A stretch of DNA of 64,000 bases from the sequence record NC_041871.1; one strand, written 5' to 3'. The translations under genes and the position numbers were made by a program. The notes below the pieces were generated by a model. The model saw only the letters and a program-made list of their open reading frames with translations, did no database searches and was not told the DNA's origin. This document shows positions 1 through 64,000 of this stretch, piece after piece. Numbering within the stretch: position 1 is the first letter of the stretch; each line of letters starts with the position of its first letter. The stretch is from Escherichia phage Murica.

Positions 1-41
1 ATACAAACCCTTATAGTACAGATATTTAAGTTTTTACTGGT

Positions 42-392
42 CTAACCAGTTGTTGACATTCGAATAACTTCTTCTGGTGGCAAAACTTTGGAAAATGTGC
101 ATCTTTTACCTCTCCCTTGTGTGGATGTTTCAACCACTCCTGCACATTCTAAAGTTTTAACGCACGCTGCTGCTTTTGTTTTCTTTATCCCAACATCTGC
201 TGCAATTTTCCTTGTGCTTGGTGTGAAGCGGGAATTTCCTCCAAGCTTATACCAGTTGTGCAGGTAGCAGTATACAATCTTGTCATACAAGTCAAGAACA
301 ACAACCTCCCCAGTTGTGTCATTCAAAACTTTTGACATAGATAGTATTTCAAGGGGGACTTTAAGATATAGCAGCTTATCCCCATCTTTCAT
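42..392 (-). CDS. hypothetical protein
   Basis: 116-aa ORF co-directional with the downstream kinase/phosphatase genes; no recognisable motif. Confidence 0.4.
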   Translation of the reverse strand: MKDGDKLLYLKVPLEILSMSKVLNDTTGEVVVLDLYDKIVYCYLHNWYKLGGNSRFTPSTRKIAADVGIKKTKAAACVKTLECAGVVETSTQGRGKRCTFSKVLPPEEVIRMSTTG

Positions 393-439
393 ATCTCCTG
401 ATTCTCCTTGTGTGGCAATTTTCTTTAAAATAGCAGGGA

Positions 440-994
440 TTACTCCCTGCTGTCAATATCAAAACTCATTGCAATACGGTATGCCTCTTCTAATGGTAAG
501 AGTCTCCCCCACACATCCCAACCGACATCAAGCTGCCTGCCAAACAACTGTTGTGTGGTTCCGTGAGCATGACCGAACAGTTGGACTGATCCGTGAGGCT
601 TTCTGTTCCACTTTGCAAACTGGTAATGGCTCATACAGATCAAATTCTTGTTGTGGCGAAGCTCGTAATAATCTACAACCTCATGACCGAACTCTTTCAT
701 AATTCTGACAGTCGTCCTTGTGTCATGGTTGCCACGAACAAGAATAATATGTCCGTTCAACATATTTAGAATATCTGGAAGTAAGTTGTTGATATTCTTA
801 TCATTAGTGCACGCAATATCTCCCAGGTGGAACACAGTGTCTGCAGGTGACACAACGGAGTTCCACTCGGTGATGATTCCCGCATTCATACTGTCAAGAT
901 TGTGATCATATTGAGATCTGTGTTTTTGACATGAATCAAACTCCATGACCCGCTGGTGGAGAAAGTGCGTATCGCTTGTTACAAAGTATTTCAT
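440..994 (-). CDS. metallophosphoesterase (calcineurin/lambda-phosphatase-like)
   Basis: Ordered motifs SDTHF, HLGDIA, RGNHDT, GHAHG; start placed at in-frame ATG 992-994 (MKYF), a few nt after the kinase stop, instead of ORF-track start 1099. Confidence 0.8.
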   Translation of the reverse strand: MKYFVTSDTHFLHQRVMEFDSCQKHRSQYDHNLDSMNAGIITEWNSVVSPADTVFHLGDIACTNDKNINNLLPDILNMLNGHIILVRGNHDTRTTVRIMKEFGHEVVDYYELRHNKNLICMSHYQFAKWNRKPHGSVQLFGHAHGTTQQLFGRQLDVGWDVWGRLLPLEEAYRIAMSFDIDSRE

Positions 995-1001
995 ACATTC
1001 C

Positions 1002-1412
1002 TCATTTAAGTTTAATGCAGTTTTTAAGCTGGCGTTCCATACGATCCACAACCTTGTCTGGAACATCATGAATGCTTTTATTACCGTGGCGGTTTTCAAC
1101 CACGATTACGGTATAACTATACCCATGACTGATTGCCATGTCAACATATTCCTGCACATGTTTTTCTTTTGTAAACGTATTACTTACCACGATACGGTCG
1201 TATCCCATACGCATCATATCTTCTACGTTATCTTTGCACCATTTTGCTGCGAGTGTTACTTTACTTGCATCCCAGTTGTAATTGCCGTCATCGTCATACC
1301 AAAACATGTCATTCTCAAAATGTGGATACAGACCTTCTAAAGATAGCGCATTTGCCAGTGTTGATTTGCCAGACCCTGGCAGACCACGCACGATATATAG
1401 CATTTTAGACAT
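1002..1412 (-). CDS. P-loop kinase (polynucleotide-kinase-like)
   Basis: Walker A GLPGSGKST near the N-terminus; start ATG 1410-1412 preceded by GGAGG; ORF-track start 1469 lacks an RBS. Confidence 0.65.
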   Translation of the reverse strand: MSKMLYIVRGLPGSGKSTLANALSLEGLYPHFENDMFWYDDDGNYNWDASKVTLAAKWCKDNVEDMMRMGYDRIVVSNTFTKEKHVQEYVDMAISHGYSYTVIVVENRHGNKSIHDVPDKVVDRMERQLKNCIKLK

Positions 1413-1440
1413 AGCAATCCTCCGTTTTAATTTTAATGAT

Positions 1441-1469
1441 AGTATACCTAACTGTTTTGTTAATTTCAA
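1441..1469 (-). promoter_or_regulatory. sigma70-type promoter TTGAAA-17-TATACT for the kinase/phosphatase operon
   Basis: -35 and -10 hexamers with 17-nt spacer read on the minus strand, about 30 nt upstream of the kinase start; divergent from the RNA ligase gene. Confidence 0.55.
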
Positions 1470-1512
1470 GTGTTGACACTAGGTTATTTGTGTGGCAGGA
1501 TAGACTGACAAA

Positions 1513-2448
1513 ATGACAAATGAGGAACGTATGATGAAGTATTTTAATGCAGATGACCTAGTAGACAAAGGTCTTGTAACCAGTCGGTATTATCCAGATC
1601 TTGGATTAAAGATCTATAAATATGCCAGAAAAGTATTCTACAACGATCTGTGGCATTTGTCTCCGCGTTTACTGGAGTGCCGAGGTATTGTTGTTGGCAA
1701 TGAGGGGAATGTTGTGGCATGGCCTTTCACAAAAGTATTCAACTTAGGAGAAAACTCCACCAACCTACCGGACAGTAAACTTGTTACTGCGGTAGAGAAA
1801 AAGAACGGATTCCTCGGTGTGGTATCATCTCATAAAGGTGAACTATTGTTCTCAACAACCGGGTCTCTTGATTCCCCATATTGTAACCTCGCAAAAGAAA
1901 CCATCAGGGAGCAATGTGGTAATTTAGATCTTATCAAGAAGGTTATGGGCAATGAAAACATGACATTCATGTTTGAAATTTGCCACCCTTCAGATCCGCA
2001 TATTGTTCAGGAAGATCATGGCGCATATTTGATAGGTTGCAGATATAATGATTCTGGAATAATGCTACCAGAAGCAGCTTTAGATGGGATTGCCAAATAC
2101 CTTGGTGCAAAACGTCCTCACACTGTGCGTGAAATTCCGTTCAGCTATGCAAAAGAATTAGCTGCAGAAACAAGAGGTGAAGGGTATATGATTCGTAAGC
2201 CTTACTACCCTTATGATCTGCAGCTGAAGATCAAGTCTCCATACTATCTGGCACGGAAGGCAGTAATGAGGGGTAAAGCTTGGAAGATTTGGGATGATGA
2301 TATCTTTAAACGTGTTGACGAAGAGTTTTACGGTATGGTAAAATTTATTCGTAGCAACTATACAGAAGATGTGTGGAATTGCTTATTAGAGCAGGAGCGT
2401 CGTGAGATACTGGACTACTATTTCCACAACGAGGACTATATGCAATGA
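1513..2448 (+). CDS. RNA ligase, Rnl1 (T4 RnlA-like) family
   Basis: Blocks LECRGIVV and KVFNLGEN resemble T4 RnlA as recalled from memory; candidate motif I VEKKNGF (KxNG); alternative start ATG 1531 has a GAGGA RBS. Confidence 0.65.
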   Translation: MTNEERMMKYFNADDLVDKGLVTSRYYPDLGLKIYKYARKVFYNDLWHLSPRLLECRGIVVGNEGNVVAWPFTKVFNLGENSTNLPDSKLVTAVEKKNGFLGVVSSHKGELLFSTTGSLDSPYCNLAKETIREQCGNLDLIKKVMGNENMTFMFEICHPSDPHIVQEDHGAYLIGCRYNDSGIMLPEAALDGIAKYLGAKRPHTVREIPFSYAKELAAETRGEGYMIRKPYYPYDLQLKIKSPYYLARKAVMRGKAWKIWDDDIFKRVDEEFYGMVKFIRSNYTEDVWNCLLEQERREILDYYFHNEDYMQ

Positions 2449-2795
2449 AGAAGTGGATTGTGTGGCTGGATGATTTGAGAGATCCGTCAAATTATGGACT
2501 CCCAGACGCTATTTGGCTGAAGAATTCCTCAGAGTTTATGGATTTTATTAACGATAAGGGAAAGCTCTACAGACGCGTTTCTGAGTGGCATATGGACAAC
2601 GACCTAGGAGAAGTATTCGAAGGATACGATTGCCTATCCATGTTGGAGGAAAAATTTGTATTCGGTAAGCCTCCAGTGATTGACAACGTGAAGATTTTCG
2701 TACATACTTCTAATCCATCGGCAGCTCGTAAATTTATGCTTGCTGCTGACTCATTCAAGAAGTTTGGAATAGAGATTAAACAAAACATCTACTGA
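2445..2795 (+). CDS. hypothetical protein
   Basis: 116-aa ORF overlapping the ligase stop (ATGA); hydrophobic N-terminal strand WIVWLDD; family not identified. Confidence 0.5.
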   Translation: MKKWIVWLDDLRDPSNYGLPDAIWLKNSSEFMDFINDKGKLYRRVSEWHMDNDLGEVFEGYDCLSMLEEKFVFGKPPVIDNVKIFVHTSNPSAARKFMLAADSFKKFGIEIKQNIY

Positions 2796-2803
2796 GGACA
2801 CTT

Positions 2804-3565
2804 ATGCGACGACTGATTATTATCTCCGGTGCTGGTTTGAGCGCTGAATCTGGTATTCCCACTTTCCGATCTGGTAGCACTGCAATGTGGGAGAATTTCA
2901 GCATCGATGAGGTGTGCAACATCCACACCTTTGCCAAGAACTACTATAAGGTGCATGACTTTTACAATGCACGTCGTGTAGCTCTGGGCAGTGTTGATCC
3001 TAACCTTGCACATCTTCGGATCGCTGAGTGGTATTCCCGCTGGTCTGGTCGTGTGATCAACCTTACCACCAATGTAGATGATTTGCTGGAGCGTGCTGGT
3101 GTAAAACATGAAGATATTTTACATGTCCACGGGTATTTGCCTGAAATCACCTACGAAGATGCTGAAGGTAACGATGTAATTAAAAATATCGGATACACGG
3201 AGGTAGATACAGGCAAGTATACCTGGGTTAAGCCTAATGTAGTGTTCTTCGGTGAGGTTGCTCCTAAGTATACAGACATGTATGACCTGTTGACATCTCT
3301 CACAAGCAATGATATGGTGATCCTGGTGGGTTGTTCTAACACAGTTATTAATTTTAACTGGGAATTGTTTCCTGCTACTTGTAAAGGCACAAAACTGCTG
3401 ATTGTAAACAAGTATGACTCGCAGAGTGCAGATGGAAGTGGCATTTCACGTAGCGACCTTTATCAATATGAGGATCGCGGGATCCCTGTATGGTTTAACG
3501 GTGCTGTTGACGCTTTCTCTGATAAAGCATTTATTGAAACTGTAGAAAACTTTATGGAACTTTAA
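2804..3565 (+). CDS. Sir2-family NAD-dependent deacylase/ADP-ribosyltransferase (sirtuin)
   Basis: Sirtuin motifs GAGLSAESGIPTFR, TTNVDDL..HVHG (catalytic His), VFFGE, VGCS, N-x-D; no CxxC zinc module seen. Confidence 0.8.
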   Translation: MRRLIIISGAGLSAESGIPTFRSGSTAMWENFSIDEVCNIHTFAKNYYKVHDFYNARRVALGSVDPNLAHLRIAEWYSRWSGRVINLTTNVDDLLERAGVKHEDILHVHGYLPEITYEDAEGNDVIKNIGYTEVDTGKYTWVKPNVVFFGEVAPKYTDMYDLLTSLTSNDMVILVGCSNTVINFNWELFPATCKGTKLLIVNKYDSQSADGSGISRSDLYQYEDRGIPVWFNGAVDAFSDKAFIETVENFMEL

Positions 3566-3578
3566 AAGGAGACCTTTA

Positions 3579-4292
3579 ATGCTGAATACTAAACTGATCG
3601 ACAACCTGGAAAAACTGTCTCAGCCTGAAAACTACCTTTGGTCTGCCAACTGGGTGGAAAACTGGAACCGTGTGGCAGCTAAAGTGAAAAAATCATACAC
3701 ACCATTCGAATTACAGCTTAGCTTCATTGAGGAAGAGTTCAATGAGGTTTTGGAAGAGCTGGAGAAAGGTGATGGTGGAGATCACCTGTTAAAAGAGGCC
3801 TGCGATCTTCACGTTGTCACAAGTTATGCCGCCTATCTTGTTAATGACAATCACGAAAAGTGGTCAAACCTGTTTGATAATCCACGAGGTCTTAAGTTCA
3901 AGATCGGTGAGTTCTATGATACACTGATCGCTGCGAAAAACACATCCAAGCAAAGAGCGTCAGCTTACCGCTTAGCGGAGTTGTCAACAGCTTTGCTGTT
4001 CCAGCTTCGCGGCGATGTGTGTGGGATGATGCGGAAGGTTCTCAAATCTAATGACAGTAAGTTTGCACGGATCAACCATCTACGGCATTCACACGGTGCC
4101 AGTGCAGATATGCCTGCTGAACAACTCATCGAGTTGGAGATTAAAGATCTTGAGCGTCGTTTTGGTGGTCGCTACGAAGGTTTTGTTGCTAAGGAAGAGT
4201 TCTACAACGGTAATAAAGTTATCATATTCCTTGACAGTAAAGGTAAGATCATGAAGCCTTCGAGCTTCAAGGATGTAACAGAGTATATTTGA
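3579..4292 (+). CDS. MazG-like nucleotide pyrophosphohydrolase domain protein
   Basis: N-terminal EExxE...ExxD pattern (FIEEEFNEVLEEL ... KEACD) typical of MazG/HisE all-alpha NTP pyrophosphatases; C-terminal half unassigned. Confidence 0.45.
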   Translation: MLNTKLIDNLEKLSQPENYLWSANWVENWNRVAAKVKKSYTPFELQLSFIEEEFNEVLEELEKGDGGDHLLKEACDLHVVTSYAAYLVNDNHEKWSNLFDNPRGLKFKIGEFYDTLIAAKNTSKQRASAYRLAELSTALLFQLRGDVCGMMRKVLKSNDSKFARINHLRHSHGASADMPAEQLIELEIKDLERRFGGRYEGFVAKEEFYNGNKVIIFLDSKGKIMKPSSFKDVTEYI

Positions 4293-4298
4293 CAACAT

Positions 4299-4327
4299 AG
4301 CCGGGTAATCCCGGCTTTACTTATTAT
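4299..4327 (+). terminator. intrinsic terminator
   Basis: Hairpin AGCCGGG-taat-CCCGGCT followed by TTTACTTATTAT directly after the 3579-4292 stop. Confidence 0.6.
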
Positions 4328-4354
4328 GGAAAGTATGCAGCGAGGTAGTTAGTT

Positions 4355-4663
4355 ATGTACAAGCATTCCAGAGATCTTGAAAAAGATGCTGTGTTTGGCG
4401 ACCAGATGAAGGAGCTGATCAAACTTATAGGTAGAATGGAAGATAAGTTTGACACTAAAATCTACATCGATAGCAAGATCTTCAACCACAAAATATGGAC
4501 AAATGTGTGTGTTGGGCTACATGGTGATAAAGATATTGTAAATTTGGTTGTAATAAAGTTCATAGTGTGGCAGAATAAGACTATACGTTATTCCGATCCA
4601 CACTTACTTGTTTATCCTATAAAAGACCTACTACAGAAGGAGGACTGCAATGCCGTTATTTAA
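4355..4663 (+). CDS. hypothetical protein
   Basis: 102-aa ORF in co-directional array. Confidence 0.4.
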   Translation: MYKHSRDLEKDAVFGDQMKELIKLIGRMEDKFDTKIYIDSKIFNHKIWTNVCVGLHGDKDIVNLVVIKFIVWQNKTIRYSDPHLLVYPIKDLLQKEDCNAVI

Positions 4664-4919
4664 TCTTGCTAAACCTGTAGAAGCCCACCAGTTTGACGGA
4701 AGCTCTTCATCAGTATCTGATCTGCAACGGTGGATTGATACAGGTGTGTTTACATCGTCACCTGTTCGGACCAGAGATCTTCGTCGCATGTGTGAGCTTG
4801 TCGAGCCTTTTGGTAACCTTGTCTTGTACCAGGGAGATTGGCTAGTTGACTTTATGGGAGACTGGTTGGTAATGAGTAAAGAAGAGATGTTTAAAATTTT
4901 TAAGGAAGAGGCCGAGTAA
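4650..4919 (+). CDS. hypothetical protein
   Basis: 89-aa ORF; start overlaps the upstream gene end, stop overlaps the ligase start. Confidence 0.4.
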   Translation: MPLFNLAKPVEAHQFDGSSSSVSDLQRWIDTGVFTSSPVRTRDLRRMCELVEPFGNLVLYQGDWLVDFMGDWLVMSKEEMFKIFKEEAE

Positions 4920-6202
4920 TGCATCAAATCAAAACAACACTGTACGCACTGAACAAAGATGGCAGCTACCAACAGTGGAAAGTATTCACTGATGGCGAAA
5001 AGGTTATCGTAGAGTTTGGCAAGCTTGACGGTAAATTGCAGTACAAAGAGACGGTATGCACACCTAAGAACGTAGGTCGTGCCAATGAGACTACAGCTGA
5101 GCAACAGGCCGAGCTTGAGGCTATCAGCAAGTGGGAAAAACAAGTCCGTCTGGGGTATGTTGAAAACATGGAAGATTGCGAGCAGGGTGTTGACCTTTTA
5201 CCCATGCTGGTGCATGACTACCTGAAGCGTGGCAAGGCACTTAAATTACCTTGCTGGATCTTGCGTAAGTTAGATGGCCTTCGTCTGCTTGTTGTTTTCC
5301 AAAATGGTGAGCCTAAATTTATTTCCCGTGGTAATAAGTCCTACCCTATTCAAGGAAAGCTTTTAGAGCAACTTCGTTCTTTCCATTCTACCACTGGGAT
5401 TAAACAACTTGATGGGGAACTATACATTCATGGTCTTCCTTTGCAGAAAATAGTGTCTCTTGCTAAACGGTGGCGCACACAGGAAGAGATTCAGGCCGAG
5501 ATCGATAAAGACTATGAGGCAGATAAAAAACGCCGTCATGCCGCAATTAAGGCAGGCTTATCAACATACAAAAACTTCAACAAGGTAGATATTCCTGTCG
5601 ATGTTGAGCCTGTTCGTGATGATTTGCGTTACGGTGGGTACTGTAGCTACGATCTGGAGTATCACATTTTTGATATTCCTAGCGACAAGGTGTGGTGGGA
5701 TCCAGAAACAGAGTCTGGACGCTGCAAGGATCTTATGGATGCAGAGGATACCGTTACCACTCTGATGCTTGATCATATCAAGGTTGTTGACGCAGAGCTT
5801 GCGTACACAGTTGATCATTGCGAAGAATCTGTTGGTATATTCATGTCCGAAGGATATGAAGGTACTATCATGCGTAATTTCTGCGGTAAATACGAGTACG
5901 GTCAGCGAACATCTGAAGCATTGAAATGGAAAAAGTTCAACGACGCAGAGGTGAAAGTTATTGACGTTGAGAAAGATAAGAATGATGAAGGTGTTCTTAT
6001 CTGTGTTGACAAGGAAGGTGTTGTTGTTAAAATGAAGATGAAAGGCACGCACGAGGAGCGTAGCTATGACAGGATGCAGGAAATGATCGGCAAGTTTGTC
6101 ACCTTCAAATACCAAGCAAGGACAGAAGACAACAACTACCAATTCCCTGTCGGTATCTGCGTCCGAAATGTTAACCCAGACACTTGGGAGGTGCTTGAAT
6201 GA
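4919..6202 (+). CDS. DNA ligase
   Basis: Nucleotidyltransferase motif I KLDGLR with the adenylated Lys near residue 118; motif IV EGYEGTIMR and motif V LKWKK; cofactor not resolved. Confidence 0.8.
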   Translation: MHQIKTTLYALNKDGSYQQWKVFTDGEKVIVEFGKLDGKLQYKETVCTPKNVGRANETTAEQQAELEAISKWEKQVRLGYVENMEDCEQGVDLLPMLVHDYLKRGKALKLPCWILRKLDGLRLLVVFQNGEPKFISRGNKSYPIQGKLLEQLRSFHSTTGIKQLDGELYIHGLPLQKIVSLAKRWRTQEEIQAEIDKDYEADKKRRHAAIKAGLSTYKNFNKVDIPVDVEPVRDDLRYGGYCSYDLEYHIFDIPSDKVWWDPETESGRCKDLMDAEDTVTTLMLDHIKVVDAELAYTVDHCEESVGIFMSEGYEGTIMRNFCGKYEYGQRTSEALKWKKFNDAEVKVIDVEKDKNDEGVLICVDKEGVVVKMKMKGTHEERSYDRMQEMIGKFVTFKYQARTEDNNYQFPVGICVRNVNPDTWEVLE

Positions 6203-6325
6203 TGTAGGAAGGTTCAGTAGGTAACGGTAGCCAATTGAATGATGGTTTTCAATCGGCACATACATAACCACACTGTGTAGTGTTGTTGATCGTGTTAGTT
6301 ATGAGTAAACTGGAGAGTATGAAAA

Positions 6326-6796
6326 ATGAAACTTGATAAAAATGTTCAACGAAAAGCTTTCTTGGATATGATCGCATATTCGGAAGGCACAGATAATGGT
6401 AGGCAACCCACTAAGGATCGTGGATACGATGTCATAGTTGGTGGCAAGCTGTTTAGCGATTACAGCAAGCATCCAGGTGTGTACGTTAAGCTAAATGCTA
6501 AACTTACCTCCTCCGCTGCTGGTCGTTACCAGGTTTTGGAGAAGTTTGCTAAACACTACATGGAACAGTTAGGATTGCCAGATTTTGGCCCTGCCAGTCA
6601 GGACAAGATTGCGTTGCAACTGATCCGTGAGTGCAAGGCTCTCGCCGACATTGACGAAGGGCGTATCCACGAGGCTATCCATAAATGCCGTTCCCGCTGG
6701 GCTTCGTTACCTGGTGCTGGATATGGTCAGCATGAACAGAAGATCGAGAAGTTGATCGAGGTGTTTAAAAAGGCAGGCGGTGTTGTCCTTGATTGA
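6326..6796 (+). CDS. endolysin, lambda R-type lytic transglycosylase
   Basis: Near full-length similarity to lambda R as recalled (QRKAFLDM.AySEGTDNGRQ, GYDVIVGG.LF.DYS.HP, GAGRYQ, WASLPGAGYGQ). Confidence 0.9.
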   Translation: MKLDKNVQRKAFLDMIAYSEGTDNGRQPTKDRGYDVIVGGKLFSDYSKHPGVYVKLNAKLTSSAAGRYQVLEKFAKHYMEQLGLPDFGPASQDKIALQLIRECKALADIDEGRIHEAIHKCRSRWASLPGAGYGQHEQKIEKLIEVFKKAGGVVLD

Positions 6797-6799
6797 TCA

Positions 6800-6828
6800 T
6801 TGACATAACCACACGGACGTGGTATTGT
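6800..6828 (+). promoter_or_regulatory. sigma70-type promoter TTGACA-17-TATTGT
   Basis: Consensus -35 with 17-nt spacer upstream of ORF 6860; spacer contains short dyad CCAC-N6-GTGG. Confidence 0.5.
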
Positions 6829-6859
6829 TACCTCATAAAATGTTTAGGAGGGCTTAACC

Positions 6860-7066
6860 ATGAAAGATTTTCTGTTGGCAATTTTGTTCATGGCAGCATG
6901 TCTGGCCTGTGGTGTCGTGTTTGCAGGTGAAACAGCGTATCTTGTCGATGTATATCGGGACAATGGTAAACGTATTTGCCTTTATGAGACAAGTCAAGGT
7001 GAGCTCTACGAGCTTGTGAAACAAGGCGAGGCTGGATCTTGTCCTCGCACCCATTTCTTTGAATGA
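6860..7066 (+). CDS. small secreted protein, possible lipoprotein
   Basis: 68 aa; hydrophobic N-terminus LLAILFMAACLAC with lipobox-like MAAC; directly downstream of the endolysin. Confidence 0.4.
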   Translation: MKDFLLAILFMAACLACGVVFAGETAYLVDVYRDNGKRICLYETSQGELYELVKQGEAGSCPRTHFFE

Positions 7067-7075
7067 GGAGAATAC

Positions 7076-7540
7076 GTGGAAGACGGACGTTTAATGAAGT
7101 CTGAACGCAGGCTTATTGTGCAACTGATCCCAGAAACAGCTTGGTATAATAACCTCCGAAACGCTGTGAAGAAGAGTGAGTGGGATAAGATCCGTAAGAA
7201 GTGCTACAGAGAAGCCAACTACACTTGCGAGGTGTGCGGAGGTAAAGGCAGCAAACATCCAGTTGAGTGTCATGAACTTTACACTTTCGAAGAAGGAGTG
7301 ATCCGGCTTGTCGGACTGATAGCGTTGTGCCCAGATTGTCACACATCGGTGCATCCTGGGTTAGCAAATATCCGTGGAAAGTATGCTCAGGCAGTTAATC
7401 AGTTGGCTAAGGTGAATAAGATCACCAAGGGTATGGCAGAGGCGTATTACCGAGACTGCTTTGCAGAGTGGCGTGAGCTTAGTAAAGTTCCAGAATGGAA
7501 GACTGACTTTTCGTGGATAGAGGGTTACCTTGATGGCTAA
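7076..7540 (+). CDS. zinc-binding protein, possibly HNH-like
   Basis: CEVCGG...HPVECH...LCPDCH cysteine/histidine cluster. Confidence 0.35.
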   Translation: MEDGRLMKSERRLIVQLIPETAWYNNLRNAVKKSEWDKIRKKCYREANYTCEVCGGKGSKHPVECHELYTFEEGVIRLVGLIALCPDCHTSVHPGLANIRGKYAQAVNQLAKVNKITKGMAEAYYRDCFAEWRELSKVPEWKTDFSWIEGYLDG

Positions 7541-7823
7541 GAAACCTGTAAAAGAGAAATTTGATAAGACAGCTTTTGTATTCGATACACCTTTGGACGA
7601 TATCATCAGAGGTATGCAAGCCTTGTATCGGAAGTCTGAATCTGAGCAGCTGTCGGAATCAGAGCTTTACTGGTTAGGTTGGTGGGAGCTTAATCTACCT
7701 AAAGCTGAAAGCTCTGATCTAAAAACCGTTAAAACGTGTGCCCAAGAAAATGCTGCACTTGGAATTTACCACAAAAGAAAAAGATCAACAAAAAGCTCTC
7801 CAAGAAAGACTAAAAAGTCTTGA
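7530..7823 (+). CDS. hypothetical protein
   Basis: 97-aa ORF with basic C-terminus. Confidence 0.35.
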   Translation: MMAKKPVKEKFDKTAFVFDTPLDDIIRGMQALYRKSESEQLSESELYWLGWWELNLPKAESSDLKTVKTCAQENAALGIYHKRKRSTKSSPRKTKKS

Positions 7824-7849
7824 CAAATGAGTCTCTGATCTGATATTAT
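7820..7849 (+). promoter_or_regulatory. sigma70-type promoter TTGACA-18-TATTAT
   Basis: Consensus hexamers; followed by dyad AGTTAA-N7-TTAACT and a GGAGAA RBS before ATG 7883. Confidence 0.6.
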
Positions 7850-7882
7850 CAGTTAACTATTTATTAACTAGGAGAACTAGGT

Positions 7883-8191
7883 ATGCTTAAAATTTTTATT
7901 GTTGAAGATAAAGATATCGTCCAGTTGTATGCAAACGAGAATCACAAAGGTATGATTCTGAAGAAGGCAAAAAACCTTCATGAAAACACAATTCAACCGG
8001 GTGATGTAATTAAGATCTGTGGTTATATGATACCAGACTCCTTGATGAAAATAACCCACCACTGGGGGTCTAATCCGTTCCTTTTTGAAAAGTATTGGGA
8101 TGTTGAGTCACTTATTGCAGAGAGTGATGATGCATTTCATTACAGCATCCAACCATCTTGCAGAATAACTAACAGGAGGGGCTTTGAGTAG
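7883..8191 (+). CDS. hypothetical protein
   Basis: 102-aa ORF downstream of a consensus promoter. Confidence 0.45.
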   Translation: MLKIFIVEDKDIVQLYANENHKGMILKKAKNLHENTIQPGDVIKICGYMIPDSLMKITHHWGSNPFLFEKYWDVESLIAESDDAFHYSIQPSCRITNRRGFE

Positions 8192-9323
8192 AGAATATCC
8201 ACTTATTGAATCTGTAGATTGTCTTGCTGATCTTCTCGAACCTGACGCTATAGTTTATTATGACTTCGACCAGGTTGCATATCAAGCTGCGGCAAGTTGT
8301 GAAAAAAGGACAATTGAGGTAACACACAAAGCCTCCGGACGTAAGAAGATGTTTAAAACACGAACAGAGTTCTGGGGTCGGCAGAAGAACACCGTTGGTG
8401 GTTGGTTAAAAGCTGAGAATACCAACCGTGAAGCCGCATGTAAAAAGTCTGGTAAGGAGTTTATTCCGTGGACACGTGAAGATTTTGATGTCTTGGATAT
8501 ACAAACACCTGACCCTGTAGAGAACTGCTTGCACACAATAAAATGTAAGGCAAATGCAGTTCTTAACTATCTTGGTATTCCGGAAGAGCGATGCGTCGGG
8601 GTGTTGGGAGGCACAGGTAACTTCAGACTAGATCTTCCAATGCCGGAAAGATACAAAGCCAACCGTAACAATACCCTTCGACCACTGCTGCTTGGAGATG
8701 CAAGACAGTATCTCCAAAAGCAGTATAATGCTCAAGTGATCAACGGTATCGAGGCTGACGACTGGTTAGCTATCCAGCAATTTGAAGGTTGGAACCACTA
8801 CCAAAAAACAGGTAAGTTCAACAAGTTTATTATCTCTATTGATAAGGACCAAAGAACACTACCGGGGCTTGTGTTCGATCCTATGCGAAACGATAAGGGA
8901 GATTTTGTAAGGGAAACCCCTATGCTGATCGATAACGGTATGGGGAACATCTTCATGAAGCCTAATGGAGAGGTTGGTGGTTACGGAATGCTGTTCTTCG
9001 GATACCAAATGCTGTGTGGTGACTCTGCTGACAATATCAAGCCGTATCAAGGACTTATCGGTAAAGGTAAGTTCGGGGATGCCTCAGCATTCTACCTGCT
9101 GTCTCAGTGCAGCACTCCAAAAGAGATGTGGGTGGCTATTATTGATCAGTACAAGAAGTGGTTCCCGAAAGGTGTTGTTAAGTATACTGACTTCAATGGT
9201 ATTGATCGTAGAATTTCCGTAGGTCAATGGATGAGTATAATTTTTGACTGTTTGTATATGAAGCGAACATTCAATGATCAAACAAAACTTGTTAACGTTC
9301 TTAGAAATGTTGGAGCAATTTGA
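8184..9323 (+). CDS. flap endonuclease / 5'-3' exonuclease (RNase H-like)
   Basis: Motifs NGIEADDWLA, IISIDKD, LCGDSADNIKPYQGLIGKGK typical of 5'-3' exonuclease/FEN proteins. Confidence 0.8.
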   Translation: MSREYPLIESVDCLADLLEPDAIVYYDFDQVAYQAAASCEKRTIEVTHKASGRKKMFKTRTEFWGRQKNTVGGWLKAENTNREAACKKSGKEFIPWTREDFDVLDIQTPDPVENCLHTIKCKANAVLNYLGIPEERCVGVLGGTGNFRLDLPMPERYKANRNNTLRPLLLGDARQYLQKQYNAQVINGIEADDWLAIQQFEGWNHYQKTGKFNKFIISIDKDQRTLPGLVFDPMRNDKGDFVRETPMLIDNGMGNIFMKPNGEVGGYGMLFFGYQMLCGDSADNIKPYQGLIGKGKFGDASAFYLLSQCSTPKEMWVAIIDQYKKWFPKGVVKYTDFNGIDRRISVGQWMSIIFDCLYMKRTFNDQTKLVNVLRNVGAI

Positions 9324-9646
9324 TGACTAAAAATTCTGTAGATAGTGCAATTATGGAAGCTGTTTTTGAGGATGATCATACAACAGGGACCATTAAAACA
9401 AAAAATACATTTATTGTTGCCACAGGTATGTGGCGGTTGTATGAAGATGACACTATTGCATACATCTTGTATACTGATGATTACGCAGATGATCGTGTAT
9501 GGTCTGCTGTGTTAAAAGAGGATTGTGAGCTGATTGAGGGCGAGCGGCTATGCATGTTTACCAGCGTGGAAACAGACGTTAAGCTTTGCTCTCTTGTGCT
9601 GTTCAAAGACAAAGCTTATTCCCCAGATGAAGAGGAAACAGTATGA
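9320..9646 (+). CDS. hypothetical protein
   Basis: 108-aa acidic ORF overlapping neighbours by 4 nt. Confidence 0.4.
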   Translation: MMTKNSVDSAIMEAVFEDDHTTGTIKTKNTFIVATGMWRLYEDDTIAYILYTDDYADDRVWSAVLKEDCELIEGERLCMFTSVETDVKLCSLVLFKDKAYSPDEEETV

Positions 9647-10272
9647 GAGAAAGACTGCTGTCTATAGATCAGTCTCTTACCCACACAGCCTGCGTTGTAT
9701 GGGACGATGGAAAGCCTGTTCATAAGGTTGTGTTACGAACTCAAAGCTCATCTGCAAAAGAAAAGAAACCAGGGACGGTTTCTTTTGCAACAGCTGCTGA
9801 GCGTATTGACTGGATCTGCAAACAGGTCAGATATTATATCCACACGCACGGAGTTGACACCGTGGTTATGGAAGGGCTTTCCTTTGGATCACGCGGGGAT
9901 GCCACACGTGAACTGGCCGGGTTGTTTTACGGTCTTGAAATTATGCTTTGGGATGCCTTAGCTGATTGTGCAAATGACGGCCTGTTTAAGGTCCACACAG
10001 TGACACCAACAACTGCCAAAAAGTTTGCTCGTAGTCATCTTCCTGAAGAACTTGCTTTTGAGGAGAAGAAAAAGCTTGACAAAAAGACAGGTAAAGAGCA
10101 TACTGTGAAGAAACCTGTTACAATGGATAAAAAGTTGATGGTTAAGGCCTGCGAAGTATCTGAACCTGGGTTCCTAGACGGGATCAATTTGGTACAAGGT
10201 AAGGCCGATCTCGCAGATGCTTATTGGATAGGCAGGGCTCATCTGGAGGGATTATCGCAAAGCGTAAAATAA
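9643..10272 (+). CDS. RuvC-like nuclease (putative Holliday junction resolvase)
   Basis: N-terminal LSIDQSLTHTA, central VVMEGLSFG and C-terminal ADLADAYWIGRAHL fit the RuvC fold pattern. Confidence 0.5.
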   Translation: MRERLLSIDQSLTHTACVVWDDGKPVHKVVLRTQSSSAKEKKPGTVSFATAAERIDWICKQVRYYIHTHGVDTVVMEGLSFGSRGDATRELAGLFYGLEIMLWDALADCANDGLFKVHTVTPTTAKKFARSHLPEELAFEEKKKLDKKTGKEHTVKKPVTMDKKLMVKACEVSEPGFLDGINLVQGKADLADAYWIGRAHLEGLSQSVK

Positions 10273-10829
10273 GAAAGAAAGCTGTCAAAGCCCCAGTTCA
10301 TAACGGGTGGTTAAAAGATTCTAAGGACATAGCCAACTTTCGAAAAGAATTGTCAGAGGAGCAGGATGGTCTTGATCCGATCTTGTGCGAGCCACTTCGT
10401 AAGCCTTGTTTAGATCATGATCATCTGACTGGTCGTTGCAGGGGTGTTTTGTCTCAATGCACTAATACCTTTGAGGGGTATGTGCTTAAATACTGGATGA
10501 AATACTGTAACGAGTATACAGATTGCAGTTTATCAGAGGCGTTGCGCCGGATGGCTGACTATTTGGAGAAAGACTACAGCGACTTCCCACTCCACAAAAA
10601 CTACAGAGATGATATGACAAAGTTCTTGAGGAGATGCTCTAAAGCTACGATTATTGCACGAGCAGAATCAGATCTCAATCTTGTCATTAATCCGGAGTGC
10701 ACCAAGCATGAGGCTATTGAGTTCTACATGCAGGAGTTTATAAAGAAAACTGAGGAGAGAGATTTCTATGGGGATGAAAAAGGTATTCAATCCTTGCGAC
10801 TCAGTCCTGATCAGGATGAAATACCGTAA
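10224..10829 (+). CDS. endonuclease VII-like nuclease
   Basis: CLDHDHLTGRCRGVLSQCTN matches the EndoVII core signature; true start uncertain (overlaps upstream ORF). Confidence 0.6.
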   Translation: MDRQGSSGGIIAKRKIRKKAVKAPVHNGWLKDSKDIANFRKELSEEQDGLDPILCEPLRKPCLDHDHLTGRCRGVLSQCTNTFEGYVLKYWMKYCNEYTDCSLSEALRRMADYLEKDYSDFPLHKNYRDDMTKFLRRCSKATIIARAESDLNLVINPECTKHEAIEFYMQEFIKKTEERDFYGDEKGIQSLRLSPDQDEIP

Positions 10830-10989
10830 CTGGAAAGGTGTTGTTGCAGATCGCTGCGTTACTGAGCCTAATTTATGGTTTGGCTCTACAGAGTATCATA
10901 AAGAAGAGCAGTGGTTGATGCGTGCCTTCGATGTAGACAAGGGCGAATATCGTGACTTCGCTTTAAAAGACATTCTTCAGTTTTACTAA
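10816..10989 (+). CDS. hypothetical protein
   Basis: 57-aa ORF from ATG 10816 overlapping the EndoVII stop. Confidence 0.3.
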   Translation: MKYRNWKGVVADRCVTEPNLWFGSTEYHKEEQWLMRAFDVDKGEYRDFALKDILQFY

Positions 10990-11001
10990 GGAATCTTAAC
11001 G

Positions 11002-11985
11002 ATGATGACAAAGTTAACTCTTGAGCAAATTTTAACACTAAAGCAACAGGGATACACTAATAGACAAATTGCTCGTGAATTTTTAGGCCGTGAGTCACGT
11101 GAGAGCTGGATCCGACTACAGCTTAAACGTGCACAAGATAATATGTCAGAGATTGTAGGAGAAGCAACGGAGCGCTTCCTTGAAGAGCACAAAGGTGCTA
11201 AAGTTTGGGTGTATGATACAGAGACATCCCCAACAAACGGCTGGTTCTTTGGGCACTATAAGACCAACATTCAAACCTGCGGTATTGAAGTTATGCCCTA
11301 TATGCTAACTTTCGCAGGTAAGTGGTTAGACAGCCCTAGTGTGGTTGACTGCGCTCTTCCAGATTACAAAATGTGGGATGAAGATATTCACAATGATCTC
11401 GAATTGATTCAGGATTTGTGGTATTATCTGGATAAATGCGATGTCGCAGTAGCCCACAATTCAGGTTTTGACTGCGGGTGGGCCAACCAACGATTTGCAT
11501 TTCACGGGTTGCCTCCAACAAGCCCTTACAAAGAGGTTGACACCCTTAAAATGATCAAGAAGGCATTCCGTTTGAATGCAAACACTTTGGAGTATGCATG
11601 CAAATACTTCCAACTGGCCCGACAGAAACTGATTGATCACACATTTGAAATGTGGATCAAGTGTGTCCATGGCGATCTTGAGGCATTTAAACAGATGCGA
11701 GAGTATAATGTTGGTGATATCCTGTCTCTGGAAGGACTGTATTTGCTGGCTCGCCCGTTTGCTAAGCAGCACCCAAACATGTCATTGTACTACCAAGACG
11801 AGGAGCCAAAGGTTCGTTGCCCACGCTGTGGTGGAGAACACTTTCACGAGGAAGAAGCTTTGGCATATACTCAGCTGAGTGCATTTAAAACATACCGCTG
11901 TGAAGGTTGTGGATCTGTTGTTCGTGACCGTAACAACATCCGTACCAGAGAAGAAATGAAAAACACCCTGATTCAGATAATCTAA
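11002..11985 (+). CDS. DEDD-family 3'-5' exonuclease with N-terminal HTH and C-terminal zinc ribbon
   Basis: HTH-like LTLKQQGYTNRQIAREF; exo motifs VYDTETSP and AHNSGFD; CPRCGG...CEGCG. Confidence 0.55.
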   Translation: MMTKLTLEQILTLKQQGYTNRQIAREFLGRESRESWIRLQLKRAQDNMSEIVGEATERFLEEHKGAKVWVYDTETSPTNGWFFGHYKTNIQTCGIEVMPYMLTFAGKWLDSPSVVDCALPDYKMWDEDIHNDLELIQDLWYYLDKCDVAVAHNSGFDCGWANQRFAFHGLPPTSPYKEVDTLKMIKKAFRLNANTLEYACKYFQLARQKLIDHTFEMWIKCVHGDLEAFKQMREYNVGDILSLEGLYLLARPFAKQHPNMSLYYQDEEPKVRCPRCGGEHFHEEEALAYTQLSAFKTYRCEGCGSVVRDRNNIRTREEMKNTLIQII

Positions 11986-11993
11986 CAATTATA

Positions 11994-12021
11994 GGGAGGC
12001 TTGCGCCTCCCTTTTCCTTTT
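11994..12021 (+). terminator. intrinsic terminator
   Basis: GGGAGGC-ttgc-GCCTCCC followed by TTTTCCTTTT, 9 nt after the exonuclease stop; lies inside the ORF-track extension of the next gene. Confidence 0.8.
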
Positions 12022-12030
12022 GGAGGCACT

Positions 12031-12849
12031 TTGAGCAAGAAAGAGTCCAACGACAAATATTACACAAACCCTAAGTATGCAGAATATCTTGTTGGTAAAG
12101 TAAAAGACAAGTATGGGAATTGTGCATACGTTGAGCCTTCTGCTGGAAGGGGTTCTTTTTCAAAACTATTTTCAGAGATACTGTCGTACGATCTAGTACC
12201 AGATCCTGAATTTGAAGGACCAACACAGTGCATTCAGGCAAACTTCTTGGAGGTGCATCCTAAGGCAGATGTCTTCATAGGTAACCCACCATTTGGCAAG
12301 AATTCATCTTTAGCTTGCAAATTCTTTAACCATTGTGCATCATTGCTAGAGCTTGGCGGGGCTATAGCCTTCATCTTGCCACGGACATTTGAAAAAATAT
12401 TTTTTGCAAACAAACTGGACATGTCTATGCACCTTGTCTACAGCGAAAGGTGCCCTAAGAACTCGTTTTTACTTAATGGCAAACCTTACGACGTGCCATG
12501 TGTTTTCCAAATTTGGGAGAAAAAGGCGTGCAATAGGGATCCTGTAGAGATTGGAGAGAATAAGTTATTTTCTTTTAGCACACCGGATGACTACGACTTC
12601 TGTGTAAGACGTGTTGGGTATAACGCTGGAAAAGTATTGGGTGATGATGATCCAAAATCTGAAGAATCTACGTATTTCATAAAATCTTTAGTTGACGGTG
12701 TTGACAGAGTGTTTGCTGAATGCTATTCTTCTTTTCAAGAAGAAGCAGGTAAGACTGCTGGAATGAAGAGTATAGGCAAGAAAGAACTACAATACATTTT
12801 GGAGACCTGGTATGATCAAAAGCATAGACTTGACAAAAGAACTTACTGA
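12031..12849 (+). CDS. N6-adenine DNA methyltransferase
   Basis: YYTNP, AdoMet motif VEPSAGRGSF, catalytic NPPF; no in-frame ATG before the motifs, so start assigned to TTG 12031 four nt after GGAGG. Confidence 0.75.
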   Translation: MSKKESNDKYYTNPKYAEYLVGKVKDKYGNCAYVEPSAGRGSFSKLFSEILSYDLVPDPEFEGPTQCIQANFLEVHPKADVFIGNPPFGKNSSLACKFFNHCASLLELGGAIAFILPRTFEKIFFANKLDMSMHLVYSERCPKNSFLLNGKPYDVPCVFQIWEKKACNRDPVEIGENKLFSFSTPDDYDFCVRRVGYNAGKVLGDDDPKSEESTYFIKSLVDGVDRVFAECYSSFQEEAGKTAGMKSIGKKELQYILETWYDQKHRLDKRTY

Positions 12850-13270
12850 TGCAAAAGCTTTTGGTGAGACAGCGGTACAAAGAGGCCAGGCGATGGGACT
12901 GGCACTACCTTTCGTCTTAAAAGAGCACTTTACAGATTTTCAACTTATCAAAGGTGATAAGGGAATGCTTATCCTGGAGCATAAGTTGAGTAAGAAACGC
13001 TACAAAGTTGTTTTTAATTCTAAAGCCCCAACAAAACTTGGATTCAGAACTTACAATCTCAACCCATCCTATACTAAGGGTGTTGGAAGGGTAGAACAAC
13101 AGCATTTCAGCGCTAGAGCTTCTTTAGCTCCTTTGATGCTAAATTTCTCAGGGGTGGCTTTAGGATACCTTGATAAGAAAAGAGTTCTTCATGTCCGTTT
13201 CACAGACTTTGTAACGCTTTTAGCTAACAACGAAGTTGATGAAAAGGGACGTGTAAAAACAAACTTCTAA
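12812..13270 (+). CDS. hypothetical protein
   Basis: 152-aa ORF overlapping the methyltransferase 3' end. Confidence 0.4.
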   Translation: MIKSIDLTKELTDAKAFGETAVQRGQAMGLALPFVLKEHFTDFQLIKGDKGMLILEHKLSKKRYKVVFNSKAPTKLGFRTYNLNPSYTKGVGRVEQQHFSARASLAPLMLNFSGVALGYLDKKRVLHVRFTDFVTLLANNEVDEKGRVKTNF

Positions 13271-13285
13271 TAACGCATAGTATGA

Positions 13286-13489
13286 TTGGAGACTACAATG
13301 ACACTAAAGTTAACAATTCCAGACAGCTTTTCAGAAAACTTTATCCCAGAAATGATGGGTAAGATGCGATCATTGCTTGATCAGATTGAGGAAGCTGTTT
13401 GGGAAGACGATGCTGTAGTGGCTAACGAGCTAGTAGATAAGTGTAAAAGTATTATTGATGCAGTTGAAGAATACCACGGAGGTTTTTGA
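13286..13489 (+). CDS. hypothetical protein
   Basis: 67-aa acidic ORF. Confidence 0.3.
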   Translation: METTMTLKLTIPDSFSENFIPEMMGKMRSLLDQIEEAVWEDDAVVANELVDKCKSIIDAVEEYHGGF

Positions 13490-14103
13490 TGGATATTATT
13501 GTTCTTAACGCCCCACCCAGCAGTGGTAAGGATCACATTGCAGATCTCTTGTTGGAAGCTATTCCTAACTCACACCACCGTGAGGTTAAGGAGATGCTCT
13601 TCAGTGTGGCAATTAAGGCAGCTGGTGTAACTCCTCAACTCTGGAATGCACTTTATGACCGCCACTACAAAGAAGATCCTTGCCCTTTCTTAATGATAGA
13701 CGGCAAGCATGTTTCTCCGCGAGAGTGGATGATCCATTGTAGTGAAAATCTGATTAAACCTATCTTTGGTGAAGATGCTTTCGGTAAGGCCGCAGTCACA
13801 TCCTTGAAGAAAGATTTCCCTAAAGGTAAAGGGGTTGTTGTTTACTCCGATGGTGGATTCAAAGAGGAGCTGGCATGCCTTAGTGAGTACGCATACAGCA
13901 CAGGTGGAGATCTGTTGTTGTTCCGTATTCACCGTGTAGGATATGACTGGGGAAATGATTCCAGAACCTATCTAAGTCTGGAAAAGAACGGAATAAAAGG
14001 GGTTGAGTTTGATGTTGTAAACCCTGAAGGTGCACCTTGGGAGTGTGCATCGGAGATTGTGTGCAAGTATATTGATGCTAAAGAGGCCCAAGAAGAATGT
14101 TAA
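13486..14103 (+). CDS. deoxynucleoside monophosphate kinase-like P-loop protein
   Basis: N-terminal IIVLNAPPSSGKDHIADLL resembles the T4 gp1 dNMP kinase P-loop as recalled. Confidence 0.55.
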   Translation: MMDIIVLNAPPSSGKDHIADLLLEAIPNSHHREVKEMLFSVAIKAAGVTPQLWNALYDRHYKEDPCPFLMIDGKHVSPREWMIHCSENLIKPIFGEDAFGKAAVTSLKKDFPKGKGVVVYSDGGFKEELACLSEYAYSTGGDLLLFRIHRVGYDWGNDSRTYLSLEKNGIKGVEFDVVNPEGAPWECASEIVCKYIDAKEAQEEC

Positions 14104-14690
14104 TCGGAATTGATGTAGATCTGACACTGGTAGATTCAGGAACAGCATGGTGGGAGTGGTTGGAGCGTTTGTATGGTCCAGCCAGTAAGACAGTAGCTAA
14201 ACCTTCTAATGGGCTAATGTATTACGATCTGTCAAAGTATTGGCCTGATCGTCCCAAAGAAAACATCATAGGACCTTTTGATTTCTGGAGTGATCCGTTC
14301 CTCTACGACTTCCTTAAGCCTGAAGAGGGGGCTATTGAGGTTATGAAAGATTTGGTGGCTCGTGGTCACAAGCTTGCATTTATCTCGGTATGCAAGAAAG
14401 GTCACCTTGCATCTAAATCAAGGTTCTTAAAGCGTTGGACCAGTGATTTTATGGATCTGGACGATCACACCCAAGGCCACGGCTTCTACGCCACACATTT
14501 CAAAGGGAATGTGGCTGTAGATGTTATAATTGACGACAGGCATGAATACCTGAACCAATTCGCTTCACGACCTGAAGTTATTAAAATCCTAAAAGATACA
14601 CCTTATGAGCAATTCGAGGAGTTAAAGGTCAGTGTTGACTATACCGCTAATAGCTGGTATAAAATAGGAAAATTTTTAGAAGGTATTTGA
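14097..14690 (+). CDS. HAD-superfamily phosphatase (5'(3')-deoxyribonucleotidase-like)
   Basis: Motif I IGIDVDLTLVD (DxDxT) at the N-terminus and a VIIDD acidic motif. Confidence 0.6.
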   Translation: MLIGIDVDLTLVDSGTAWWEWLERLYGPASKTVAKPSNGLMYYDLSKYWPDRPKENIIGPFDFWSDPFLYDFLKPEEGAIEVMKDLVARGHKLAFISVCKKGHLASKSRFLKRWTSDFMDLDDHTQGHGFYATHFKGNVAVDVIIDDRHEYLNQFASRPEVIKILKDTPYEQFEELKVSVDYTANSWYKIGKFLEGI

Positions 14691-14691
14691 A

Positions 14692-14892
14692 ATGGGCAGA
14701 TGTTCTAAAGGTGGCGATCCTGTAGTCAGATACGGTGACTGGCTAGAGGTGTATGATCTAGGAGGTAAGCTAGTGTATGCCTCCAGGATCACCCAAGACA
14801 TGTGCTCCGATATGTTCAACAGATACCTTGCATTTAAGGCCAACATAAACCCAGACGAAATTTCCAAAATTAAAACAAGGAGAGCTAAATAA
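14692..14892 (+). CDS. hypothetical protein
   Basis: 66-aa ORF. Confidence 0.35.
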   Translation: MGRCSKGGDPVVRYGDWLEVYDLGGKLVYASRITQDMCSDMFNRYLAFKANINPDEISKIKTRRAK

Positions 14893-15875
14893 TGCTAAAA
14901 CTGTGCACTGCAAAGATCATTGCTGACAGCATTTCCGAGAAAGGTAAGCGCATCACCACTTTTGAGCTAGAGTATCCTCGAATTATTCACTCAGAGCTTA
15001 TGACGCACCGAGTGTTCAGCCGAAACGCCATGTCTTCCCGTGCAGTGCCTGTCGGAAAGATGCTGCAACAGATTGTGGAGAATCCGGCAATGCCAGTTCG
15101 CTTCGGTGTAAATAAGCGAGGAATGGAAGATGGTGGGGAACACGATCAAAAGATCCGTGTAGAGTACACTGATATGGAGCTAACTCCGGAAGAGTTTTGG
15201 AAAGAAGCTGCAAAAAACGCCGCTTGGCATGCAGAGAAGTTTGCCCTTGCTGGTTACCATAAGCAAGTATGTAACCGCTTAGTGGAGCCTTTTCAGCGCA
15301 TGAAAACAGTTGTAACAAGCACCGAGTGGAATAATTTTTTCCACCTCCGTTGCTGGCACGATGCGGATCCTACGATTCAGATGTTAGCTAATTGTATGTG
15401 GGAGGCTCTTGTGAATAGCACTCCTGAAATCCTTAAACCGGGTCAATGGCACACTCCATATGTAGAGCACGTTTATTTGGACGGGGAGTTTAACTACGCT
15501 GTACGTGACACAGAAGGAAAGCTCTGCATTCTCGATACTAAAGAAGCTCTGTCTATCAGTGCTAGTTGCTGTGCACAAGTATCTTATCGAAATATTGACA
15601 GCACGTTTGAAAAGGCAGACAGTGTGGCTAAAAAATTGATTGGTGGGGATCGTATTCATGCAAGCCCTTACGAGCACCAGGCAACACCTATGGATCACGA
15701 TAACGCAATGGAACGTTTAAACTACTACCTGTCTTCATGTGAAATCACACAAGACATCAGTACTTGGCAGGAAGGTGTAACCCATCAAGACCGTGATGGT
15801 AAATTCTGGTCTGCCAACTTTTGTGGGTGGGTTCAGCACAGACAACTGCTTAATAACCACTTCGTGAAAGGTTAA
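14892..15875 (+). CDS. ThyX-like flavin-dependent thymidylate synthase homolog
   Basis: THRVFSRNAMSSR fits the ThyX RHR-x7-S signature with Thr at the first Arg; 327 aa is long for ThyX. Confidence 0.5.
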   Translation: MLKLCTAKIIADSISEKGKRITTFELEYPRIIHSELMTHRVFSRNAMSSRAVPVGKMLQQIVENPAMPVRFGVNKRGMEDGGEHDQKIRVEYTDMELTPEEFWKEAAKNAAWHAEKFALAGYHKQVCNRLVEPFQRMKTVVTSTEWNNFFHLRCWHDADPTIQMLANCMWEALVNSTPEILKPGQWHTPYVEHVYLDGEFNYAVRDTEGKLCILDTKEALSISASCCAQVSYRNIDSTFEKADSVAKKLIGGDRIHASPYEHQATPMDHDNAMERLNYYLSSCEITQDISTWQEGVTHQDRDGKFWSANFCGWVQHRQLLNNHFVKG

Positions 15876-15876
15876 T

Positions 15877-15905
15877 CCTATCACAGCGATAGGTAACTTT
15901 TGTGT
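15877..15905 (+). terminator. intrinsic terminator
   Basis: CCTATC-acagc-GATAGG followed by TAACTTTTGTGTT. Confidence 0.65.
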
Positions 15906-15933
15906 TGACTAATAGTATTAGATAATCTATAAT
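15905..15933 (+). promoter_or_regulatory. sigma70-type promoter TTGACT-17-TATAAT
   Basis: Near-perfect consensus; followed by leader hairpin GGCTCAC-N7-GTGAGCC (15937-15957) and GGAGA RBS. Confidence 0.7.
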
Positions 15934-15973
15934 AATGGCTCACTTTGTTGGTGAGCCAGAAATGGAGACAGAT

Positions 15974-16435
15974 ATGAGTAATGTTATGATTCCTAAAAAG
16001 ACATTTATTTCAGTTACTTTGGATTTCCTATCTACCGTTCCCGGGTTTAACGTTCGCACACGAAACGGTCTCCGAGCTGCACTCTTTGCCGTAGGGTTTG
16101 ATTTAAAAAGTATTGATGTTCTTCGTGGAAAAAACGTTCGATGCAAAAATAAGCCAACACATTATCGAAAGGCAGATGTATTTGCTGGTGTCATGCGTGC
16201 AGACTTTAGATACCCGCAAATGTATAACGGTGTAGATATTTTAGATGTGGATAAAGCACCTGGTGAGGCAATGCTTGTTCAAGATCTTCCGTATGATATT
16301 CCTGTAGAGGATCGTGTTAATGTAAGAAAGTATACAAAACAATCTGAAAAGGCTGAAGATATTCATATTGTTGATGAACCTTTCAATTTTGAAGATCTGC
16401 ATCGCCTGGAAAAATTATTCGGTATTGAAAGCTAA
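15974..16435 (+). CDS. hypothetical protein
   Basis: ORF-track start 15935 lies 2 nt after the -10; start moved to ATG 15974 after GGAGA. Confidence 0.45.
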   Translation: MSNVMIPKKTFISVTLDFLSTVPGFNVRTRNGLRAALFAVGFDLKSIDVLRGKNVRCKNKPTHYRKADVFAGVMRADFRYPQMYNGVDILDVDKAPGEAMLVQDLPYDIPVEDRVNVRKYTKQSEKAEDIHIVDEPFNFEDLHRLEKLFGIES

Positions 16436-16445
16436 GGTGGTGAAG

Positions 16446-16676
16446 ATGAGTCATAACTCCAAGTGGAAGGATCTTGGTTTTGCAAGTCGGTCAGAGTATG
16501 TTGGTTGGCTTTGGTTCAACGGCCTGACAAACGATATTAAAATGTATGATGATGTTTATTATGACGAGTATACAGGCAAAATTATAAATATCTCTGTAGA
16601 AGAGGATACCTTTATCCAGCAAGATACTGATACCTGCCTTGATAAATACGTTGATGAAGTGGAGGAAGCAAATTGA
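16446..16676 (+). CDS. hypothetical protein
   Basis: 76-aa ORF from ATG 16446 preceded by AAGGTGG; overlaps the nrdA start. Confidence 0.4.
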   Translation: MSHNSKWKDLGFASRSEYVGWLWFNGLTNDIKMYDDVYYDEYTGKIINISVEEDTFIQQDTDTCLDKYVDEVEEAN

Positions 16677-18988
16677 TCACCAAGGTAATTAAAAGCAACG
16701 GATGTGAAGTGGCATTCGATCCAGAACGTTTAAATAAGGCAGCTATTTTCGGTGACGACGGTAACGGCAATTGGTCACATATTGCACTGGATGCATACAA
16801 ACGACTGTATGATGGATGTACAACCAAAGAAGTTAACCAAGCTATCATAGACTCCTGTGTTAGCCGTAAAGACGAAGCACATTCCCGTATGGCTGGTCGT
16901 GTTCTTATTGGTCAGATTTATAAAGAGGCTTTTGGAGGGTTTACAAAGATCCCTTCCTTACCATCATTTTACAACGACATGGTTGAGAAAGGGTATTGGG
17001 AGGATATGGGATATAGCTTTACCGAGCTAAACACTTTAGACGCTGTTATTGACCACAGTAAAGATCTCGGTTATGGCTATGCAGTCCTTAAACAGTTTCG
17101 CGACAAATACGGGATCAAGGATACTCTTAAAGACACCTTGTTTGAATCTCCCCAGATGATGTTTATGGGGATAGCAATGGCTGTCATGAAGAATATGCCG
17201 AAAGAACGTCGTATCAACGATGTTGTAAAATTATACACTTATCTGTCCGACTTAAAGATCAATGCCCCGACACCGTACTTAAACGGGCTGCGCACAGGTA
17301 AGACAGGGTATGCATCTTGTTGTGTAATAAAAGCTGACGATACAGCAAAATCTATTGGTGTGGCACGTGAAGTTGCGTACACAATGACGGTTAACCAAGC
17401 AGGTATCGGCTACTATTTATCATCAAGATCTGCAGGTGATGGTGTTCGCGGTAACACTATTAAACACATGGGTAAGATTCCATATTATCGAGGTATTGAC
17501 GCTGGGGTTAAGGAGAACAGGCAACAATCACGTGGCGGTTCTGCAACAGTATCATTCCTTGCACTAGACCCGCAGATTGATGAGCTAATCCGCTTGAGAA
17601 ACCCTATGACTGTTGCTTCAAAAAGAATCAACACCATGGACTACTCCATCGGTATTAATAGGTCGTTTATCAACCGTGTGGCTAAGAATTTAGATTGGAT
17701 GCTTGTTTCTTATAAGCACGCTCCTCAACTGCATGAGGGTATCTTCACCATGTCTATGGAGGAGTTTGATGCAGAGGTTGATCGTATTGCTAAAGATGAC
17801 AGTATCCCTAAAACATGGATCCGAGCCAGAGATCTTGCTGTTGAACTGATCACGCAGCGTACTGAGGTGGGAAGGCTGTATGTATACTGGACAGATGAGA
17901 TGAATAGACATACACCTTTTAAAGATGTGATCTATTCAAGTAACCTGTGTGCAGAAATAGCCCTCCCTACAAAAGGCTATTCAGATATGCGTAATATCTT
18001 CAAGTACGATGCTGATGATGGAGAGGTTGCATTGTGCTTCCTGTCATCTCTTGTAGCTGGAAGGGTTACTCCAGAGGAGTATGAGGATGTTGCATACTAC
18101 ACGGTGCTTATGATTGACAATGTTATGGAAATCATGACATATCCGTATGAAAATATGGAAAGCACAGTTAAAAAACGCAGATCCATCGGGGTTGGCCTTA
18201 CCAATGTTGCACATTTTATTGCCAGCCACAAGGTTACTTACGGATCTCCTGAAAGTAAACAGCTTGTTCACGATCTTGCAGAACTTCACAGCTACAGCTT
18301 GCATAAGGCAAGTTTACGGTTGGCAAAAGAGCGTGGTGTCTGCGAGTGGATGCATAAAACAAAATATCCAGAAGGTTGGTTACCAATCGACACCTATAAC
18401 AAAGAGGTCGATAGCGTGGTGAAAGATCCTTCTCTTAAACAGGATTGGGAAGGGTTACGTAAAGAAATTATTGAAAATGGTGGGCTACGTAATAGCGTTC
18501 TTGAAGCATATATGCCTAATGAAAGCTCTTCGCTGGCAACAAACACCACTAACGGGGTTTATCCTGTCCGTGAGCACATTATCTTTAAAAAGTCGCCACA
18601 AGGGCAGGTGCTGTTTATCGTTCCTGACTATGATGAGTTGAAAGAGTATTACACCTCGGCTTGGGACGTTGATACTAACGACATGATCGATATGTATGCT
18701 GTGATTCAAAAATTTACAGGTCAGGCAATCAGCGCGGATTTATACATAGATTACACCAAGTTGAAAGATGGTAAAATTTCAATGAAGGAGCAGCTAGGGT
18801 ACCTTATCCGTGCCACTAAATTCGGGATGAAGACATGGTATTATTTAAACTCCAGGGTTGGTGCTGGTGACTCATTGGCAGAGGAACTTCATGCCAAGAA
18901 ACAGGCTGAAGATGAAACCAGAAAGAACTACCCTTTGATTGCAGATAGTTCGGTTGAAGATCCGTATTGCGAAAGTTGTGCACTATAA
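16673..18988 (+). CDS. nrdA: ribonucleotide reductase class Ia alpha subunit
   Basis: 771 aa; N-terminal ATP cone (VIKSNGCEVAFDPERL), active-site SSNLCAEIALP, C-terminal YCESCAL. Confidence 0.95.
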   Translation: MITKVIKSNGCEVAFDPERLNKAAIFGDDGNGNWSHIALDAYKRLYDGCTTKEVNQAIIDSCVSRKDEAHSRMAGRVLIGQIYKEAFGGFTKIPSLPSFYNDMVEKGYWEDMGYSFTELNTLDAVIDHSKDLGYGYAVLKQFRDKYGIKDTLKDTLFESPQMMFMGIAMAVMKNMPKERRINDVVKLYTYLSDLKINAPTPYLNGLRTGKTGYASCCVIKADDTAKSIGVAREVAYTMTVNQAGIGYYLSSRSAGDGVRGNTIKHMGKIPYYRGIDAGVKENRQQSRGGSATVSFLALDPQIDELIRLRNPMTVASKRINTMDYSIGINRSFINRVAKNLDWMLVSYKHAPQLHEGIFTMSMEEFDAEVDRIAKDDSIPKTWIRARDLAVELITQRTEVGRLYVYWTDEMNRHTPFKDVIYSSNLCAEIALPTKGYSDMRNIFKYDADDGEVALCFLSSLVAGRVTPEEYEDVAYYTVLMIDNVMEIMTYPYENMESTVKKRRSIGVGLTNVAHFIASHKVTYGSPESKQLVHDLAELHSYSLHKASLRLAKERGVCEWMHKTKYPEGWLPIDTYNKEVDSVVKDPSLKQDWEGLRKEIIENGGLRNSVLEAYMPNESSSLATNTTNGVYPVREHIIFKKSPQGQVLFIVPDYDELKEYYTSAWDVDTNDMIDMYAVIQKFTGQAISADLYIDYTKLKDGKISMKEQLGYLIRATKFGMKTWYYLNSRVGAGDSLAEELHAKKQAEDETRKNYPLIADSSVEDPYCESCAL

Positions 18989-18995
18989 TTTTAAA

Positions 18996-19020
18996 GGGGC
19001 TTCGGCCCCATTTTAGAGGT
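18996..19020 (+). terminator. hairpin between nrdA and nrdB, candidate attenuator/partial terminator
   Basis: GGGGC-ttcg-GCCCC followed by ATTTTAG. Confidence 0.45.
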
Positions 19021-19027
19021 TAGAATA

Positions 19028-20116
19028 ATGGCTGTATTTAATGCTGAGAACACCGCTCATAAAACTGGTGACTATCCGCTGTTTCTAGGACAGCAAATGG
19101 GTATGTATGACTCTATCAACAAAAAATATCCACAACTGTTTGAACTATACAAAAAACAAAAAGAGCAAGATTGGGCAGAGGATGAAGTGGATTTGTCGCA
19201 ATCTATTTCAGATTTTGTAACATGCTCCAAGTCAACTTATGACGTGATGGTGCAGACCTTGATGTGGCAATGGGAGGCTGATAGCGTTGCGGCAAGATCG
19301 ATCATCTGCCTCTTTTCACCATTCATCACTAATAGTGAGCTTTTCACTCTATTGATGAAACAGTCAGAGATTGAAGTTCTTCACGCACTAACTTACTCAG
19401 AGATTGTTAGACAATGCCTCCCAAATGCCCGTGAGATTATAGAAGAGATTCAGGAAAACCAAAACGTTCTGAGCAGATCTGGCGTTATTGTCAAATACAT
19501 GCAAGAGCTTGAGGTTATTGGTGCAAAATACCGACTGGATCCTTCTAGTGTTGAAGAAGATATTGTGCGGAAATGCATTCTTAGAGCGCTTTTTGCACTT
19601 TTAGCCCTGGAAAGTATTGAGTTTATTGCAAGTTTTGCATGCACTTTCGCAGTAGCTGAACAGGGTATCTTTGTTCAGGTGGCGCAGCTTGTTCAAAAAA
19701 TCATGCTTGACGAAATGCTGCATTCGAAAGGTGATTTTGCCATCATTGATATCCTGCTTAATGATCCCGCATGGGAGAAAAGCTTCCTTGAGATAAAGGG
19801 GGAGTTAAAAGAGATTCTTGATGAAGTACGAACCAAAGAGTACGGTTGGAGTGACTATATTTTCAGCGAAGGAAGAGCGATTATAGGTCTTAACTCACCG
19901 TTGCTTAAAGAATGGGTTGACTATAACTGCTCACCGATTTATGATTACTACGACATCGACAAAGACTTTGTGCCGCCAACAAAGGACCCGCTACCGTTTA
20001 TGCAGGTGTGGATGAAACCTTCATTGCAACAGACGGCAAACCAAGAAATGTCGAACACTGACTACCGCGTCAACACAACTGTTAATGACGCTGAAGAAGA
20101 AATTTGGGAGTTTTAA
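19028..20116 (+). CDS. nrdB: ribonucleotide reductase class Ia beta subunit
   Basis: 362 aa directly downstream of nrdA; ferritin-like helix pattern with acidic C-terminal tail. Confidence 0.9.
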   Translation: MAVFNAENTAHKTGDYPLFLGQQMGMYDSINKKYPQLFELYKKQKEQDWAEDEVDLSQSISDFVTCSKSTYDVMVQTLMWQWEADSVAARSIICLFSPFITNSELFTLLMKQSEIEVLHALTYSEIVRQCLPNAREIIEEIQENQNVLSRSGVIVKYMQELEVIGAKYRLDPSSVEEDIVRKCILRALFALLALESIEFIASFACTFAVAEQGIFVQVAQLVQKIMLDEMLHSKGDFAIIDILLNDPAWEKSFLEIKGELKEILDEVRTKEYGWSDYIFSEGRAIIGLNSPLLKEWVDYNCSPIYDYYDIDKDFVPPTKDPLPFMQVWMKPSLQQTANQEMSNTDYRVNTTVNDAEEEIWEF

Positions 20117-20119
20117 TAC

Positions 20120-20398
20120 ATGAGCTGTGAAAAATCTTTTTTCTTTATTATTTACGGTAAAGATAACTGCCCACATTGTGTAAGAGCAAAAGAATTTGCA
20201 GTCAGTAAAGGTCTGCCTTTTGTATATAAGACACTTGGCGAGGGTTACACAAAAGAAGAGCTTATTGAGAAGTGCAGTCCAATCGTACCCAGAACGTTGC
20301 CGCAGATCTTCTTAGAAAGCAATCTTGAAAGTGTCCATATAGGCGGTGCCGACGATTTCATCTCTTTTGTTAAGAATGGTTTTGGAGAGAAAAAGTGA
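20120..20398 (+). CDS. glutaredoxin-like redoxin
   Basis: 92 aa with CPHC active-site motif, between nrdB and nrdD. Confidence 0.8.
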   Translation: MSCEKSFFFIIYGKDNCPHCVRAKEFAVSKGLPFVYKTLGEGYTKEELIEKCSPIVPRTLPQIFLESNLESVHIGGADDFISFVKNGFGEKK

Positions 20399-22518
20399 AA
20401 GTTGTAAAACGGGACGGTAGAGAAGAGGTCTATAACGGAATTAAGGTGATCAAGGCGGCAGAGTCCGCCTTACTTGAGTCTGGACATACTGAAGAAGAAG
20501 CTTACCGGATCGCTTGTGCGGTTAATGAAGTTGTTGCTAACAATCTACCAACCGACCAGTGCACAATCTCTGTAAAAAATATCCATATCCTTGTTGAAGA
20601 TGCTCTTATGGATATGGGTTTAAAATGTGCAGCCAGAGAATACATCCAGTATAGACAGACAAGAGATAATAACAGAGAGGCAGGTGGAAAACTGCTTGCA
20701 GATATTAGTGGCTTCTTGGATCGAACTTGTGATGAATTTACAAAAGAAAACGCAAATAAGCCTACCAATCATGTACACACTCATCGTGACCTGCTTGCAG
20801 GCATCCTTAGCAAACACCTTGCATCAACACAGATCCTGCCAGACCGTGTCTCAGAAGAGCACAATAAAGGCTTCATCCATGTGCATGATCTTGACTACTT
20901 GATCAGTCCGTTAACAAACTGTTGTTTGGTAAATTATCCAGATATGTTGGAAAACGGATTCAACATTGGTAACGCCCATGTCAGTAAGCCGAAGTCAATA
21001 GGGGTTGCAACAACAATCCTTAGCCAAATCTCTAGTGCGGTAGCTAGTGCTCAATATGGGGGTCAGACTATGAGCCATATTGATCATTATCTGGCACAGT
21101 ATGCTGAGGCGACTTATGAGAAGAACCTTAAATTTTGCCAGGAACATTGGTTGCCAGATGCTGAGACTGTTGCAATGCAGATGACAGATAAAGACGTATT
21201 TGACAGCATGCAGACTTTACTCTATCAAATCAATACGTTAACTTCTGTCAACGGGCAAACCCCATTCATCACATTAAGTTTAGGTCTGGACACCTCAGTC
21301 TTTGGTAGAATGATTACCAAAAACTACTTGAAAGTCCACAAAATGGGTCTTGGTGAAGAACGTATCACACCTGTGTTCCCTAAAGTGTTGTTCTTCCTAG
21401 AAGAGGGTGTCAACATGAACCCTGGAGATCCTAACTATGATTTGAAACGATTAGCTCTGGAATGCTCTGCAGAGCGGATTTATCCTGACTTTGTTTCTGT
21501 TCCACTAAATCGTAAAGTGACAGGCTCGACAGATGGCAAAGTAACGAGCATGGGTTGCCGGAGTTTTCTTAGCAAATACAGTGACTTGGAAACAGGCGAG
21601 GAGAAATATCTTGGCAGATTTAACTTAGGCGTTGTTAGCCTTAACCTACCAATGATTGCGGCAAAAGCTAAGACGGAAGGTGTTGATTTCTTTGCAGTTC
21701 TTGACGAATACTTGGATCTTGCATACGAGGCTCACCTTGTAAGGGTTAACCGTCTAAAAGGAACAAAGGCAGGGCAGAACCCCATCATGTGGTGTGAAGG
21801 AGCTCTTGCTCGCCTGGATCCTGAAGAGAGTGTTGATAAACTCTTCTATGACGGGTACGCTTCCATCAGTATTGGGTATATTGGTGTGTATGAAACCTGT
21901 CAGATTTTGGGTAGAGAGGGTGACAAGGCTTTAGCTCTTGGAATCCTTCAGCACATGAGAGATGCTTGTGAGCGATACAAGAAGGAAAGTAGACTAGCGT
22001 TTAGCTTGTACGGCACTCCTTCTGAGAGTCTATGCTATAAAGCTGCAACCTGTCTGGATCGTGAATATCCGGAAGTGTTGAAGCACGAGCATGAATATCT
22101 CACCAACAGTTTCCATCAGCCAGTATGGATAAATAGCTCTCCTTTTGATAAGTGGGAGTATGAGGAAGGTTTTGCTATGATCTCCTCTGGTGGCAACATC
22201 GGATACGTAGAGACACCTAACCTGAAAAACAACTTGGATGCTTTAGAGGCTCTTGTTGACTTCGGGTATAAACACATTATGTATTTTGGTATTAACCAAC
22301 CTGTGGATAAATGTCTCAAGTGTGGTTTCTCTGGTGAGTTCAGTGCAACAGCTAAAGGGTTCTGCTGCCCTGCGTGCGGATGCCACGATGAACAATATAT
22401 CTCAGTGATCCGAAGAGTGTCTGGATATCTTTCCAGTCCTAACTCCCGTCCTTACAATAAAGGTAAGCAAGCGGAAGTTATCGAGCGAGTTAAGCACTAC
22501 GGAAGTTGTGGTTGCTGA
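20395..22518 (+). CDS. nrdD: anaerobic ribonucleotide reductase (class III)
   Basis: 707 aa; C-terminal glycyl-radical motif RRVSGY and CxxC zinc cluster. Confidence 0.95.
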   Translation: MKVVKRDGREEVYNGIKVIKAAESALLESGHTEEEAYRIACAVNEVVANNLPTDQCTISVKNIHILVEDALMDMGLKCAAREYIQYRQTRDNNREAGGKLLADISGFLDRTCDEFTKENANKPTNHVHTHRDLLAGILSKHLASTQILPDRVSEEHNKGFIHVHDLDYLISPLTNCCLVNYPDMLENGFNIGNAHVSKPKSIGVATTILSQISSAVASAQYGGQTMSHIDHYLAQYAEATYEKNLKFCQEHWLPDAETVAMQMTDKDVFDSMQTLLYQINTLTSVNGQTPFITLSLGLDTSVFGRMITKNYLKVHKMGLGEERITPVFPKVLFFLEEGVNMNPGDPNYDLKRLALECSAERIYPDFVSVPLNRKVTGSTDGKVTSMGCRSFLSKYSDLETGEEKYLGRFNLGVVSLNLPMIAAKAKTEGVDFFAVLDEYLDLAYEAHLVRVNRLKGTKAGQNPIMWCEGALARLDPEESVDKLFYDGYASISIGYIGVYETCQILGREGDKALALGILQHMRDACERYKKESRLAFSLYGTPSESLCYKAATCLDREYPEVLKHEHEYLTNSFHQPVWINSSPFDKWEYEEGFAMISSGGNIGYVETPNLKNNLDALEALVDFGYKHIMYFGINQPVDKCLKCGFSGEFSATAKGFCCPACGCHDEQYISVIRRVSGYLSSPNSRPYNKGKQAEVIERVKHYGSCGC

Positions 22519-22522
22519 TTCT

Positions 22523-22553
22523 TGACAAAAGCCACAAGGATGTGGCATATTAT
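22523..22553 (+). promoter_or_regulatory. promoter with embedded palindromic operator
   Basis: TTGACA 22523-22528; -10 options CATATT/TATTAT at 17-19 nt; perfect dyad GCCACA-AGGA-TGTGGC (22531-22546) in the spacer. Confidence 0.5.
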
Positions 22554-22581
22554 TGACACACAGTGAGCTAGGAGGTGCAGT

Positions 22582-22698
22582 ATGTCATCAGGTATTTATA
22601 AAATTTGCAAGTGCGGCTGTAGTTGCAATCTTCGTTGGTGCAAGGCACTAGACGATTTTATTTGGCATTGCCCTAAATGTGATGCGGAGTATCTATGA
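22582..22698 (+). CDS. small cysteine-rich zinc-ribbon protein (38 aa)
   Basis: ATG 22582 after GGAGG; CKCGCSC...CPKCD; stop TGA overlaps the nrdG ATG; below ORF-track cutoff. Confidence 0.45.
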   Translation: MSSGIYKICKCGCSCNLRWCKALDDFIWHCPKCDAEYL

Positions 22699-23168
22699 AC
22701 ATTGTCGGATACGCAGAAATATCTTACACCGAAGGGCCAGGTATTAGAACTGCCTTGTGGGTATCTGGGTGCCCACACGCTTGCCCTGGTTGCTTTAATC
22801 AGGCATTTTGGTCAAAAGATAAGGGGAGGGAGTTCACTGAAGAAGACTTGCAAAAAATCTTGTCAGGTTTAGATAACCCGTCTGTGTGCGGTATCTCTCT
22901 GCTGGGTGGAGAACCCTTAGCATACTATAATGAGCCAGATATTATTAGCCTGATGGAGAAAATTAAGGAAAAATTTGGTGACAAGAAAACTATTCTTGTA
23001 TATACTGGGTTCACATTTGACCATATCTCTAGTGATGTTCTTAAACTGGCTGATATCATCATTGACGGTAAGTATGTAAAAGATTTACCAACCAAGAAAC
23101 CGTTCCGAGGCAGTGATAACCAAAGAATGTTTAAAAAAGTATCAGGCGGTTGGGTTCAGGTAGACTAG
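22695..23168 (+). CDS. nrdG: anaerobic RNR activating enzyme (radical SAM)
   Basis: CPHACPGC (CxxxCxxC) motif near the N-terminus; follows nrdD. Confidence 0.9.
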   Translation: MNIVGYAEISYTEGPGIRTALWVSGCPHACPGCFNQAFWSKDKGREFTEEDLQKILSGLDNPSVCGISLLGGEPLAYYNEPDIISLMEKIKEKFGDKKTILVYTGFTFDHISSDVLKLADIIIDGKYVKDLPTKKPFRGSDNQRMFKKVSGGWVQVD

Positions 23169-23171
23169 TTG

Positions 23172-23201
23172 TTGACAAAGCTTTGTTTAGATAGGTATAA
23201 T
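23172..23201 (+). promoter_or_regulatory. sigma70-type promoter TTGACA-18-TATAAT
   Basis: Consensus hexamers followed by GAGGAGG RBS. Confidence 0.65.
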
Positions 23202-23232
23202 TATCGTAAAATGAAAGCAGAGGAGGTGCCAA

Positions 23233-23346
23233 ATGGCTAAAAAAGCCTTGAAGAAGGCGTACAAGAAAGAGATTGCGCTTGAGCTTAAGAAAAAACACAA
23301 GCGTGAAAAGAAACATCATGAAGATGAAGAGGGGGTGCAACAGTGA
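23233..23346 (+). CDS. small lysine-rich protein (37 aa)
   Basis: ATG 23233 after GAGGAGG; MAKKALKKAYKKEIALELKKKHKREKKHHEDEEGVQQ; stop overlaps next start. Confidence 0.4.
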   Translation: MAKKALKKAYKKEIALELKKKHKREKKHHEDEEGVQQ

Positions 23347-23693
23347 CACAAGAACGTATCGATTTGGCTAATAAGTTTGTAGATCTCATTTTGCCACGGT
23401 TAGTTACTCAACATGCAGATGCTATTTCTACTAATCTTGATGGCTTACGCCTAATGCTGAATCGCACAGATGACCCTCGTATTCGGGCTGATTTAGAAGC
23501 CTCTGCCAACAAACTGGAAAAGTTCTTGCAAGTAGACACGCAAGAAGCCTTGCACAAGATTATGGTGGAAGGTTTCTCTAAAGAATTTACCATTAAAGAG
23601 CTTAAGGAGCTGATCCACCAAGAAGAGATGAATATCCGAGTTCAGGCTGTTGCAAGCAGCATGGAAGCGGCTATTGAAAAACTGTTGCAGTAA
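23343..23693 (+). CDS. hypothetical protein
   Basis: 116-aa helical ORF; GTG start per ORF track. Confidence 0.4.
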   Translation: MTQERIDLANKFVDLILPRLVTQHADAISTNLDGLRLMLNRTDDPRIRADLEASANKLEKFLQVDTQEALHKIMVEGFSKEFTIKELKELIHQEEMNIRVQAVASSMEAAIEKLLQ

Positions 23694-23731
23694 AAGTACT
23701 TGGCACATCTCAATCTGAAAGGAGTCCCAAC

Positions 23732-24520
23732 ATGGGTCGAGCTAAAGAAACAAAACGCATGCGTGATGAAGCTAGAGAGGCTCGCAAATCTGATCGCCTG
23801 CGTAAGGCTGCTGAGAAATTTGCTGACGAAAGAGAGCACACCGCTCCAGCTCTCCGACCAATGAATAAGAAGCAGCAAAAGTATCTTGATTATCTAGGGT
23901 CACGTAAGATTATTATTGTAAACGGTGTGTTTGGATCCGGTAAGACATTCATGGCATCTGCATATGCAGGTGATCTTCTGCGTAAGAACGAGATTGATAA
24001 GATTATTGTTGCACGTCCTTACGTTCAGACAGGAAAGACTTCAGGATTTAAACCTGGAAATGCAATGCAGAAACTGTGGCCCTATCTTCGAAGCATGATG
24101 GACACGATTTGTCGTCGTGTTGGCAAAGGTGCTTTTGCCGCAATGCTGGGAGACGGTCAGAACAGCCGTATCGAGATTTGTGAAGTTGAAAGCATTCGTG
24201 GTCGTAGTTTCGATGAGCGATGCTTTGTCCTGATTGACGAGGCACAGCAAACTAACCCTGAAGAAATGTTGTCAATTATCACAAGGATCTCTGATCAAGC
24301 CACCCTTGTAATTATGGGTGATAATAGCCAACGTGACATCCCTGGTAAATCTGGCCTTGCATGGGTGACGGATTTCTTTACTCGTCATCCAGATCCTGAG
24401 GTTGGAATGATCAGCTTTGATAGTCCAGACGATGTCGTTCGTTCCGGGTTGGGTCGTCAGATCGCACTCAATCTTATTGATGATCGTGCAAATCATATTT
24501 GGACCCCTGTTTCCGAGTAA
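23732..24520 (+). CDS. phoH: PhoH-like ATPase
   Basis: Walker A GVFGSGKT and Walker B-like VLIDEAQ in PhoH arrangement. Confidence 0.85.
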   Translation: MGRAKETKRMRDEAREARKSDRLRKAAEKFADEREHTAPALRPMNKKQQKYLDYLGSRKIIIVNGVFGSGKTFMASAYAGDLLRKNEIDKIIVARPYVQTGKTSGFKPGNAMQKLWPYLRSMMDTICRRVGKGAFAAMLGDGQNSRIEICEVESIRGRSFDERCFVLIDEAQQTNPEEMLSIITRISDQATLVIMGDNSQRDIPGKSGLAWVTDFFTRHPDPEVGMISFDSPDDVVRSGLGRQIALNLIDDRANHIWTPVSE

Positions 24521-24564
24521 TACAGAAGGGTGGTTATTCCACCCTTAAATATCTAAAACAGTTG

Positions 24565-24593
24565 TTGACAAATAGGTAAGCTTTAGATATTAT
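24565..24593 (+). promoter_or_regulatory. sigma70-type promoter TTGACA-17-TATTAT
   Basis: Consensus hexamers; flanks resemble the promoter at 23172. Confidence 0.65.
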
Positions 24594-24621
24594 TATCGGA
24601 CAAAACAGAGAGAAGGACAGT

Positions 24622-24933
24622 ATGGCTACAATACAAGAGAAACTGAATAAAATATACTGCCTGTTTGTCTATAACGGCGAGACAATTTTGGCAAATAAGG
24701 GATCCAAGAATGTGTGGACCAAGGACAGCGGTGGTAATATAATTAACTTAGCGTTGCTACGTGAGCGCCGACACAGATTCTTTATCGAGTCTAGAATTAT
24801 TGAAAGCAGCACTTGCTACAGAACAGGCGATAAAGTAATTGTTGACAATGATACGTGGTATGTGGTAGACTGGCAATCATTGAGTTGTGATGCTTCTGAC
24901 AATCGTAAGTATTCCATAGTGATTGCTAAATAA
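24622..24933 (+). CDS. hypothetical protein
   Basis: 103-aa ORF downstream of a consensus promoter. Confidence 0.45.
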   Translation: MATIQEKLNKIYCLFVYNGETILANKGSKNVWTKDSGGNIINLALLRERRHRFFIESRIIESSTCYRTGDKVIVDNDTWYVVDWQSLSCDASDNRKYSIVIAK

Positions 24934-24993
24934 AGGTAAATGTGAATCAGGTTTAAATAAATAGCTTTCAACTTCCAATATTAAGGATTTCTC

Positions 24994-26043
24994 ATGAATT
25001 TAACACCTCGCAGAACCATGGTACACGGCATGAAAGAAAAACAGAACGGTTTCGAACCTATGAGTAATAAAATGTTTGGTATGCCGGGCGGTATCATGGA
25101 AACATACAGCTACCCAACACCTGTTGTTGACCACGTTCTTTATATCGACGATTTGGAAGACTTACAAGATCATATGTCTCGCCTGCAGACGATCCGTATG
25201 GCTCAGCCTGAAGAAAGCATTCGAGTGATCATTAACAGCCCTGGTGGTTGCGTGCACATTGCGATGGCTTATCTGCAGGCATTCCGCGAGTCTCAGGCAA
25301 GCGTTGTTGCACATGCTGAAGGAATGTGCTGCTCTGCGGGAACAATCTTATGGCTGGGTTGCAAAGAACGCACTGTGGCTCCGGACACAGAGTTTATGTT
25401 CCACTACTATCAAGGTGGCACTTATGGTAACGGTGTGAACATGAATACTCAGGTCAGCTACTGGAAAAAACGTTTTGAACGCCTGATTGAAAAATACTAC
25501 GGTGGGGTGCTGACAGAAGATGAGATCGCATCCATCACAGCTGGTGGCGAAGTGTGGTTGGACGGAGAAGAGCTGGCAGCACGCACTGGAGCTATTATTC
25601 TGGATGAAGGCAACATACAACGCATCCAGAACGGACAAAAACCGAAAAAGCTTCTGGCAAAAGGTGATGAAGAAGGCGTGTTAGGTGAAGCAGGTCTCCC
25701 GGAGATTCACCAGTGCACATCTTTAGATGAGTTAGTTCATGCTGTTGAATCTGCAAAAGCGGGTGGTTCGAAAGGTGATGTTCACACTGTGTTCCTGAAT
25801 CTGCAGATGGAAAGTGGCGAGACCGTCAGAATTGCCCTGGGTGAGATTACTTCAGAAGATCTGCAGAGATTCTCTGTCGTTGAACTTCAGGATATTCTGT
25901 CTCAATTGAAGACTACTCTGAACGGCGGTGAAGAGGTTAAGGTGAAAGATAAGACTCGCAAGCGTCTGGTGGACAATATTATTAAAACAGCAAAAGAGCT
26001 CAATGAAAAAATCCTGGGTGCAGGAATTGTCGAAGAAGCTTAA
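24994..26043 (+). CDS. ClpP/S14-like serine peptidase homolog with long C-terminal extension
   Basis: INSPGGCVHIAMA and GMCCSAGTIL resemble ClpP oxyanion and catalytic Ser motifs; 349 aa with about 150 extra C-terminal residues. Confidence 0.5.
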   Translation: MNLTPRRTMVHGMKEKQNGFEPMSNKMFGMPGGIMETYSYPTPVVDHVLYIDDLEDLQDHMSRLQTIRMAQPEESIRVIINSPGGCVHIAMAYLQAFRESQASVVAHAEGMCCSAGTILWLGCKERTVAPDTEFMFHYYQGGTYGNGVNMNTQVSYWKKRFERLIEKYYGGVLTEDEIASITAGGEVWLDGEELAARTGAIILDEGNIQRIQNGQKPKKLLAKGDEEGVLGEAGLPEIHQCTSLDELVHAVESAKAGGSKGDVHTVFLNLQMESGETVRIALGEITSEDLQRFSVVELQDILSQLKTTLNGGEEVKVKDKTRKRLVDNIIKTAKELNEKILGAGIVEEA

Positions 26044-26054
26044 ACATTAATTCT

Positions 26055-26080
26055 AAAGCCCTCTTCGGAGGGCTTTTATG
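26055..26080 (+). terminator. intrinsic terminator
   Basis: AAAGCCCTC-ttcg-GAGGGCTTT followed by TAT. Confidence 0.7.
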
Positions 26081-26094
26081 ATCTGGAGATTTGC

Positions 26095-26628
26095 ATGACT
26101 TGTGCTAGAAAACCTGATGAACAACGTAACGCCTACGATGAGTATGTGACACCGGAGTGGTGTGCAGAAGGGCTGTATGACCTTATTCAGTTCCCAGAAG
26201 ACTGGACCTACTTAGAGCCTTGCAGGAATAGTGCCTCAGGTGTGTTCTACTCCCGTATGCCGTTAGGATCTGCATGGGGAGAAATACAAGAAGGTGTTGA
26301 CTATCTGAATACAGAATACAACCATGTTGACTGTATTATCACCAACCCACCATACAGCCTGGCTCGTGAGTTTGTAGACAAGGCGTTGAAAGATGCTGAC
26401 GTAGTTATTATGCTTTTGCGTCTTAATTTTCTGGAAAGCAAAGCCAGATTTGAATGGTGGCTTGATAATGCACCTACTACTGTGATCACAATATCTAAGC
26501 GTCCATCATTTCAATCAAACGGCAGAACTGACGGGCAAGCATATGCATATTTTGTGTGGGATAAGAAAAACCGTTTAGACTTGCCGCCGTTTATGTGGTT
26601 GGCACCCCCAGAGGTAGACCTGAAATGA
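26095..26628 (+). CDS. small DNA N6-adenine methyltransferase (Dam-like phage type)
   Basis: YVTPEW, EPCRNSASGVF and catalytic ITNPPYS (NPPY) in a 177-aa protein. Confidence 0.7.
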   Translation: MTCARKPDEQRNAYDEYVTPEWCAEGLYDLIQFPEDWTYLEPCRNSASGVFYSRMPLGSAWGEIQEGVDYLNTEYNHVDCIITNPPYSLAREFVDKALKDADVVIMLLRLNFLESKARFEWWLDNAPTTVITISKRPSFQSNGRTDGQAYAYFVWDKKNRLDLPPFMWLAPPEVDLK

Positions 26629-26909
26629 AAATGAGTGCTAAGGACAAATTACACCATCTAGCGCTAAAACGCCCTGTAACGCTCCCTGACGAACTTAACT
26701 CCATTTATGATGCGATTGTAGGGGAGATACAAAATAAAGCGTTAGCAGGCTTTCTGGGGTGCGGATTTTCGATAAATCTACCCTCGCATCTCTCAGATTA
26801 CTTCCCGCACATTGTTGGAGATTTAAGGGCAGGAGGTCTGCAGGTAGATGTTGTTGGCATCTCCCCAGAGAAAAATAATACGGTTGCCTACTTGACAGTA
26901 ACCTGGTAG
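26625..26909 (+). CDS. hypothetical protein
   Basis: ATG 26625 overlapping the methyltransferase stop. Confidence 0.35.
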   Translation: MKMSAKDKLHHLALKRPVTLPDELNSIYDAIVGEIQNKALAGFLGCGFSINLPSHLSDYFPHIVGDLRAGGLQVDVVGISPEKNNTVAYLTVTW

Positions 26910-26945
26910 TTGTGTATTGTTGTTTTCAACAAGAGGGGGTCATTT

Positions 26946-27185
26946 ATGTACAAGTCATTTTCAATCTACTCAAGACAGGCGAAACACTACACAGAGATCC
27001 TGATCACTCAGAAAAAATCTGTGGAAGGTGAGTGGGAATATCACCATAAAATGTTGCGTCCAGACTGGGTTTTTGATAGACTTATTGCTATGATCCCTCT
27101 CGGAGAAGTATACCCTCTGACAGCCCATCGCGATGCTTGGGATTTAATTGATTACATAGATTCATTTAAGGAGCCTAGATTATGA
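26946..27185 (+). CDS. hypothetical protein
   Basis: ATG 26946 after a GGGGG-containing RBS. Confidence 0.35.
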   Translation: MYKSFSIYSRQAKHYTEILITQKKSVEGEWEYHHKMLRPDWVFDRLIAMIPLGEVYPLTAHRDAWDLIDYIDSFKEPRL

Positions 27186-27580
27186 AGATTGAGATTACTA
27201 AAGAAGGTAAGAAAGTGTCCGGCAACTATGCAACAGTAATTCGGGATTTAATGTTTGAAGCCACCAAGATCGGTACATCTAAAGTTGGTCAAACTGTTAG
27301 TGTGAAAAGTAATATCTCCACAGGAGAGAAGGTATTCATTGTGGTCAAAGGGCAGGATCCCGTGGAAGGAACAGTGGGCCGAGGTGGCTACCTGTGCATT
27401 TCTGAAGAGCCGCGTATGTTAGTGGCTGACGCTACTATGGGTGGGAAACGTGTGTGCGAGGCGGATGAGGTAATGATTATCCAACCTGTTGATCCAGATG
27501 ACCCAGCAACTTGGGTGGTAGGAAATGAAATCTTCTCTTTAGAAGAGTTATCCTTCCCAGCACCGCGCTCTGTTCAGTAA
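27182..27580 (+). CDS. small acidic protein, MK-I/V-E/K paralog family (probable)
   Basis: N-terminus MKIEIT; ATGA overlap with upstream gene. Confidence 0.4.
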   Translation: MKIEITKEGKKVSGNYATVIRDLMFEATKIGTSKVGQTVSVKSNISTGEKVFIVVKGQDPVEGTVGRGGYLCISEEPRMLVADATMGGKRVCEADEVMIIQPVDPDDPATWVVGNEIFSLEELSFPAPRSVQ

Positions 27581-27617
27581 TAATTTATCTTACCAGGGAC
27601 GGTAGGTAGGAGGTAGC

Positions 27618-27851
27618 ATGAAAGTTAAATTTCTTACAGATTTAGGGTACCCTTCCTTGGTTGACTGTGTTGGTAAAATTGTGGAAGCAAAACGGCTATC
27701 TGCAAACGAGAATGTTGTCCTGGTTAAAGGGAAGGATTTACTAGCTGCAGGTGCAGAGTCTGGCAGGATCTCTCCTGATTATATGTATTACCTATCTTTA
27801 AGTAATCTGCCAGAGCGAGGCGGTAAAGGCCTTGAAGTTGTGGAGGAGTGA
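27618..27851 (+). CDS. small acidic protein, MKVK paralog family
   Basis: MKVKFL...VGKIVEA...LVKGKDLLAAGAE...LEVVEE aligns with ORFs 31177 and 31394. Confidence 0.5.
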   Translation: MKVKFLTDLGYPSLVDCVGKIVEAKRLSANENVVLVKGKDLLAAGAESGRISPDYMYYLSLSNLPERGGKGLEVVEE

Positions 27852-28381
27852 CAGGTATGCTTCTGATTAACTGGGAAGACCTCTATGGGGACAAAGACCC
27901 TGTTGCGTTTGTTGATCGTAGGTGGAGATACACTGAAGAACAACTGGCGGCAAAAAATTTAACTGCAAAACGCAGAAAGATCATCCAGTGCAAGTACAAA
28001 TACGCACAGTTTGCTGCAAAAGTGTCTCCACAAATCGAGAGCTTTGTGCTTAAATTGTATGACGAGTACCTCAAATTCAAATTGGATTTTGTGCAGGTGT
28101 ACCGTGCACAGGTACGACCAGATACCAACATATGTAGATGGAAGGTTGTTTGTGAAGGTAAAGATTTGCCGCTCAGCTTGACAATTGAGTGGCGTTATGG
28201 GTATCATGAGTGTGGTCTGTATGATATTTGGGATGTCATTGTAGATCCTGCTAAGCATCTGAACACAGAGGAGCTGGAATATATCAATAAGGTTATTCTC
28301 GATATGTTTTTCAGCTACACACATGAAAACTCTGAGAAAGAACGGGATAATTTTCTTGACACCCTCAGCGACCATTTGTAG
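27848..28381 (+). CDS. hypothetical protein
   Basis: 177-aa ORF. Confidence 0.4.
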   Translation: MTGMLLINWEDLYGDKDPVAFVDRRWRYTEEQLAAKNLTAKRRKIIQCKYKYAQFAAKVSPQIESFVLKLYDEYLKFKLDFVQVYRAQVRPDTNICRWKVVCEGKDLPLSLTIEWRYGYHECGLYDIWDVIVDPAKHLNTEELEYINKVILDMFFSYTHENSEKERDNFLDTLSDHL

Positions 28382-28411
28382 TATACAATTTAACCTACAA
28401 AGGGAGGACCA

Positions 28412-28639
28412 ATGAGTATAAATGTTGTGCTAATAGGTTACCTGGTAATGTCCGTTATAACAGCGGTATTCTTGACAGGTGTATGCATCGTGTCCAGACG
28501 AAGGGTGAAGTTTGATGATTTTATCACCATCATCACTGCTGCACCTTTTTGGCCTGTTGTTATCTTCATCGTAATAATGTGCCTAGTTGATTACTACAAG
28601 AATATCAGGAAGGAGAGTAGGGATGGAGACCGCACCTAA
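28412..28639 (+). CDS. small membrane protein with two predicted TM helices
   Basis: Hydrophobic stretches VVLIGYLVMSVITAVFLTGVCIV and IITAAPFWPVVIFIVIMCLV, basic loop and C-terminus; holin-like topology but not next to the endolysin. Confidence 0.45.
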   Translation: MSINVVLIGYLVMSVITAVFLTGVCIVSRRRVKFDDFITIITAAPFWPVVIFIVIMCLVDYYKNIRKESRDGDRT

Positions 28640-28858
28640 AACTATCTATACTGTTCTTAAAGAGATTGCGTTCTACGCAGATCTTAGCCAGGCACCTTTA
28701 TGGGAAAAGAGCATGTATTTAAAATGGTGCGTTAATTTAGGGAGACCTTCCAGTGTTTCAAGCCATGTTTATTGAGATGCTATCTGGGATATTGTTACTA
28801 GTAGCCATCTTAGGTGGTGCAGTTCTGATGTATAACTATCTTGAAAAAGGAGACAGCA

Positions 28859-29044
28859 ATGGTAAAAAATAAATCTTTAGAGCAGGCTGAAAACCTTCTC
28901 CACGAGCTGGTAAAGGAGTGGAAAGTTGAATACTCAGATTTTAATGCACGAGAGGGTGAAGATTATTGGCCTACGGAGCGCTCAGAGGGCGAATGGTATC
29001 AAGATTTTATAGAGTGGTTATATCAGACGTGCGATGAGGGGTGA
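28859..29044 (+). CDS. hypothetical protein
   Basis: ATG 28859 after GGAGA; ORF-track start 28841 is TTG. Confidence 0.35.
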   Translation: MVKNKSLEQAENLLHELVKEWKVEYSDFNAREGEDYWPTERSEGEWYQDFIEWLYQTCDEG

Positions 29045-29511
29045 CGATGTTTGTTAAATATGTAAAAACGTGCCTCAACAGTCTTGGCAGAGAGCATTGG
29101 TACACCTTGCTTGAAAAAGGGGAAATTTTAACAAAATCTGGAAAGATAACTTTGATACCTCTTGATAGTAAAGGTAAAGACCCGTCACGACTTGTTATAG
29201 ATGATTACGTTACAGGTGTGACGTTCGAGGTCTCTGTGGAGAGGTTAATACGCAGAGCTGGCGGCCCTTATGACCGAAGAGAGTATGTTTTCGATTCCGT
29301 TACAGAGATGGGGGAGCATCCGTCTTTAATGTTCAGGATGGTAATCAGAGATATGAGGTCATCTATAGATAGGATCGTAAAGGACATTAAGGAACCTTTT
29401 AGAGTAAAAGTTAAGAAGTTTTTCGATTCTAAGATTAACATACTCGCCGTTGCACTAGGTGTAGTTCAACTTCTGTTAATTTTGCACTATTTTGAACTAC
29501 TATTTAAGTAG
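29041..29511 (+). CDS. hypothetical protein with C-terminal hydrophobic helix
   Basis: 156 aa; C-terminal ILAVALGVVQLLLILHYF. Confidence 0.4.
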   Translation: MTMFVKYVKTCLNSLGREHWYTLLEKGEILTKSGKITLIPLDSKGKDPSRLVIDDYVTGVTFEVSVERLIRRAGGPYDRREYVFDSVTEMGEHPSLMFRMVIRDMRSSIDRIVKDIKEPFRVKVKKFFDSKINILAVALGVVQLLLILHYFELLFK

Positions 29512-29521
29512 TAGTTGAGAT

Positions 29522-29542
29522 ATGGCACAAAGGATGTGCCAT
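29522..29542 (+). promoter_or_regulatory. palindromic operator-like site
   Basis: Perfect dyad ATGGCACA-AAGGA-TGTGCCAT; same architecture as the dyad at 22531-22546. Confidence 0.45.
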
Positions 29543-29573
29543 AGTGAAATAAACTAAGAAAGAGGTAGAGAGA

Positions 29574-29921
29574 ATGCCAAAGATTAAAACGTTATTACTG
29601 TGGGTAGCTGTTTTAGCTTTTATAGGGTACTGGACTTGGGAAACTGAATTAAAAGATATCGGATATACCAGTCTTGAGAGCAAGGCGTGCATTGGCATAA
29701 CCGATGCGTTCAGGCAAAATGCTATGGATCACGAATGTGTTGATGCAGATATAGATGAGAAACTGTCTAAGGACAAAGATTTTTACCATGGGCATGCTTT
29801 ACTTGATAGTGGTGACACTGTAGAGTTCTGGTCGTGGTTTCGTGAAGATGGAACAATAAAAACAGCAGTAAAGATCTCTAACAAAGAGTTAATGCTGTTG
29901 CAGCAAAAGGAGGCTCAATGA
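29574..29921 (+). CDS. hypothetical protein with N-terminal signal-anchor
   Basis: 115 aa; hydrophobic segment LLLWVAVLAFIGYW. Confidence 0.4.
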   Translation: MPKIKTLLLWVAVLAFIGYWTWETELKDIGYTSLESKACIGITDAFRQNAMDHECVDADIDEKLSKDKDFYHGHALLDSGDTVEFWSWFREDGTIKTAVKISNKELMLLQQKEAQ

Positions 29922-30205
29922 TCTGGATATCCTATGCTGATGGCACCATGCTGTATACTGCAGGTACCAGATATGAAGTTCAGGAGAACGATAAAAAATT
30001 TATCGTAAAAACATTTGACAAGGACGACAACCTTTTGCTAGAATTGACTTACAAAGTTGGAGAGGTATCCAATATCCAGTTGGATTGTGGTCATAAAGAT
30101 AATCCACTCAAAAAACCTGGAGTAGGTAAGGCTTCAGAAGAACGTCTGTCTCGTATTGCAGAAAGCGTTTCTCCCCAAAAATCTAAGAAGAGGACTAGAA
30201 AATGA
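29918..30205 (+). CDS. hypothetical protein
   Basis: 95-aa ORF with ATGA overlap. Confidence 0.4.
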   Translation: MIWISYADGTMLYTAGTRYEVQENDKKFIVKTFDKDDNLLLELTYKVGEVSNIQLDCGHKDNPLKKPGVGKASEERLSRIAESVSPQKSKKRTRK

Positions 30206-30396
30206 AAAACTTACGTTTTAACACTTATTACTACAACACATTGAATGATTTGTATTATATTGTTCGAAGTAAAAGTCCTGAAACAGTCCTATTCTGCCGC
30301 GAACCTTTCAAAGGGGAGGAAGTAGAGTCTGAGATGAATGTTAGCCAGATCACCTCTTTGTTGCTCTCAGGCGCAATGGAAGAAGCAATATTCTAA
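30202..30396 (+). CDS. hypothetical protein
   Basis: 64-aa ORF with ATGA overlap. Confidence 0.35.
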   Translation: MKNLRFNTYYYNTLNDLYYIVRSKSPETVLFCREPFKGEEVESEMNVSQITSLLLSGAMEEAIF

Positions 30397-30414
30397 ACCA
30401 GGCAGGAGGGTTTT

Positions 30415-30603
30415 ATGAAGCACTATTGCCTGTCTGGTAGAATGGGTGCAGATTGTGATTGGGTTTTCTTAAAACTTGTCAGCATTCGAGAGTTCATCCC
30501 AGAGGAAGAGCAAGAAAGCGAGCTGATGTCATGGATCAACCATTACGGTAACACTTTTCGGCATGTTAAGGTAGAAGAGTTGCCAAGCGAGGCTGAATTA
30601 TGA
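30415..30603 (+). CDS. hypothetical protein
   Basis: 62-aa ORF after AGGAGGG RBS. Confidence 0.4.
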   Translation: MKHYCLSGRMGADCDWVFLKLVSIREFIPEEEQESELMSWINHYGNTFRHVKVEELPSEAEL

Positions 30604-30896
30604 AACTTTTTGAGTGGTTTAAAAAGTTTAAATATAAAGCTGTAGCCATCGTGCCGTGGTCCATTCAGTGGGTTGATGAAGGTGGTCTACCGATACCTGG
30701 TGACAAAGATACTGGGTACTGGATTATGATGGAGAACGGGTTTGGAAAGCGAAAGTATACGTGCACAAACTCTACTCGATCTGCACTTAATAGAGTGCCC
30801 GGTTACAAACTTATGGTTGTGTGGAAAATGTCAGGCGTGCCTCCAGCCAATGCTCAATTTCTTACTGACAATCCGACCACGGTAGAGGGAGATTGA
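30600..30896 (+). CDS. hypothetical protein
   Basis: 98-aa ORF with ATGA overlap. Confidence 0.4.
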   Translation: MKLFEWFKKFKYKAVAIVPWSIQWVDEGGLPIPGDKDTGYWIMMENGFGKRKYTCTNSTRSALNRVPGYKLMVVWKMSGVPPANAQFLTDNPTTVEGD

Positions 30897-31180
30897 TAAT
30901 GAAAAAGATTAACAGTAGTGAAGTAGAGTTTAAACTTGTCGGAAAAGGCACTTACTGGGAAGTTCGTCAAAAGGTATATTTGTTCGGTCTTATTCCCTAC
31001 TGGTCTAAATTCTACTGGGGAGCTAACGAGTTGGGAAGATATGCCACCAAATCAATGGCACTTATTGGTATAGCAGAGTACATTGCAGCCCGAGACAGGG
31101 TTGGAACCACTTATTACTACACTGCTGACGATATTCGTAACAGTGTTTACGTCCCACAACCACCTGATGGAGACCGTTGA
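30893..31180 (+). CDS. hypothetical protein
   Basis: 95-aa ORF with overlapping start. Confidence 0.4.
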   Translation: MIMKKINSSEVEFKLVGKGTYWEVRQKVYLFGLIPYWSKFYWGANELGRYATKSMALIGIAEYIAARDRVGTTYYYTADDIRNSVYVPQPPDGDR

Positions 31181-31404
31181 TGAAAGTTAAAGTTTTAGAT
31201 TCAAGCTTCTATATTGGTCAGGAGCCTTTAGTAGGAAAAGTGTTTACTGCTGTCCCTAACGAAGATTACCCTGACCTTTTAAAAATAAAAGGAGCAGATC
31301 TTATTGCCGCTGGTGCATCTCAGGAATGCTTTGACAGTCAGTGGACCTATAACTTTGCCCTAGGTGAGGATGTAGAGGTAGTGGAGGACGATCATGAAGG
31401 TTAA
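31177..31404 (+). CDS. small acidic protein, MKVK paralog family
   Basis: MKVKVLDSSFYIGQ..VGKV..IKGADLIAAGA..VEVVED. Confidence 0.5.
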   Translation: MMKVKVLDSSFYIGQEPLVGKVFTAVPNEDYPDLLKIKGADLIAAGASQECFDSQWTYNFALGEDVEVVEDDHEG

Positions 31405-31648
31405 AATTCTTGATTCTAACGTCTACTTGGGGCAATCCTTCCTGAATGGAAAGGTCGTTCCTGCGGTATACTTTGAAGGGTTGCCGTGGGATGATCCTGT
31501 GCGGCAACATCACAATTATGTAGGCCACAACGTGGTGTTTATCTTGGGATCAGACCTGATCACCGCTGGTGCACCTGAATATTATTTCGGGGAAGAGTCC
31601 TACTATGCCTTTGGGGTAGGGTCAGATGCAGATATTGTAGAGCTGTGA
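31394..31648 (+). CDS. small acidic protein, MKVK paralog family
   Basis: MKVKILDSNVYLGQ..NGKV..GSDLITAGA..DIVEL. Confidence 0.5.
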   Translation: MKVKILDSNVYLGQSFLNGKVVPAVYFEGLPWDDPVRQHHNYVGHNVVFILGSDLITAGAPEYYFGEESYYAFGVGSDADIVEL

Positions 31649-31660
31649 TGGGTAACCGTT

Positions 31661-32059
31661 GTGAAAAATAAACTGTTTAAAGTTACAATGAAAATTCGCG
31701 GGGCTTGGAGCGTAAAGCAAGGGCGTATTCCAGAATTTGAGAAAGACTTCTACGTAGTCTCCACCTCTGAGGAGGCTGCATGCTGGCAGGCTGGCTATGC
31801 CTATGCAAGAACCTGGTACGAAGGATACCAGACTGGGGGCTATGACGGAGAAATTATCAGCAAGGGTGTAGAAGAAATTAATGTGTTGACAAGTGAAAAA
31901 GTTTTTGTTATAGTGCATCCAGATTCCAGAGTGAAGCATTACTGGAATGCCAGAACAAAAACTTGGACACCGTTTGCAGATTCTGCTACGCCACTTTTAA
32001 ACCAGAAAGCTCTTGACTCTGCCCCAAGTTATGGGGTTGTTGAAGAAAAGCTAAACTGA
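31661..32059 (+). CDS. hypothetical protein, paralog of ORF 33870
   Basis: Shares KVFVIVHPDSRVKHYWNARTKTWTP with KFVMRHPHSNIAYYWDVLNNEWTP of ORF 33870. Confidence 0.5.
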   Translation: MKNKLFKVTMKIRGAWSVKQGRIPEFEKDFYVVSTSEEAACWQAGYAYARTWYEGYQTGGYDGEIISKGVEEINVLTSEKVFVIVHPDSRVKHYWNARTKTWTPFADSATPLLNQKALDSAPSYGVVEEKLN

Positions 32060-32076
32060 AACAGTGAGGTGTCACC

Positions 32077-32367
32077 ATGATGGATTTAATTCTAAATATT
32101 GATAACGCAGGAGAGTTTAAAGACGATGGTGTAACAAGCATGGACAAACCCTGCTCTGCTAAGGTTGACTCAAAATGGACCTACAAGTTTGACGGAGAGA
32201 TCTTCGCAAATGATGAGAAGGTTGTAGATGCTGCAGCCATTTTAAACGCTCTAGGGTACGACCCTGTGAATTCTTTGATCAAGGATCCTGTTGAGTTTGC
32301 AGAGTATGTTCGAAAAATGGCAGATCTTGCTGTGGATATTTTAAAAACTATCGACAACAAGCTGTAA
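32077..32367 (+). CDS. hypothetical protein
   Basis: 96-aa acidic ORF. Confidence 0.4.
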   Translation: MMDLILNIDNAGEFKDDGVTSMDKPCSAKVDSKWTYKFDGEIFANDEKVVDAAAILNALGYDPVNSLIKDPVEFAEYVRKMADLAVDILKTIDNKL

Positions 32368-32373
32368 AAACTG

Positions 32374-32402
32374 TTGACACAACGCTTCAGATTTAGTATC
32401 AT
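32374..32402 (+). promoter_or_regulatory. sigma70-type promoter TTGACA-17-TATCAT
   Basis: Consensus -35 with 17-nt spacer upstream of ORF 32452. Confidence 0.55.
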
Positions 32403-32451
32403 TGTTTTCAAAGAGAGATAGTTATTCCCTCTTCCTTAAAAGGAACACGTT

Positions 32452-32751
32452 ATGCAAATTGAAATCACTGGCAACAATGTAGAAATCACAGAAGGTATGG
32501 TATCTTTTATTTCCCGCAAAATGTCCAAGCTGGAGCGTTTACATCCCTCTGTTAACTATGCACGTGTGAGTGTAAAAGTTGAAAATGATCACCAGGAAGT
32601 TATGGCGTTCATTTTTGACAATTCTGGAAAAGAAGTTATTGCCAAGGCTAAAGGCAGTGATGCTTACGAGGCAACTGACCGTATGGTAGATGTTGCAGCA
32701 CGTCAGCTGGCTAAATGCGGTGGAAAGAAAGGTAAGGGGAAGGCAAAGTAA
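32452..32751 (+). CDS. small protein, possible MK-I/V-E paralog
   Basis: MQIEITGNNVEIT N-terminus; glycine/lysine-rich C-terminus. Confidence 0.4.
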   Translation: MQIEITGNNVEITEGMVSFISRKMSKLERLHPSVNYARVSVKVENDHQEVMAFIFDNSGKEVIAKAKGSDAYEATDRMVDVAARQLAKCGGKKGKGKAK

Positions 32752-32780
32752 AGATTGACTTTGGAGAATGAGGTGCTACA

Positions 32781-32882
32781 ATGGGTGTGATTAAGAAATT
32801 AGTCCCAAATGTAGAGATTGCATGCTTTGAAATTATGTTTGCAATCGCAGTTGTAGTTAATGTGTTAGGTTACGGCTATTAA
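32781..32882 (+). CDS. small hydrophobic peptide (33 aa)
   Basis: ATG 32781 after GGAG..GAGG; single TM-like segment; below ORF-track cutoff. Confidence 0.3.
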   Translation: MGVIKKLVPNVEIACFEIMFAIAVVVNVLGYGY

Positions 32883-32908
32883 TATCAAATAATTGAGGAG
32901 ACCTCTAA

Positions 32909-33178
32909 ATGAAAATTAAATTATTCCAAACTGAGCTGGCAGACAAAAATTGTGGACTGGTTGAAGGCATGATTGTTGAAGCACAACCAGTGGACTATAT
33001 GAAGGTGGTTCGTGATGCCCTAGGTGAAGGTTTTGATCTGATGGAGCCAGCTCTGCGAGAAGATGTTATCGAGATGGCTAAAAAGCACACACCTGAAGGT
33101 TTGGTGGTGTTTGTTGCACCGGGTAACGGAGAAGAGTTGATTGTAACTCCTGATGTGTATGAGATTGTAGAGGAATAA
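32909..33178 (+). CDS. small acidic protein, MK-I/V-K paralog family
   Basis: MKIKLFQTEL...EIVEE. Confidence 0.45.
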   Translation: MKIKLFQTELADKNCGLVEGMIVEAQPVDYMKVVRDALGEGFDLMEPALREDVIEMAKKHTPEGLVVFVAPGNGEELIVTPDVYEIVEE

Positions 33179-33197
33179 TCCTGCTTGGATTAGCATA

Positions 33198-33228
33198 CTT
33201 CCTCGCTAAGGAAGATTTGTAATTATTT
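33198..33228 (+). terminator. intrinsic terminator-like hairpin
   Basis: CTTCCT-cgcta-AGGAAG followed by ATTTGTAATTATTTG. Confidence 0.5.
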
Positions 33229-33269
33229 GTGGGAAAGGAGTCCCAATCTCTTACCAGAGGTGATACTAT

Positions 33270-33533
33270 ATGATTGTTTATTTTAAAACTTCAGGTGGAT
33301 ACCCTGATTCTCAAAGCTTGATCGGAAAAACGTGCACAGCATACTCACCTCTTGATGAGGAGGTAAGCGATATTTTACGAAATATGTATCGGATTGACCC
33401 CCAAGAAGCCTTTGATCAAAACCTTGTATTTGTCAAGGGCTCAGATATGAAGTCTTTGGGAGCATTCCCTGAAGCAGATGATGATGCCGTTTATTCGTTC
33501 ATGACTCCTTTTGAAGCTATGGTTGTTGGGTGA
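33270..33533 (+). CDS. small acidic protein, paralog family member
   Basis: GYPDSQSLIGKT...VFVKGSDMKSLGA aligns with the MKVK family core. Confidence 0.45.
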   Translation: MIVYFKTSGGYPDSQSLIGKTCTAYSPLDEEVSDILRNMYRIDPQEAFDQNLVFVKGSDMKSLGAFPEADDDAVYSFMTPFEAMVVG

Positions 33534-33537
33534 TAAT

Positions 33538-33870
33538 ATGAAAGTACGCTTTATTGGTGAAACAATTCCTGTGCATCTCCGGTCGCCTGAGGATTCTGCA
33601 GATCTTGCATCTCAAAAGGCGAGAGGTTATGATAAGAAAGTAACCTCAACCGATGTAGTGCTTGAGGCTACTAGTCTACCTGACCCTGCTGCATTCTTTA
33701 ATCATTATGGGTACTATTTCAGCAATCTGATGAATATCGGTGAGCTTGTGTTTATTAGTGGTGGAGAAATTGTTAGCAAGCTTGGCGGCGATCCGGATAT
33801 CTTTCATGAAACCTGTCCTTTTGCATTTGTGGTAGGTTCAGATGTGGAAGTTATTGAGGAGGTGCGGTAA
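33538..33870 (+). CDS. small acidic protein, MKVR paralog family
   Basis: Start moved to ATG 33538 (MKVRFIGE); ends VGSDVEVIEEVR. Confidence 0.45.
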   Translation: MKVRFIGETIPVHLRSPEDSADLASQKARGYDKKVTSTDVVLEATSLPDPAAFFNHYGYYFSNLMNIGELVFISGGEIVSKLGGDPDIFHETCPFAFVVGSDVEVIEEVR

Positions 33871-34265
33871 TGGTAAGCCTATACCGTGTTGAGTATAGCT
33901 CAGATACTGTATACAACGTAAGAAGCAAAGATCGCAGCGACAGAGTGCAAGAAATGTATGTTCTTGCCGACAGTCCGTTATCTGCAGCGTTCAAGGCAGG
34001 GGCTCTTGCATCTCGTTGGAAATTTGAAGGTGGATCTTTCTATGAAGAAACCCTTGAAGATTCTGTTGTTATTTCTTCTGTAGAGGTTTCAGATGACTAC
34101 GAAGGGAAAAAGTTCGTAATGCGGCACCCACACAGCAACATTGCGTACTACTGGGATGTTCTGAACAACGAGTGGACCCCAGATCTTCAGAAGGCTACTG
34201 TGCTAACACCGTTTTTGGCAGATAAGTTCCCACCAGAAGGTAATTTATCCGCACTGTTTCAGTAA
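33870..34265 (+). CDS. hypothetical protein, paralog of ORF 31661
   Basis: Shared HP-S..YW...WTP core with ORF 31661. Confidence 0.5.
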   Translation: MVSLYRVEYSSDTVYNVRSKDRSDRVQEMYVLADSPLSAAFKAGALASRWKFEGGSFYEETLEDSVVISSVEVSDDYEGKKFVMRHPHSNIAYYWDVLNNEWTPDLQKATVLTPFLADKFPPEGNLSALFQ

Positions 34266-34273
34266 TTTTCTTG

Positions 34274-34311
34274 CACACAGGTGTTGACAACGCCAACCCT
34301 GTGTGAAATAA
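34274..34311 (+). promoter_or_regulatory. promoter with -35 hexamer in a hairpin loop
   Basis: Inverted repeat CACACAGG-N16-CCTGTGTG encloses TTGACA (34283-34288); AATAAT 17 nt downstream. Confidence 0.45.
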
Positions 34312-34341
34312 TACCTTCATCTTAACAAGACAGGGGACCGA

Positions 34342-34602
34342 TTGATGAAGATTAAATTGAAAAACCTTGAAACGGCAGAGATTCAGGACGGTGTTGATTT
34401 CCGTTCTAAAGATGGTGACATCTTAGAGGTAAATATTCCAACCTACGAGCTGATTAAAGGTTTTGGCAACGTTCCGGAAGAGGATATTACAGAAATTCTT
34501 ATGATGTTGATTCTTGACGGAACTGTGTTTGTAGGTGAAGGTGAGAACGCTATTGCAATCCCAGGCCATTTTTATGAAGTAGTTGACGAAGAGGTGCTGT
34601 AA
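34342..34602 (+). CDS. small acidic protein, MK-I/V-K paralog family
   Basis: MMKIKLKNLE...YEVVDEEVL. Confidence 0.45.
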   Translation: MMKIKLKNLETAEIQDGVDFRSKDGDILEVNIPTYELIKGFGNVPEEDITEILMMLILDGTVFVGEGENAIAIPGHFYEVVDEEVL

Positions 34603-34953
34603 ATGAAAGTAGAAATTACCGGTTTTGATGTGAATGTGGTTCCGGAAGATATTTTAGCTAAACTTCCAGAAGGTTTTGGTAACGGCGTTGTGGTGGATGC
34701 TGTTCCTCCTACCAAAGACATTCTGCTGCAGTATGGTGTAGCAGAGGAAGATGTCGATAAAGTTCTTACAATGATGGCAATCGATCGTGTTGTCGTTGTT
34801 AAAGGTCTCGATAATTTTGAGAGTGATCCCCTGATTATTCGTGGAGATGACTACAAAATCATCGATAATGAAGGCCAAGAGTTCTATGAACCTTGTGCAG
34901 AAGATATTCTTAACTTATTACTGGAAGCAGGTACCGAAGAGGAGGACGAATAA
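34603..34953 (+). CDS. small acidic protein, MKVE paralog family (probable)
   Basis: MKVEITGFDVNVV; acidic C-terminus. Confidence 0.45.
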   Translation: MKVEITGFDVNVVPEDILAKLPEGFGNGVVVDAVPPTKDILLQYGVAEEDVDKVLTMMAIDRVVVVKGLDNFESDPLIIRGDDYKIIDNEGQEFYEPCAEDILNLLLEAGTEEEDE

Positions 34954-35282
34954 TGAAGATTGACCCGTTACTGAAGGCTCGTGCAGAAAAAGCGTACACC
35001 ATTAAGCTGACCAACCTGGTTCCTACTTGTCATCCAGATGTAGGTTGGCCTGAAGGTCTGGTAGAGGGGACTGTAACAGCTGCATACCTCCCTAACATCA
35101 AATACCTTATGGAAATCTTGGAGCTGGATGAGGAAACGGCAGAAGAGTTCCAGTTGGACATGAAACAAAGTGGGACTCTGGTTATTCACGGGTGGTATAA
35201 TACTAAAGACGCAGAAGACCCTCTTGTAACTTCTAATCTGGCATATGAAATCTTAGGACCTTTGAACCTGGGGGAAGACTAA
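34953..35282 (+). CDS. small acidic protein
   Basis: 109-aa ORF with ATGA overlap; N-terminus MKIDPL. Confidence 0.4.
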   Translation: MKIDPLLKARAEKAYTIKLTNLVPTCHPDVGWPEGLVEGTVTAAYLPNIKYLMEILELDEETAEEFQLDMKQSGTLVIHGWYNTKDAEDPLVTSNLAYEILGPLNLGED

Positions 35283-35569
35283 TGAAAGATCTGGTTAAGA
35301 TTAAGATTAAAGATACCAACGGCGAACTCAGCCATTTTGGAATTAATGATGGTGACGAGCTGATCGCACACCTGCCTACCAAGGAAGTTGTAAGCAAAGC
35401 AGTTGCCGGAGAAGAAGATGCAATGCAGGCTGCAGGTGTGGATGAAAACTATGTAGCCATGTGCATGTGCCGAGACCAGGTTGTTCTGTATAAAGCGTAT
35501 CGACCAAACGGAGCCACGGAGTGGCTTGTATTCCGACCCGAAGGATATGAAATCTTAGAGGCACTATGA
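35282..35569 (+). CDS. small acidic protein
   Basis: 95-aa ORF with ATGA overlap. Confidence 0.4.
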   Translation: MKDLVKIKIKDTNGELSHFGINDGDELIAHLPTKEVVSKAVAGEEDAMQAAGVDENYVAMCMCRDQVVLYKAYRPNGATEWLVFRPEGYEILEAL

Positions 35570-35649
35570 TAAATCTTGCCAAGGTTGCAACGGCACTGTT
35601 AATTATTTGCTGGTCAGTAACCTTAACACTGTGTCTTGTATTTCAGTAA
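35566..35649 (+). CDS. small hydrophobic peptide (27 aa)
   Basis: ATG overlaps upstream stop; MINLAKVATALLIICWSVTLTLCLVFQ; below ORF-track cutoff. Confidence 0.3.
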   Translation: MINLAKVATALLIICWSVTLTLCLVFQ

Positions 35650-35658
35650 GGTGCTTAT

Positions 35659-35922
35659 ATGAACATCCTGATGTGGGTTGTAGCAGTGGCGTTTGTTGCA
35701 TGTTTTTGCTGCTGGGTTGCGGTGAGGATTTCTGTAGCTACCCTTCGGAAGTTGGGGTTCTCAGAGTGGGATATTAATATCCTTTCTTTTCGCAATGAAA
35801 CAATCTCAGCCGCCCTGCTCTGTAAGAAATTCAAGTGGGAACCTTGCGAGGTCATGAACTATCTAAGAACGGGAGATATCCCTGAAAGATTTAAAAAAGT
35901 TCTTGACGACAAGGATAAATGA
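35659..35922 (+). CDS. small membrane protein
   Basis: 87 aa; N-terminal TM segment ILMWVVAVAFVACFCCWVAV. Confidence 0.4.
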   Translation: MNILMWVVAVAFVACFCCWVAVRISVATLRKLGFSEWDINILSFRNETISAALLCKKFKWEPCEVMNYLRTGDIPERFKKVLDDKDK

Positions 35923-36077
35923 TAGTATAGTGACTAACAAGAGGTGAGGAATGACTGATTTTACTGAAGCTTTAATGATGGCCTTGTCTGTTTTAGCGCT
36001 ATCGGTGTGTTTTGGGGCGTTATTCACATCTCTGGTTAAAGTTTTACATACAGTATTATTACCCAAGGAGCGCAGTA

Positions 36078-36329
36078 ATGACGAAGATTGACTTAAATGC
36101 TGGAGACCATGTTGTTGTCAAATGCATCGGAGATTATCTTGGATTCACAATCGGCAATACTTACGAGGCGGTAGTGGCGAAGGTTTACCATGATAAAGTC
36201 CTCAGTCTTGTATTTGACTGCGATGATGATGGGGATGACCGATACGTCTGTGAGGTGCTGGCACGAGACGATAGTGAAGACCAGAAATTCCTGGTTATTG
36301 AACTGAACGGTATTTTTGTAGAACGTTAA
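36078..36329 (+). CDS. small acidic protein
   Basis: ATG 36078 after AAGGAG; ORF-track start 36012 has no RBS. Confidence 0.4.
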   Translation: MTKIDLNAGDHVVVKCIGDYLGFTIGNTYEAVVAKVYHDKVLSLVFDCDDDGDDRYVCEVLARDDSEDQKFLVIELNGIFVER

Positions 36330-36357
36330 TTTAAAACAACATAAGGAGACTCTTACT

Positions 36358-36663
36358 ATGGCTAAATCTAAAGTTGAACTGTTCACCTCTCTTCCTTCTG
36401 ACACTGCAGAGCGTGATCGCCTTCGCAAAACAATCGAAGAACTGGTAGAACTCCAACTTCAGATTAAAGATCTGAAAGATGCCATTAAGGATATCATTCT
36501 CGTTGAGAAGCAGGATCACCTGTATTCTCCTAAATTCATCAAATCTCTGGTGGCTACCGAGTTCGATATTCGCTATGAGGCTGAAAAACGTCGCGCTAAA
36601 ATCGAAGAAGAGGTTGAGCACATGTCTGAGGCAGACATTCTGTTCAAACGCTCTGTAGAATAA
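36358..36663 (+). CDS. coiled-coil protein
   Basis: 101 aa, charged heptad-like pattern; strong AAGGAGA RBS and terminator immediately downstream. Confidence 0.5.
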   Translation: MAKSKVELFTSLPSDTAERDRLRKTIEELVELQLQIKDLKDAIKDIILVEKQDHLYSPKFIKSLVATEFDIRYEAEKRRAKIEEEVEHMSEADILFKRSVE

Positions 36664-36672
36664 TGACAAAGA

Positions 36673-36697
36673 GAGGGGCTTGGGCCCCTCTTTTTAC
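36673..36697 (+). terminator. intrinsic terminator
   Basis: GAGGGGC-ttgg-GCCCCTC followed by TTTTTACT. Confidence 0.8.
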
Positions 36698-36718
36698 TAT
36701 CTATGAAGGAGATTTGAG

Positions 36719-37045
36719 ATGGGTATACCAATCACTGTAAAAGAATTGAATGAGCGTGATGCAGGCGGTCTATGGCCTGCACGAAAAATCCGCTGCGTCT
36801 ATATGAAAGAGAATCTTGAACATCTTGATCAACAGATCAAGGTCGGTGATATTTTTGAGGTCTTCTATTCCAATCGTCGTAACTGGGAAACCATTCAACC
36901 TTCTGGTTTTGTTCTTGCCAAACTTGACACTGGAGAAGTGATTATCCCTGGGTTGGATATTGTCTTCGAAATTATCCAGGAGTGGGATCCGGATAAGATT
37001 AGATACGAAGAGTTATTCGGTAAAGGTATTATCAAACCTGTGTGA
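36719..37045 (+). CDS. hypothetical protein
   Basis: 108-aa ORF. Confidence 0.4.
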   Translation: MGIPITVKELNERDAGGLWPARKIRCVYMKENLEHLDQQIKVGDIFEVFYSNRRNWETIQPSGFVLAKLDTGEVIIPGLDIVFEIIQEWDPDKIRYEELFGKGIIKPV

Positions 37046-37353
37046 GGTGGATTATGTCTACAAAGGCGGCTAAATACTCCTACATGCCATCAACCTCTGC
37101 AGAGGTAGACTTTAGTTTCGATGTGTTTCCACTGTTTGAGGTGGTTCTGGCATACCCAACAATACTATCTACTCCTGAATCACTTGTACCTGTTAAGTTG
37201 CAGAACGCTATGCATTCTATGCACTACAACAATAAATGTAGGCACAGATGGTGTCAGGACGAGGAAAAAGATTTGGATAGTTTGAGGGATTTTGACAGTC
37301 ACCTTTTGACACCTTTCAGCTACTCCAACCTTGATAAGCCCTCATGGGTATAG
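37042..37353 (+). CDS. hypothetical protein
   Basis: 103-aa ORF with overlapping start. Confidence 0.4.
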   Translation: MRWIMSTKAAKYSYMPSTSAEVDFSFDVFPLFEVVLAYPTILSTPESLVPVKLQNAMHSMHYNNKCRHRWCQDEEKDLDSLRDFDSHLLTPFSYSNLDKPSWV

Positions 37354-37377
37354 CAAAATATCAAATTTAAGACACCT

Positions 37378-37405
37378 AGGACGCTCTGTGGCGTCCTTTT
37401 CTTTA
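37378..37405 (+). terminator. intrinsic terminator
   Basis: AGGACGC-tctgtg-GCGTCCT followed by TTTCTTTATCT. Confidence 0.75.
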
Positions 37406-37566
37406 TCTGGTGCACGATTGCATACCTTGGACAGATAATCTCGTTACAGAGCGTTTAAGAGCTTTCTACAAACAAGTCTCTCTTTCGAGCGTAGCGAGAA
37501 CGCACGTCCGTTTTGACCAAAATCACCATACGCTCGGATTTTAACCAAACCCTCGCGGCGTTGCTG

Positions 37567-37595
37567 TTGACACATTACCGCTCCCGTGATAGTAT
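37567..37595 (+). promoter_or_regulatory. sigma70-type promoter TTGACA-17-TAGTAT
   Basis: Consensus -35 with 17-nt spacer upstream of the small ORF at 37616. Confidence 0.55.
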
Positions 37596-37615
37596 CCACA
37601 CACAGTTTGGAGAAT

Positions 37616-37717
37616 ATGGAATACACAATGAGAACATTGTCTGAAGTTTTAGTGGTGATCCTGATGATCATTACTTCCATAGCGGCTGTTGCCGGAATAC
37701 TCACGGGTGGAACATGA
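37616..37717 (+). CDS. small hydrophobic peptide (about 30 aa)
   Basis: Single TM-like segment LVVILMIITSIAAVAGIL; stop overlaps ATG of ORF 37714; start ambiguous (37616 or 37628). Confidence 0.3.
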   Translation: MEYTMRTLSEVLVVILMIITSIAAVAGILTGGT

Positions 37718-37926
37718 TCAACACACATGCACCTGAAGAGACATCCAAAGGAGTGACCATATGTCCCTTGGCTGAGCCAGTTAGAGAGGAAAACTTAGAT
37801 TCTGAGGACTCTTCATCTTCGTCCCAGACAGATCCTGAGGCTGATGACCTGACGTGGGAGGACATCGTAGATATCTGGTTCTCTATTATGCCTGAGCACG
37901 AAGAGTTCAGAGGTGGTAGACTATGA
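37714..37926 (+). CDS. small acidic protein
   Basis: 70 aa, serine/acidic-rich. Confidence 0.4.
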   Translation: MINTHAPEETSKGVTICPLAEPVREENLDSEDSSSSSQTDPEADDLTWEDIVDIWFSIMPEHEEFRGGRL

Positions 37927-38046
37927 AGCACCGAGCCCACACAGGTTCCTCATGCTAAAGCATGGCCTGAAGAGGCAAACGTGTATAATTCCTGTGCATT
38001 GTGACGTATAAAACCCGTTCACACTCTCATTTCCAGAGGAGATTTT

Positions 38047-38262
38047 ATGAAGATAGAAATATTTGGTGGAGCTGACAACACTCGTGGCCTGATTTACCTG
38101 GAATTCGATGAATCATACCTGCCAGAGGTGTTAAATATAGACTCTGTTGCTGAGGCTTTGGGAGTAAACCCTAAAGAACTCCACTCTTGTGCTGAGATCG
38201 ATGGTTGGGAAGAGACCATGAACATTGATTTCAGTGAAGTAGAGGATGAACCGCTGGACTGA
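38047..38262 (+). CDS. small acidic protein, MKIE paralog family (probable)
   Basis: MKIEIFGGADNTRGLIYLEF; last plus-strand gene before the non-coding gap. Confidence 0.45.
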   Translation: MKIEIFGGADNTRGLIYLEFDESYLPEVLNIDSVAEALGVNPKELHSCAEIDGWEETMNIDFSEVEDEPLD

Positions 38263-39739
38263 CACACAATTAGCTGCCCGGCTAAAGTGCTGGAGCACCT
38301 ACAATACATCTTTCAACTAAATTTCCCACCACCACAATCACTTACCTTCCACACATGACTGTTTGCTTGTTTAGTGAGCAGTCATGCCTTGACATTCTTG
38401 CCTATCCTGATAAAATTAAGTTCTTCTCTTTTCTTTTACCGAGTAATTCGGGTTTTCTGTTCTCTTCGGTTTGAAGGGGTATGGAGATACACCTGAGTGA
38501 ACATGGTGAACAACCGAACATTTGGCTATGGCATTAGCATGGCGAAGCGGACGGGTGACGAAAGAGGGGCCGGAGGACACCAGTCACTGCCATATGATAT
38601 ATGGGTGATAACCTGAAGAGTCTGAATAAGTGTTTAAGTACCAGTCAGAGGAAAAGGTGAATGGTAGCCGAAGGGGGAGGGGGGTTTCTTGTATCTTTAA
38701 TTTGTATATTATGTATACACTCGTAAACCAATCTCATCTGAATCTGTTTACCACACAAAGTAGATAGGGACAAATATCACCTATTAAACTTGAATTATTT
38801 ATAGAAAATACCACAACACCACTTAAGTCTTTGATTTTACACACAAATCCTACAGATATTCAACCTCTATATTTAACATATTCATAACATATTCCATACT
38901 CTACCTGTCTGATCAATTTACCCAACCACATCCTCCATATTTTCCCTGTCTGTACCACCCCTGCCCCGCCGGGAGTCCCGTCATATCTGGCTTTCCAGCA
39001 AATATCACACCCACAAATATCATTGCCTGAAGAGGGTTTCATCCCATAGTACATGCCTTACCTGAAGAGCGCTTCATACACCACGTAAATTTTTTAATTT
39101 ACCCCCCCTCCCCGCCGCCGGAGTGGTCGGCTTTTCCCACACAGGCCTGAAGAGTCAGCCAGAAATATCTGAACAGGTCCAGTTATACCACGATTTTGAC
39201 CTGACCGACAGGAGTGCTGCCAGGCGGACGGAATGGGAATACTTCTCATTCTTATAATAATTCTCAAATATCGAGGCAGTGAGGCAAATTAATAGGTGAG
39301 GCCGTTCACACAGTGGCACAACATTTGCAATCTATTTTGTGAGGGTGAATGAGAATACCTATCATTGTGAGAACTGTTATCATTACGGGCAATTTAACAT
39401 AATACCCATTATGCGCACCACTGGCGATCCATACAGGGATTGATAACATGAGTTACAGTTTACGCATATAACAATCATATTTCTTACTATTTGTGTGGGA
39501 TATAGTTAGCAGCCGATAGATTAGATATTGACCTGTGGACTTCCAACCGTCTAGACGTCTAAACGCCCACACAACAAGGATTATACATACATTACTGAAT
39601 GTAAACAGGGCCGCAAAAATGCTACCATACCAGATTGTAAATTTTTCATGCAGCACTTGACAAAGAGGAGAAAAACTTGTCTGACACAATATGACATACT
39701 GGGCACATTAAACACACTTTAGACTTAATTGACATGCCT

Positions 39740-39862
39740 GACTGTTTACGCTGTCACTATTCACGCTATTACTATTCACTCCCTTTACTGTTCACGCTCT
39801 TACTGTTTACATGCTTAATGGTTTACATGACCAATAGTTTACATAGCTAACTATTTACATGG
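39740..39862. repeat. array of eight tandem 15-17-bp iterons
   Basis: Head-to-tail units ending TT(T/C)AC(G/A/T) with 15-16-bp period (e.g. ctgtcactattcacg, ctattactattcact, ctcttactgtttacatg, ccaatagtttacatag). Confidence 0.75.
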
Positions 39863-39871
39863 AAATGATAA

Positions 39872-40153
39872 GCCATGCCATTCGTTTGCATGATAACTAT
39901 TAGCAAGTTAATAATCTTTCGCTGGCTATGCCAGGTGACCTTTGGTCACCCCTTCGGGTGTTTCTATGACATAATATAAAAGCAGGGCAACTATTAGAAG
40001 ATCTATAGTTGCCTTGCTTGTTATGTCATGATTAACTAAATACAAGGCAACTATGATCTGATTAATAGTTTGCAAACAAACTATCACGGGGGGTGATGGT
40101 TACTGCTTTTATATTATGTCGCGACTCCGTCGCGCCATGCCATTCGTTTGCAT
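39872..40153. repeat. 262-bp dyad-rich element bounded by exact 20-bp direct repeats
   Basis: GCCATGCCATTCGTTTGCAT at 39872-39891 and 40134-40153; internal inverted repeats GGTGACC-ttt-GGTCACC, GGCAACTAT..ATAGTTGCC, GACATAATATAAAAGCA / TGCTTTTATATTATGTC. Confidence 0.75.
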
Positions 40154-40765
40154 AGTTGCCTTATTGTTACAGATAAAATAATTGTATTGTTAATTATTTC
40201 TTATCTTTCTCTTAGTCATCTAATGATTCCAGTCAGTATAGTAATGTACAGTAAACATTAGACGACTAAAGATTTATATGCTTATAATAACTTACAGTGA
40301 CAATTTCGGACTGTTTACGAAAAATGTTGACACCTGAGCCGATTTATGTTATGCAGTTTACACGAATAATTATTTTATGCAGGTATTGACTATTCCGTTA
40401 TTCTATGGTCGGAATAAATACTTAGCAGTCTATAGAATGGTGACGCTACGTGAATTCTGGAATTTAGTGGCTATAGTTATACCCGATTTTTCACGTAGAA
40501 CACGCTTTTGTGGTTATGTAAGTGTATGACTTATAAAGATTTTTAGTTGTTGACAAGACACTGAAGATATGCATCAGGTTAAATTTTGTGCAATAGCTGC
40601 ATTACGTGCAATTTTGGAAGGAAAAACGTGTAAAAATGGCCCTGCTACCACACAATGAAAGATTATGCAATAGCTATTTTATATGTATGTTTGTACAGTG
40701 TGTGGGATTGATGGCTAGTCAATTATTCCACTTGCCAGGTGGGGACGTTTGTGGTAGGAGAAATA

Positions 40766-40798
40766 CAGACAAAAAGAAAGGGGCCTTTTAAAGCCCCT
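40766..40798 (-). terminator. intrinsic terminator for minus-strand gene 40817-41236
   Basis: Minus strand: AGGGGC-N8-GCCCCT followed by TTCTTTTTGTC. Confidence 0.7.
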
Positions 40799-40816
40799 GA
40801 TAGTTTAGTTAAGAAA

Positions 40817-41236
40817 TTATAATGATTCGTATATTTCATAGATTCGATTTGCCAGGTCGTTACGGTAGCGGAATTTTTCCTCACGTTTGATCATCAGATC
40901 TTTAAAGCCATATTCTTTAAGCACTTCATTAACTTTATGGCGGCATACCTTCATATTATCCTGTGCGTCACCAATAAACTTGTTGCTATGGTGCATGGCT
41001 TTAATTTCTTCTTCCAGGACCAGGGCAACTATGCGGACCGGATCAAGCTGATAGGCGGTAACATCAATGCGGCATTGTAAACGGCTTTTTACGTCTGCCA
41101 CCGGATATACTGCAACCTCTTCCCCGTCAACATTGACAATAATTAGTTTACCATCGATTTCGAATCCTTTCGCCGCCGGACCGTGACAAAAAGCGTTATC
41201 AAAGCTATATGCCGGATTATTAGATTTAATGTTCAT
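40817..41236 (-). CDS. hypothetical protein
   Basis: 139-aa ORF with promoter upstream and terminator downstream. Confidence 0.5.
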   Translation of the reverse strand: MNIKSNNPAYSFDNAFCHGPAAKGFEIDGKLIIVNVDGEEVAVYPVADVKSRLQCRIDVTAYQLDPVRIVALVLEEEIKAMHHSNKFIGDAQDNMKVCRHKVNEVLKEYGFKDLMIKREEKFRYRNDLANRIYEIYESL

Positions 41237-41285
41237 GGTGTTTTTACCTCTTAGTTAATTTTCTTACAACTTCCCTTCAAAAAAG

Positions 41286-41314
41286 AATATAGCAAAACTG
41301 CCGATCCTTGTCAA
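41286..41314 (-). promoter_or_regulatory. sigma70-type promoter TTGACA-17-TATATT (minus strand)
   Basis: Consensus hexamers upstream of gene 40817-41236. Confidence 0.6.
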
Positions 41315-41381
41315 CCAAGGATAGCATAATTTTTATGTGATCAAGGGGCTTTATTGCCCCCTGATCGTGCAACTTGTTGTA

Positions 41382-41645
41382 TTATTTGTTACTCATCCAG
41401 TTTTCCCAGGCTGCCTGATAATCTGCCTCACTGCGGCGGATCTCTTCTTGCTCTTCAAGTCGGATCTCTTCTTCCAGGTACCCCAAGATATCGGCTTTCT
41501 TGGTCTGGCGTAACATCCAATCATCTTTTTTACGGGTAAAGATCTTATATGCTTTCTCGCAAACCTCTTTTTTGCTACCTTTTTGGACTTCAAGAACTTT
41601 GTAGGCCATGTACTGAACTAGTTTAAGCTGATCAAGACGTTTCAT
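41382..41645 (-). CDS. hypothetical protein
   Basis: 87-aa charged ORF. Confidence 0.4.
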   Translation of the reverse strand: MKRLDQLKLVQYMAYKVLEVQKGSKKEVCEKAYKIFTRKKDDWMLRQTKKADILGYLEEEIRLEEQEEIRRSEADYQAAWENWMSNK

Positions 41646-41705
41646 GATGTTTACCTCTTTGTGTGGTTCTGATTAGTGGGCCTCCCGGCCCGTGTCATTA
41701 TCTTA

Positions 41706-41978
41706 TTACTTACGGCGGCAGAATTCAAGCGTTTTTAATTGATAATCTTCCTCAGCCTGGAGTACAACCGCCTCGATCATTTCGTTGGCATTGTTGAAGC
41801 CATACCCTTTAGCGAACTCGTCCGCACCACCTTCGTGATCATGTTCTGCGTTCATCGCTTCCACAAAATGGAATTCCAAATTGTTGAGGTAGGGGCTTGA
41901 TGTGCCGTCTTCTTTTTCGATGAGATCCCAAATAGCATTAAAACGTGATTCGACTTCTTGATTAATCCAGCTTGACAT
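41706..41978 (-). CDS. hypothetical protein
   Basis: 90-aa acidic ORF with AAGAGAGGAAAA RBS. Confidence 0.45.
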   Translation of the reverse strand: MSSWINQEVESRFNAIWDLIEKEDGTSSPYLNNLEFHFVEAMNAEHDHEGGADEFAKGYGFNNANEMIEAVVLQAEEDYQLKTLEFCRRK

Positions 41979-42032
41979 AGTGTTTTCCTCTCTTCTGGTT
42001 GTTGTGTGGGCACCTTTGCCCCTTCAAGATAA

Positions 42033-42061
42033 ATGTTACCCCACCCCATGGCAGATGTCAA
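42033..42061 (-). promoter_or_regulatory. sigma70-type promoter TTGACA-17-TAACAT (minus strand)
   Basis: Upstream of gene 41706-41978; second candidate TTGACT-17-TATTCT at 42138-42166. Confidence 0.5.
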
Positions 42062-42196
42062 CGGTTTTTATAGTTCTTATATGACAGGCAGGCCTGGTGA
42101 TTGTCTCCCCCTGTTCCCAAGTGCCGCCCGTTTAATAAGAATAGCAAAAGGGGCCGAACAAGTCAACCCCAAAATCAGTACCAAAACACTTTTTAT

Positions 42197-42508
42197 TTAT
42201 ACGGTCCGGTCATTGGCCTTTGTCCAGGACCTGGCGATCCGTTTCCCAGTCACCTGGAACGGAGACTGCATTGTGTGTAATGAATCCAGCGTAAGGGAGG
42301 ACCGTTTACGGCGTATCTTCAGGATCGCCAATGTATTGTCCATCTCACGGCCAGGTCCTGGGCGGTATGGAGTGCCTCCAGCGTTAAGGTTGATGATCTC
42401 ATGTATTGAGATCCGGCGTTGTTTTGCTTCCGCATCTTTGAAGATAGCCAGCGGTGGCGCTATACGTTGCCGATACCAATCTAAAACGGTTGGCGTAATA
42501 GCGATCAT
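42197..42508 (-). CDS. hypothetical basic protein
   Basis: 103 aa; start overlaps upstream stop. Confidence 0.4.
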   Translation of the reverse strand: MIAITPTVLDWYRQRIAPPLAIFKDAEAKQRRISIHEIINLNAGGTPYRPGPGREMDNTLAILKIRRKRSSLTLDSLHTMQSPFQVTGKRIARSWTKANDRTV

Positions 42509-42696
42509 ATTTTACCCCCTATGTAGTCAGGTCGGTTTTTCTCTGTCATGCGCTTTAGCAATTCGTGCATGTTACTTATAGCTTGTAGTGTATCCTCTTC
42601 CAGGCTTGAATCAACATAATCAGGATCGTCTATGACCTTTCTATGATTATGATAACGCAGTACCGCCAATACCTTTCTAACTTGTTCAGTATTCAT
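42505..42696 (-). CDS. hypothetical protein
   Basis: 63-aa ORF. Confidence 0.35.
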   Translation of the reverse strand: MNTEQVRKVLAVLRYHNHRKVIDDPDYVDSSLEEDTLQAISNMHELLKRMTEKNRPDYIGGKI

Positions 42697-42712
42697 TTTA
42701 CATCTCCCTTAC

Positions 42713-43003
42713 TTATTGTTGGCGGTTTACGTAAGCTTTACCGTTTACCGTCATCGGCAAATCTTCCAGGTCTGGATCTTCCTTAAGGTCGCGAGCAAGT
42801 TCACCGCACCGGATACCCTCGAATCCGTAGTACTCTGTTGTACCGTCATTAAAAGTTTTAGTGGCAAGGCATAAGCGATAAGTAACCCCGATTCGATTGA
42901 CGGCATGAATATCCGTTAGATTAACCTCTTTTGCCAGCTCATTAGCCATTGCAGGCGCACTAAGTCCAACAACCAGGGCAACCACTGCGATCATCTTTTT
43001 CAT
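42713..43003 (-). CDS. secreted (periplasmic) small protein
   Basis: N-terminal signal peptide MKKMIAVVALVVGLSAPAMA with AxA cleavage site; two Cys in mature part. Confidence 0.5.
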   Translation of the reverse strand: MKKMIAVVALVVGLSAPAMANELAKEVNLTDIHAVNRIGVTYRLCLATKTFNDGTTEYYGFEGIRCGELARDLKEDPDLEDLPMTVNGKAYVNRQQ

Positions 43004-43094
43004 TGTGCCTATCCTCTTTCTGCTACGTTTAAGGCGGCGGTAACCGCCTGTTTATGATTTGTTGGTTAATTTTCGGGTATCGGTATAAATTAAA

Positions 43095-43310
43095 CTATGC
43101 GGTACGCTCAACTATAACAACGGTTTGGGGGATCTCCCCTTCCACCACTAGTAAGGCCTTTTTCTGCGTGATAGATATCTTTACCCGTTGCAGCGTGGCG
43201 GTGAAGTCTTTCATTTCGTCACGCGGTGTTTTAGTGCAGTACCAGATCTCAGGCTTGCCGATCTGTAAGTTGCGTAAAAATTCTGTTTTGCCCGTTTTGT
43301 TAGTGATCAT
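43095..43310 (-). CDS. hypothetical protein
   Basis: 71-aa ORF. Confidence 0.35.
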   Translation of the reverse strand: MITNKTGKTEFLRNLQIGKPEIWYCTKTPRDEMKDFTATLQRVKISITQKKALLVVEGEIPQTVVIVERTA

Positions 43311-43501
43311 TTGCCAACCTCACCCGATACCGTTGGAAGACAAGATCATATTAGACATGGTTGCAATCAGGCCAATACCCAGGGCAATAATCAAGATCGC
43401 TGCATCGATTAATTTCTGTTTCATGGTGTTTATTCTCTTCTGTTAGTAACCTTATTCATGGGGCCGCTACCACAGCCCCAGGGTAAGGCGGCTATGTGCT
43501 T

Positions 43502-43747
43502 TTAGTGTTTCATTCCAACCATCGCGGCACGGATCGCCGTAGTGCTGTACTTGAAGCCGTCCGGGGTCTTATCTTGTCCGGTTAGCTCCAGAAAAAGCAT
43601 CATATCCCGCGCCGCATCATTACGATTAGCATTAGCGTTAATAAAGCCTTGGGCCAACCGGTACAATGACTCATCGTTATTAATCCAAAGGCTTACATTC
43701 CAATGAGTTTTGTTTTTGTAACCGTTATAACCTTTATTGCTTTTCAT
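43502..43747 (-). CDS. hypothetical protein
   Basis: 81-aa ORF. Confidence 0.4.
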   Translation of the reverse strand: MKSNKGYNGYKNKTHWNVSLWINNDESLYRLAQGFINANANRNDAARDMMLFLELTGQDKTPDGFKYSTTAIRAAMVGMKH

Positions 43748-43839
43748 GGTGTTTACCTCTTCTTTGTTCCGGGGTGGCGGATCATTCTACCACCTTATGT
43801 ATTATGCTTTGTTAGATGGTTGTTTGTTGTCAAACTATT

Positions 43840-44019
43840 TTAACGATAATCATCGTACGCTTTATTAACCTGGCGAATATAACATTCAAAAGCTAGATCA
43901 ATAGATTCATATTCACGGATATACTCACCATAGGAAACCACATACATTTCTATAGCTTCCTCATATGCGAGGAGAATAGAATCTAAGCCTACGATCTCGG
44001 TCTTTGCAATAATAGCCAT
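43840..44019 (-). CDS. small acidic protein (59 aa)
   Basis: ATG 44017-44019 after GAGGATAAAAATC; downstream of promoter 44071-44098; below ORF-track cutoff. Confidence 0.35.
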   Translation of the reverse strand: MAIIAKTEIVGLDSILLAYEEAIEMYVVSYGEYIREYESIDLAFECYIRQVNKAYDDYR

Positions 44020-44070
44020 GATTTTTATCCTCTTTGTGGTTGGTGGGGCTTGTTGCTCCCTTTGATTTAT

Positions 44071-44098
44071 ATATTACAGTTTTATATGGTCATGTCAA
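44071..44098 (-). promoter_or_regulatory. sigma70-type promoter TTGACA-16-TAATAT (minus strand)
   Basis: Consensus -35; adjacent to A10T5 homopolymer tract 44107-44121. Confidence 0.5.
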
Positions 44099-44104
44099 CT
44101 ATTT

Positions 44105-44332
44105 TCAAAAAAAAAATTTTTCTGCTGTGATATTCTTCCCGGTAGGGTTCGCTACTTTCAAAATTTTATCATGCACTGGACGCCCAAAAGAATAAGCGCC
44201 GTACACAGTAAACCAATAATCGCCGTCAGGTTGTACTATTACCGCCGCATATGGTACGCCTTTTTCGTTTTTGCTGACAAAATAGATCACATTGCCATTA
44301 ATAGCCTCAGCGCGTTTAATTTGTTCCATCAT
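44105..44332 (-). CDS. hypothetical protein
   Basis: 75-aa ORF. Confidence 0.4.
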   Translation of the reverse strand: MMEQIKRAEAINGNVIYFVSKNEKGVPYAAVIVQPDGDYWFTVYGAYSFGRPVHDKILKVANPTGKNITAEKFFF

Positions 44333-44386
44333 GATGATTTACCTCTCTTTATTTTCATAATTGGGGCCTTTTCGGCCCCGCCAGGT

Positions 44387-44671
44387 TTATTTATTGATAG
44401 CGTGCAGCGGGAAAGCTACGCCAGGTTGATAAATAACCTTTACAACCTCATCAGGACAAAAGAAGTTGCAGAACTCACCGCAGTAGGCCTCATCCTCTTT
44501 CAACTCTTCATTAACATACTCAAAAAAGTAGTCGATGCTTGGATAATCCTGGCCGGGATTATAGTCAACCATCGTTAATAATAACTCTTGATCATTCCGT
44601 AGGATATGCATACCCGCTTTTAAGTATTTTGCTTCCATTTCTACTACATCGCCAGCGGTAACAATAGCCAT
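44387..44671 (-). CDS. hypothetical protein
   Basis: 94-aa acidic ORF. Confidence 0.4.
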   Translation of the reverse strand: MAIVTAGDVVEMEAKYLKAGMHILRNDQELLLTMVDYNPGQDYPSIDYFFEYVNEELKEDEAYCGEFCNFFCPDEVVKVIYQPGVAFPLHAINK

Positions 44672-44873
44672 GATTTTAACTCCTATCTATCTGGTCAATG
44701 ATTGGGGGCCTCCCCCCTCGACAACTCTTATTATCCATATTGTCGGGAATGATGCAAGTACTTCTTTAAAAATTTTTTAAGCGCCTTAGGGCCGTTGTAA
44801 CGTCAAAACAATAAAGGCTATGCGATTGCATAGCCTGCTAGTGTTTAGGTCGCTGTAGGCCCTGCCTGGGGCC

Positions 44874-45224
44874 TTATTTTGCATTCTTGCCTGTATTGCC
44901 GCCACGGTACCAGCGTTTGCGGTGAAAATGGTAATAATCCCCCTCGGCATTAAACATCAGATGATTTTCAATAACCAGCTTACGAAGGTGGGCCGGATCT
45001 TGTTCCATTCTTGCCAGATTCCGGCGGCTGTTACGTAAACGGATAAATTCCATATTCAGGCCGTTGATTGCAGCATGGATGTTAAAGTAACCACCTTTGA
45101 GACGTTCACGCATGGCGTTAAGCTCAACACAATATACAGATTTCTCACAAATCAAGGTATTAGCTAGGGCGCGGACCTGGGCAAGGGGGTTAAGCTCATT
45201 AAGGTAATATAATTTAACTTTCAT
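44874..45224 (-). CDS. hypothetical basic protein
   Basis: 116-aa ORF. Confidence 0.4.
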   Translation of the reverse strand: MKVKLYYLNELNPLAQVRALANTLICEKSVYCVELNAMRERLKGGYFNIHAAINGLNMEFIRLRNSRRNLARMEQDPAHLRKLVIENHLMFNAEGDYYHFHRKRWYRGGNTGKNAK

Positions 45225-45241
45225 AAAATCACCTGTTGAAA

Positions 45242-45550
45242 TTAGTTTGAGAAAACATCGTTCACAATAGCGATCACAATGCCGCTCACCTTGTCACGGT
45301 CAACAATGCACAAATCACCATAGATCATGTGGTAGTCTGGATGATCTTTCACAGAATAGTCAATAAGTGTTTTCTTGTCATCCAGCTTCGTAACTTCCAT
45401 TCTCATAACGATATGAGAATCATCAAAGGCATTATTCCGAAAAGTCATAGCCTGACCGCCAGGGCACCCAGTGATCTCCACTTCCACACCATCTACGATC
45501 TGACCATCAAAGAAATAAAGATTATTAGCCTGGATAAACATGTCTATCAC
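45242..45550 (-). CDS. hypothetical protein
   Basis: 102-aa ORF with AAGGAG RBS, downstream of 45-bp element copy 1. Confidence 0.45.
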   Translation of the reverse strand: MIDMFIQANNLYFFDGQIVDGVEVEITGCPGGQAMTFRNNAFDDSHIVMRMEVTKLDDKKTLIDYSVKDHPDYHMIYGDLCIVDRDKVSGIVIAIVNDVFSN

Positions 45551-45587
45551 TCCTTGTTAACTGCGTGGTATTTTAACAGGGTTTAAA

Positions 45588-45632
45588 TTTACTTTATTGA
45601 TGGCCCTGGAGTCAAGGCCATCTAAAAATAAA
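45588..45632 (-). promoter_or_regulatory. conserved 45-bp promoter/hairpin element, copy 1
   Basis: Minus strand TTATTTTTA-GATGGCC-ttgactccag-GGCCATC-AATAAAGTAAAT; TTGACT in the loop, 18-nt spacer, TAAATT. Confidence 0.55.
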
Positions 45633-45634
45633 TT

Positions 45635-45835
45635 TTACAGGCCTACAATCTCTTTGATTCGTTTAACCGCTGCCTCAGCGCCTTGGGGGTAAAAATTATG
45701 GTAACCAATCACGCGAGTGATACTAATCGCCGTTTGATGATCTTCATAGTCGCCCTTGAAGATTTCTTGACCGTCAATCAGCACGGCAATTTTTTCTTCT
45801 TTTTTGAAGTTAATAACGCGGATATTGTTGCTCAT
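45635..45835 (-). CDS. hypothetical protein
   Basis: 66-aa ORF with AGGAG RBS. Confidence 0.45.
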   Translation of the reverse strand: MSNNIRVINFKKEEKIAVLIDGQEIFKGDYEDHQTAISITRVIGYHNFYPQGAEAAVKRIKEIVGL

Positions 45836-45978
45836 TTTGTTTCTCCTTTCTGGTTTTTGTGGTGGTGGGGATTAGCTCCCCCCGTTGATTGTTATTATCC
45901 ACATTCCGGACCGGATTGCAACACCCCGGAAGAAAATTTTTTTTTTTTTTAAAGATAGGCCCCCATGATCGGGGGCCG

Positions 45979-46098
45979 TTATCAGTTACTTACAGCGATA
46001 AAATACATCCCTACGCCTAACAATATTTCAAGGGCGATGATCTCAAGCCATACCATAGCACGGCGCGCCTTATCGGTGCGGGGCTTATCCTTGGTTGT
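45979..46098 (-). CDS. small hydrophobic peptide (39 aa)
   Basis: ATG after GGGAGGGGG; single TM-like segment; followed by hairpin GGCCCCC-atcat-GGGGGCC; below ORF-track cutoff. Confidence 0.3.
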
Positions 46099-46121
46099 CA
46101 TCGTCTCCCCCTTCCCTCCTG

Positions 46122-46343
46122 TTAGCAGTTACGTGGTTTGCAATGGCCCCCAGGAGTATTATCACCACGCACATTGCAAGAAAAATTATCTCTGTCGTTG
46201 TTCGATCCATTGTTATAAAATTCCTCAAGATCAGGCCTGAAAATAAAGCGTTCGTTATTGAATCCGTCACGCCAGGCGGCTGGCTTCAAATCTTCACTAA
46301 AGGGATTAATTAACGTGGCATTATTTAAACGGTTGGCCCACAT
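46122..46343 (-). CDS. hypothetical protein
   Basis: 74 aa from internal ATG; competes with an overlapping out-of-frame TM ORF (46085-46210). Confidence 0.3.
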   Translation of the reverse strand: MWANRLNNATLINPFSEDLKPAAWRDGFNNERFIFRPDLEEFYNNGSNNDRDNFSCNVRGDNTPGGHCKPRNC

Positions 46344-46692
46344 ATTTTCTATTCCTCTCAAATAGGCGATCCGCCTCAGTTAAACATATCTCATGGGCTT
46401 GATCTCTGGTTTTAGCCTCATCAAAAACCTGTTGTGCCAGGCTGCAGCGTAGGGAGACTGGAAGATCACTATAATAGGCGTTGACAAACGTTTGAGCGTC
46501 GTACAGGTCTGAAAATACTTTACCCTTTCTATTATTCCCCTTGTCAACAATTGCAAGGATAACCAATACAATAGTTGCGACTACCCCCAGGAAAATAGAT
46601 ATAATAAACCATAAAAAGGCGGATCTTCCCATCTTGCCAGCGATCCAGGCGTTAAACAAGGCAACCAATACAGCCAAAATAATAAATTCCAT
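46321..46692 (-). CDS. membrane protein with two predicted TM helices
   Basis: Start moved to ATG 46692 after AAAAGAGG; FIILAVLVALFNAWIAG and AFLWFIISIFLGVVATIVLVILAIV. Confidence 0.5.
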   Translation of the reverse strand: MEFIILAVLVALFNAWIAGKMGRSAFLWFIISIFLGVVATIVLVILAIVDKGNNRKGKVFSDLYDAQTFVNAYYSDLPVSLRCSLAQQVFDEAKTRDQAHEICLTEADRLFERNRKYVGQPFK

Positions 46693-46756
46693 TCTATGTA
46701 CCTCTTTTACAGTTCTGATTAACAATAAGGCGGCAAATATGCCGCCTGTTACCTGA

Positions 46757-47137
46757 TTAAAAATTATCGCCGTAAATCTTTCCGCTTTCTACCCATACCA
46801 CCACGCGAGGCATACTATCCCACACGTCTTGTTTTAGATTGAGCGCGTGCAATTCTTCGGTGGTGCTCATACCGGGCACGGGCTGATTGTATACTGCAAA
46901 ACGACCGCCTGCATAATCATAGGCCAGGGTTAAATCACACTGGATCATCTTTTTGATCATGGCATTAAGCATGGCGTTAGCCGCATATTGATCACGTTTT
47001 AAAGGCAACTCTTTGATTAGTTTGCGATAGTTTTCGATATGGTCGCACACTGTTTCACGTGGAAGATCTTTCATATCCTCGCGAAAGGTAACCAGGTTAA
47101 ACATAACGGTGTCAATGGCTTTAGTGGTGCTTTTCAT
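46757..47137 (-). CDS. hypothetical protein
   Basis: 126-aa ORF. Confidence 0.45.
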   Translation of the reverse strand: MKSTTKAIDTVMFNLVTFREDMKDLPRETVCDHIENYRKLIKELPLKRDQYAANAMLNAMIKKMIQCDLTLAYDYAGGRFAVYNQPVPGMSTTEELHALNLKQDVWDSMPRVVVWVESGKIYGDNF

Positions 47138-47225
47138 GATGTTTTCCTCTTTGTTTTGTGTGGGGCAAACGTCTTGCCCCTTGAGTTTTAATATAGCAGG
47201 TTTTTAGGTTATTGCAACACTTTAT

Positions 47226-47849
47226 TTATGAAAAAGTCATCTCGCCATATTCATCCACATCAAACCGCCAATCATTGGCCTCGATAAGGCCGATCAGGTT
47301 TTCGGTAGTAAATTGTTCAAGATAAGCTTGCTCCAGGTCTACGTAAACCTTGCGGGATAGCTCCCGTACCGTCTCGGTGATCAGCTCTTCCAGCTCTTCA
47401 ACTTTGTCCTCTTGCTTGGTGGTCAGGTCTAGCCAATTAGTATCGATGCACCCTCCTATTGTGTTTTCGTGGTGATAATGGCTAAACGGGATACGTTCAA
47501 CACTGGCTGATAGTTCGCCATCGTGCATTGTGCCGAACAAGTGACGAATTGATCGGAACTTGGTCAGGGCCTTTACTTTACGCAAGAATTTTTCTAAATC
47601 CACGTTTTCCGCACTGATTGACGCGCCGTCACCCTGGCACCAAAAGCCTGACCAATGTACTTCGGTATCTTCAAGGCCATACTCTGGAAAAACATATTCT
47701 TTATAGTATTCAATTACACTTTCTGCAAAAAAGTTATCCCCGCTGTGTTCTTCTCTTTCGCGTACCATTTCAATGGCTTTTTCTTTTTGTTCGTCGGTCA
47801 GCACGTCGAAAGATAAATTGTAACCTGTGGTAATGTTAACGGTGGTCAT
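47226..47849 (-). CDS. hypothetical acidic protein
   Basis: 207-aa ORF downstream of promoter 47908-47935 and a leader hairpin. Confidence 0.5.
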   Translation of the reverse strand: MTTVNITTGYNLSFDVLTDEQKEKAIEMVREREEHSGDNFFAESVIEYYKEYVFPEYGLEDTEVHWSGFWCQGDGASISAENVDLEKFLRKVKALTKFRSIRHLFGTMHDGELSASVERIPFSHYHHENTIGGCIDTNWLDLTTKQEDKVEELEELITETVRELSRKVYVDLEQAYLEQFTTENLIGLIEANDWRFDVDEYGEMTFS

Positions 47850-47877
47850 GATATTTTCTCCTGTTTTCTTTGTTAGT

Positions 47878-47896
47878 GGCGGGAAGTTTTCCCGCC
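47878..47896 (-). promoter_or_regulatory. conserved 5'-leader hairpin
   Basis: GGCGGGAA-N3-TTCCCGCC between the -10 and the RBS of gene 47226-47849; near-identical at 50390-50408. Confidence 0.5.
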
Positions 47897-47907
47897 TATG
47901 TTTTTTA

Positions 47908-47935
47908 ATTATACTTATTGAGATTTACTTGTCAA
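47908..47935 (-). promoter_or_regulatory. sigma70-type promoter TTGACA-16-TATAAT (minus strand)
   Basis: Consensus hexamers. Confidence 0.65.
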
Positions 47936-48185
47936 CACTATTTTTTAAATTATTGTGGCGCAAAATGTTTAAAATCTTCTCAACGTCATCAACACGGCGG
48001 CAATTTTTAAACGCTACCAATTGCCCCATGATTTTAATCACTGGGCGGCCTTGCCAGTGCCCCTGAAGAAAGCGCGCCTTGACTTTATCGGTGGAACTAT
48101 CACGCCACCAAATAGCCTTGTTGTTGCAGTAGTAAAAATTATTCAGGATAACATCAACTTTATCAAAATTTTTTAATTTACGCAT
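47925..48185 (-). CDS. hypothetical protein
   Basis: 86-aa ORF; stop lies within the downstream promoter. Confidence 0.4.
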   Translation of the reverse strand: MRKLKNFDKVDVILNNFYYCNNKAIWWRDSSTDKVKARFLQGHWQGRPVIKIMGQLVAFKNCRRVDDVEKILNILRHNNLKNSVDK

Positions 48186-48363
48186 GGCGTTTACTCCTTT
48201 CTCTCTTTGATGTGGTTAGTATAGCTAACCTGTTGACGATGTCGATGATATTTTTAACGCCACAAAACGGCCCTGGGCGATGTTTTCAGGTTAAAGGGGG
48301 CGATTGCATAGGTGGGGGCCTTTTTGGCACTTATAGGGCCAACCAGGGGCGCTATTCGTAGGA

Positions 48364-48395
48364 TAGAAATAAAAAGCCCCGCACAATGGCGGGGC
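48364..48395 (-). terminator. intrinsic terminator (minus strand)
   Basis: Minus strand GCCCCGC-N6-GCGGGGC followed by TTTTTATTTC, just after the stop of gene 48404-48601. Confidence 0.75.
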
Positions 48396-48403
48396 GTTGG
48401 TTG

Positions 48404-48601
48404 TTATTTGTCTTTATGGCGGTATCGTTCTGCCTGTCGTTCACGTTCCAAAAGCAGGCCCGGTAATTTGCGATCATAGTGATTCCTCCAGATCTTCCCG
48501 AACCTTTTCGGCTTATTCAGTTTATTGTTACGCTGGCGGCGTTCCGGCAGCTCTTCGGAATCGTGGGGGCGCTTTACAATTTTTTCGAAATTAATTTTCA
48601 T
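48404..48601 (-). CDS. hypothetical basic protein
   Basis: 65-aa Arg/Lys-rich ORF. Confidence 0.4.
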   Translation of the reverse strand: MKINFEKIVKRPHDSEELPERRQRNNKLNKPKRFGKIWRNHYDRKLPGLLLERERQAERYRHKDK

Positions 48602-48945
48602 AAATTTCCCCCTTTACTGATTTCAATATTTGCCTGAATCGCCCGGATACGCCGTTTTATAACCTCCTGATCCTTGCAATCATATCCCCAAAAGTCTACG
48701 ATCTTTGCGCCTCCGGCCTTTAGGCGGTATAGTGTTTCTTGCATCTTGTAAGCTGGGATCGGTCGCGGTGTTACCTGGTCGCCTCTCTCATCTTTGTACT
48801 TGATTATGTAGTCTTCGTTGTCGTTGAATACCCAAAATGGGTATTCTGTGAGCGCGTTGCTATCTTTTTCGTTTTTAGATTGGATCTTGTTTACAATTAA
48901 AGCCGTAGCAATAGCGCCAATAATAAAACTAGCCCCGCTGATCAT
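48598..48945 (-). CDS. hypothetical protein with N-terminal TM segment
   Basis: ISGASFIIGAIATALIV N-terminus. Confidence 0.45.
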   Translation of the reverse strand: MISGASFIIGAIATALIVNKIQSKNEKDSNALTEYPFWVFNDNEDYIIKYKDERGDQVTPRPIPAYKMQETLYRLKAGGAKIVDFWGYDCKDQEVIKRRIRAIQANIEISKGGNL

Positions 48946-49019
48946 GTACTTTCTCCTTTCATGGTGTTAATAAATTATCTTTATAGATGGCCCTGCAGCC
49001 AGGACCACCGAAAAAATAA

Positions 49020-49265
49020 CTATTTCACAATGCCTACAAAACAGATCCCGCCTTCACCTATATAAGCAATATCGGTCACTTTGTAGTTGGTCAAGATCTG
49101 TTTATTCAGATCATTAATAAAATCGGTCATTGCGTTGGTGTAGTTGTCTTCCGTATCTAAGGCATAATCCCAGGTGTAAACCTTTTTACGTCCGAAGCCT
49201 TTTACCATGATACGGGCGCTTTTGGTGTTGGTAGGGGCATAATATTTGGTGATTAGTGCTGCCAT
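49020..49265 (-). CDS. hypothetical protein
   Basis: 81-aa ORF with TAGGAG RBS, downstream of element copy 2. Confidence 0.45.
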   Translation of the reverse strand: MAALITKYYAPTNTKSARIMVKGFGRKKVYTWDYALDTEDNYTNAMTDFINDLNKQILTNYKVTDIAYIGEGGICFVGIVK

Positions 49266-49306
49266 GGTTTTAACTCCTATGCATTAGTTCAGTGTTAACA
49301 GTATAA

Positions 49307-49352
49307 AGTTTACTTTATTGATGGCCCTGGAGTCAAGGCCATCTAAAAATAA
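49307..49352 (-). promoter_or_regulatory. conserved 45-bp promoter/hairpin element, copy 2
   Basis: Identical core to copies 1 and 3; TTGACT-18-TAAACT on the minus strand. Confidence 0.55.
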
Positions 49353-49354
49353 TC

Positions 49355-49696
49355 TTACTCGTTTTCTTCCAGCTCCGCAAGCTCTTCTTTTGCTTCTTCC
49401 AACTCTGTCTGCAATTCCTGGTATTCTTCATCGTCCTCAATATCCAGGCTGTCGATGTAGTCGCTAAATCCGCAGCGGTAAGCGATAGGATCTAGCTCCT
49501 TGAGGATACGCGACGGAAGAAAAGAAATGTTTCCGATCATAATTTCGCCGTAGATCTCGTCCAACCATTCATCATAGTTTTCGTCGTACTTGTCCTCGTC
49601 GATTTCAAAGTTATCGATCTTGTCCTCAAGGTCTGCGATCTGTTTTTTCAGTGCGGCAACCTGAATAGCTTTTTCTGCGGCGGTCATAGTAGTCAT
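49355..49696 (-). CDS. acidic coiled-coil protein
   Basis: 113 aa, very acidic; AAAAGGAGAAAAA RBS. Confidence 0.45.
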   Translation of the reverse strand: MTTMTAAEKAIQVAALKKQIADLEDKIDNFEIDEDKYDENYDEWLDEIYGEIMIGNISFLPSRILKELDPIAYRCGFSDYIDSLDIEDDEEYQELQTELEEAKEELAELEENE

Positions 49697-49747
49697 GGTG
49701 TTTTTCTCCTTTTGTGTGTTCTGGGAAGTTTTCCCGTTTATGTGTTT

Positions 49748-49775
49748 AGTATACTGATCTAAGTTAGCTTGTCAA
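49748..49775 (-). promoter_or_regulatory. sigma70-type promoter TTGACA-16-TATACT (minus strand)
   Basis: Consensus hexamers upstream of gene 49355-49696; leader hairpin variant CTGGGAAGTTTTCCCG at 49721-49736. Confidence 0.6.
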
Positions 49776-49895
49776 TTAAAAGTTTAAGAAAAATTTTGCG
49801 ACACTGTTGGCGCTACCCATCAACATTTGCGCCAGGATGTAACCAATGATGCAAACGATAATAGTTACCTTTGTGTGCTGGCGTGTAGTACTCAT
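49776..49895 (-). CDS. small hydrophobic peptide (39 aa)
   Basis: ATG 49893-49895 after AAAGGGGGC; TM-like segment; stop abuts the -35 of the next promoter; below ORF-track cutoff. Confidence 0.35.
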   Translation of the reverse strand: MSTTRQHTKVTIIVCIIGYILAQMLMGSANSVAKFFLNF

Positions 49896-49927
49896 CTTCA
49901 AGCCCCCTTTTTAGCTTAACTGGGATT

Positions 49928-49973
49928 AGTTTACTTTATTGATGGCCCTGGAGTCAAGGCCATCTAAAAATAA
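49928..49973 (-). promoter_or_regulatory. conserved 45-bp promoter/hairpin element, copy 3
   Basis: Same core as copies 1 and 2; immediately after the stop of gene 49976-50371. Confidence 0.55.
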
Positions 49974-49975
49974 AC

Positions 49976-50371
49976 TTAGTAAGTTTTCAGTACTTTCCCG
50001 TCCAGTCTGTCAAGCTGGATCTCGATAGCTGCAGAAAACCTATTATAAACCACATCGCCCATGGAGTCCAGCCAATCTATGACGTTATACACCTGCTCTT
50101 TATTCTTGCAAGTCCGGATCCGTTTCATTACGTAAGACGGATCAATATTAGTGCTCTCGTTGTTGTGGTCATGCGCCTGGCCTGCTGCATTAGTTATAGA
50201 TTTTACAACCACCTGAAAGGGCTTTAAGGTGCCTTTTGCGTTCATCTCACGCGCTTTTGCGGCGCGGTTGTTATATGTTACACAACGGCGGCAAATGTTG
50301 ACCAAATGCATATCAATAATTTTTTCATCGTTTGCCAGTTCGTTCATGATGCGGCGTACGTTCTTATTCAT
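49976..50371 (-). CDS. hypothetical protein
   Basis: 131-aa ORF with promoter and leader hairpin upstream. Confidence 0.45.
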   Translation of the reverse strand: MNKNVRRIMNELANDEKIIDMHLVNICRRCVTYNNRAAKAREMNAKGTLKPFQVVVKSITNAAGQAHDHNNESTNIDPSYVMKRIRTCKNKEQVYNVIDWLDSMGDVVYNRFSAAIEIQLDRLDGKVLKTY

Positions 50372-50389
50372 GATCTTTTTCCTTTGTGT

Positions 50390-50408
50390 TGGCGGGAAAC
50401 ATTCCCGC
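50390..50408 (-). promoter_or_regulatory. conserved 5'-leader hairpin
   Basis: GGCGGGAA-aca-TTCCCGCC between promoter and RBS of gene 49976-50371. Confidence 0.5.
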
Positions 50409-50418
50409 CTTTTGTGCC

Positions 50419-50446
50419 TAGTTTACTTGAATTTTGCAGCGTGTCA
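50419..50446 (-). promoter_or_regulatory. sigma70-type promoter TTGACA-16-TAAACT (minus strand)
   Basis: Consensus -35. Confidence 0.55.
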
Positions 50447-50453
50447 ATGATTT

Positions 50454-50852
50454 TTATTCGTGGGCGCATGTTACAATGTGCTTTTTATAGCCTAGATGAT
50501 CAGCAAGTGCCGACAAAAACTCTTCTTCATAGATCCAGCCGTTGGCAGTGATCCCCATAGCATTTAATGCGCTCTCAAGTGCTGCGTTAGCTTTATCATA
50601 ACCGTATCCGCTGGCCTTGCCGCCAGTATAACCGTACTTATTGTTCTTGCTGTCGTGCATCCAAAAGACGCAATAATGAGTATTACCGCTGGAGGCGGCA
50701 TAATACCGGATCTCAGCTACTTCGTGCAAATTATTGTCATCGTCCAGGCCCACCAGATTATAAGCCTTATAAAATCCACGATCACGGCGGCAGTTCTTGA
50801 CATCAGAAAAAGAAAAGTCCGCATTATCAAAATTAAAGGTGGTGGTTTTCAT
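50454..50852 (-). CDS. hypothetical protein
   Basis: 132-aa ORF. Confidence 0.45.
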   Translation of the reverse strand: MKTTTFNFDNADFSFSDVKNCRRDRGFYKAYNLVGLDDDNNLHEVAEIRYYAASSGNTHYCVFWMHDSKNNKYGYTGGKASGYGYDKANAALESALNAMGITANGWIYEEEFLSALADHLGYKKHIVTCAHE

Positions 50853-50916
50853 GATTTTATCCTCTTAGTGTCTTTTGTGCTTTTAGTGTATTTGGTGTCG
50901 TACTATATGTCAATAC

Positions 50917-51114
50917 TTATTTTTTATTAAACCAGTGGTTGATCTGGCCTTTTGTCAGGGCGCAACGATTAAGCTGTTGCCGGGTATAGCTCTGACCACG
51001 ACGGAATTTATAAAGGCCTTGCCCGTTGTTGATGGTTACATCCACCCGGCAAATCACTTGATCCGTGACCACCTGGCGAGTGTTGCGACGTACTTTGATT
51101 CCGTAGGCGTTCAT
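50917..51114 (-). CDS. hypothetical basic protein
   Basis: 65-aa ORF with AAAGAGGATAAAAAATC RBS; TTGACA-containing promoter-like sequence upstream. Confidence 0.4.
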   Translation of the reverse strand: MNAYGIKVRRNTRQVVTDQVICRVDVTINNGQGLYKFRRGQSYTRQQLNRCALTKGQINHWFNKK

Positions 51115-51458
51115 GATTTTTTATCCTCTTTGTTAATTAGTGCGGTGTTGTTCACCTTGCGATAATAAGAATAACAAGAACTGCCCGAGCTGTCAACCAT
51201 TATGTAAAATTATTTTTTTGGGTAGAATTCTCCAGCCGCCACCCCTGCCAGGTTTGCAAGCTTTCACTCTCCCACCTGGTCAGTTAGGTCCTGCTAGGGC
51301 TGGCCCCGCCAGGTTGCAGCAGTTGACGCACTATGTTAGAAAAATTTTTTGAAAAGTGTTGACAACGGCCCCACCAGGTGGCACAATATACCTATCGAAA
51401 GGACGGCAGGCACCGGTGACGGGGGAGACAACCACTGGGGATGGGCGCTGCATAAAAT

Positions 51459-51477
51459 GAGAACGGTTATCATTATC
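51459..51477. promoter_or_regulatory. Fur-box-like AT-rich palindrome, site 1
   Basis: GAGAACGGTTATCATTATC; 11-nt TTATCATTATC identical to one arm of the Fur box consensus GATAATGATAATCATTATC. Confidence 0.4.
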
Positions 51478-51502
51478 ATTTAAAAATTTATGCAAAAAAT
51501 CC

Positions 51503-51533
51503 TTGCTTTCTTTGTCCTGTGTGATACTATAAT
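51503..51533 (+). promoter_or_regulatory. candidate promoter inside non-coding island
   Basis: TTGCTT-16-TGaTACTAT (extended -10) overlapping TATAAT at 51528-51533; no ORF downstream. Confidence 0.35.
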
Positions 51534-51594
51534 AACAAGCCGGGGCAACAGGGGCCGGGAGACAATCACCGGGCCTGCCCGTTATTCTGCAAAC

Positions 51595-51613
51595 GAGAAT
51601 GATTATCATTCAA
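51595..51613. promoter_or_regulatory. Fur-box-like AT-rich palindrome, site 2
   Basis: GAGAATGATTATCATTCAA; 13-nt AATGATTATCATT identical to the Fur box consensus core. Confidence 0.4.
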
Positions 51614-52215
51614 AATTCTAAATGAGAACTCCTCGCATTTAATAAATTTAATTAGCACGCTAATTACACTCCGTAACAATTTACTATAAAATAGTATCCA
51701 CTAAAATATTCCCATATAGAAATTTTAAAAATCCATTTCTGAAAACGAAAAATCGATTTCGTCCCTAAAAATTTCAGGCCTAGATCCGGAACGATTTCCA
51801 GAAAATCCGATTCAGAAAACGAAAAACAGATCGAGTACTGAGAAATTTATCGAGAAAAATTTTCAGAAAATCCAAGCCCTGAAATGAAAAGTAGATCGAG
51901 TACCTGGAAAGCTGCACCGCAACTTCAAGATAGTGGTTAGATTGTTACCATAGAAGGTCAAGGGTAAGTGGAGGAAGTTCTAGTAGAGGGAGGTTAGCAT
52001 GTGTGGGAAATCTATAATGGTGGCCTGGAATATGGTGCAAACGATAGGATGAGTTATTCAGCTTGTCGCGCCTACTCTGAAAAATCCATTTTAGTTTTCG
52101 ATCCATTTTCTGATTTTCTAAGAATTTTAAAATATCCGGCCCGGTGAAATATCAAAAGGAGGAAATCCATTTTAGAAATCCTCCTTATACTTGATATGCC
52201 AGGAATTTTCAAGTA

Positions 52216-52545
52216 TCAGCTGTCTTTGTTTTTAGGTTTGTACATGCGCAGAGGTATGGTCTTTGTAACATTCCATTTCCTCAACCCTTCCCAGCTCCAG
52301 TTGTGGGCGTGATACCCGGTTATGCATGCACTGCTGGCGTGATCATAAGCATAAGAGAACGCTATGTGCACCAGGTGGGGCCAGTCCTTCCACGGCTGTG
52401 GACCGTAAGCCTTTCTCCAACACCGACACAAACTAATTGTCTCAAGAATAGGGAGAATAACAATTCCATATACCACCACCAGAATGGTCAGTGCAATGAT
52501 TGTCAGGAAGACATACCCTGCAGTTGAAATGATGATCTCTGTCAT
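52216..52545 (-). CDS. membrane protein
   Basis: N-terminal hydrophobic segments IIISTAGYVFLTIIALTILVVVYGIVILPIL. Confidence 0.45.
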   Translation of the reverse strand: MTEIIISTAGYVFLTIIALTILVVVYGIVILPILETISLCRCWRKAYGPQPWKDWPHLVHIAFSYAYDHASSACITGYHAHNWSWEGLRKWNVTKTIPLRMYKPKNKDS

Positions 52546-52745
52546 TTGTCGTCCCCTTTCTTACGAATATAGATGTGAGAGCCTGCCTGTATATAAATTT
52601 CTCGACCATCCTCTGCAAAGATATGAAATACACGATCACCTTCGTACTCGATACGAGATATCTTCATAATGGTCTTTCCACCTGGGATACGGATCTCGTC
52701 CCCCACAGCGATGTTCCATGCAGATTTAAGCTTAAACATCTGCAC
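52542..52745 (-). CDS. hypothetical protein
   Basis: 67-aa ORF with overlapping start. Confidence 0.4.
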   Translation of the reverse strand: MQMFKLKSAWNIAVGDEIRIPGGKTIMKISRIEYEGDRVFHIFAEDGREIYIQAGSHIYIRKKGDDK

Positions 52746-52977
52746 CCTCCTTTGGGAACTTGAACTCTGGCATAGCCATATACGCTACAACAGGGTTGTG
52801 ATCAAAGTAGAACTGACCGTTAATTATCCCGGTTTTGTCCACATAGTTACCAGATCCTGCAAGAACAACCTCGCAAGCTCCGAAATCCACATTGCCATCC
52901 TCATCAGCCATGGCTACGATATACTTTCCAAGAGGCATGTTTTTAACGCCGTCTACAAATGTCCACTCTGTGTTCAT
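52732..52977 (-). CDS. hypothetical protein
   Basis: 81-aa ORF. Confidence 0.4.
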   Translation of the reverse strand: MNTEWTFVDGVKNMPLGKYIVAMADEDGNVDFGACEVVLAGSGNYVDKTGIINGQFYFDHNPVVAYMAMPEFKFPKEGADV

Positions 52978-52986
52978 ACTTTACCC

Positions 52987-53319
52987 TTAAGGTAGCCAGT
53001 AAACAATCTCACCTTTCAGCTTCATATCGTTTCCAACATAAATTTCCCAGCCATCCATCTTAGCAACTGTAGGCCCAAAGTCATCCGCACCCCTTACCTC
53101 TTTCCAGGCTCCGTAGTCAGGTTGCCAGATATAGAATCCACCTTCTTTGTCCCATGCTCCGTACACTACGTTTAACAAGTTTCCCATTGCAACAATGGTG
53201 GGCCGTGGGAATAATACATCTACAGATGCGCCACAATTTCGGGTATCTTTTAAGTTGCAATCCCAAAAGATGTCTGCCAGTGTGGCGGCGATAGCTTTAC
53301 GTCTTTCCAAAGTTACCAT
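52987..53319 (-). CDS. hypothetical protein
   Basis: 110-aa ORF. Confidence 0.4.
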   Translation of the reverse strand: MVTLERRKAIAATLADIFWDCNLKDTRNCGASVDVLFPRPTIVAMGNLLNVVYGAWDKEGGFYIWQPDYGAWKEVRGADDFGPTVAKMDGWEIYVGNDMKLKGEIVYWLP

Positions 53320-53329
53320 GGCACGATAC

Positions 53330-53521
53330 TCACTTGTTGTTAAGAAGTTCTAAAACTTTCTGTTTTACTTTATCAAGATCTGTTGATTCAAAAACTGTGC
53401 GATATCCCCAACTTTGCCCGTAGGAGTGACTGCAATCCCCGTAGCACCATTGCTCAATTTGATAGTATTCAAGGAAGGGGTGCTGTCTAACTATGATACC
53501 ATCCCGGTTAAAAATTACCAT
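53330..53521 (-). CDS. hypothetical protein
   Basis: 63-aa ORF. Confidence 0.35.
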   Translation of the reverse strand: MVIFNRDGIIVRQHPFLEYYQIEQWCYGDCSHSYGQSWGYRTVFESTDLDKVKQKVLELLNNK

Positions 53522-53584
53522 AATACATCACTCTCTGTTAGTTTATGCATATATTATACACTGCAGTTTTCAGATGTCAATCTT

Positions 53585-53836
53585 TTACAGGTTACTCCAG
53601 TATAATCGGCATTTACATTTTGGGCAATGAGGTTCTTTTATGTAATAACCATCAGTCTTTGGAACACTTTTTGGTGCAGTTTTAAGATTGTACCTGGTAA
53701 AACATCGGAAGCAGGTTACCTCTCCCACCTGTTGATCGTTGATCCACTCACCAGAGTAAAGCTCTTTCTTGTTTCTCATAATTCTCTCCCAAATCCTCTG
53801 CAATCTTATACCAAAATCTCCAGCCAGAAAGCACAC
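53585..53836 (-). CDS. zinc-ribbon protein
   Basis: CFRC...CPKCKC cysteine pairs. Confidence 0.4.
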   Translation of the reverse strand: MCFLAGDFGIRLQRIWERIMRNKKELYSGEWINDQQVGEVTCFRCFTRYNLKTAPKSVPKTDGYYIKEPHCPKCKCRLYWSNL

Positions 53837-54031
53837 GGGAACACCTTGAGGATTGAATATTTACTTGGCTCGGAAGTTCTTTTTCCGTATGGTAGGTAGA
53901 AATACCCCCCCTGCAGATTCGAATATAGCTCCTTCGGTTGTATCTACCACAGCAAGAATTAAGATTTTAGTCTCCACAGTGCTCTCCTCTCTTAGTTGTT
54001 GTGGAAACTATATCACCTCAGAAGATGGTCG

Positions 54032-54490
54032 TCAACACTTTTTGTACTCTACTACAACCACATCAATATCTGTGGTTGCAAGATTAATTACATCTTCTAC
54101 ATGTTCCCACTTTAGACCGCCAATACCGCATCCAATTTTAGGAATGTAGAACGGCAATGACACACCTTTGAATACCTCGTTGACTCGCTCAAAACCTTTC
54201 ATTATTGAGAAGTATTCAGCATTGGGCCCTGGGTAGAACTGGGTATACAGGTTGATTCCATATACGACCCTGTTCTTGGCAAAATGCTCCCAACAAGAAA
54301 ACATACCCAGCTTGTCCAGATTACCATAGGCAGTCTCTTTGTCGGCTGCCAGTGCTTGAGGGAACTCACGGGCAATATCTTTCGCTATGCCTGCACCCAT
54401 TGTATGAAAGCAGTTACAACCGTGGATCAGGTGACCAGCACCGCTCTTAAAAAGGGAGATTAAATCTCCCGCTACAGTATCAATAATCAC
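54032..54490 (-). CDS. macrodomain protein, TARG1/OARD1-like (ADP-ribose removing)
   Basis: LIHGCNCFHTMGAGIAKDI and IPKIGCGIGGLKWEHVEDVI resemble TARG1 blocks as recalled from memory. Confidence 0.65.
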   Translation of the reverse strand: MIIDTVAGDLISLFKSGAGHLIHGCNCFHTMGAGIAKDIAREFPQALAADKETAYGNLDKLGMFSCWEHFAKNRVVYGINLYTQFYPGPNAEYFSIMKGFERVNEVFKGVSLPFYIPKIGCGIGGLKWEHVEDVINLATTDIDVVVVEYKKC

Positions 54491-54905
54491 GGTATGTCAG
54501 CTCCTCTTCCGCAATTTCAAAAAACTCATCCCAACCTTGTGGCATATTTGAGTTGCCGAAGTGGCTTTCATAGTAAAGGTTCTCACCACTTGGGAGATAG
54601 AAATCTGTTACCTCGTAGAATCCACAATCGTCGCACTCGCCTTCTTCAAACTTGGCCTCAACCTTAATACCTAGGAAGGTGAAAAGTTTATGGATATCTT
54701 CAGTTTCGAACTCCCAGTAGATATTGTTTTCCGCATCGGTGTAGAACTGGATCAGCAGACCATTATCCAGTTTACCAAAATATTCTGTGAAGTAACTACC
54801 TTCCCAGAAATCTTTATGACAAATAATATCCATGCGCTTGCCCATGATAAAGGTGTGGGCGTTTTGGGCATCGTCACGAATCAGTTTTGGCATTTCATAG
54901 ATCAT
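54480..54905 (-). CDS. hypothetical acidic protein
   Basis: 141-aa ORF overlapping the macrodomain gene start. Confidence 0.4.
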   Translation of the reverse strand: MIYEMPKLIRDDAQNAHTFIMGKRMDIICHKDFWEGSYFTEYFGKLDNGLLIQFYTDAENNIYWEFETEDIHKLFTFLGIKVEAKFEEGECDDCGFYEVTDFYLPSGENLYYESHFGNSNMPQGWDEFFEIAEEELTYRDY

Positions 54906-54973
54906 CTTAGTTCTCCGGGTTCAACAGGTGGTGGTGCTACAGGAAGATCATAAAACATAGCTATCACAGTCTC

Positions 54974-55171
54974 TTACACAGGAATTGCTTCAAACAGGCC
55001 GTTATCTATACCGTCCTTCAGATAGAGATTATATTCTATGTCGGTATCTGTATAAAGGGCAGCATCCAGCATTCTATCTGTGAGTCCATCCATTGGGTGG
55101 AGAAACCACCACCCACGCCAGTCAAAGTAACAGCCTGGTGCATCTTCTCTTACACGGATTCGATAAATCAT
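54974..55171 (-). CDS. hypothetical protein
   Basis: 65-aa ORF. Confidence 0.35.
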   Translation of the reverse strand: MIYRIRVREDAPGCYFDWRGWWFLHPMDGLTDRMLDAALYTDTDIEYNLYLKDGIDNGLFEAIPV

Positions 55172-55267
55172 GGGCAGTGGCCTCCTGTTAGTTATACATC
55201 CCAGTTTTCTTCGTTCATCACGTCCTCCCGTTCTATGAAGTTATAATTGCACACCTTTCCACCTGTG

Positions 55268-55684
55268 TCAACAGAAAACTTCAACAAACTCTTCCACAGT
55301 TTTAATGTCGTGGGAAAAAGGTTTACGGCTATAACGGGCAATAGCACTATCAACCACCGCCCGGTACTCCAAATCTTCAGAATATTTCATGAAGCATTGC
55401 AGCGTCTCTGGGCAGATAGCTAAATAGCTCCACCACCCTTCTTCAGATTGGTAGTCGAATCCCATACTTTCCAACCATGAAGCATATACTCCTGCACCCT
55501 CAAGCCAGTGAGTATTTTCATCCAGAAACTTGTTAATAGACATGTGAGCTTCTAAGCATTTATCCAGCTCTTTTCCGTTAACCAGCCACGCACTGACCGT
55601 GGCGCATCCAAGGTCTACAGATTGAGTTGACAGGTTGTATTGGTCATAGTTCTCAGGTTTAACAATGATATCTTCTAATGTCAT
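55268..55684 (-). CDS. hypothetical protein
   Basis: 138-aa acidic ORF. Confidence 0.4.
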   Translation of the reverse strand: MTLEDIIVKPENYDQYNLSTQSVDLGCATVSAWLVNGKELDKCLEAHMSINKFLDENTHWLEGAGVYASWLESMGFDYQSEEGWWSYLAICPETLQCFMKYSEDLEYRAVVDSAIARYSRKPFSHDIKTVEEFVEVFC

Positions 55685-55746
55685 TTTTTAGATCTCCTTA
55701 TACAAAAATGCCCCACCCTTTCAGGCAGGGCTATGTTAACTAAATG

Positions 55747-56973
55747 TTAAAATGGGATGTCATCATCAAAGACGTACTGTGCTGGATTCTGATCCATTGG
55801 GTCATCTTCCGCATCATTTACAGGAGGAGCGTCTACAGTGTTTTGCTGTGGAGCTGCTTCCTGTTTGGCAGCCTGAGGTTCTTGATGGTCAGTGGACTCA
55901 GCACCGTTCTTGATCCAATCGTACAACGGCTCAGCTAGATTAGTCAAGACATCTTTTGCTTCTGCAGTAATTGCCACTGCAAAATCATCAACTTTCGTTT
56001 TCTTGTCAATACGGCGACAAGCGTTCAACACCGCATTACCGACACTGGCACCTACTTCATCTTCAGTTCGGTTGGTGGCTTGAGCATACTCTTTCTTAAG
56101 CTCAATGGTGACTACGTGCAGTGTTTTAGCCACGCCCAGTGGGTCGTCTACCTTAAACCCGCGATCCAGGATGATCTGCAACGCATTGATGCTATGCCCC
56201 GTTTCCACACCGATAGGGTCGTAAGAGGATTTACGCTTGCCACCAGAGCCTTGAGTGCCGTTCTCTGCCTTAGGAGGATAGGCCTTGAAACCACTGATAA
56301 TGTTTCCGGTGTCTTTGTCAACAATGGCTGCAACACGACCACCTACCACCAGGTCTTTAAGCTGCTCATCAGTTACAACCATAGCACCTTCGCCAATCTT
56401 GTGGTCATTAACAGTAACCACGTTGCCAACAATCTGAGTCACATCACCATAGATGCGTAAAACGTCCTGATTGGCATTCTGCTGAGGTTTCTGCTTCTGG
56501 CCTTGTGATTGTGCACCTTGTTGCTGTTTTTGCTGCTGAGTCGCTGCTGGAGCCTCTCCTGCACCCAGCTTGACCATCTTAGCCAGTGAGCCTTTGTAAT
56601 AGGTCTTACCGTTATGCTCGTTTGCCTTCAAAGGAATATTTACGATCCATCCCGGCGTTACGGTTTCCCACTTGTCATCAATTTTAACAGAGACAGAGTC
56701 TTGATGACCAGGTTTAAGCAGCTTATCACCCATGCTGATCCAAACTTCTTCACCACCTTGAAGCAGGTTATCAGAGGAATCCAGTTCAGAAATCAGTAAA
56801 GAGATGGTGTGGCTGGATTCAATTTTCTTACCTTGCCACACAGTGGTTTTAATACCTGTTGTAGGATCAGCACCTTTGATAGGCTTGATGCTGACACGTT
56901 TAATCATGCCGTGAGCCAGTAAAACAGTTTCACGCGGATTCATCGGGTTAGCGAATTGTTGAATAACGCTCAT
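55747..56973 (-). CDS. ssb: single-stranded DNA-binding protein with host-type acidic tail
   Basis: C-terminus DDDIPF identical to the enterobacterial SSB tip; Gln-rich linker; extra central domain (408 aa). Confidence 0.6.
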   Translation of the reverse strand: MSVIQQFANPMNPRETVLLAHGMIKRVSIKPIKGADPTTGIKTTVWQGKKIESSHTISLLISELDSSDNLLQGGEEVWISMGDKLLKPGHQDSVSVKIDDKWETVTPGWIVNIPLKANEHNGKTYYKGSLAKMVKLGAGEAPAATQQQKQQQGAQSQGQKQKPQQNANQDVLRIYGDVTQIVGNVVTVNDHKIGEGAMVVTDEQLKDLVVGGRVAAIVDKDTGNIISGFKAYPPKAENGTQGSGGKRKSSYDPIGVETGHSINALQIILDRGFKVDDPLGVAKTLHVVTIELKKEYAQATNRTEDEVGASVGNAVLNACRRIDKKTKVDDFAVAITAEAKDVLTNLAEPLYDWIKNGAESTDHQEPQAAKQEAAPQQNTVDAPPVNDAEDDPMDQNPAQYVFDDDIPF

Positions 56974-57338
56974 TATTTGTCTCCTTGTTCTTCGTTAGTG
57001 TTTGCCGTGTGTGCAAACCCTGCTTGAATTAATTTGTCCTGAACTTGAGCCAACAGCCCCATTGCAAAACTTGTGGTCCCAGAGAGGGCCATCAGCATAT
57101 CTCGTTGTTGAGCTACCCAACCTAAGGCATAGTCCAAACGACGATATTTTTCTTCTTCACGCAGAGCTTGAAATAATTGTTCAGCCTCTGGTTGTTGTGT
57201 GAGCTCCTGAAGTCTTCCCATGAAAGAAGAAAGCACTAGTAGAAGAGACACTTGATCTTTACTTAACCCTAAGAAAAATTCTTGAGGTTGTTCTTGCTCG
57301 TTCATCGCAACCGACGCTTGATCGTTCATTTGTTCCAT
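56973..57338 (-). CDS. hypothetical protein
   Basis: 121-aa ORF; start overlaps the SSB gene. Confidence 0.4.
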   Translation of the reverse strand: MEQMNDQASVAMNEQEQPQEFFLGLSKDQVSLLLVLSSFMGRLQELTQQPEAEQLFQALREEEKYRRLDYALGWVAQQRDMLMALSGTTSFAMGLLAQVQDKLIQAGFAHTANTNEEQGDK

Positions 57339-57421
57339 TATGGAATCTCCGATTTTATTTGAACAACATAGAAGGAGACACTATTTTAGCATCCCCTTCT
57401 GCAAATTACAATAGGTATTTG

Positions 57422-57667
57422 TTAGCCAATCACTTCGAAAGTTCCCCAATTCCCGTCCAGCAGGCAGGTGATCGGATCCCCATCGTCGTCAAAGATTTCA
57501 AAGTTTTCAGCATCCAGGATGTGGCCCTCGAACACAATACTTTCGTCGCCACCACCAGAAATAACAGCGTATTCCTTACCTTGAGTCAAGTTTTGACACC
57601 CTTTGCCACCAAAACCTACTTCAACACAACGTACTTTCTGTCCTGCGCGAGCAACTACTTCAGTCAT
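57422..57667 (-). CDS. hypothetical protein
   Basis: 81-aa Gly-rich ORF. Confidence 0.4.
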   Translation of the reverse strand: MTEVVARAGQKVRCVEVGFGGKGCQNLTQGKEYAVISGGGDESIVFEGHILDAENFEIFDDDGDPITCLLDGNWGTFEVIG

Positions 57668-57684
57668 CTTAAGGTCTCCTGATA

Positions 57685-58005
57685 TTAATCGTCAAGTTCA
57701 AAATAGATTTTAACAGCTTCATCAAAGATTGGAATCCCAATGTTGTTGATAAGCTGCCAAACTACCATATCTTTACCTGGATCTGGGAGAATGTCAACCT
57801 TTCTCCATGCGCTGTATATCCAGTTCGGACCACCTTCTGCACTAACTGGCAGATTTTCACCAGCCTCCTGCAGATACTTATACAGCAAAAGATATTCTGG
57901 ATACTCTAGAACACTGTCCTCTGTAGTATATAGCAGTTCACGGTATACTTTTAAGAACCCTGCTGGGGTAATGTTTTCAGTCTTCATTTGCCGCTTCTCC
58001 TGCAT
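57685..58005 (-). CDS. hypothetical protein
   Basis: 106-aa ORF. Confidence 0.4.
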   Translation of the reverse strand: MQEKRQMKTENITPAGFLKVYRELLYTTEDSVLEYPEYLLLYKYLQEAGENLPVSAEGGPNWIYSAWRKVDILPDPGKDMVVWQLINNIGIPIFDEAVKIYFELDD

Positions 58006-58369
58006 TCATCAGGTCTGCCATAGCGTCACCTACGAAGAGAACAACCACATCGTTGACAGCGTCAGCATCATCTTTATTGACGTTGCTGAATTTAGGACAC
58101 ACCGCAATGATCATATAGACACCGTTACCAACCTGAACTGTCCGTGTGGTGCACATCATGGCGGTATTTGTGCCTTCTTTGAAGGCGAAGCCTTGAAGAC
58201 GCTCCTCTAAAGTGTTACCGGTAGATTTCAGAAGCGCCAGCTCGTCCAAGGCATAGATGATATCTCCGGAAGTTAGTGTTGCCTTTCCATCAGACACCAT
58301 AATAACTCCATCAGCACCGTCAAGCTTAGAGGCTTCAAAGATATCAATATCCCAAATATTTTTCATCAC
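57977..58369 (-). CDS. hypothetical protein
   Basis: 130-aa ORF. Confidence 0.4.
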   Translation of the reverse strand: MMKNIWDIDIFEASKLDGADGVIMVSDGKATLTSGDIIYALDELALLKSTGNTLEERLQGFAFKEGTNTAMMCTTRTVQVGNGVYMIIAVCPKFSNVNKDDADAVNDVVVLFVGDAMADLMNAGEAANED

Positions 58370-58686
58370 GCTTCCTCGTCGTCTAAAGAGTTGAAGATTT
58401 CACCGAAGTATTCTAAGACTTCTAGCTCCCGTGTGGTGCAGAAAACACAGTCACCGTTGTCATCCTCGATAACGGCCTCTTTACCCAGCACATCTACTTC
58501 AAGTTTATCGTTCAACAGGACAGCCCCTGTGTAAACTTTGTCGGCTGTGCAGTCCCGAAAAGCAGAGTCTTTCTCCAGATAGTCTGGCTTAACCTTGGCT
58601 TTAATTCGTTGGTATTGTTTGGTCATTGCTGTGGTCCCCTTTCGTTTTGATAGGGCCATTATATTAGGCTCCATCACTGTTGTCAA
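58366..58686 (-). CDS. hypothetical protein, tandem paralog of ORF 58690
   Basis: Shares SAFRDCTADKVYTGA and DNGDCVFCTTRE blocks with the adjacent ORF. Confidence 0.45.
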   Translation of the reverse strand: MTTVMEPNIMALSKRKGTTAMTKQYQRIKAKVKPDYLEKDSAFRDCTADKVYTGAVLLNDKLEVDVLGKEAVIEDDNGDCVFCTTRELEVLEYFGEIFNSLDDEEA

Positions 58687-58689
58687 GTA

Positions 58690-58944
58690 TTAATGTTCAG
58701 GTTTTACAAAAACTACTTCATTAACAGTGCACCAGACAGAGTCTCCTTCATCATCTTTAAAGGTAAGGCACTGTGCTGAGTTTTCCAGCTCATCGATCTC
58801 TTCTTGTGATAAAGGGGCCCCTTCTTCCAGGAGGGCTTTTACCAGAGGGTTCTCACAAAACTCTGCTTCATAAATTGCACCGACTGTGCAATCTTTAAAA
58901 GCTCGGTCATTTGCAACGCATTCTGACTTCAAAGTAATTTTCAT
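58690..58944 (-). CDS. hypothetical protein, tandem paralog of ORF 58366
   Basis: RAFKDCTVGAIYEA and DEGDSVWCTVNE blocks. Confidence 0.45.
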   Translation of the reverse strand: MKITLKSECVANDRAFKDCTVGAIYEAEFCENPLVKALLEEGAPLSQEEIDELENSAQCLTFKDDEGDSVWCTVNEVVFVKPEH

Positions 58945-59020
58945 CTTAGCAGTCTCCTTAGTTATTTAAAAATCAACACTCTGTTTGTGCGAAGCATCTT
59001 ATATCTAATCTTACTTCTTG

Positions 59021-59419
59021 TCAATGGCTATTTTCAATCAGCCACACAGGGTCTAGGTAAATTTGTTGGCGTGTTGCCCAATGACAAACTTCATTGTACA
59101 TCTGAATCTCTTTGTCAGTCAGTTCACGAATAGGCTCATCTATACCCTCATTTTTGTGGTAATCCCAGTCGGCATCGATTTCCCACAACCATGACTTGTT
59201 GTCACCACGCTTACGCACACAGAAGTCACCGGGACGGCCTGCCAATGCATTTAAGAACTCGTTCTCCGCTCGCTCCTGAAGAATACTAAGGAGCAAAACG
59301 TTGGAGCATGACCGTAAAATATGCTTCAGCTCACAATCATCAATCTCAACTTCAATACGTTGTTTGACTGTGTGGGTACCTTTTACTAACATCCTACCTC
59401 CTCTAAACGAACTCTGCAA
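59021..59419 (-). CDS. hypothetical protein
   Basis: 132-aa ORF. Confidence 0.4.
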   Translation of the reverse strand: MQSSFRGGRMLVKGTHTVKQRIEVEIDDCELKHILRSCSNVLLLSILQERAENEFLNALAGRPGDFCVRKRGDNKSWLWEIDADWDYHKNEGIDEPIRELTDKEIQMYNEVCHWATRQQIYLDPVWLIENSH

Positions 59420-59597
59420 GAGTTGTGTTGTTCACTGCACCGCAGTAAATGGAGTATCCCAGCCCATTAGAGTGCAGAAACCACGGCGTGCCGAAATTAT
59501 CTTTCACGTAGACATCACCGTTGTTTGTAAAGGGCCAATATTCTTCCCCAAGGGTAAAATACCTATTCATACCTTCAGCAAGATACTTTACTTTCAT
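59403..59597 (-). CDS. hypothetical protein
   Basis: 64-aa ORF. Confidence 0.35.
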   Translation of the reverse strand: MKVKYLAEGMNRYFTLGEEYWPFTNNGDVYVKDNFGTPWFLHSNGLGYSIYCGAVNNTTLAEFV

Positions 59598-59821
59598 AGG
59601 TCCTCTTCAACAACTACAAACTTGGCAAGCAAAGTGGTTCCGTAGATATGATACTCACCGTTTGCCAGGTGAGAGATATACCAGGCAACCCCTTCCTCGT
59701 CTTTAATCATTTTGTTTGCACGAGCTTTATCGTAATAAACCTCGTAGGTCTTTCCTTCTTTAAAGAAGGACAGGTCTGTCATCTTTTCTTCTACAAAAGT
59801 AGCTTTAACCAAAGTTGTCAT
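59594..59821 (-). CDS. hypothetical protein
   Basis: 75-aa ORF. Confidence 0.4.
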   Translation of the reverse strand: MTTLVKATFVEEKMTDLSFFKEGKTYEVYYDKARANKMIKDEEGVAWYISHLANGEYHIYGTTLLAKFVVVEEDL

Positions 59822-60192
59822 TGATCGGTCTCCTTCTTGTTAAGTCTGAATACTGCAATAATAGCATTCCCAAGGTGCAGTGTCAAATCATTTCCAAGAT
59901 ACCACAACATTCCACGGTCATCTTTAATGAAAGGGTAACAATCTGGTGCCTTCCAGACATTGTACACTTTCCCAACCTGAAAGAAATCAGGCCCTGTTGG
60001 GATTTTGGTGCCAGGCCACACTTGAGATACCTGAACACACTCCACCTGCATAATAACAGGGATAGTCATAGATGTAAATGTTTTTGTTGGTTCTACTACC
60101 ATAAAAATCCCCTCTTTGCTCAACAGCACCTCCCTGTGCTGATAGTTTACATTAGTGACAATCACCCCAGTTCCGACCACACAAGTATTCAC
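59818..60192 (-). CDS. hypothetical protein
   Basis: 124-aa ORF directly downstream of the polymerase gene. Confidence 0.4.
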   Translation of the reverse strand: MNTCVVGTGVIVTNVNYQHREVLLSKEGIFMVVEPTKTFTSMTIPVIMQVECVQVSQVWPGTKIPTGPDFFQVGKVYNVWKAPDCYPFIKDDRGMLWYLGNDLTLHLGNAIIAVFRLNKKETDQ

Positions 60193-62929
60193 CTGTGATC
60201 TGGAATGGAACGCCCATCATTTTAGAAGCTTGCCAGAAGCAATGCACCACCATTTCACCCACAGGGCTCCAGATAAGTTCAAGCTTTCCGTCATCGTTCA
60301 GGATAGGATCGTACACCGTGTTTCCGTCTCTGTCAACCACTTCGTTTCCGTTTTCATCCTTGCGTGCCTTTTTGTACTTATGACCGTCAAACACATGAAG
60401 TTTGGCCTCCTGCTCTGCCTTAAATGCTTCCAATTCTTCAATTGTGTCGAAGGTGTACACAGTCTTATACTTAGGCGTGTCAGGGACCTGAAGTTGGTAC
60501 TCATCATGGTAATAAATAATACGACGAACACCTTCATCGTACCACCCACGCTTCACCATTTGGTGGTGCATGAGTATCCCAACTAAGTCACACAACGATG
60601 CACCACCATTTTGTTGGTATGCATTAAGTAAAGAGTGTTTAGATCGGGTCCAGATAGCATGACCATCAAAAGAGTAGATAAACTTCTTACCCGTTGCTTC
60701 CCAGAATTTCTCCAGATCCTCTTTACGCCCTTTAAGACCAGGGTTGGCATCCCAAAGCGCATCGATTACCCTTTGCCCCAACTCTGGGGAGATATCCAGC
60801 ATGTCTGCAACTTTATCTTTTTGTGCCCCATACATAACCCCGTACGTGATAGGTTTACCGTCGTTACGAGACACCTCTCTACCTGCTACTTTCGTATATG
60901 CCTCAGCATTGTTTTGGTGGGCATCCCCGTTACTTACAACATCGTAATACAGGCCGTTGTCGAACTCAAAGGCACCCCAAGCCCCGATAAGCTGCTCTAA
61001 GTTGGACCCGTCAATACCGATCTCAAAGTATCCTGGAGGAACACCCCACAGACTGCGCATCTCTTTACCCATAACCACTTTAGGAGATGGTTTAGGCATG
61101 TTTGCACAAATACTGTGTTTCTGTCGGGAAGTGTTTGTTAATCCAGAACTTTTAGCAGGAAGCTTATGGTCAATCTTCAAACGTGGGTGATTAAGAAGAC
61201 CAGTATCAACCTTATCCTCCTTGATTGGATCAAGGACCGATCTGCGGTTTCGCAATGATAACCACAAGACAATATCTTTAGCCATCTCTCCGTTCAATTT
61301 TTCAAGATTTGGGCATAGGTGTCCAAACGTATCTTTCAGCTGCGGAGAAGTAATAAGTGCTCTGGCTTTTCTACGTATTTTCCCGAATACTTCCTTTTTA
61401 ATCCTTTCGGAGTTAGGAAAGCTTCGGAACTTGTGCACGGTTGTCTGAAACTTAGCATCAGTTTTGTTCCAGAAGTTGATAATCAGGTCACAATACTCTG
61501 ACTCTAAAAGCTCGTCCATGTATGCATATACTCGTGCATCAACATCTGCATCAGGTAGAGCTTTCTTCTTGCTGTCTTTAGTTACATCCTTAGTTCTCCA
61601 CATTGTCGGAAGCCAACCAGCACTGATCAGGTATCGCTTAATGTCGTCCTGATTGCTGATTTTCATAGGTATCTTGCAGTCCGGCATTCGCTTCTGCTGT
61701 AGATCACTTATTGCCTGATCCATCAGCTCTTTAGGTAAAGGTTGTGGTGTGGAAGTGCCCTTAATATAGCCTCTCAAGAAATCAGCCATCTTATCAGGGT
61801 CTTTGCAGCCCATCTCTTCACACCATTTTATCCCCATCTTGCTGACATCTCCTGTGGAGGTAAATGCTCGCTTAGGCGGGGCTTTGAACTCCAAAGCACT
61901 CATGTCCACAGGATAGCCAAGCTTATCTTTTAACCATTTCCAACCATTGTTGGAGATTGTCCCATCTTGGTTAAACGGCTTTTCAGGGAACTTGGGCCGC
62001 TGAGACATTGACAGCTCTTTTAAAGGAAGTTGAGGTTCAACACGATCAGCGATTTCTTTCATCCACGCATCGCAACGGTCACGTAAAGCAATAGCTCCAT
62101 CTATGTCGAAGTATACACCCTGACGGGCCTGCAGCTCCATCAGGAAGTGCTGCAGCATGCCTCGGCGTAATGCGTTCTTCCAGGTGATTTTCTTGAACCC
62201 TTTCGGCTTCTCTTTGGCTGGATCGTACATAAAGTTCTGCATGTCAGATTTGCCGTAGAATACACCTTTTGATTCCGCTACCAGCTCTTTCCAGAGCAGC
62301 TCCTGGATGATAACGTCCTCGAATACACGATCCACATACTTCCACAACGGAAGATCGCGCCAGTCATCAATTTGAACTTTCTGGTTACCAAGGGCGTAGC
62401 CCCATGCCATAAGGCCGTGAGGACCAACAGGCTGCATTTTCTTAGTAACCGGGTTGAATACAGAGTCCGGACAACCTTTTGGTAAAGGGCGATCAGGCCA
62501 CAAGATTCTGCTCATCGCCAACGTATCAAACAGGTTAACCTGGTGGTCGTTGATAGTCCCCATGCATTTAGGATCACGGAACATATCAAAATGAATACCG
62601 GATAATCTTTCCATCAGCATAAAGTCATAACTGTAGCAGTTATGGCAGTTCAAAGCTGTTGGTGACCAGTCGGAATTGCCTGTAAGCCAACCTTCCAACT
62701 CCGAAAAATCTGCTATGCGAACTTCAAAATCTTTATGAAGAGTTTTCTTTGCCAGAATAAAGTTCTTAGCCTTCTCTATATCCTCTTCGGAGTAGTGTGT
62801 GCGGTCATTTAGAGGAAGGAACAGCATAAAACGGTTCTTATTCAGCTCTTTAAACAGGCCGCAGTGATAATAAAGATCTGGATCTTCCAGCAAACCGGAT
62901 GACTCAAAGTCGAACGACCACATGCTCAT
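60152..62929 (-). CDS. DNA polymerase, family A, with 3'-5' proofreading exonuclease
   Basis: 925 aa; exo motif SFDFESSG near N-terminus; motif B RNDGKPITYGVMYGA; motif C YYHDEYQ. Confidence 0.9.
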   Translation of the reverse strand: MSMWSFDFESSGLLEDPDLYYHCGLFKELNKNRFMLFLPLNDRTHYSEEDIEKAKNFILAKKTLHKDFEVRIADFSELEGWLTGNSDWSPTALNCHNCYSYDFMLMERLSGIHFDMFRDPKCMGTINDHQVNLFDTLAMSRILWPDRPLPKGCPDSVFNPVTKKMQPVGPHGLMAWGYALGNQKVQIDDWRDLPLWKYVDRVFEDVIIQELLWKELVAESKGVFYGKSDMQNFMYDPAKEKPKGFKKITWKNALRRGMLQHFLMELQARQGVYFDIDGAIALRDRCDAWMKEIADRVEPQLPLKELSMSQRPKFPEKPFNQDGTISNNGWKWLKDKLGYPVDMSALEFKAPPKRAFTSTGDVSKMGIKWCEEMGCKDPDKMADFLRGYIKGTSTPQPLPKELMDQAISDLQQKRMPDCKIPMKISNQDDIKRYLISAGWLPTMWRTKDVTKDSKKKALPDADVDARVYAYMDELLESEYCDLIINFWNKTDAKFQTTVHKFRSFPNSERIKKEVFGKIRRKARALITSPQLKDTFGHLCPNLEKLNGEMAKDIVLWLSLRNRRSVLDPIKEDKVDTGLLNHPRLKIDHKLPAKSSGLTNTSRQKHSICANMPKPSPKVVMGKEMRSLWGVPPGYFEIGIDGSNLEQLIGAWGAFEFDNGLYYDVVSNGDAHQNNAEAYTKVAGREVSRNDGKPITYGVMYGAQKDKVADMLDISPELGQRVIDALWDANPGLKGRKEDLEKFWEATGKKFIYSFDGHAIWTRSKHSLLNAYQQNGGASLCDLVGILMHHQMVKRGWYDEGVRRIIYYHDEYQLQVPDTPKYKTVYTFDTIEELEAFKAEQEAKLHVFDGHKYKKARKDENGNEVVDRDGNTVYDPILNDDGKLELIWSPVGEMVVHCFWQASKMMGVPFQITGEYLCGRNWGDCH

Positions 62930-62987
62930 ATACAGTTCTCCTTAAAGGGGAGGCGGTTGTACTACCCCTCCCACTCTTTGTTAAACA

Positions 62988-64000
62988 TTAAAAAGGTGTT
63001 TCATCATCCTCAAAACCAGGGACCGGATCAGAGGATGGATCATCGTATTGGAGGTCTTCCTGCGTGTCAATAGGCTTGACAGTGGGTGTTACAACCTTAT
63101 CAGCCACAACCTTGCCCATAGGTGTTTCTACAACTGCATGCTCCTGATCCTCAAACATAGCCTGAGGTCTCCAAACAACCTCCCCACCTTCTCCGTCTGT
63201 AAACATCTGCATTTCTTTGTCCCAGTACCAATTACTGGCATCATGGAACTTACCTGTATGCGGATCCATAACTAAAGTGTCAGCAATACCTAAAGTTTTT
63301 GCTGGACGGTTTTTAAGACCTACCAGACGGACACGTCCACGAGAACGATCCACCATTTCTTCGGCCTCGACACCTATGACTACCCAACTCAACTGTTCAA
63401 GCCCAGCCGATCCTCGCAAATTCTCTTTTCGCACAGGATACCAGAAAGGTAATGGGTTACCATCCTTGTCCTTAGGGGGCACAATCTCTGTACGTTTGAG
63501 GTGAGCGATCACCAAGATAAACACGTTAAACTGCTTACAAAACGCAGCCAGTTGGGTCATAGCCATGTCCAGTTCTTTTCGCTCATCCTTAACATTAAGC
63601 CCTGAAATTACCATGGACAGGTGATCCAGCACAATATAACGACAATGGTACAGGCAAACCATTTGCTTAAGCTTGGTAATCAACTCGTCCACTGGAATAG
63701 ACCCGAAATGTTTGAACACTTTGATTTTTCCAGCTTTTGCCCATGATTGGTGAATCTCTGCGTGTTCTTGATCAGTTAAAAACTGGCTAGGATCTTCAAC
63801 AAACTCTTTAACATCAAACCCTAACTGGTTTGCATACAAGGAGTTAATTGCTTCCTCTGGGTCCTCCTCAAGATGAATCATGCATAGACGATCATCCTCT
63901 TCATAGTCATCGGCCTTCGGGCATGTCGGGTCCATTAGGTATCTTGCAATACAGTGTTCCAGTTTTTTAGCCACGGTTGTTTTACCGCCGCCTGATGGAC
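62988..64000 (-). CDS. DnaB-like replicative helicase, partial (N-terminus beyond window end)
   Basis: Reading frame continues upstream of ATG 63974 through Walker A SGGGKTT to the window edge; Walker B IVLDHLS; acidic C-terminus ending DDETPF. Confidence 0.75.
   Translation of the reverse strand, partial: PSGGGKTTVAKKLEHCIARYLMDPTCPKADDYEEDDRLCMIHLEEDPEEAINSLYANQLGFDVKEFVEDPSQFLTDQEHAEIHQSWAKAGKIKVFKHFGSIPVDELITKLKQMVCLYHCRYIVLDHLSMVISGLNVKDERKELDMAMTQLAAFCKQFNVFILVIAHLKRTEIVPPKDKDGNPLPFWYPVRKENLRGSAGLEQLSWVVIGVEAEEMVDRSRGRVRLVGLKNRPAKTLGIADTLVMDPHTGKFHDASNWYWDKEMQMFTDGEGGEVVWRPQAMFEDQEHAVVETPMGKVVADKVVTPTVKPIDTQEDLQYDDPSSDPVPGFEDDETPF

Follow-up and report, generated by a model that had tools for sequence, protein, structure and literature searches.

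Phage T7, according to work on its genome and packaging, reportedly carries a 160-bp terminal repeat that is flanked by short-repeat arrays (SRL and SRR) and by the orphan promoters phiOL and phiOR. In lambda cosB and SPP1 pac, arrays of binding sites for the terminase small subunit lie beside the cut site. Transcript-primed origins are represented by ColE1 RNA II, T7 phi1.1/phiOR, and mitochondrial CSB II, in which G5AG7 is followed by a T-run. Paired 5' and 3' ends characterize phage-encoded non-coding RNAs (ncRNAs) such as the pRNA of phi29, which is encoded at the genome end, and 6S-like RNAs. All of these systems bear some likeness to a non-coding locus of Escherichia phage Murica.

The DNA analyzed (the window) comprises 64,000 nucleotides of record NC_041871.1, and positions are those of the window unless another record is named. 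A first-pass annotation, made from the sequence, had pointed to a 2.5-kb ORF-poor gap where two gene blocks converge. This proved correct: 38263-40816 is non-coding, with all ORFs at most 78 amino acids (aa) long, and belongs to the longest ORF-free stretch of the window (37729-40816, 3088 bp with an 80-aa cut-off), the runner-up being 659 bp. The small gap ORFs are mostly broken in relatives (n = 15), and their variable sites are spread evenly across codon positions. In the flanking genes of the 15 relatives, variable sites by codon position are 8/5/23 (ORF163), 8/3/43 (ORF164), and 8/3/37 (the next gene). The third-position bias of these genes is strong, and the gap ORFs show no gene-like behavior. 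The gap has a GC content of 39.4% (42.8% for the window) and corresponds to the gray "non-coding" box of phage rV5 (Vequintavirus; NC_011041, 104014-106617), with 90-97% identity. Comparison with related phages, which the annotation had suggested, shows the gap to be preserved across ∼120 phages and also outside the genus (phage KPP-1). Its remark that no tRNA-like pattern was visible agrees with ARAGORN, which predicts zero tRNA/tmRNA across the whole window. An Rfam search of 7 kb (36000-43000) with permissive thresholds matched terminator hairpins only, none of them credible; the weak suhB/mmgR match is the terminator hairpin of ORF164 listed in Table 1. The gap is likely the collapsed end region of a linear chromosome together with an embedded, hyper-conserved, promoter-driven unit that is probably a structured RNA.

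Table 1. Coordinates of the features of the Murica gap
Feature	Positions	Strand	Details
Sigma-70-type promoter	38389-38416	+	TTGACA, 16-nt spacer, TAAAAT, TG upstream; 11/12 consensus positions
Hyper-conserved non-coding unit, candidate ncRNA	38423-38688	+	∼266 nt, ending in GAAGGGGGAGGGGGGTTT
Right-end flank with oriented motifs	38689-39222	+	C-rich, G-poor + strand; GC skew -0.26 to -0.53
Direct terminal repeat equivalent, single collapsed copy	39223-39681		458/459 bp; based on EdH4 ends and record openings
Repeat boundaries	39223 (left); 39681 (right)		left, between GTGCTGCCA and GGCGGACGG; right, after CTTGACAAAGAGGAGAAAAACTTGTC
Variable array of GACACAAT-like 8-9-mers	39682-39740	+	directly right of the repeat
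Iteron array	39741-39861	+	∼8 copies of ACTRTTYAC / RTAGTTTACAT, 15-16-bp spacing
Inverted-repeat cluster	39872-40169		identity 0.95-0.996 where present
AT-rich non-coding stretch	40170-40778		34% GC; weak promoter-like sites, repeated TTATGCA; ORFs broken in relatives
Intrinsic terminator of the leftward gene block (ORF164)	40779-40798	-	8-bp stem, T-run

In the record of phage EdH4, bases 1-459 are identical (100%) to the last 459 bases and map to 39223-39681; Korf et al. (2019) gave the terminal redundancy of EdH4 and HdK5 as 458 bp. The same sequence at both ends, which would indicate T7-type ends, was found in this close relative only. Among independent records, those of YN3 and the bov phages start at 39223, where that of CM1 has a junction, and that of Pr121LW opens at 39681. 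Both repeat boundaries are invariant, with indel hot-spots directly outside each, and in one lineage (L153) the alignment resumes exactly at 39222. The record openings and the invariant boundary sequence point to fixed boundaries common to the relatives. The boundary motifs are G[AG]CGGAC and CTTGACAARGAG...TTGT, and related versions are present in L153 and in KPP-1, a phage of another genus (Mydovirus). A 514-bp direct terminal repeat (DTR) of KPP-1, defined by 2x coverage and PhageTerm, was classed as T7-type (PMC9862379). We found this DTR inside the equivalent convergent, ORF-poor gap, with weak collinear homology and shared boundary motifs. In contrast, circular permutation of the genome was assumed in the rV5 paper, and a 2026 paper reported a PhageTerm headful-packaging call for another Vequintavirus. 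The ends of Murica are deduced from relatives 86-97% identical. Judged by sequence, the gap is best explained as the terminal-repeat/concatemer-junction region of the phage chromosome, an architecture that is ordinary for rV5-like phages.

The gap would be the terminal region of the linear phage chromosome, here displayed collapsed (circularized). Virion DNA of rV5-like phages would have a short exact direct terminal repeat, whose single copy in the concatemer is 39223-39681. Packaging would be of the T7 type, with terminase cuts at both conserved boundaries and duplication of the repeat. Transcription of both gene blocks runs toward the chromosome ends, and C-rich, G-poor RNA entering the gap from either block could form a Rho-dependent stop zone. 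The likeness to T7 consists of a short, exact, non-coding repeat at both ends (in the relative EdH4), short-repeat arrays that directly border this repeat on either side, an orphan promoter that reads endward close to the right end, and, via KPP-1, the PhageTerm class. On the other hand, the Murica locus comes from a ∼137-kb myovirus without sequence similarity to T7, its flanks are far longer (∼1 kb each), its promoter belongs to the host sigma-70 class, the gene blocks at both termini read toward the ends, and we infer the cutting and the duplication of the repeat.

In the literature, we found no paper that puts the terminal repeat in the non-coding box, gives the boundary motifs, or annotates the promoter-driven unit. 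Many of the ∼120 Vequintavirus records were opened at arbitrary points, and the terminal-repeat region would offer the natural genome start; some records starting at 39223 were perhaps merely re-oriented to fit EdH4. Several records carry spurious small genes in the gap, and reading the gap as a terminal-repeat region removes these false ORFs. It also points to packaging cis-elements, which would be useful for engineering, Vequintavirus members being candidates for therapy and biocontrol.

The repeat is flanked by oriented short motifs. On the right-end side, where GC content reaches 51.8% (38941-39222), these are CCTGAAGAG (at 39026, 39061, and 39146), five copies of AAATATC, CACACAA, and C-runs at 38958-38971 and 39102-39113. 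In total there are eight occurrences of CCTGAAGAG, all on the + strand, compared with 0.5 expected. We rejected CCTGAAGAG as a promoter element, as no consistent -10 follows it. The order of the motifs is unchanged in the unalignable flank of L153 and in KPP-1. On the left-end side are the GACACAAT-like 9-mers, the ACTRTTYAC iterons, and the inverted-repeat cluster. The GACACAAT-like array varies in copy number and sequence among close relatives, and the boundary that adjoins it is invariant. The cluster contains a 20-nt direct repeat (GCCATGCCATTCGTTTGCAT, at 39872 and 40134), an 18-nt perfect inverted repeat (39968-39985/40103-40120), and four GGCAACTAT half-sites; its KPP-1 counterpart has a 21-nt inverted repeat and an 18-nt direct repeat. 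Most likely, these flanking repeats bind proteins that recognize the ends and act in packaging, and they may also serve replication initiation. As in lambda cosB and SPP1 pac, oriented repeated motifs would lie beside a specific, here putative, terminase cut site. However, the motif sequences are unrelated, and the ends would be a duplicated repeat rather than cohesive or headful ends.

Replication initiation could also be the main role of the gap. It is possible, although we hold this only tentatively, that the gap is chiefly an iteron origin, in which a phage initiator binds to the iterons and inverted repeats and the AT-rich DNA on their right melts. The iterons pointed out earlier are indeed present at 39741-39861, well above the at least three regularly spaced direct repeats expected of such an origin, and they are followed by the inverted-repeat cluster and the 34% GC stretch. 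A related motif (CAGTTTACAC, AATAGTTAC) also exists in KPP-1, and the authors of the rV5 genome, seeking an origin, noted a skew change at 104425-105475 of their record, inside the gap. These authors, however, ascribed skew changes to transcription direction. The 15-16-bp spacing departs from the 11/22 bp of the helical repeat, and no other part of the locus is as indel-rich or as poorly conserved as the iteron zone (identity 0.32-0.57), even though its core motif is found in all relatives. Host factor sites and an adjacent AT-rich unwinding element, also expected of an iteron origin, are absent: the gap has no enrichment in DnaA boxes or IHF sites (no DnaA cluster, and a single IHF consensus, which is chance level), and AT-rich DNA begins ∼300 bp from the iterons. 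Nor is an initiator gene recognizable beside them, because the flanking genes have PHROGs of unknown function and no Pfam match. An iteron origin and a terminal-repeat region could coexist.

Conservation in the locus peaks elsewhere, in the unit at 38423-38688. It starts 7 nt past the invariant sigma-70 promoter and ends at GGGGGAGGGGGGTTT. Both promoter hexamers are invariant among 24+6 distinct relatives, and in one lineage (L149/L156) the spacer has eight changes and a 2-nt insertion. The unit shows 95-99.7% identity across 117 phages, compared with 85-95% in the remainder of the gap, and a windowed identity of 0.99-1.0, the maximum of the locus, compared with 0.93-0.96 for neighboring genes. 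In three independent lineages, conservation begins at the predicted transcription start and ends after GGGGGGTT, with sharp boundaries and unit lengths of 212, 268, and 295 nt; the insertions found in one lineage take the form of a self-contained hairpin and of a tandem duplication. The unit would thus have what is expected of an ncRNA gene, its own predicted promoter and conservation from the transcription start. With its promoter (38389-38688), it is a genus-specific insertion within the right-end flank, and the surrounding island (38355-38710) has no counterpart in the KPP-1 gap, which does share the end motifs. No match to the island turned up in a BLAST search of 5,426 E. coli genomes, and the island is therefore not a captured host RNA. 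Two small ORFs were considered and dismissed: an ATG at 38503 occurs in this window alone, and a 39-aa ORF starting with GTG has nonsense variants in two relatives and mostly non-synonymous changes. No small ORF of the unit has a PHROG match.

A structured RNA had been proposed in the first-pass annotation for a GC-richer stretch at about 38.45-38.70 kb. The enrichment is real (48.2% at 38450-38700, with a G>C skew of +0.37, compared with 39.4% for the gap), but the segment of the right-end flank described above is richer still. Lack of conservation in relatives, which the annotation had named as grounds for doubt, does not apply because the segment is hyper-conserved. The proposed covariance-model scan revealed no credible family, with best scores of 11-13 bits for the island against Rfam 15 thresholds of 45-109 (families considered: 6S, tmRNA, RNase P, GOLLD/ROOL, sRNAs, and riboswitches). 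Compared with shuffled sequences, folding is better on the + strand only: the unit has a z-score of -2.25, and its 5' domain one of -3.20 on the + strand versus -1.01 on the - strand. In the consensus fold of the 5' domain, 98.8% of cells are paired and four one-sided changes are wobble-compatible, with no two-sided compensatory change at any pair. Substitutions in the unit either sit in predicted loops or leave the pairing intact by wobble, on the + strand only. Folding energy and substitution pattern favor an RNA from the + strand. The proposal of a structured RNA is thus backed indirectly, by conservation, the invariant promoter, the G-run/T-run, and the + strand fold, but not by covariation or Rfam.

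We conclude that the unit is probably an ncRNA, most likely a structured RNA that is transcribed rightward from the host-type promoter and would pair its pyrimidine-rich 5' end with its own purine-rich 3' end. Candidate helices are H1 (38439-42/38448-51), H2, and this closing helix of the two ends. At the 3' end we saw no canonical terminator hairpin, only a long-range helix and a T-run (38664-38692). A short hairpin with a T-run ∼15-30 nt past the predicted transcription start might end most transcripts prematurely. Like phi29 pRNA and 6S-like RNAs, the unit is promoter-proximal, conserved, non-coding, and predicted to be structured, lies close to a chromosome end, and would be closed by a helix between its two ends, but it has no sequence or covariance-model match to them and differs in size and predicted fold. 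The gap would thus be mostly ordinary terminal-repeat architecture plus one candidate ncRNA, which is concrete and cheaply testable, few such phage RNAs having been characterized.

The island could instead work as double-stranded DNA, for example as a pac-like terminase site or another protein-binding platform near the right end, with the promoter-like hexamers being coincidental or merely helping opening. It is ∼530 bp from the repeat boundary, it holds one copy of CCTGAAGAG, its end (CCGAAG-G-run) resembles CCTGAAGAG, and a perfect inverted copy of GGGGAGGGGGG is found 418 bp away (39103-39113). The absence of covariation would fit as well. We nevertheless regard a DNA site as rather unlikely. 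A uniformly near-invariant 266 bp far exceeds the typical length of a binding site, and the KPP-1 gap lacks the island despite sharing the end motifs. The onset of conservation coincides exactly with the +1 position of a promoter with a freely varying spacer, fold stability and wobble-compatible changes are limited to the + strand RNA, and the insertions in one lineage are of a kind tolerated in RNA loops.

If the unit is a structured RNA, as we favor, it could represent a new class of phage ncRNA acting at the chromosome end, as an R-loop replication primer or as a cofactor of terminal-repeat processing or packaging; such a role is speculative and, in our estimate, improbable. As a primer, the transcript would be kept hybridized beside an AT-rich stretch by its CSB II-like GGGGGAGGGGGG-U tract. 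Positions 38670-38690, 250 nt past the promoter, read GAAGGGGGAGGGGGGTTTCTT, so that a G-run would be followed by a weak rU:dA stretch, as expected of an R-loop origin. The unit resembles transcript-primed origins, by sequence only, in having a promoter, a predicted structured non-coding transcript ending in GGGGGAGGGGGG, and then a T/AT-rich stretch. As a cofactor, the RNA would assist terminal-repeat processing or packaging.

Finally, it is very improbable that the gap is decayed coding sequence or a neutral spacer of two convergent operons without specific function: gene callers do place small ORFs in the gap of some relatives and its strong strand skew looks like coding DNA, but these ORFs are unconserved, lack a codon-position signal, and are implausible as proteins, the gap is retained in ∼120 phages and another genus, motif order is held where sequence has diverged, and part of the gap outdoes genes in conservation. 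The annotation of some relatives has many small ORFs there, one even of 208 aa; this minus-strand ORF, called in two metagenomic relatives, was rejected as unconserved and of implausible sequence. The ORF158 homologue was tried as a synteny anchor and was uninformative, its gene context being different in PVP-SE1, KB57, and FENT2. Our literature search found no functional study of the region and no Vequintavirus transcriptome; the PhageMaP paper deals with Bas63, a Felixounavirus, and is irrelevant here. Distant-mode BLAST matched Vequintavirus alone, whether the query was the island, the remaining gap sequence, or the right boundary. A 14-mer scan of IMG/VR gave matches that are almost wholly due to chance, and in IMG/VR and metagenomes, scans anchored on proteins or run with 22-mers yielded just a few further copies, all near-identical.

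The gap between ORF163 and ORF164 is matched in about 120 GenBank phages with 90-96% identity, all of them Vequintavirus (rV5-like myoviruses of E. coli) save some oddly named records. Its rV5 counterpart (NC_011041, 104014-106617), which also runs from ORF163 to ORF164, is shown in the rV5 paper as a grey "non-coding" box without assigned function. The authors of that paper, seeking an origin, saw the skew change at 104425-105475 and explained it by the switch in the direction of transcription. The first-pass annotation had described the gap as poor in ORFs and lacking tRNA-like patterns, and both claims were confirmed: no ORF in the gap exceeds 78 aa, and no tRNA was found upon scanning the window. 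At 3088 bp, the stretch without ORFs at the gap is far longer than any other in the window, the second longest being 659 bp, and an Rfam scan gave no credible match. Using an alignment of the locus from 15 relatives, we scored every gap ORF of at least 30 aa for intactness and third-position bias. Such bias is seen in the flanking genes (variable sites by codon position 8/5/23, 8/3/43, and 8/3/37) and in none of the gap ORFs, most of which are broken in most relatives. These codon-position and ORF-integrity tests therefore show that the gap is truly non-coding throughout the genus. A 208-aa minus-strand ORF, produced by automatic gene calling in two metagenomic contigs (L160, 4748-5374; L161, 4749-5375; approximately window 38800-39420), was rejected as an unconserved, implausible protein. 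It runs through the C-rich flank into the terminal repeat, covering part of the latter; at this site the ORF length in sister contigs is 104, 72, or 0 aa. The NHEP1 and JLBYU08 records carry 7-14 tiny annotated ORFs within the gap and, like the 208-aa calls, these look like over-annotation.

Several database records point to a chromosome end inside the gap. The EdH4, YN3, and "bov" GenBank records start at window 39223, where the CM1 record has an internal junction. When the ends of the EdH4 record were compared, the first 459 bases were 100% identical to the last 459, mapping to 39223-39681; a 458-bp terminal redundancy has already been published (Korf et al.). Independently of EdH4, the Pr121LW record, in reverse orientation, starts exactly at 39681. 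Both boundaries are invariant within Vequintavirus, with indel hot-spots directly outside each, and in the divergent lineage L153 alignment to the window is lost past the conserved island and resumes exactly at 39222. In KPP-1, a Mydovirus phage from another genus of the same subfamily, two-fold coverage and PhageTerm revealed a T7-type 514-bp direct terminal repeat (PMC9862379). As in the window, the KPP-1 repeat lies in an ORF-poor gap (∼1.8 kb) between converging rightward and leftward gene blocks; the two gaps are weakly similar in collinear order (E = 7e-4, 7e-4, and 0.014), and their boundary motifs are related. Taken together, the record starts, the identical EdH4 ends, the KPP-1 parallel, the invariant boundaries, and the L153 restart lead us to read 39223-39681 as one collapsed copy of a terminal repeat, and the whole gap is read as a concatemer junction plus its cis-acting flanks. 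Two points argue against this reading: circular permutation was assumed in the rV5 paper, and one recent paper gives a PhageTerm "headful" call for a Vequintavirus.

The edges of the repeat display additional features. The hot-spot 10-25 nt outside the left boundary harbors 33-50 nt insertions differing between relatives, including a GC-rich hairpin (GGGAGGCCCGAAGGGTCT...) in one and GGAGTGCTGCC repeats in another. The I29 record (L003, ON286975) contains at 4163-4770 (window 38895-39439) a ∼545 bp tandem duplication across the left boundary, its copies joined via a 65-nt perfect palindrome, which may be an assembly artefact at a chromosome end or a real rearrangement. At the right edge, a promoter-like site is directed leftwards into the repeat, and KPP-1 has TTGTCA-18-TACAAA at the equivalent relative position. 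This site overlaps the conserved boundary motif and may be a promoter, or merely part of the cut site.

To the left of the repeat (right chromosome end), the + strand of the flank is strongly C-rich and G-poor. There, CCTGAAGAG is one of a series of oriented motifs; it has eight copies in the window (0.5 expected), all on the + strand, six of which lie within 37732-39154, often with a CACACA motif 2-25 nt before. The C-run at 39103-39113 repeats the G-run at 38674-38684 exactly, in inverted orientation. Related CCTGAAG/CTGAAGGG copies are present in KPP-1 and L153. The order of the motifs is kept in KPP-1 and also in L153, whose flank cannot otherwise be aligned, which argues for function. To the right of the repeat (left chromosome end), the iterons keep their core among close relatives while copy number and spacers vary, and the adjacent repeat cluster has a KPP-1 analogue. 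Neither DnaA boxes nor IHF sites show enrichment. By analogy with lambda cosB and with T7, in which repeat arrays similarly adjoin the terminal repeat, the flank repeats are candidate protein-binding arrays that would act in end recognition and packaging; the iterons might also function as an origin. Because of the skew pattern, transcripts entering the gap from both sides would be C-rich and G-poor, which would suit Rho-dependent termination.

Features of the gap and its flanks, in window coordinates
Feature	Position	Strand	Sequence or remark
Gap	38263-40816		ORF163 (rightward) to ORF164 (leftward)
Near-consensus sigma-70 promoter	38389-38416		TTGACA, 16 nt, TG-n-TAAAAT; 11/12
Conserved unit	38423-38688	+	Candidate RNA
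Hairpin and T-run	38439-38461		CCGA/UCGG
CCTGAAGAG copies	14319, 21820, 37732, 37966, 38612, 39026, 39061, 39146	+	
Oriented motifs, left of repeat			CCTGAAGAG, AAATATC, CACACAA, two C-runs
Insertion hot-spot	39199-39211		
Left boundary motif, KPP-1/window			GTGCT(GCC)A|G[GA]CGGAC
Right boundary motif, KPP-1/window			CTTGACAA[AG]GAG...A[AC]TTGT[CG]
Promoter-like site	39634-39663	-	TTGTCA-18-TACAAT
Right of repeat, first			Variable array of GACACAAT-like 9-mers
Right of repeat, second	39741-39861		Iterons
Right of repeat, third	39872-40169		Conserved direct and inverted repeat cluster
Right of repeat, last			AT-rich DNA, then ORF164 terminator
ORF164	40817-41236	-	

The GC-richer stretch picked out by the first-pass annotation is real (48% GC, skew +0.37). 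Across 117 phages, identity in segment 38380-38720 is 95-99.7%, compared with 85-95% for the rest of the gap, and the windowed identity profile is 0.99-1.0 at 38350-38700 versus ∼0.93-0.96 in neighbouring genes. More divergent copies were reached via ORF163 homologues. One divergent lineage differs in the promoter spacer by 8 substitutions and an insertion of 2 nt, with both hexamers unaltered; these changes end at 38422, and conservation therefore starts at the predicted transcription start. At the 3' edge, the LL12, L150, and L153 lineages are fully divergent directly past GGGGGAGGGGGGTT. The unit measures 212 nt in L153 (centre deleted), 268 nt in the window, and 295 nt in the relative L156, where it has gained a 14-nt insertion that forms a self-contained hairpin, and a tandem duplication of 13 nt. 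All versions keep the 5' ∼100 nt and 3' ∼25 nt. Since the KPP-1 gap is without it, the unit appears to have been inserted specifically in this genus, together with a promoter of its own.

The exact unit has a folding z of -2.25, and its 5' domain scores -3.20 on the + strand versus -1.01 on the - strand. A closing helix pairing the CU-rich 5' end with the GA-rich 3' end is predicted in all lineages. In the 5' domain consensus fold, 98.8% of cells are paired, the majority of substitutions fall in loops, and four pairs show a one-sided change with pairing kept via G-U, a pattern that fits + strand RNA rather than the minus strand or duplex DNA. No pair in this fold is changed on both sides, and the predicted structure is therefore compatible with the data, short of proof. 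We lean slightly towards the island being a rightward-transcribed structured non-coding RNA. Its 3' end, where GAAGGGGGAGGGGGGTTT leads into AT-rich DNA, resembles CSB II, the primer-forming element of mitochondria, and the logic of ColE1 RNA II, a likeness that makes a transcript-primed origin, as which the unit might serve, the most interesting reading, if an unlikely one. Other identities were discarded: the ATG at 38503 that could start a small protein is unique to the window, a 39-aa frame starting with GTG is interrupted by nonsense changes in two variants, shows mostly non-synonymous changes, and has no PHROG match; and a host-derived island is at odds with the lack of anything similar in the 5,426 E. 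coli genomes searched. Within the unit, ∼15-30 nt past the predicted transcription start, a short hairpin with a 5-nt variable loop precedes a T-run; the L153 version is stronger (CCCGA/UCGGG). It could be an attenuator, or merely helix H1 of the RNA.

The rV5 box and the 458-bp redundancy were published before; our literature search found no paper linking the two, or giving the boundary motifs or the promoter-driven unit. The gap architecture is of a known kind, the end of a short-terminal-repeat phage, and the finding is mostly explained and ordinary. The candidate RNA, a new and uncharacterised addition to the non-coding RNAs of phages, a broad class, is its one modestly interesting, testable component.

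Two further observations concern the locus. ORF164, adjoining the gap, is missing by clean deletion from 4 of 15 relatives (region 40800-41380) and is therefore an accessory gene; its product matches only a function-unknown PHROG and no Pfam family. Approximately 19 GenBank 'UNVERIFIED Campylobacter phage' records (MG0656xx, e.g. L004 and L005) share 91-99% identity with Vequintaviruses of E. coli over the locus, and are probably mislabelled or contaminant genomes.

Follow-up and report, generated by a model that had tools for sequence, protein, structure and literature searches.

The window analysed here, a 64,000-nt stretch of the rV5-like Escherichia phage Murica (NC_041871.1), belongs to the genus Vequintavirus and matches phage LL12 at 98%. 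The intergenic region at 42.1 kb and a gene-free island at 51.1–52.2 kb share a 28-nt block, GGAGACAATCACC[A/G]GGCCTGCC[T/C]GT[C/T]AT. The island (51115–52215) contains two tandem cassettes, palindromes, iterons and a hairpin. It is taken to be the box labelled 'non-coding' on the map of the rV5 genome paper (Fig. 2), coordinates not having been compared. The GC-rich repeat is the core of a non-coding control cassette close to early promoters, of which we found no published description. BLAST detects copies at only two places per genome; the window itself holds three.

The strings on which the first-pass annotation based the repeat are all in place, and shuffle tests indicate that the repeat is real and non-random. 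The best local alignment between the 42-kb intergenic region (minus strand) and the island (plus strand) extends from the promoter through the 28-nt block and scores 25, compared with 12.9 ± 1.8 in shuffles (maximum 21; 0/300). The string GGTGATTGTCTCCC occurs exactly at 42096–42109 (plus) and 51557–51570 (minus) and with two mismatches at 51423–51436 (minus), three matches in the window versus 0.39 expected. With at most one mismatch, GAGACAANCACC has five matches versus 1.13 expected, a number reached in 0 of 100 shuffles; two of the five (49697 and 60155) look like chance matches.

On the strand that reads GAGACAA, the cassette consists of a sigma70-like early promoter, 24–37 nt, the box GAGACAAnCACC, 13 nt and an AT-rich hexamer, followed in the island cassettes only by a Fur-box-like palindrome. 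The 13-nt spacer is usually nGGnCTGCCCGyy, and the hexamer is TATTCT, CATATA or similar. The motif first reported is a real repeat but only the middle of a larger conserved cassette of promoter, box, 13-nt spacer, hexamer and palindrome. Its orientation tracks the promoter and not the genome, being on the minus strand at 42 kb and on the plus strand in the island.

The 42-kb cassette is driven by a predicted early promoter, TTGACT-17-TATTCT (42166–42138, minus), located within a terminator-like hairpin (42170–42150). The core box GAGACAATCACC (42096–42107, minus) is positioned 30 nt downstream of the -10 element, and the 13-nt spacer AGGCCTGCCTGTC and the AT-rich element ATATAAG follow (42076–42095, minus). 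A second promoter, TTGACA-17-TAACAT (42033–42061, minus), lies between the cassette and gene 41706–41978 (minus).

In the island, the predicted promoter P1 (TTGACA-17-CACAAT with a TG extension; 51359–51387, plus) drives unit A, the core box of which is the diverged copy GAGACAACCACT (51425–51436, plus), followed by the 13 nt GGGGATGGGCGCT and then GCATAAAAT. The first-pass annotation described 51405–51440 as a rearranged version of the repeat. It is instead a tandem copy of the 51.5-kb unit that has diverged, oriented alike and 134 nt upstream of it (register 134–136 nt), with an extra arm. This upstream inverted arm, GGCAGGCACCGGTGA (51405–51419, plus), is present in unit A only; it is the reverse complement of the 3' flank of the 51.5-kb unit, and its CCGGTG pairs with CAC(C/T)GG around the box. 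Of all sites in the window, the palindrome ATGAGAACGGTTATCAT (51457–51477) comes closest to the Fur-box consensus (16/19). Promoter P2, TTGCTT-19-TATAAT (51503–51533, plus), occupies a place at which all relatives keep a promoter (TTGCAA, TTGATC or TTGACA; spacer 16–17; TATATT or TATTAT). The core box of unit B, GAGACAATCACC (51559–51570, plus), is 25 nt downstream of the P2 -10 element and is followed by the 13-nt spacer GGGCCTGCCCGTT (51571–51588, plus), whose final T starts the hexamer TATTCT. Two further palindromes, ACGAGAATGATTATCAT (15/19 to the Fur consensus) and ATGAGAACTCCTCGCAT, span 51593–51638, a region in which GAGAATGATTATCATT is identical in most relatives examined. P3, composed of two overlapping promoter-like sites (51663–51707, plus), points into three iterons of 62–74 nt, GAAAACGAAAAAnnGATCGAGTAC (51710–51910); the relatives have analogous GATCGAGAACC repeats. 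A hairpin read by eye, AAGGAGGA-N15-TCCTCCTT and then TTTGATATTT on the minus strand (52156–52186), probably terminates the right-hand gene cluster; the terminator scan did not call it, the loop exceeding 8 nt.

Across about 20 phages, a same-strand promoter matching at least 9/12 ends 24–37 nt upstream of 22 of the 28 cassettes, compared with 7.9% of random positions at the same loci. The further promoter beyond the cassette is at a variable distance. The repeat, initially placed just upstream of promoters, is indeed non-coding and promoter-adjacent, but on the GAGACAA strand it is 24–37 nt downstream of a promoter and upstream of another only at 34 to about 95 nt.

Loss of the motif from syntenic positions in related phages, the outcome that would tell against the first-pass annotation, was looked for, and the motif is present there. 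The cassette occurs at both syntenic places in Vequintavirinae and Stephanstirmvirinae, and both loci carry it in Vequintavirus, Certrevirus, Seunavirus, Mydovirus, Phapecoctavirus and Justusliebigvirus. The columns AA.CAC show no variation across 24 aligned cassettes, and all complete cassettes have 13 nt between CACC and the AT-rich element, even with the 13 nt themselves replaced (alia, KKP_3264). Within the genus, units A and B are 96–97% identical and the flanking non-coding DNA 77%; judged from such comparisons, the cassette is under stronger constraint than neighbouring non-coding DNA. The genes downstream of the cassette vary between lineages, and therefore no common target gene is evident. 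At the free positions, paralogues of a single genome differ in their alleles (L139/L292, alia), indicating that their similarity does not reflect recent gene conversion. The motif does not come from the host, and bacterial genomes carry it at chance frequency only. As a side observation, a structured RNA without an Rfam family is very conserved in relatives.

The cassette is not a structured RNA. Rfam models give nothing above gathering score in the window or in the relatives; the only four sub-threshold matches (E 0.38–5.9) are elsewhere in the island, none over the cassettes, and a tRNA search found none. Checked for RNA structure and covariation, as the first-pass annotation had suggested, the cassettes have no consensus fold (RNAalifold, -0.88 kcal/mol) and no covariation, hand-drawn helices pairing 69.1% of cells versus 69.0% in shuffles. 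Fold z-scores of individual cassettes span -2.4 to +1.7. Within the genus, all three window copies can form imperfect hairpins that present the box at their tip (-17.5 to -21.7 kcal/mol, z -1.2 to -2.4). In unit A, a C-to-T change in this phage retains a G-U pair, so the cassette may be read at the RNA level.

One such reading, which we consider improbable, is a Vequintavirus-specific small RNA or attenuator: P2 would yield a hairpin RNA of ~48 nt with the box in the loop as a base-pairing seed, ending at the U-rich GUUAUUCU. The position of the box at the hairpin tip in all three copies is consistent with it, as is the unit B leader (-21.7 kcal/mol, z -2.4), which is directly followed by five U in 8 nt. 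However, the U-tract is missing in unit A and in the 42-kb unit, the leaders of relatives are no more stable than shuffles (z +1.4, -0.95, -0.4, +1.7 and 0.05), covariation is lacking, and a terminator scan of the island gives nothing. A coding role is highly improbable. As first reported, the peptide TGRPGDCLP is encoded in both ORF 42033–42581 (plus) and ORF 51331–51609 (minus), and the motif would be part of each. The dismissal of these ORFs as meaningless is very probably right, although the second, of 92 aa, is assigned to PHROG family 14993, is annotated as a CDS in some GenBank records and is open in six Vequintavirus genomes. Against its being a gene, it has no Pfam match, its ATG lies within a palindrome without a Shine-Dalgarno sequence, it covers two promoters and both cassettes, and gene calls conflict between records. 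Outside the genus the same DNA blocks are kept, with indels of lengths not divisible by three and without a shared ORF, and the 42-kb ORF is antisense to the PHROG-supported gene 42197–42508. Database ORFs over the island and cassette are probably gene-caller artefacts and are flagged here as such.

Read purely as DNA, the cassette could be a nested regulated promoter, in which the box replaces the -35 element, the hexamer 12–13 bp downstream serves as the -10 element and the palindrome at +1 to +25 is the operator. The fixed spacing from box to hexamer, the GACA common to GAGACA and TTGACA, and the hexamer TATTCT of many lineages, which is also the -10 element of this phage's early promoters at 42143–42138 and 51173–51168, are in line with this, and 29% of cassettes reach a nested-promoter score of at least 8/12 versus 8% of controls. 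The arrangement resembles T4 middle promoters (MotA box, about 12 bp, -10 element) in that a box other than a -35 element and an AT-rich hexamer stand a fixed 12–13 bp apart, nested shortly downstream of early promoters. Nevertheless, we regard it as unlikely. With a nested sigma70 promoter defined by at least 9/12 matches to TTGACA-16..18-TATAAT and by A and T at hexamer positions 2 and 6, no cassette qualifies (maximum 8/12), and none is on the promoter scan list. The conserved CACC and TGCCCG would fall in the promoter spacer, and 10 of the 28 cassettes have no TAnnnT hexamer (TATTCC in phiTE, CATTCA in Mydo and CATATA in the 42-kb copy of the window among them). Only two to three copies per genome, compared with dozens in T4, do not make a promoter class, and the sequence of the box is unrelated to that of T4. 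No MotA or AsiA homologue of rV5-like phages is known to us; the rV5 paper has only an Srd-like gp11. The GC-rich part might otherwise be functionless, hitch-hiking on a mobile regulatory cassette copied round the mosaic early region by recombination. The inter-copy similarity takes in the promoter, the flanking genes differ between lineages and the 42-kb promoter sits inside its hairpin, a situation similar to that of the promoter-early stem-loop (PeSL) cassettes of T4-type hyperplastic regions, in which an early promoter fused to a stem-loop is repeated between small early genes that vary among relatives. Here, in contrast, the box is downstream of the promoter, outside promoter and stem-loop, and is kept at two loci only and not at each small gene. 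Both loci retain the box and its 13-nt geometry in two subfamilies while the sequence around them is replaced, the paralogues of one genome have different alleles, and the units are more conserved than adjacent non-coding DNA, which makes hitch-hiking quite improbable. Finally, the island may be the phage origin, in which transcripts from the tandem rightward promoters P1–P3 activate replication in the AT-rich iteron region or serve as its primers. The G-rich leader would then help to form a stable RNA-DNA hybrid or be the binding site of an initiator, and the 42-kb copy would be a secondary origin. Several promoters are all directed into three GATC-bearing iterons and A/T tracts, an architecture of promoters into repeats that is kept in all relatives, and the island runs against the flanking genes, which are on the minus strand. 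The origin of rV5 has never been located, nor could the rV5 paper place it; the paper reports a T7 gp4-like primase-helicase in the phage. Transcription-primed origins (T7 phi1.1A/1.1B with its AT-rich region; T4 ori(uvsY) and ori(34)) likewise have tandem promoters firing into an A/T-rich, repeat-bearing, gene-free stretch, but have no counterpart of the iterons and palindromes of the island. An origin here is nonetheless not likely: cumulative GC skew has no turning point at the island and turns at about 37–38 kb, the strand switch of the genes; no DnaA boxes were found in the island; a second repeat-bearing gene-free region, at 38.6–40.3 kb, is an equally good candidate; leader G-runs are not universal, W70 being without any; and the 42-kb copy has no iterons.

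The reading we favour, plausible but tentative, is that the cassette is a promoter-proximal cis-control element, recognised by primary sequence, that gates transcription into the iteron-bearing island and one early operon. We infer that it would act in cis on RNA polymerase newly started at the early promoter and would be recognised as a site of two parts at a fixed spacing. A factor from the phage or the host may bind the cassette DNA or the first 30–75 nt of the nascent RNA and modify the polymerase or block it. The box lacks palindromic symmetry and matches no binding site known to us. In the island, the transcription so gated would run rightward into the iterons, a region that is a candidate for replication or control; at 42 kb, it would enter the early operon that begins with gene 41706–41978. 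The neighbouring palindromes might supply a second input as roadblock or operator. In a rather unlikely extension of this proposal, the cassette and the Fur-box-like operators would together be the switch of a replication or control region that transcription activates, and with it a strictly virulent phage would read a signal of its host. The timing of the polymerase run from the early promoters into the iterons would be set by iron (via Fur) or by a different host regulator that recognises ATGAGAA-N3-TTCTCAT, and a so far undescribed factor, phage- or host-encoded, would be loaded on polymerase at the box GAGACAAnCACC. The most often isolated myoviruses of E. coli, Salmonella and Klebsiella include the rV5-like phages (Vequintavirinae and their phi92/phAPEC8-like relatives), which are used in biocontrol. 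The gene-free island is kept across two subfamilies, and the cassette, among its best-conserved parts, is a precise experimental target.

Among known systems, Fur-repressed promoters of Enterobacterales resemble the adjacent palindromes and not the motif itself. The island palindromes at 51459 (16/19) and 51595 (15/19) are the top two sites in the 64-kb window by match to the Fur consensus GATAATGATAATCATTATC; there are four sites of at least 15/19 versus 0.37 expected, and a 16/19 match arises in 2.5% of shuffles. However, the palindrome family has the consensus ATGAGAA-N3-TTCTCAT, with G where Fur hexamers have T, and these predicted Fur sites are 55–75 nt downstream of the P1 and P2 starts and not over the promoter. 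The pseudo-ToxI antitoxin mimic of phiTE was considered and rejected: the escape locus, with its ToxI-like 36-nt repeats, is at 106,714–106,772, and the cassette homologue is at 39,566–39,624. The lambda nutL and nutR sites and the HK022 put sites differ from the cassette in several respects. The boxA consensus is CGCTCTTA or GCTCTTTAACAA, and neither string is present in the cassette sequences read; there are no boxB or put hairpins with covariation support. No N-like protein was identified, the small proteins near the cassettes having PHROGs of unknown function only and no Pfam match, and the island copies aim at a convergent gene cluster and not along an operon. In other respects the cassette is like nut and put sites. 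There are a few copies per genome, each a short way downstream of an early promoter at a distance that varies, and the motif lies in the predicted transcript. Orientation follows the promoter, so that copies are inverted on the genome, and the site is made of two parts at a set distance, what is conserved being mainly the primary sequence.

The motif strings quoted in the first-pass annotation are present at 42084-42112 (plus strand), in the 42-kb intergenic region, and at 51545-51585 (minus strand), in the gene-free island. The 14-mer GGTGATTGTCTCCC occurs as two exact copies plus one copy with two mismatches, versus 0.39 expected. Local alignment of the 42-kb intergenic region (minus strand) with the island (plus strand) gives a top score of 25, versus 12.9±1.8 for shuffles, of which 0/300 reach 25. 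The block shared within this alignment is GGAGACAATCACC[A/G]GGCCTGCC[T/C]GT[C/T]AT, and weaker similarity extends back through a promoter. The first-pass annotation also described a rearranged version at 51405-51440. A copy does lie there, but instead of being rearranged it repeats the 51.5-kb unit in tandem and in diverged form, oriented alike and with a register of 134-136 nt.

When each copy is read on the GAGACAA-carrying strand, all three copies in the window follow a sigma70-like promoter. The 42-kb copy comes after TTGACT-17-TATTCT (42166-42138, minus strand). The tandem island copies, units A and B, are preceded on the plus strand by P1 (TTGACA-17-CACAAT, 51359-51387) and P2 (TTGCTT-19-TATAAT, 51503-51533), respectively; the spacer of P2 exceeds the limit of the promoter scan. 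The box GAGACAAnCACC is followed by a 13-nt spacer and an AT-rich hexamer, to which the island copies add a palindrome. Further along, past unit B, the island has another palindrome (the third), two promoter-like sites, three iterons, and a hairpin, the probable terminator of the minus-strand gene cluster to the right. The 42-kb region has a second promoter (42061-42033, minus strand), positioned between the cassette and the gene at 41706-41978. The minus-strand early promoters at 42 kb (42150-42170) and at 51168-51196 have the sequence GGTTGAC-N17-TATTCTTATTA in common, and the former is located inside a terminator-like hairpin, indicating that the terminator of one gene overlaps the promoter of the next.

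Across 41-53 kb, the window shares 98% identity with Escherichia phage LL12 and 92-96% with many rV5-like phages (Vequintavirus). About twenty records labelled 'Campylobacter phage' (MG0656xx) also reach 98% identity to this type of E. coli phage, and their host label is doubtful. In the annotated relative isim, the genes of this stretch are all on the minus strand, and a gene gap of ~1 kb matches window 51115-52215. The map in the rV5 genome paper has a box labelled 'non-coding'. The island varies most in the GC-rich segment to the left of P1 (51199-51355), where, compared with isim and the BASEL phages, this phage has deletions of 22 and 16 nt that remove a 58-aa ORF annotated as isim_29. 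Downstream of the iterons, the island contains a plus-strand 17-codon ORF (MCGKSIMVAWNMVQTIG; 51999-52052) five bases 3' of GAGGGAGG.

BLAST detects two places per genome, and it traces two parts far beyond the genus: the right-hand half of unit B and, from the 42-kb region, the stretch comprising promoter and box. We examined loci of Certrevirus (phiTE, CR9, and F4M1E), Seunavirus (GAP31 and LNA4), Mydovirus (Mydo), Phapecoctavirus (phAPEC8 and phiWec179), Justusliebigvirus (alia and KKP_3264), unclassified Vequintavirinae (ChuuTotoro and W70), and a dozen IMG/VR contigs. The island-type cassette is present in all of these relatives, and the 42-kb type is present in the lineages checked for it. 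Among 24 aligned cassettes, the AA.CAC columns do not vary, and C, TGC, G, and AT hardly do. Every complete cassette places the AT-rich element 13 nt from CACC, including those of alia and KKP_3264, though the spacer there is GGAAGATCTTATC and not GGGCCTGCCCGTT. The distance from the upstream -10 to the cassette floats between 24 and 37 nt; a promoter matching at least 9/12 positions ends 24-37 nt upstream of 22/28 cassettes, versus 7.9% of random positions in the same loci. Concerted evolution of the paralogues (the island-type and 42-kb-type cassettes of one genome) can be discarded, as alia and the L139/L292 genome each bear different alleles in their two copies, and so can a conserved downstream gene as the target, as the paralogues have no downstream gene in common. 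A reverse-strand promoter over the palindrome, TTGAAT-18-CAGAAT, is set aside: on inspection by eye it occurs in this phage, GAP31, and F4M1E but is lost in phiTE, Mydo, phAPEC8, and W70.

The palindromes belong to a family with the consensus ATGAGAA-N3-TTCTCAT and are arranged in arrays, at 51457-51477, 51593-51613, and 51622-51638 in the island and, as another three, at 39233-39383. Read as putative Fur boxes, those after units A and B provide the top two consensus matches of the window, at 16/19 and 15/19. Matches of at least 15/19 number four in the window versus 0.37 expected, and 16/19 is reached in 2.5% of shuffles. The sequence GAGAATGATTATCATT is unchanged in phages of hosts ranging from Escherichia to Pectobacterium and Proteus, and relatives have up to five palindromes in a row.

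Relatives carry between P1 and P2 a near-invariant element of ~75 nt, GCCACCCCACGGCGnAAAGGCGGGGCTAAC(G/A)TACC-hairpin-GGT(C/T)GGAAGGTGGATCGCCGG (RNA1; L002:1334-1412 in phiTE, and also L003, L004, L125-L130, L134-L148, and L153). It is absent from the window, and in Vequintavirus unit A sits in its place. The consensus fold is -18.3 kcal/mol, one pair changes from G-C to A-U in 8/18 sequences, and the hairpin varies in length; the element has no Rfam match and no tRNA call. We regard RNA1 as a candidate for a new structured RNA. In L146 (IMG/VR 2974574029), its 3' end is the exact insertion point of an ORF (MKKVYGVGVNDSASPIKGCRFYATWRNMLQRCY...) that we take to resemble a homing endonuclease.

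For the motif itself, the RNA structure and covariation analysis proposed in the first-pass annotation reveals neither a consensus fold nor covariation, and stability is not consistent. The RNAalifold consensus has three pairs (-0.88 kcal/mol). In hand-drawn helices (the 5' leader with CCCGyyAT; CCGG with CCGG flanking the box), 69.1% of cells are paired versus 69.0% in shuffles, and double changes are fewer than in shuffles. Single-sequence folds have z-scores of -2.4, -1.8, and -1.2 in this genus and of +1.4, -0.95, -0.4, +1.7, and 0.05 in relatives. Fold stability exceeds that of shuffles in this genus only. A genus-specific small RNA is considered improbable. No tRNA or tmRNA is found, and Rfam gives no credible match for the window (gathering score), the island (E≤10), or three relatives (E≤1); the island search returns only four sub-threshold matches, all away from the cassettes. 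The pseudo-ToxI locus of phiTE is 67 kb from the cassette homologue and is dismissed. Mimicry of the host is likewise dismissed, with no match in any E. coli genome at E≤1, and a bacteria-wide scan with GAGACAANCACCNNNNNTGCCCG gives 68 matches versus 69.4 expected by chance (596 Gb), 0 of them with the palindrome context. Only one plasmid record, CP057073.1 (17314-17449; 97.8% identity to the island over the full query), matches in full, and it is a misfiled phage genome: labelled E. coli plasmid, from cattle faeces, it is 137.5 kb, the size of a Vequintavirus genome. The peptide TGRPGDCLP, reported in the first-pass annotation as common to two ORFs, is indeed encoded in both. A minus-strand 92-aa ORF (51331-51609) runs over both cassettes, has a PHROG family (14993), and carries a hypothetical-protein annotation in several GenBank records. 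However, these records disagree with each other on the gene calls, the ORF has no Pfam match and no ribosome-binding site, and outside the genus the DNA blocks persist with frame-breaking indels and no shared ORF. The ORF is probably a gene-caller artefact spread through databases, and a coding motif is very hard to credit.

Within the genus, units A and B have 96-97% identity and 92-93% invariant columns, versus 77% identity for flanking non-coding DNA, and we consider it slightly less probable still than a small RNA that the motif is a passive hitch-hiker. A promoter nested in the cassette, with the box at -30 and the hexamer as -10, is unlikely: such a sigma70 promoter is not conserved, no cassette scoring above 8/12, and the TAnnnT hexamer is missing in 10/28 cassettes, including the 42-kb copy of the window. 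Judged from sequence features, it is plausible, at similarly low odds, that the island as a whole serves as an origin of replication. The tandem promoters fire into the three iterons (51710-51910; 62-74 nt, each with GATC and an A-tract), to which the GATCGAGAACC repeats of relatives, with AAAAATTTTTT ahead, are analogous. The rV5 genome paper did not place the origin in the circularly permuted genome, and the phage has a T7-like primase-helicase. However, the island has no skew signal and no DnaA box, and a rival exists in a second large gene-free region, at 38600-40300, with tandem repeats of 15 nt x4.4 (39741-39807) and 16 nt x2.5 (39805-39844) and the three palindromes of the second array. 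The deposited genomes of isim, EdH4, and slur12 were opened near this region.

We tentatively favour a cassette that would act in cis on the polymerase shortly after initiation, as a factor-loading or roadblock site, and that may be recognised either as DNA or as the leading 30-75 nt of the RNA. This reading draws on the orientation tied to the promoter, the variable promoter distance with rigid internal spacing, the conservation of primary sequence without covariation, the presence of 2-3 copies, and transcription of the island against the neighbouring genes and into the iterons. In the literature searched, neither the motif nor the cassette nor the organisation of the island is described. 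What is new is the sequence of the cassette, its geometry, and its placement within a conserved non-coding island; the kind, a promoter-proximal cis-regulatory cassette of a phage early region, is familiar. Although the defining sequence and hairpin of a nut site are absent from the cassette, the nut site is closest to it in anatomy.

Follow-up and report, generated by a model that had tools for sequence, protein, structure and literature searches.

To our knowledge, only a small number of proteins through which virulent phages act in the periplasm have been characterized, examples being T4 Spackle, T4 RI, and the Llp and Cor lipoproteins. The examples that are understood govern superinfection, lysis timing, or receptor availability, all three of which shape the behavior of phage cocktails. 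The antiholin RI of T4, a protein of about 97 residues, combines an N-terminal export segment with a small periplasmic domain that binds the holin, a membrane protein; its export segment is an uncleaved, releasable SAR sequence, and the protein is helical. Imm of T4 is a very small, hydrophobic exclusion protein of the inner membrane. Spackle is the product of an early T4 gene, with a cleaved periplasmic signal and a mature protein of 75 residues that contains one disulfide (PMC7677548). It binds a basic surface of the gp5 tail lysozyme stoichiometrically and acts in superinfection exclusion together with membrane-located Imm, which is named as its cofactor (PMC7677548).

The 64,000-nucleotide stretch of DNA analyzed here (the window) is, by its nucleotide identity to sequenced genomes, an rV5-like Vequintavirus. 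Phages of the rV5 type (Vequintavirus and Phapecoctavirus) are among the commonest coliphage isolates, are candidates for therapy, and form part of the BASEL set, and nearly all of their small accessory genes are without known function. The 3 kb around the gene considered below are 99.7% identical to two unannotated records, "Campylobacter phage A147/A135," and 98 to 99% identical to the Escherichia phages Pr121LW, LL12, and isim, all of which are Vequintavirus, i.e., rV5-like myophages with genomes of ~137 kb. The closest records (GenBank MG065644 and MG065690) give Campylobacter jejuni as the host. They are rV5-like coliphage genomes with 99.7 to 100% identity to the window over the compared regions, and probably either the Campylobacter labels are wrong or the genomes are contaminants.

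The gene in question (Table 1) encodes a protein of 96 amino acids. Its homologues are ORF171 of rV5, LL12_165 (CPT_LL12_165), and isim_6, which are syntenic in all three genomes and are all labeled as hypothetical proteins, and the window protein matches PHROG 9845 over residues 1 to 94 (E = 2.8e-60; profile of 94 positions). The gene is therefore already present in databases, as a hypothetical protein and as a PHROG. For 15 pairs from six lineages, one with dS of >1.5, dN/dS ranges from 0.10 to 0.26, values that mark the reading frame as a real gene under purifying selection. A word-indexed search returned 41 proteins (clusters at 90% identity), all from rV5-like phages, phAPEC8-like phages, or unnamed metagenome contigs, and with 39 full-length cluster representatives the window protein shares 77 to 99% identity. 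Four matches (representatives at 50% identity) came from an exhaustive HMM search among 1.84 billion proteins; all are rV5-like, and just one of them is a full-length divergent relative, encoded at the same position in rV5-like contigs. IMG/VR contributed only three loci, and the gene is carried by 171 phage records. By these searches, the family does not extend beyond Vequintavirus and Phapecoctavirus, and the phages that carry it infect E. coli and closely related enterobacteria.

The N terminus of the protein reads MKKMIAVVALVVGLSAPAMA, followed by NEL. It opens with MKK, which supplies two lysines, and continues with a hydrophobic core of 11 uncharged residues (Kyte-Doolittle means over 9 residues of up to 3.4), a Gly/Ser/Pro break, and alanines at positions -3 and -1 (A-M-A before N21). 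The sequence agrees with the rules for Sec export and cleavage by signal peptidase I: a positive n-region, an h-region within the range of 7 to 15 residues, small residues at -3 and -1, and neither a lipobox nor a further transmembrane segment. The mature part has no second hydrophobic segment (highest 19-residue hydropathy, 0.66). A lipobox is absent, as there is no cysteine in residues 1 to 44 and the cleavage region is SAPAMA before N21. When a rule-based scan was applied to all 348 window ORFs of at least 50 amino acids, with 20 shuffled windows as a control, three ORFs were signal-peptide-like, and only the gene studied here had a full AxA motif; the shuffled windows yielded one full-AxA ORF in total.

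Comparison with relatives adds to this picture. The window protein has two A-x-A sites, after residue 18 (A-P-A) and after residue 20. Most relatives read A-P-V-M-A, so only the residue-20 site is conserved, and because they keep xMA before (N/K)E, signal peptidase I is predicted to cleave after A20 in preference to the A-P-A at residue 18. The signal peptide is conserved throughout the family, including in a lineage that is only ~57% identical, where the sequence has diverged and its character has been kept. In that lineage the c-region is less canonical (TSTCSMAAKE), and the cysteine at position 15 sits in T-S-T-C, which is not a lipobox. We consider it highly probable, from these sequence features, that the protein is exported by Sec to the periplasm.

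Removal of the signal peptide would leave an acidic domain of 8.6 kDa (pI 4.8). Its two cysteines, C45 (42869-42871) and C66 (42806-42808), are kept in 18 of 19 and in all 19 aligned relatives, respectively, and both are also present in the divergent P0042. Two cysteines suit an oxidizing compartment, and a C45-C66 disulfide probably locks the mature domain. Of five AlphaFold2 models one was confident, with pLDDT of 85 to 93 over residues 21 to 90. It comprises strands at residues 24 to 35, 41 to 51, and 56 to 62, a helix at 66 to 75, and a strand at 84 to 86, with C45 in strand 2 and C66 at the N terminus of the helix. As modeled, the compact domain is too small and featureless for an enzyme and therefore most likely acts by stoichiometric binding of a partner. 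The initial annotation had described a phage-encoded periplasmic protein with a Sec signal peptide, an AxA site, and a 76-residue mature domain with two cysteines. The conservation of the signal peptide and of both cysteines across relatives agrees with that description, as does the assignment to an rV5-like Vequintavirus; the periplasmic location is very probable.

Table 1. Features of the locus, in window coordinates.
Feature	Position	Strand	Basis or remark
CDS of the 96-aa exported protein	42713..43003	minus	ATG-initiated; ORF list and translation
Signal peptide (predicted), residues 1-20, MKKMIAVVALVVGLSAPAMA	42944..43003	minus	n-, h-, and c-region features and hydropathy
Mature domain (predicted), 76 aa	42716..42943	minus	predicted beta-beta-beta-alpha-beta topology
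Ribosome-binding site AAGAGGA (Shine-Dalgarno GAGGA, 43012-43016)	43012..43018	minus	8 nt before the ATG
Hairpin AGGCGG-N6-CCGCCT	43032..43049	unstranded	~30 nt upstream of the start codon
Sigma-70-like promoter TTGACA-16-TAATAT (10/12 matches)	44071..44098	minus	consensus scan; corresponds to rV5 P174; predicted
Terminator-like hairpin and T-run	42150..42170	minus	consensus scan; predicted
16-nt junction where the 44-aa ORF is missing	42697..42712	minus	downstream alignment and ORF extraction
Next gene, 63 aa, PHROG 9599, homologue of rV5 ORF169	42505..42696	minus	same predicted transcript

The initial annotation had also placed the gene in a monocistronic unit, which has to be revised. The next gene downstream starts 16 nt past the stop codon, with its own GGGAG, and overlaps the following gene of 103 amino acids (42197..42508). 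A consensus scan of the 91-nt upstream spacer found no promoter-like site, and the gene lies inside a predicted operon. The sigma-70-like site in Table 1, the nearest one upstream on this strand, is the probable start of this operon. Its probable end is the terminator-like hairpin, likewise the nearest of its kind, which comes after the 103-aa gene and before the following promoter-like site (42061..42033, rV5 P168). The two window sites are those published for rV5 as P174 (same sequence in Table S4) and P168; the rV5 paper has no terminator listed from t177 to t164 and puts ORF171 in a long unit of genes 10-1-238-164 (PMC3606486). With the promoter and terminator laid out in this way, the gene is predicted to be the fifth of about seven in a sigma-70 operon of small genes. 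The layout of sigma-70-promoter blocks makes early expression plausible; our literature search found no transcriptome for Vequintavirus or Phapecoctavirus. All ten flanking genes fall into PHROGs without known function, and the sole above-cutoff Pfam match among them is one DUF7249, so that the genomic context offers no functional clue. Two genes upstream of the ORF171 homologue, this predicted operon contains a 34-aa ORF with a single transmembrane segment (43320-43424, minus strand; PHROG 14631), which may be compared with the 46-aa gp173 of rV5, a "membrane protein"; one or more further envelope-directed microproteins are therefore part of the operon.

About 60 nt of upstream sequence, with the ribosome-binding site and the hairpin, travel with the gene. 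The ribosome-binding site is conserved in all aligned relatives. The position of the hairpin is also conserved, and in phAPEC8-like genomes the stem is GGGGCG/CGCCCC, a compensatory change, though the upstream gene there differs. A T-rich tail follows the hairpin on the plus (antisense) strand only, and it was called as terminator-like on that strand only. Its minimum free energy (-11.6 kcal/mol) is no better than that of shuffled sequences (z = -0.3), and Rfam gave no match within 37 to 46 kb of the window.

Downstream of the gene, the window departs from most of its relatives. We aligned the flanks of rV5, one IMG/VR contig, two phAPEC8-like genomes, and four metagenomic rV5-like contigs. 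Except in the clade of the window, the stop codon of the exported-protein gene is followed in all aligned loci by a very hydrophobic ORF of 44 codons, which starts 2 nt further on or overlaps the stop as ATGA. The rV5 copy is ORF170 (DQ832317, 108489..108623; PHROG 16005), which reads MKKIIITLGIVVAILALFPLMVRYVLISVILVVSDLVLYINSLF, and gp170 is listed in Table S3 of the rV5 paper as "membrane protein, 1 TMD" (PMC3606486). The small ORF is kept even where the adjoining exported protein is at its most divergent. A tblastn search located it in 98 phage records, and homologues are limited to rV5-like phages. In many genomes it has been left unannotated.

To gauge how widespread the loss is, a 141-nt probe across the window's junction was compared with phage records, of which 170 matched. 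The junction is contiguous in 10 of these (A147, A135, Pr121LW, isim, EI-SP-GF, C12, C14, JLBYU08, LL12, and MiataMamis); the other sampled records are longer at this point by ~127 nucleotides or align with just one of the probe's halves, and the 44-aa ORF follows the gene in about 94% of related phage records. On the strength of the junction and flank comparisons, the ancestral state is a two-gene cassette for an exported and a tiny membrane protein, from which the lineage of the window deleted the latter. The two genes are probably translationally coupled. The "widowed" copy in the window is still intact and, by dN/dS, is evolving conservatively.

Two other parts of the window deserve mention. 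The gene at 6326-6796 (plus strand) is an endolysin by PHROGs (phrog_90, E = 3e-56); a Pfam scan gave no family, and the rV5 paper assigns PF00959 to the homologue (PMC3606486). A 68-aa ORF at 6860-7066 (plus strand; PHROG 4641, rV5 gp90) has a signal- or lipobox-like N terminus, MKDFLLAILFMAACLACGVV, and two further cysteines; because it comes directly after the endolysin gene, it may encode a lysis accessory or spanin-like protein. The region from ~38300 to 40800, between converging gene blocks, has few ORFs and is the counterpart of a "non-coding" box in rV5 (104013-106618). It contains, especially at 39968-40169, iteron-like direct and inverted repeats (GCAGGGCAACTAT and ATAGTTGCC) and an 18-nt perfect inverted repeat, and may serve as an origin or in regulation.

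Searches of family and structure databases yielded little beyond the PHROG. Pfam gave nothing above threshold for the 96-aa protein. We rejected DUF3761, which scored 14 bits (E = 0.07) against a gathering cutoff of 29, with a match that is limited to the signal peptide and the first strands and that reaches E < 1 in just 2 of 19 family members. PADLOC gave no match, and NCBIfam none beyond the signal peptide: a weak MerP match is limited to residues 1 to 21, and homology to MerP was rejected as signal-peptide likeness. The family profile found no PDB chain sequence, Spackle entries included, better than E = 0.5, and the matches at that value or worse are unrelated evasins. Fold searches showed no likeness to RI or to the lysozyme inhibitors Ivy, MliC, and PliC, and Spackle was also not among the matches. 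Neither by fold, which in that group is characteristically beta-rich with an inhibitory loop, nor by Pfam membership does the protein belong with the bacterial periplasmic lysozyme inhibitors (Ivy, MliC/PliC, PliG, or PliI). In the literature, we found neither this protein nor periplasmic accessory proteins named in phage accessory-gene screens. The rV5 paper leaves gp171 without annotation (PMC3606486), and the rV5 proteomics table, in which it carries no "MS evidence" label, does not mark it as part of the virion.

The only match outside the family among predicted viral structures is a protein of 104 residues encoded by the podophage Lidtsur (Bonnellvirus; QBZ71517; Foldseek E = 2e-3, TM of 0.55 to 0.59). 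This protein (MK629528, 4001..4315) has a signal peptide, and in an independent model its elements follow the order predicted for the ORF171 protein, beta-beta-beta-alpha-beta, while its two cysteines fall at the same places in the structure. As in ORF171, one cysteine is in strand 2 and one at the N terminus of the helix, and there is a C-terminal "NG" strand; the gene, like the ORF171 homologue, is among small genes, and its block is the early region. Alignment of the two families by hhalign puts the cysteines in register. Sequence homology was nevertheless rejected at E values of 0.15 (full length) and 0.3 (mature part only), and on the models we regard the Lidtsur protein either as an analogue at the level of the fold or as a very distant relative. 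A shared cassette was rejected as well, as the 49-aa ORF downstream in Lidtsur, unlike ORF170, is not hydrophobic and does not encode a membrane protein. The Lidtsur protein belongs to a family found in Bonnellvirus phages of Escherichia, Kosakonia, and Pantoea, with two conserved cysteines.

What might such a protein do? Our tentative preference, with a probability of roughly 0.3, is superinfection exclusion that would work, by analogy, as T4 Spackle does with Imm. For this proposal we infer export, the disulfide, early timing, and the target alike. An ORF171-type protein would be exported by Sec, cleaved after Ala20, and released into the periplasm as a soluble acidic domain of 8.6 kDa, held by the C45-C66 disulfide, that binds its partner stoichiometrically. 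The ancestral partner would be the translationally coupled 44-aa inner-membrane protein ORF170. The exported protein would proof the envelope of the infected cell against further phages, its target being either a periplasm-exposed part of the incoming tail tip or ejection apparatus or a host component that this apparatus needs. A Spackle-type target is not evident in rV5, because no tail-associated lysozyme is annotated there, the annotated murein hydrolases being only gp2 (Hydrolase_2) and the endolysin gp89. Ten natural phages are without the membrane partner, so the pair, judged from these genomes, is not obligatory.

The same localization and small-binder features would serve a protein directed at the host. 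In a takeover of the host envelope or a counter-defense, it would bind and inhibit a periplasmic or inner-membrane-surface protein of the host to favor the current infection; a protease, an enzyme of peptidoglycan or glycan assembly, an envelope-stress sensor, and the periplasmic part of a membrane-embedded defense are the candidates, and we regard this as possible, if doubtful. The restriction of the family to phages of E. coli and close enterobacteria is consistent with it, as is the fact that Lidtsur, an unrelated podophage of the same hosts, encodes an exported early-region protein with the same topology and cysteine placement. This likeness is easier to derive from a shared host target than from a shared virion target. 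However, it is a fold-level likeness only (hhalign E of 0.15 to 0.3) in a simple fold, there is no PADLOC or other family match, and a candidate target was not identified. Control of lysis timing or of a murein hydrolase, by an antiholin-like or hydrolase-inhibiting protein that perhaps acts with the 44-aa membrane protein, seems unlikely to us. The pairing of a periplasmic protein with a very small membrane protein would fit, with a logic comparable to that of T4 RI or to the effect of Spackle on lysis inhibition; the protein is acidic against the basic gp89 (pI 9.3) and gp2 Hydrolase_2 (pI 10.0) of rV5, and the rV5 holin, gp129, has been assigned only by guess. Yet the gene is ~36 kb from the endolysin gene (6326..6796), on the opposite strand and among small accessory genes, the 44-aa ORF does not have the charged C terminus typical of holins, and the fold searches gave no likeness to RI, Ivy, MliC, or PliC.

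A membrane-tethered form, whose N-terminal segment stays as an uncleaved signal anchor or a releasable SAR-like anchor and holds the domain at the outer face of the inner membrane, would make use of the 17-residue apolar stretch of residues 4 to 20 and of the less canonical c-region in the divergent lineage. It is quite improbable, as the strongly hydrophobic core is just 11 residues long, Gly, Ser, and Pro come next together with a textbook A-x-A, and the cleavage motif is conserved across the ORF171 family. We place last the masking of an outer-membrane receptor in the manner of the T5 Llp or Cor lipoproteins, which is the less likely of the two roles put forward in the initial annotation. 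The protein is an exported phage protein, and there are precedents for lytic phages that disable their receptor (PMC11990801 and PMC9586334). However, it has no lipobox or outer-membrane targeting feature, and the receptors reported for Vequintavirus, the NGR glycan and the LPS core (bioRxiv 10.64898/2026.04.02.716166; PMC11990801), are glycans rather than proteins accessible from the periplasm. A complete modification of abundant O-antigen glycans during lytic infection has been argued to seem futile (PMC11990801), an argument that may extend to other abundant surface glycans. With no lipobox and with the NGR glycan and LPS core sugars as receptors, masking is very unlikely; the other role in that annotation, interference with an envelope process, is possible.

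We also entertain a broader and more speculative idea, which we think rather unlikely to hold: the ORF171 and Lidtsur proteins may be the founders of an unrecognized structural class of periplasmic effectors, of which the former, with ORF170, would be a two-component cassette in rV5-like phages that blocks some periplasmic step when other phages infect or disables a host function based in the envelope. The defining features of such a class could be a signal peptide and, after it, a beta3-alpha-beta domain in which a disulfide joins strand 2 to the helix cap. If it exists, the widowed variants would amount to a ready-made genetic dissection of the ORF171/ORF170 pair. As it stands, the gene product is a hypothetical protein of an ordinary kind for which a signal peptide is predicted, and the data point to no surprising mechanism. 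New here are the comparative support for export, the corrected transcription unit, the cassette and its loss, and the structural look-alike in a podophage. Being conserved and exported and having a membrane partner of its own, such a protein is a reasonable and cheap target for functional work, which the natural phages without the partner make easier.

The Llp and Cor proteins are, like the ORF171 protein, small and exported, and they protect the infected cell or the progeny by acting in the envelope (PMC9586334). They are lipoproteins anchored through a lipobox cysteine that block protein receptors such as FhuA, whereas the ORF171 protein has no lipobox and belongs to a glycan-binding phage group; with no lipobox cysteine at +1 of the mature protein, it was rejected as a lipoprotein of the Llp/Cor type. 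RI differs in its uncleaved SAR segment and helical structure from the ORF171 protein, which has a canonical A-x-A, a predicted mostly beta structure, and a context outside lysis. Spackle (gp61.3) resembles the ORF171 protein in small size, a cleaved periplasmic signal, a mature length of ~75 against 76 residues, two cysteines, and the lack of an enzymatic domain, and the basic surface that Spackle targets may be set beside the acidity of the ORF171 protein (pI 4.8). Membership in the Spackle family was rejected on both sequence homology (PDB profile search) and fold, as Spackle is an alpha-helical bundle whereas the ORF171 protein is predicted to be beta-beta-beta-alpha-beta. ORF170, with 44 amino acids and one predicted transmembrane domain, is confined to rV5-like phages and absent from the window. 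It is like Imm in being very small and hydrophobic and in accompanying a periplasmic factor, but it adjoins ORF171, whereas the Imm and Spackle genes are not adjacent in T4. Should the protein serve in exclusion or as a factor of the envelope, it would be a structurally unrelated variant of a known phage function.
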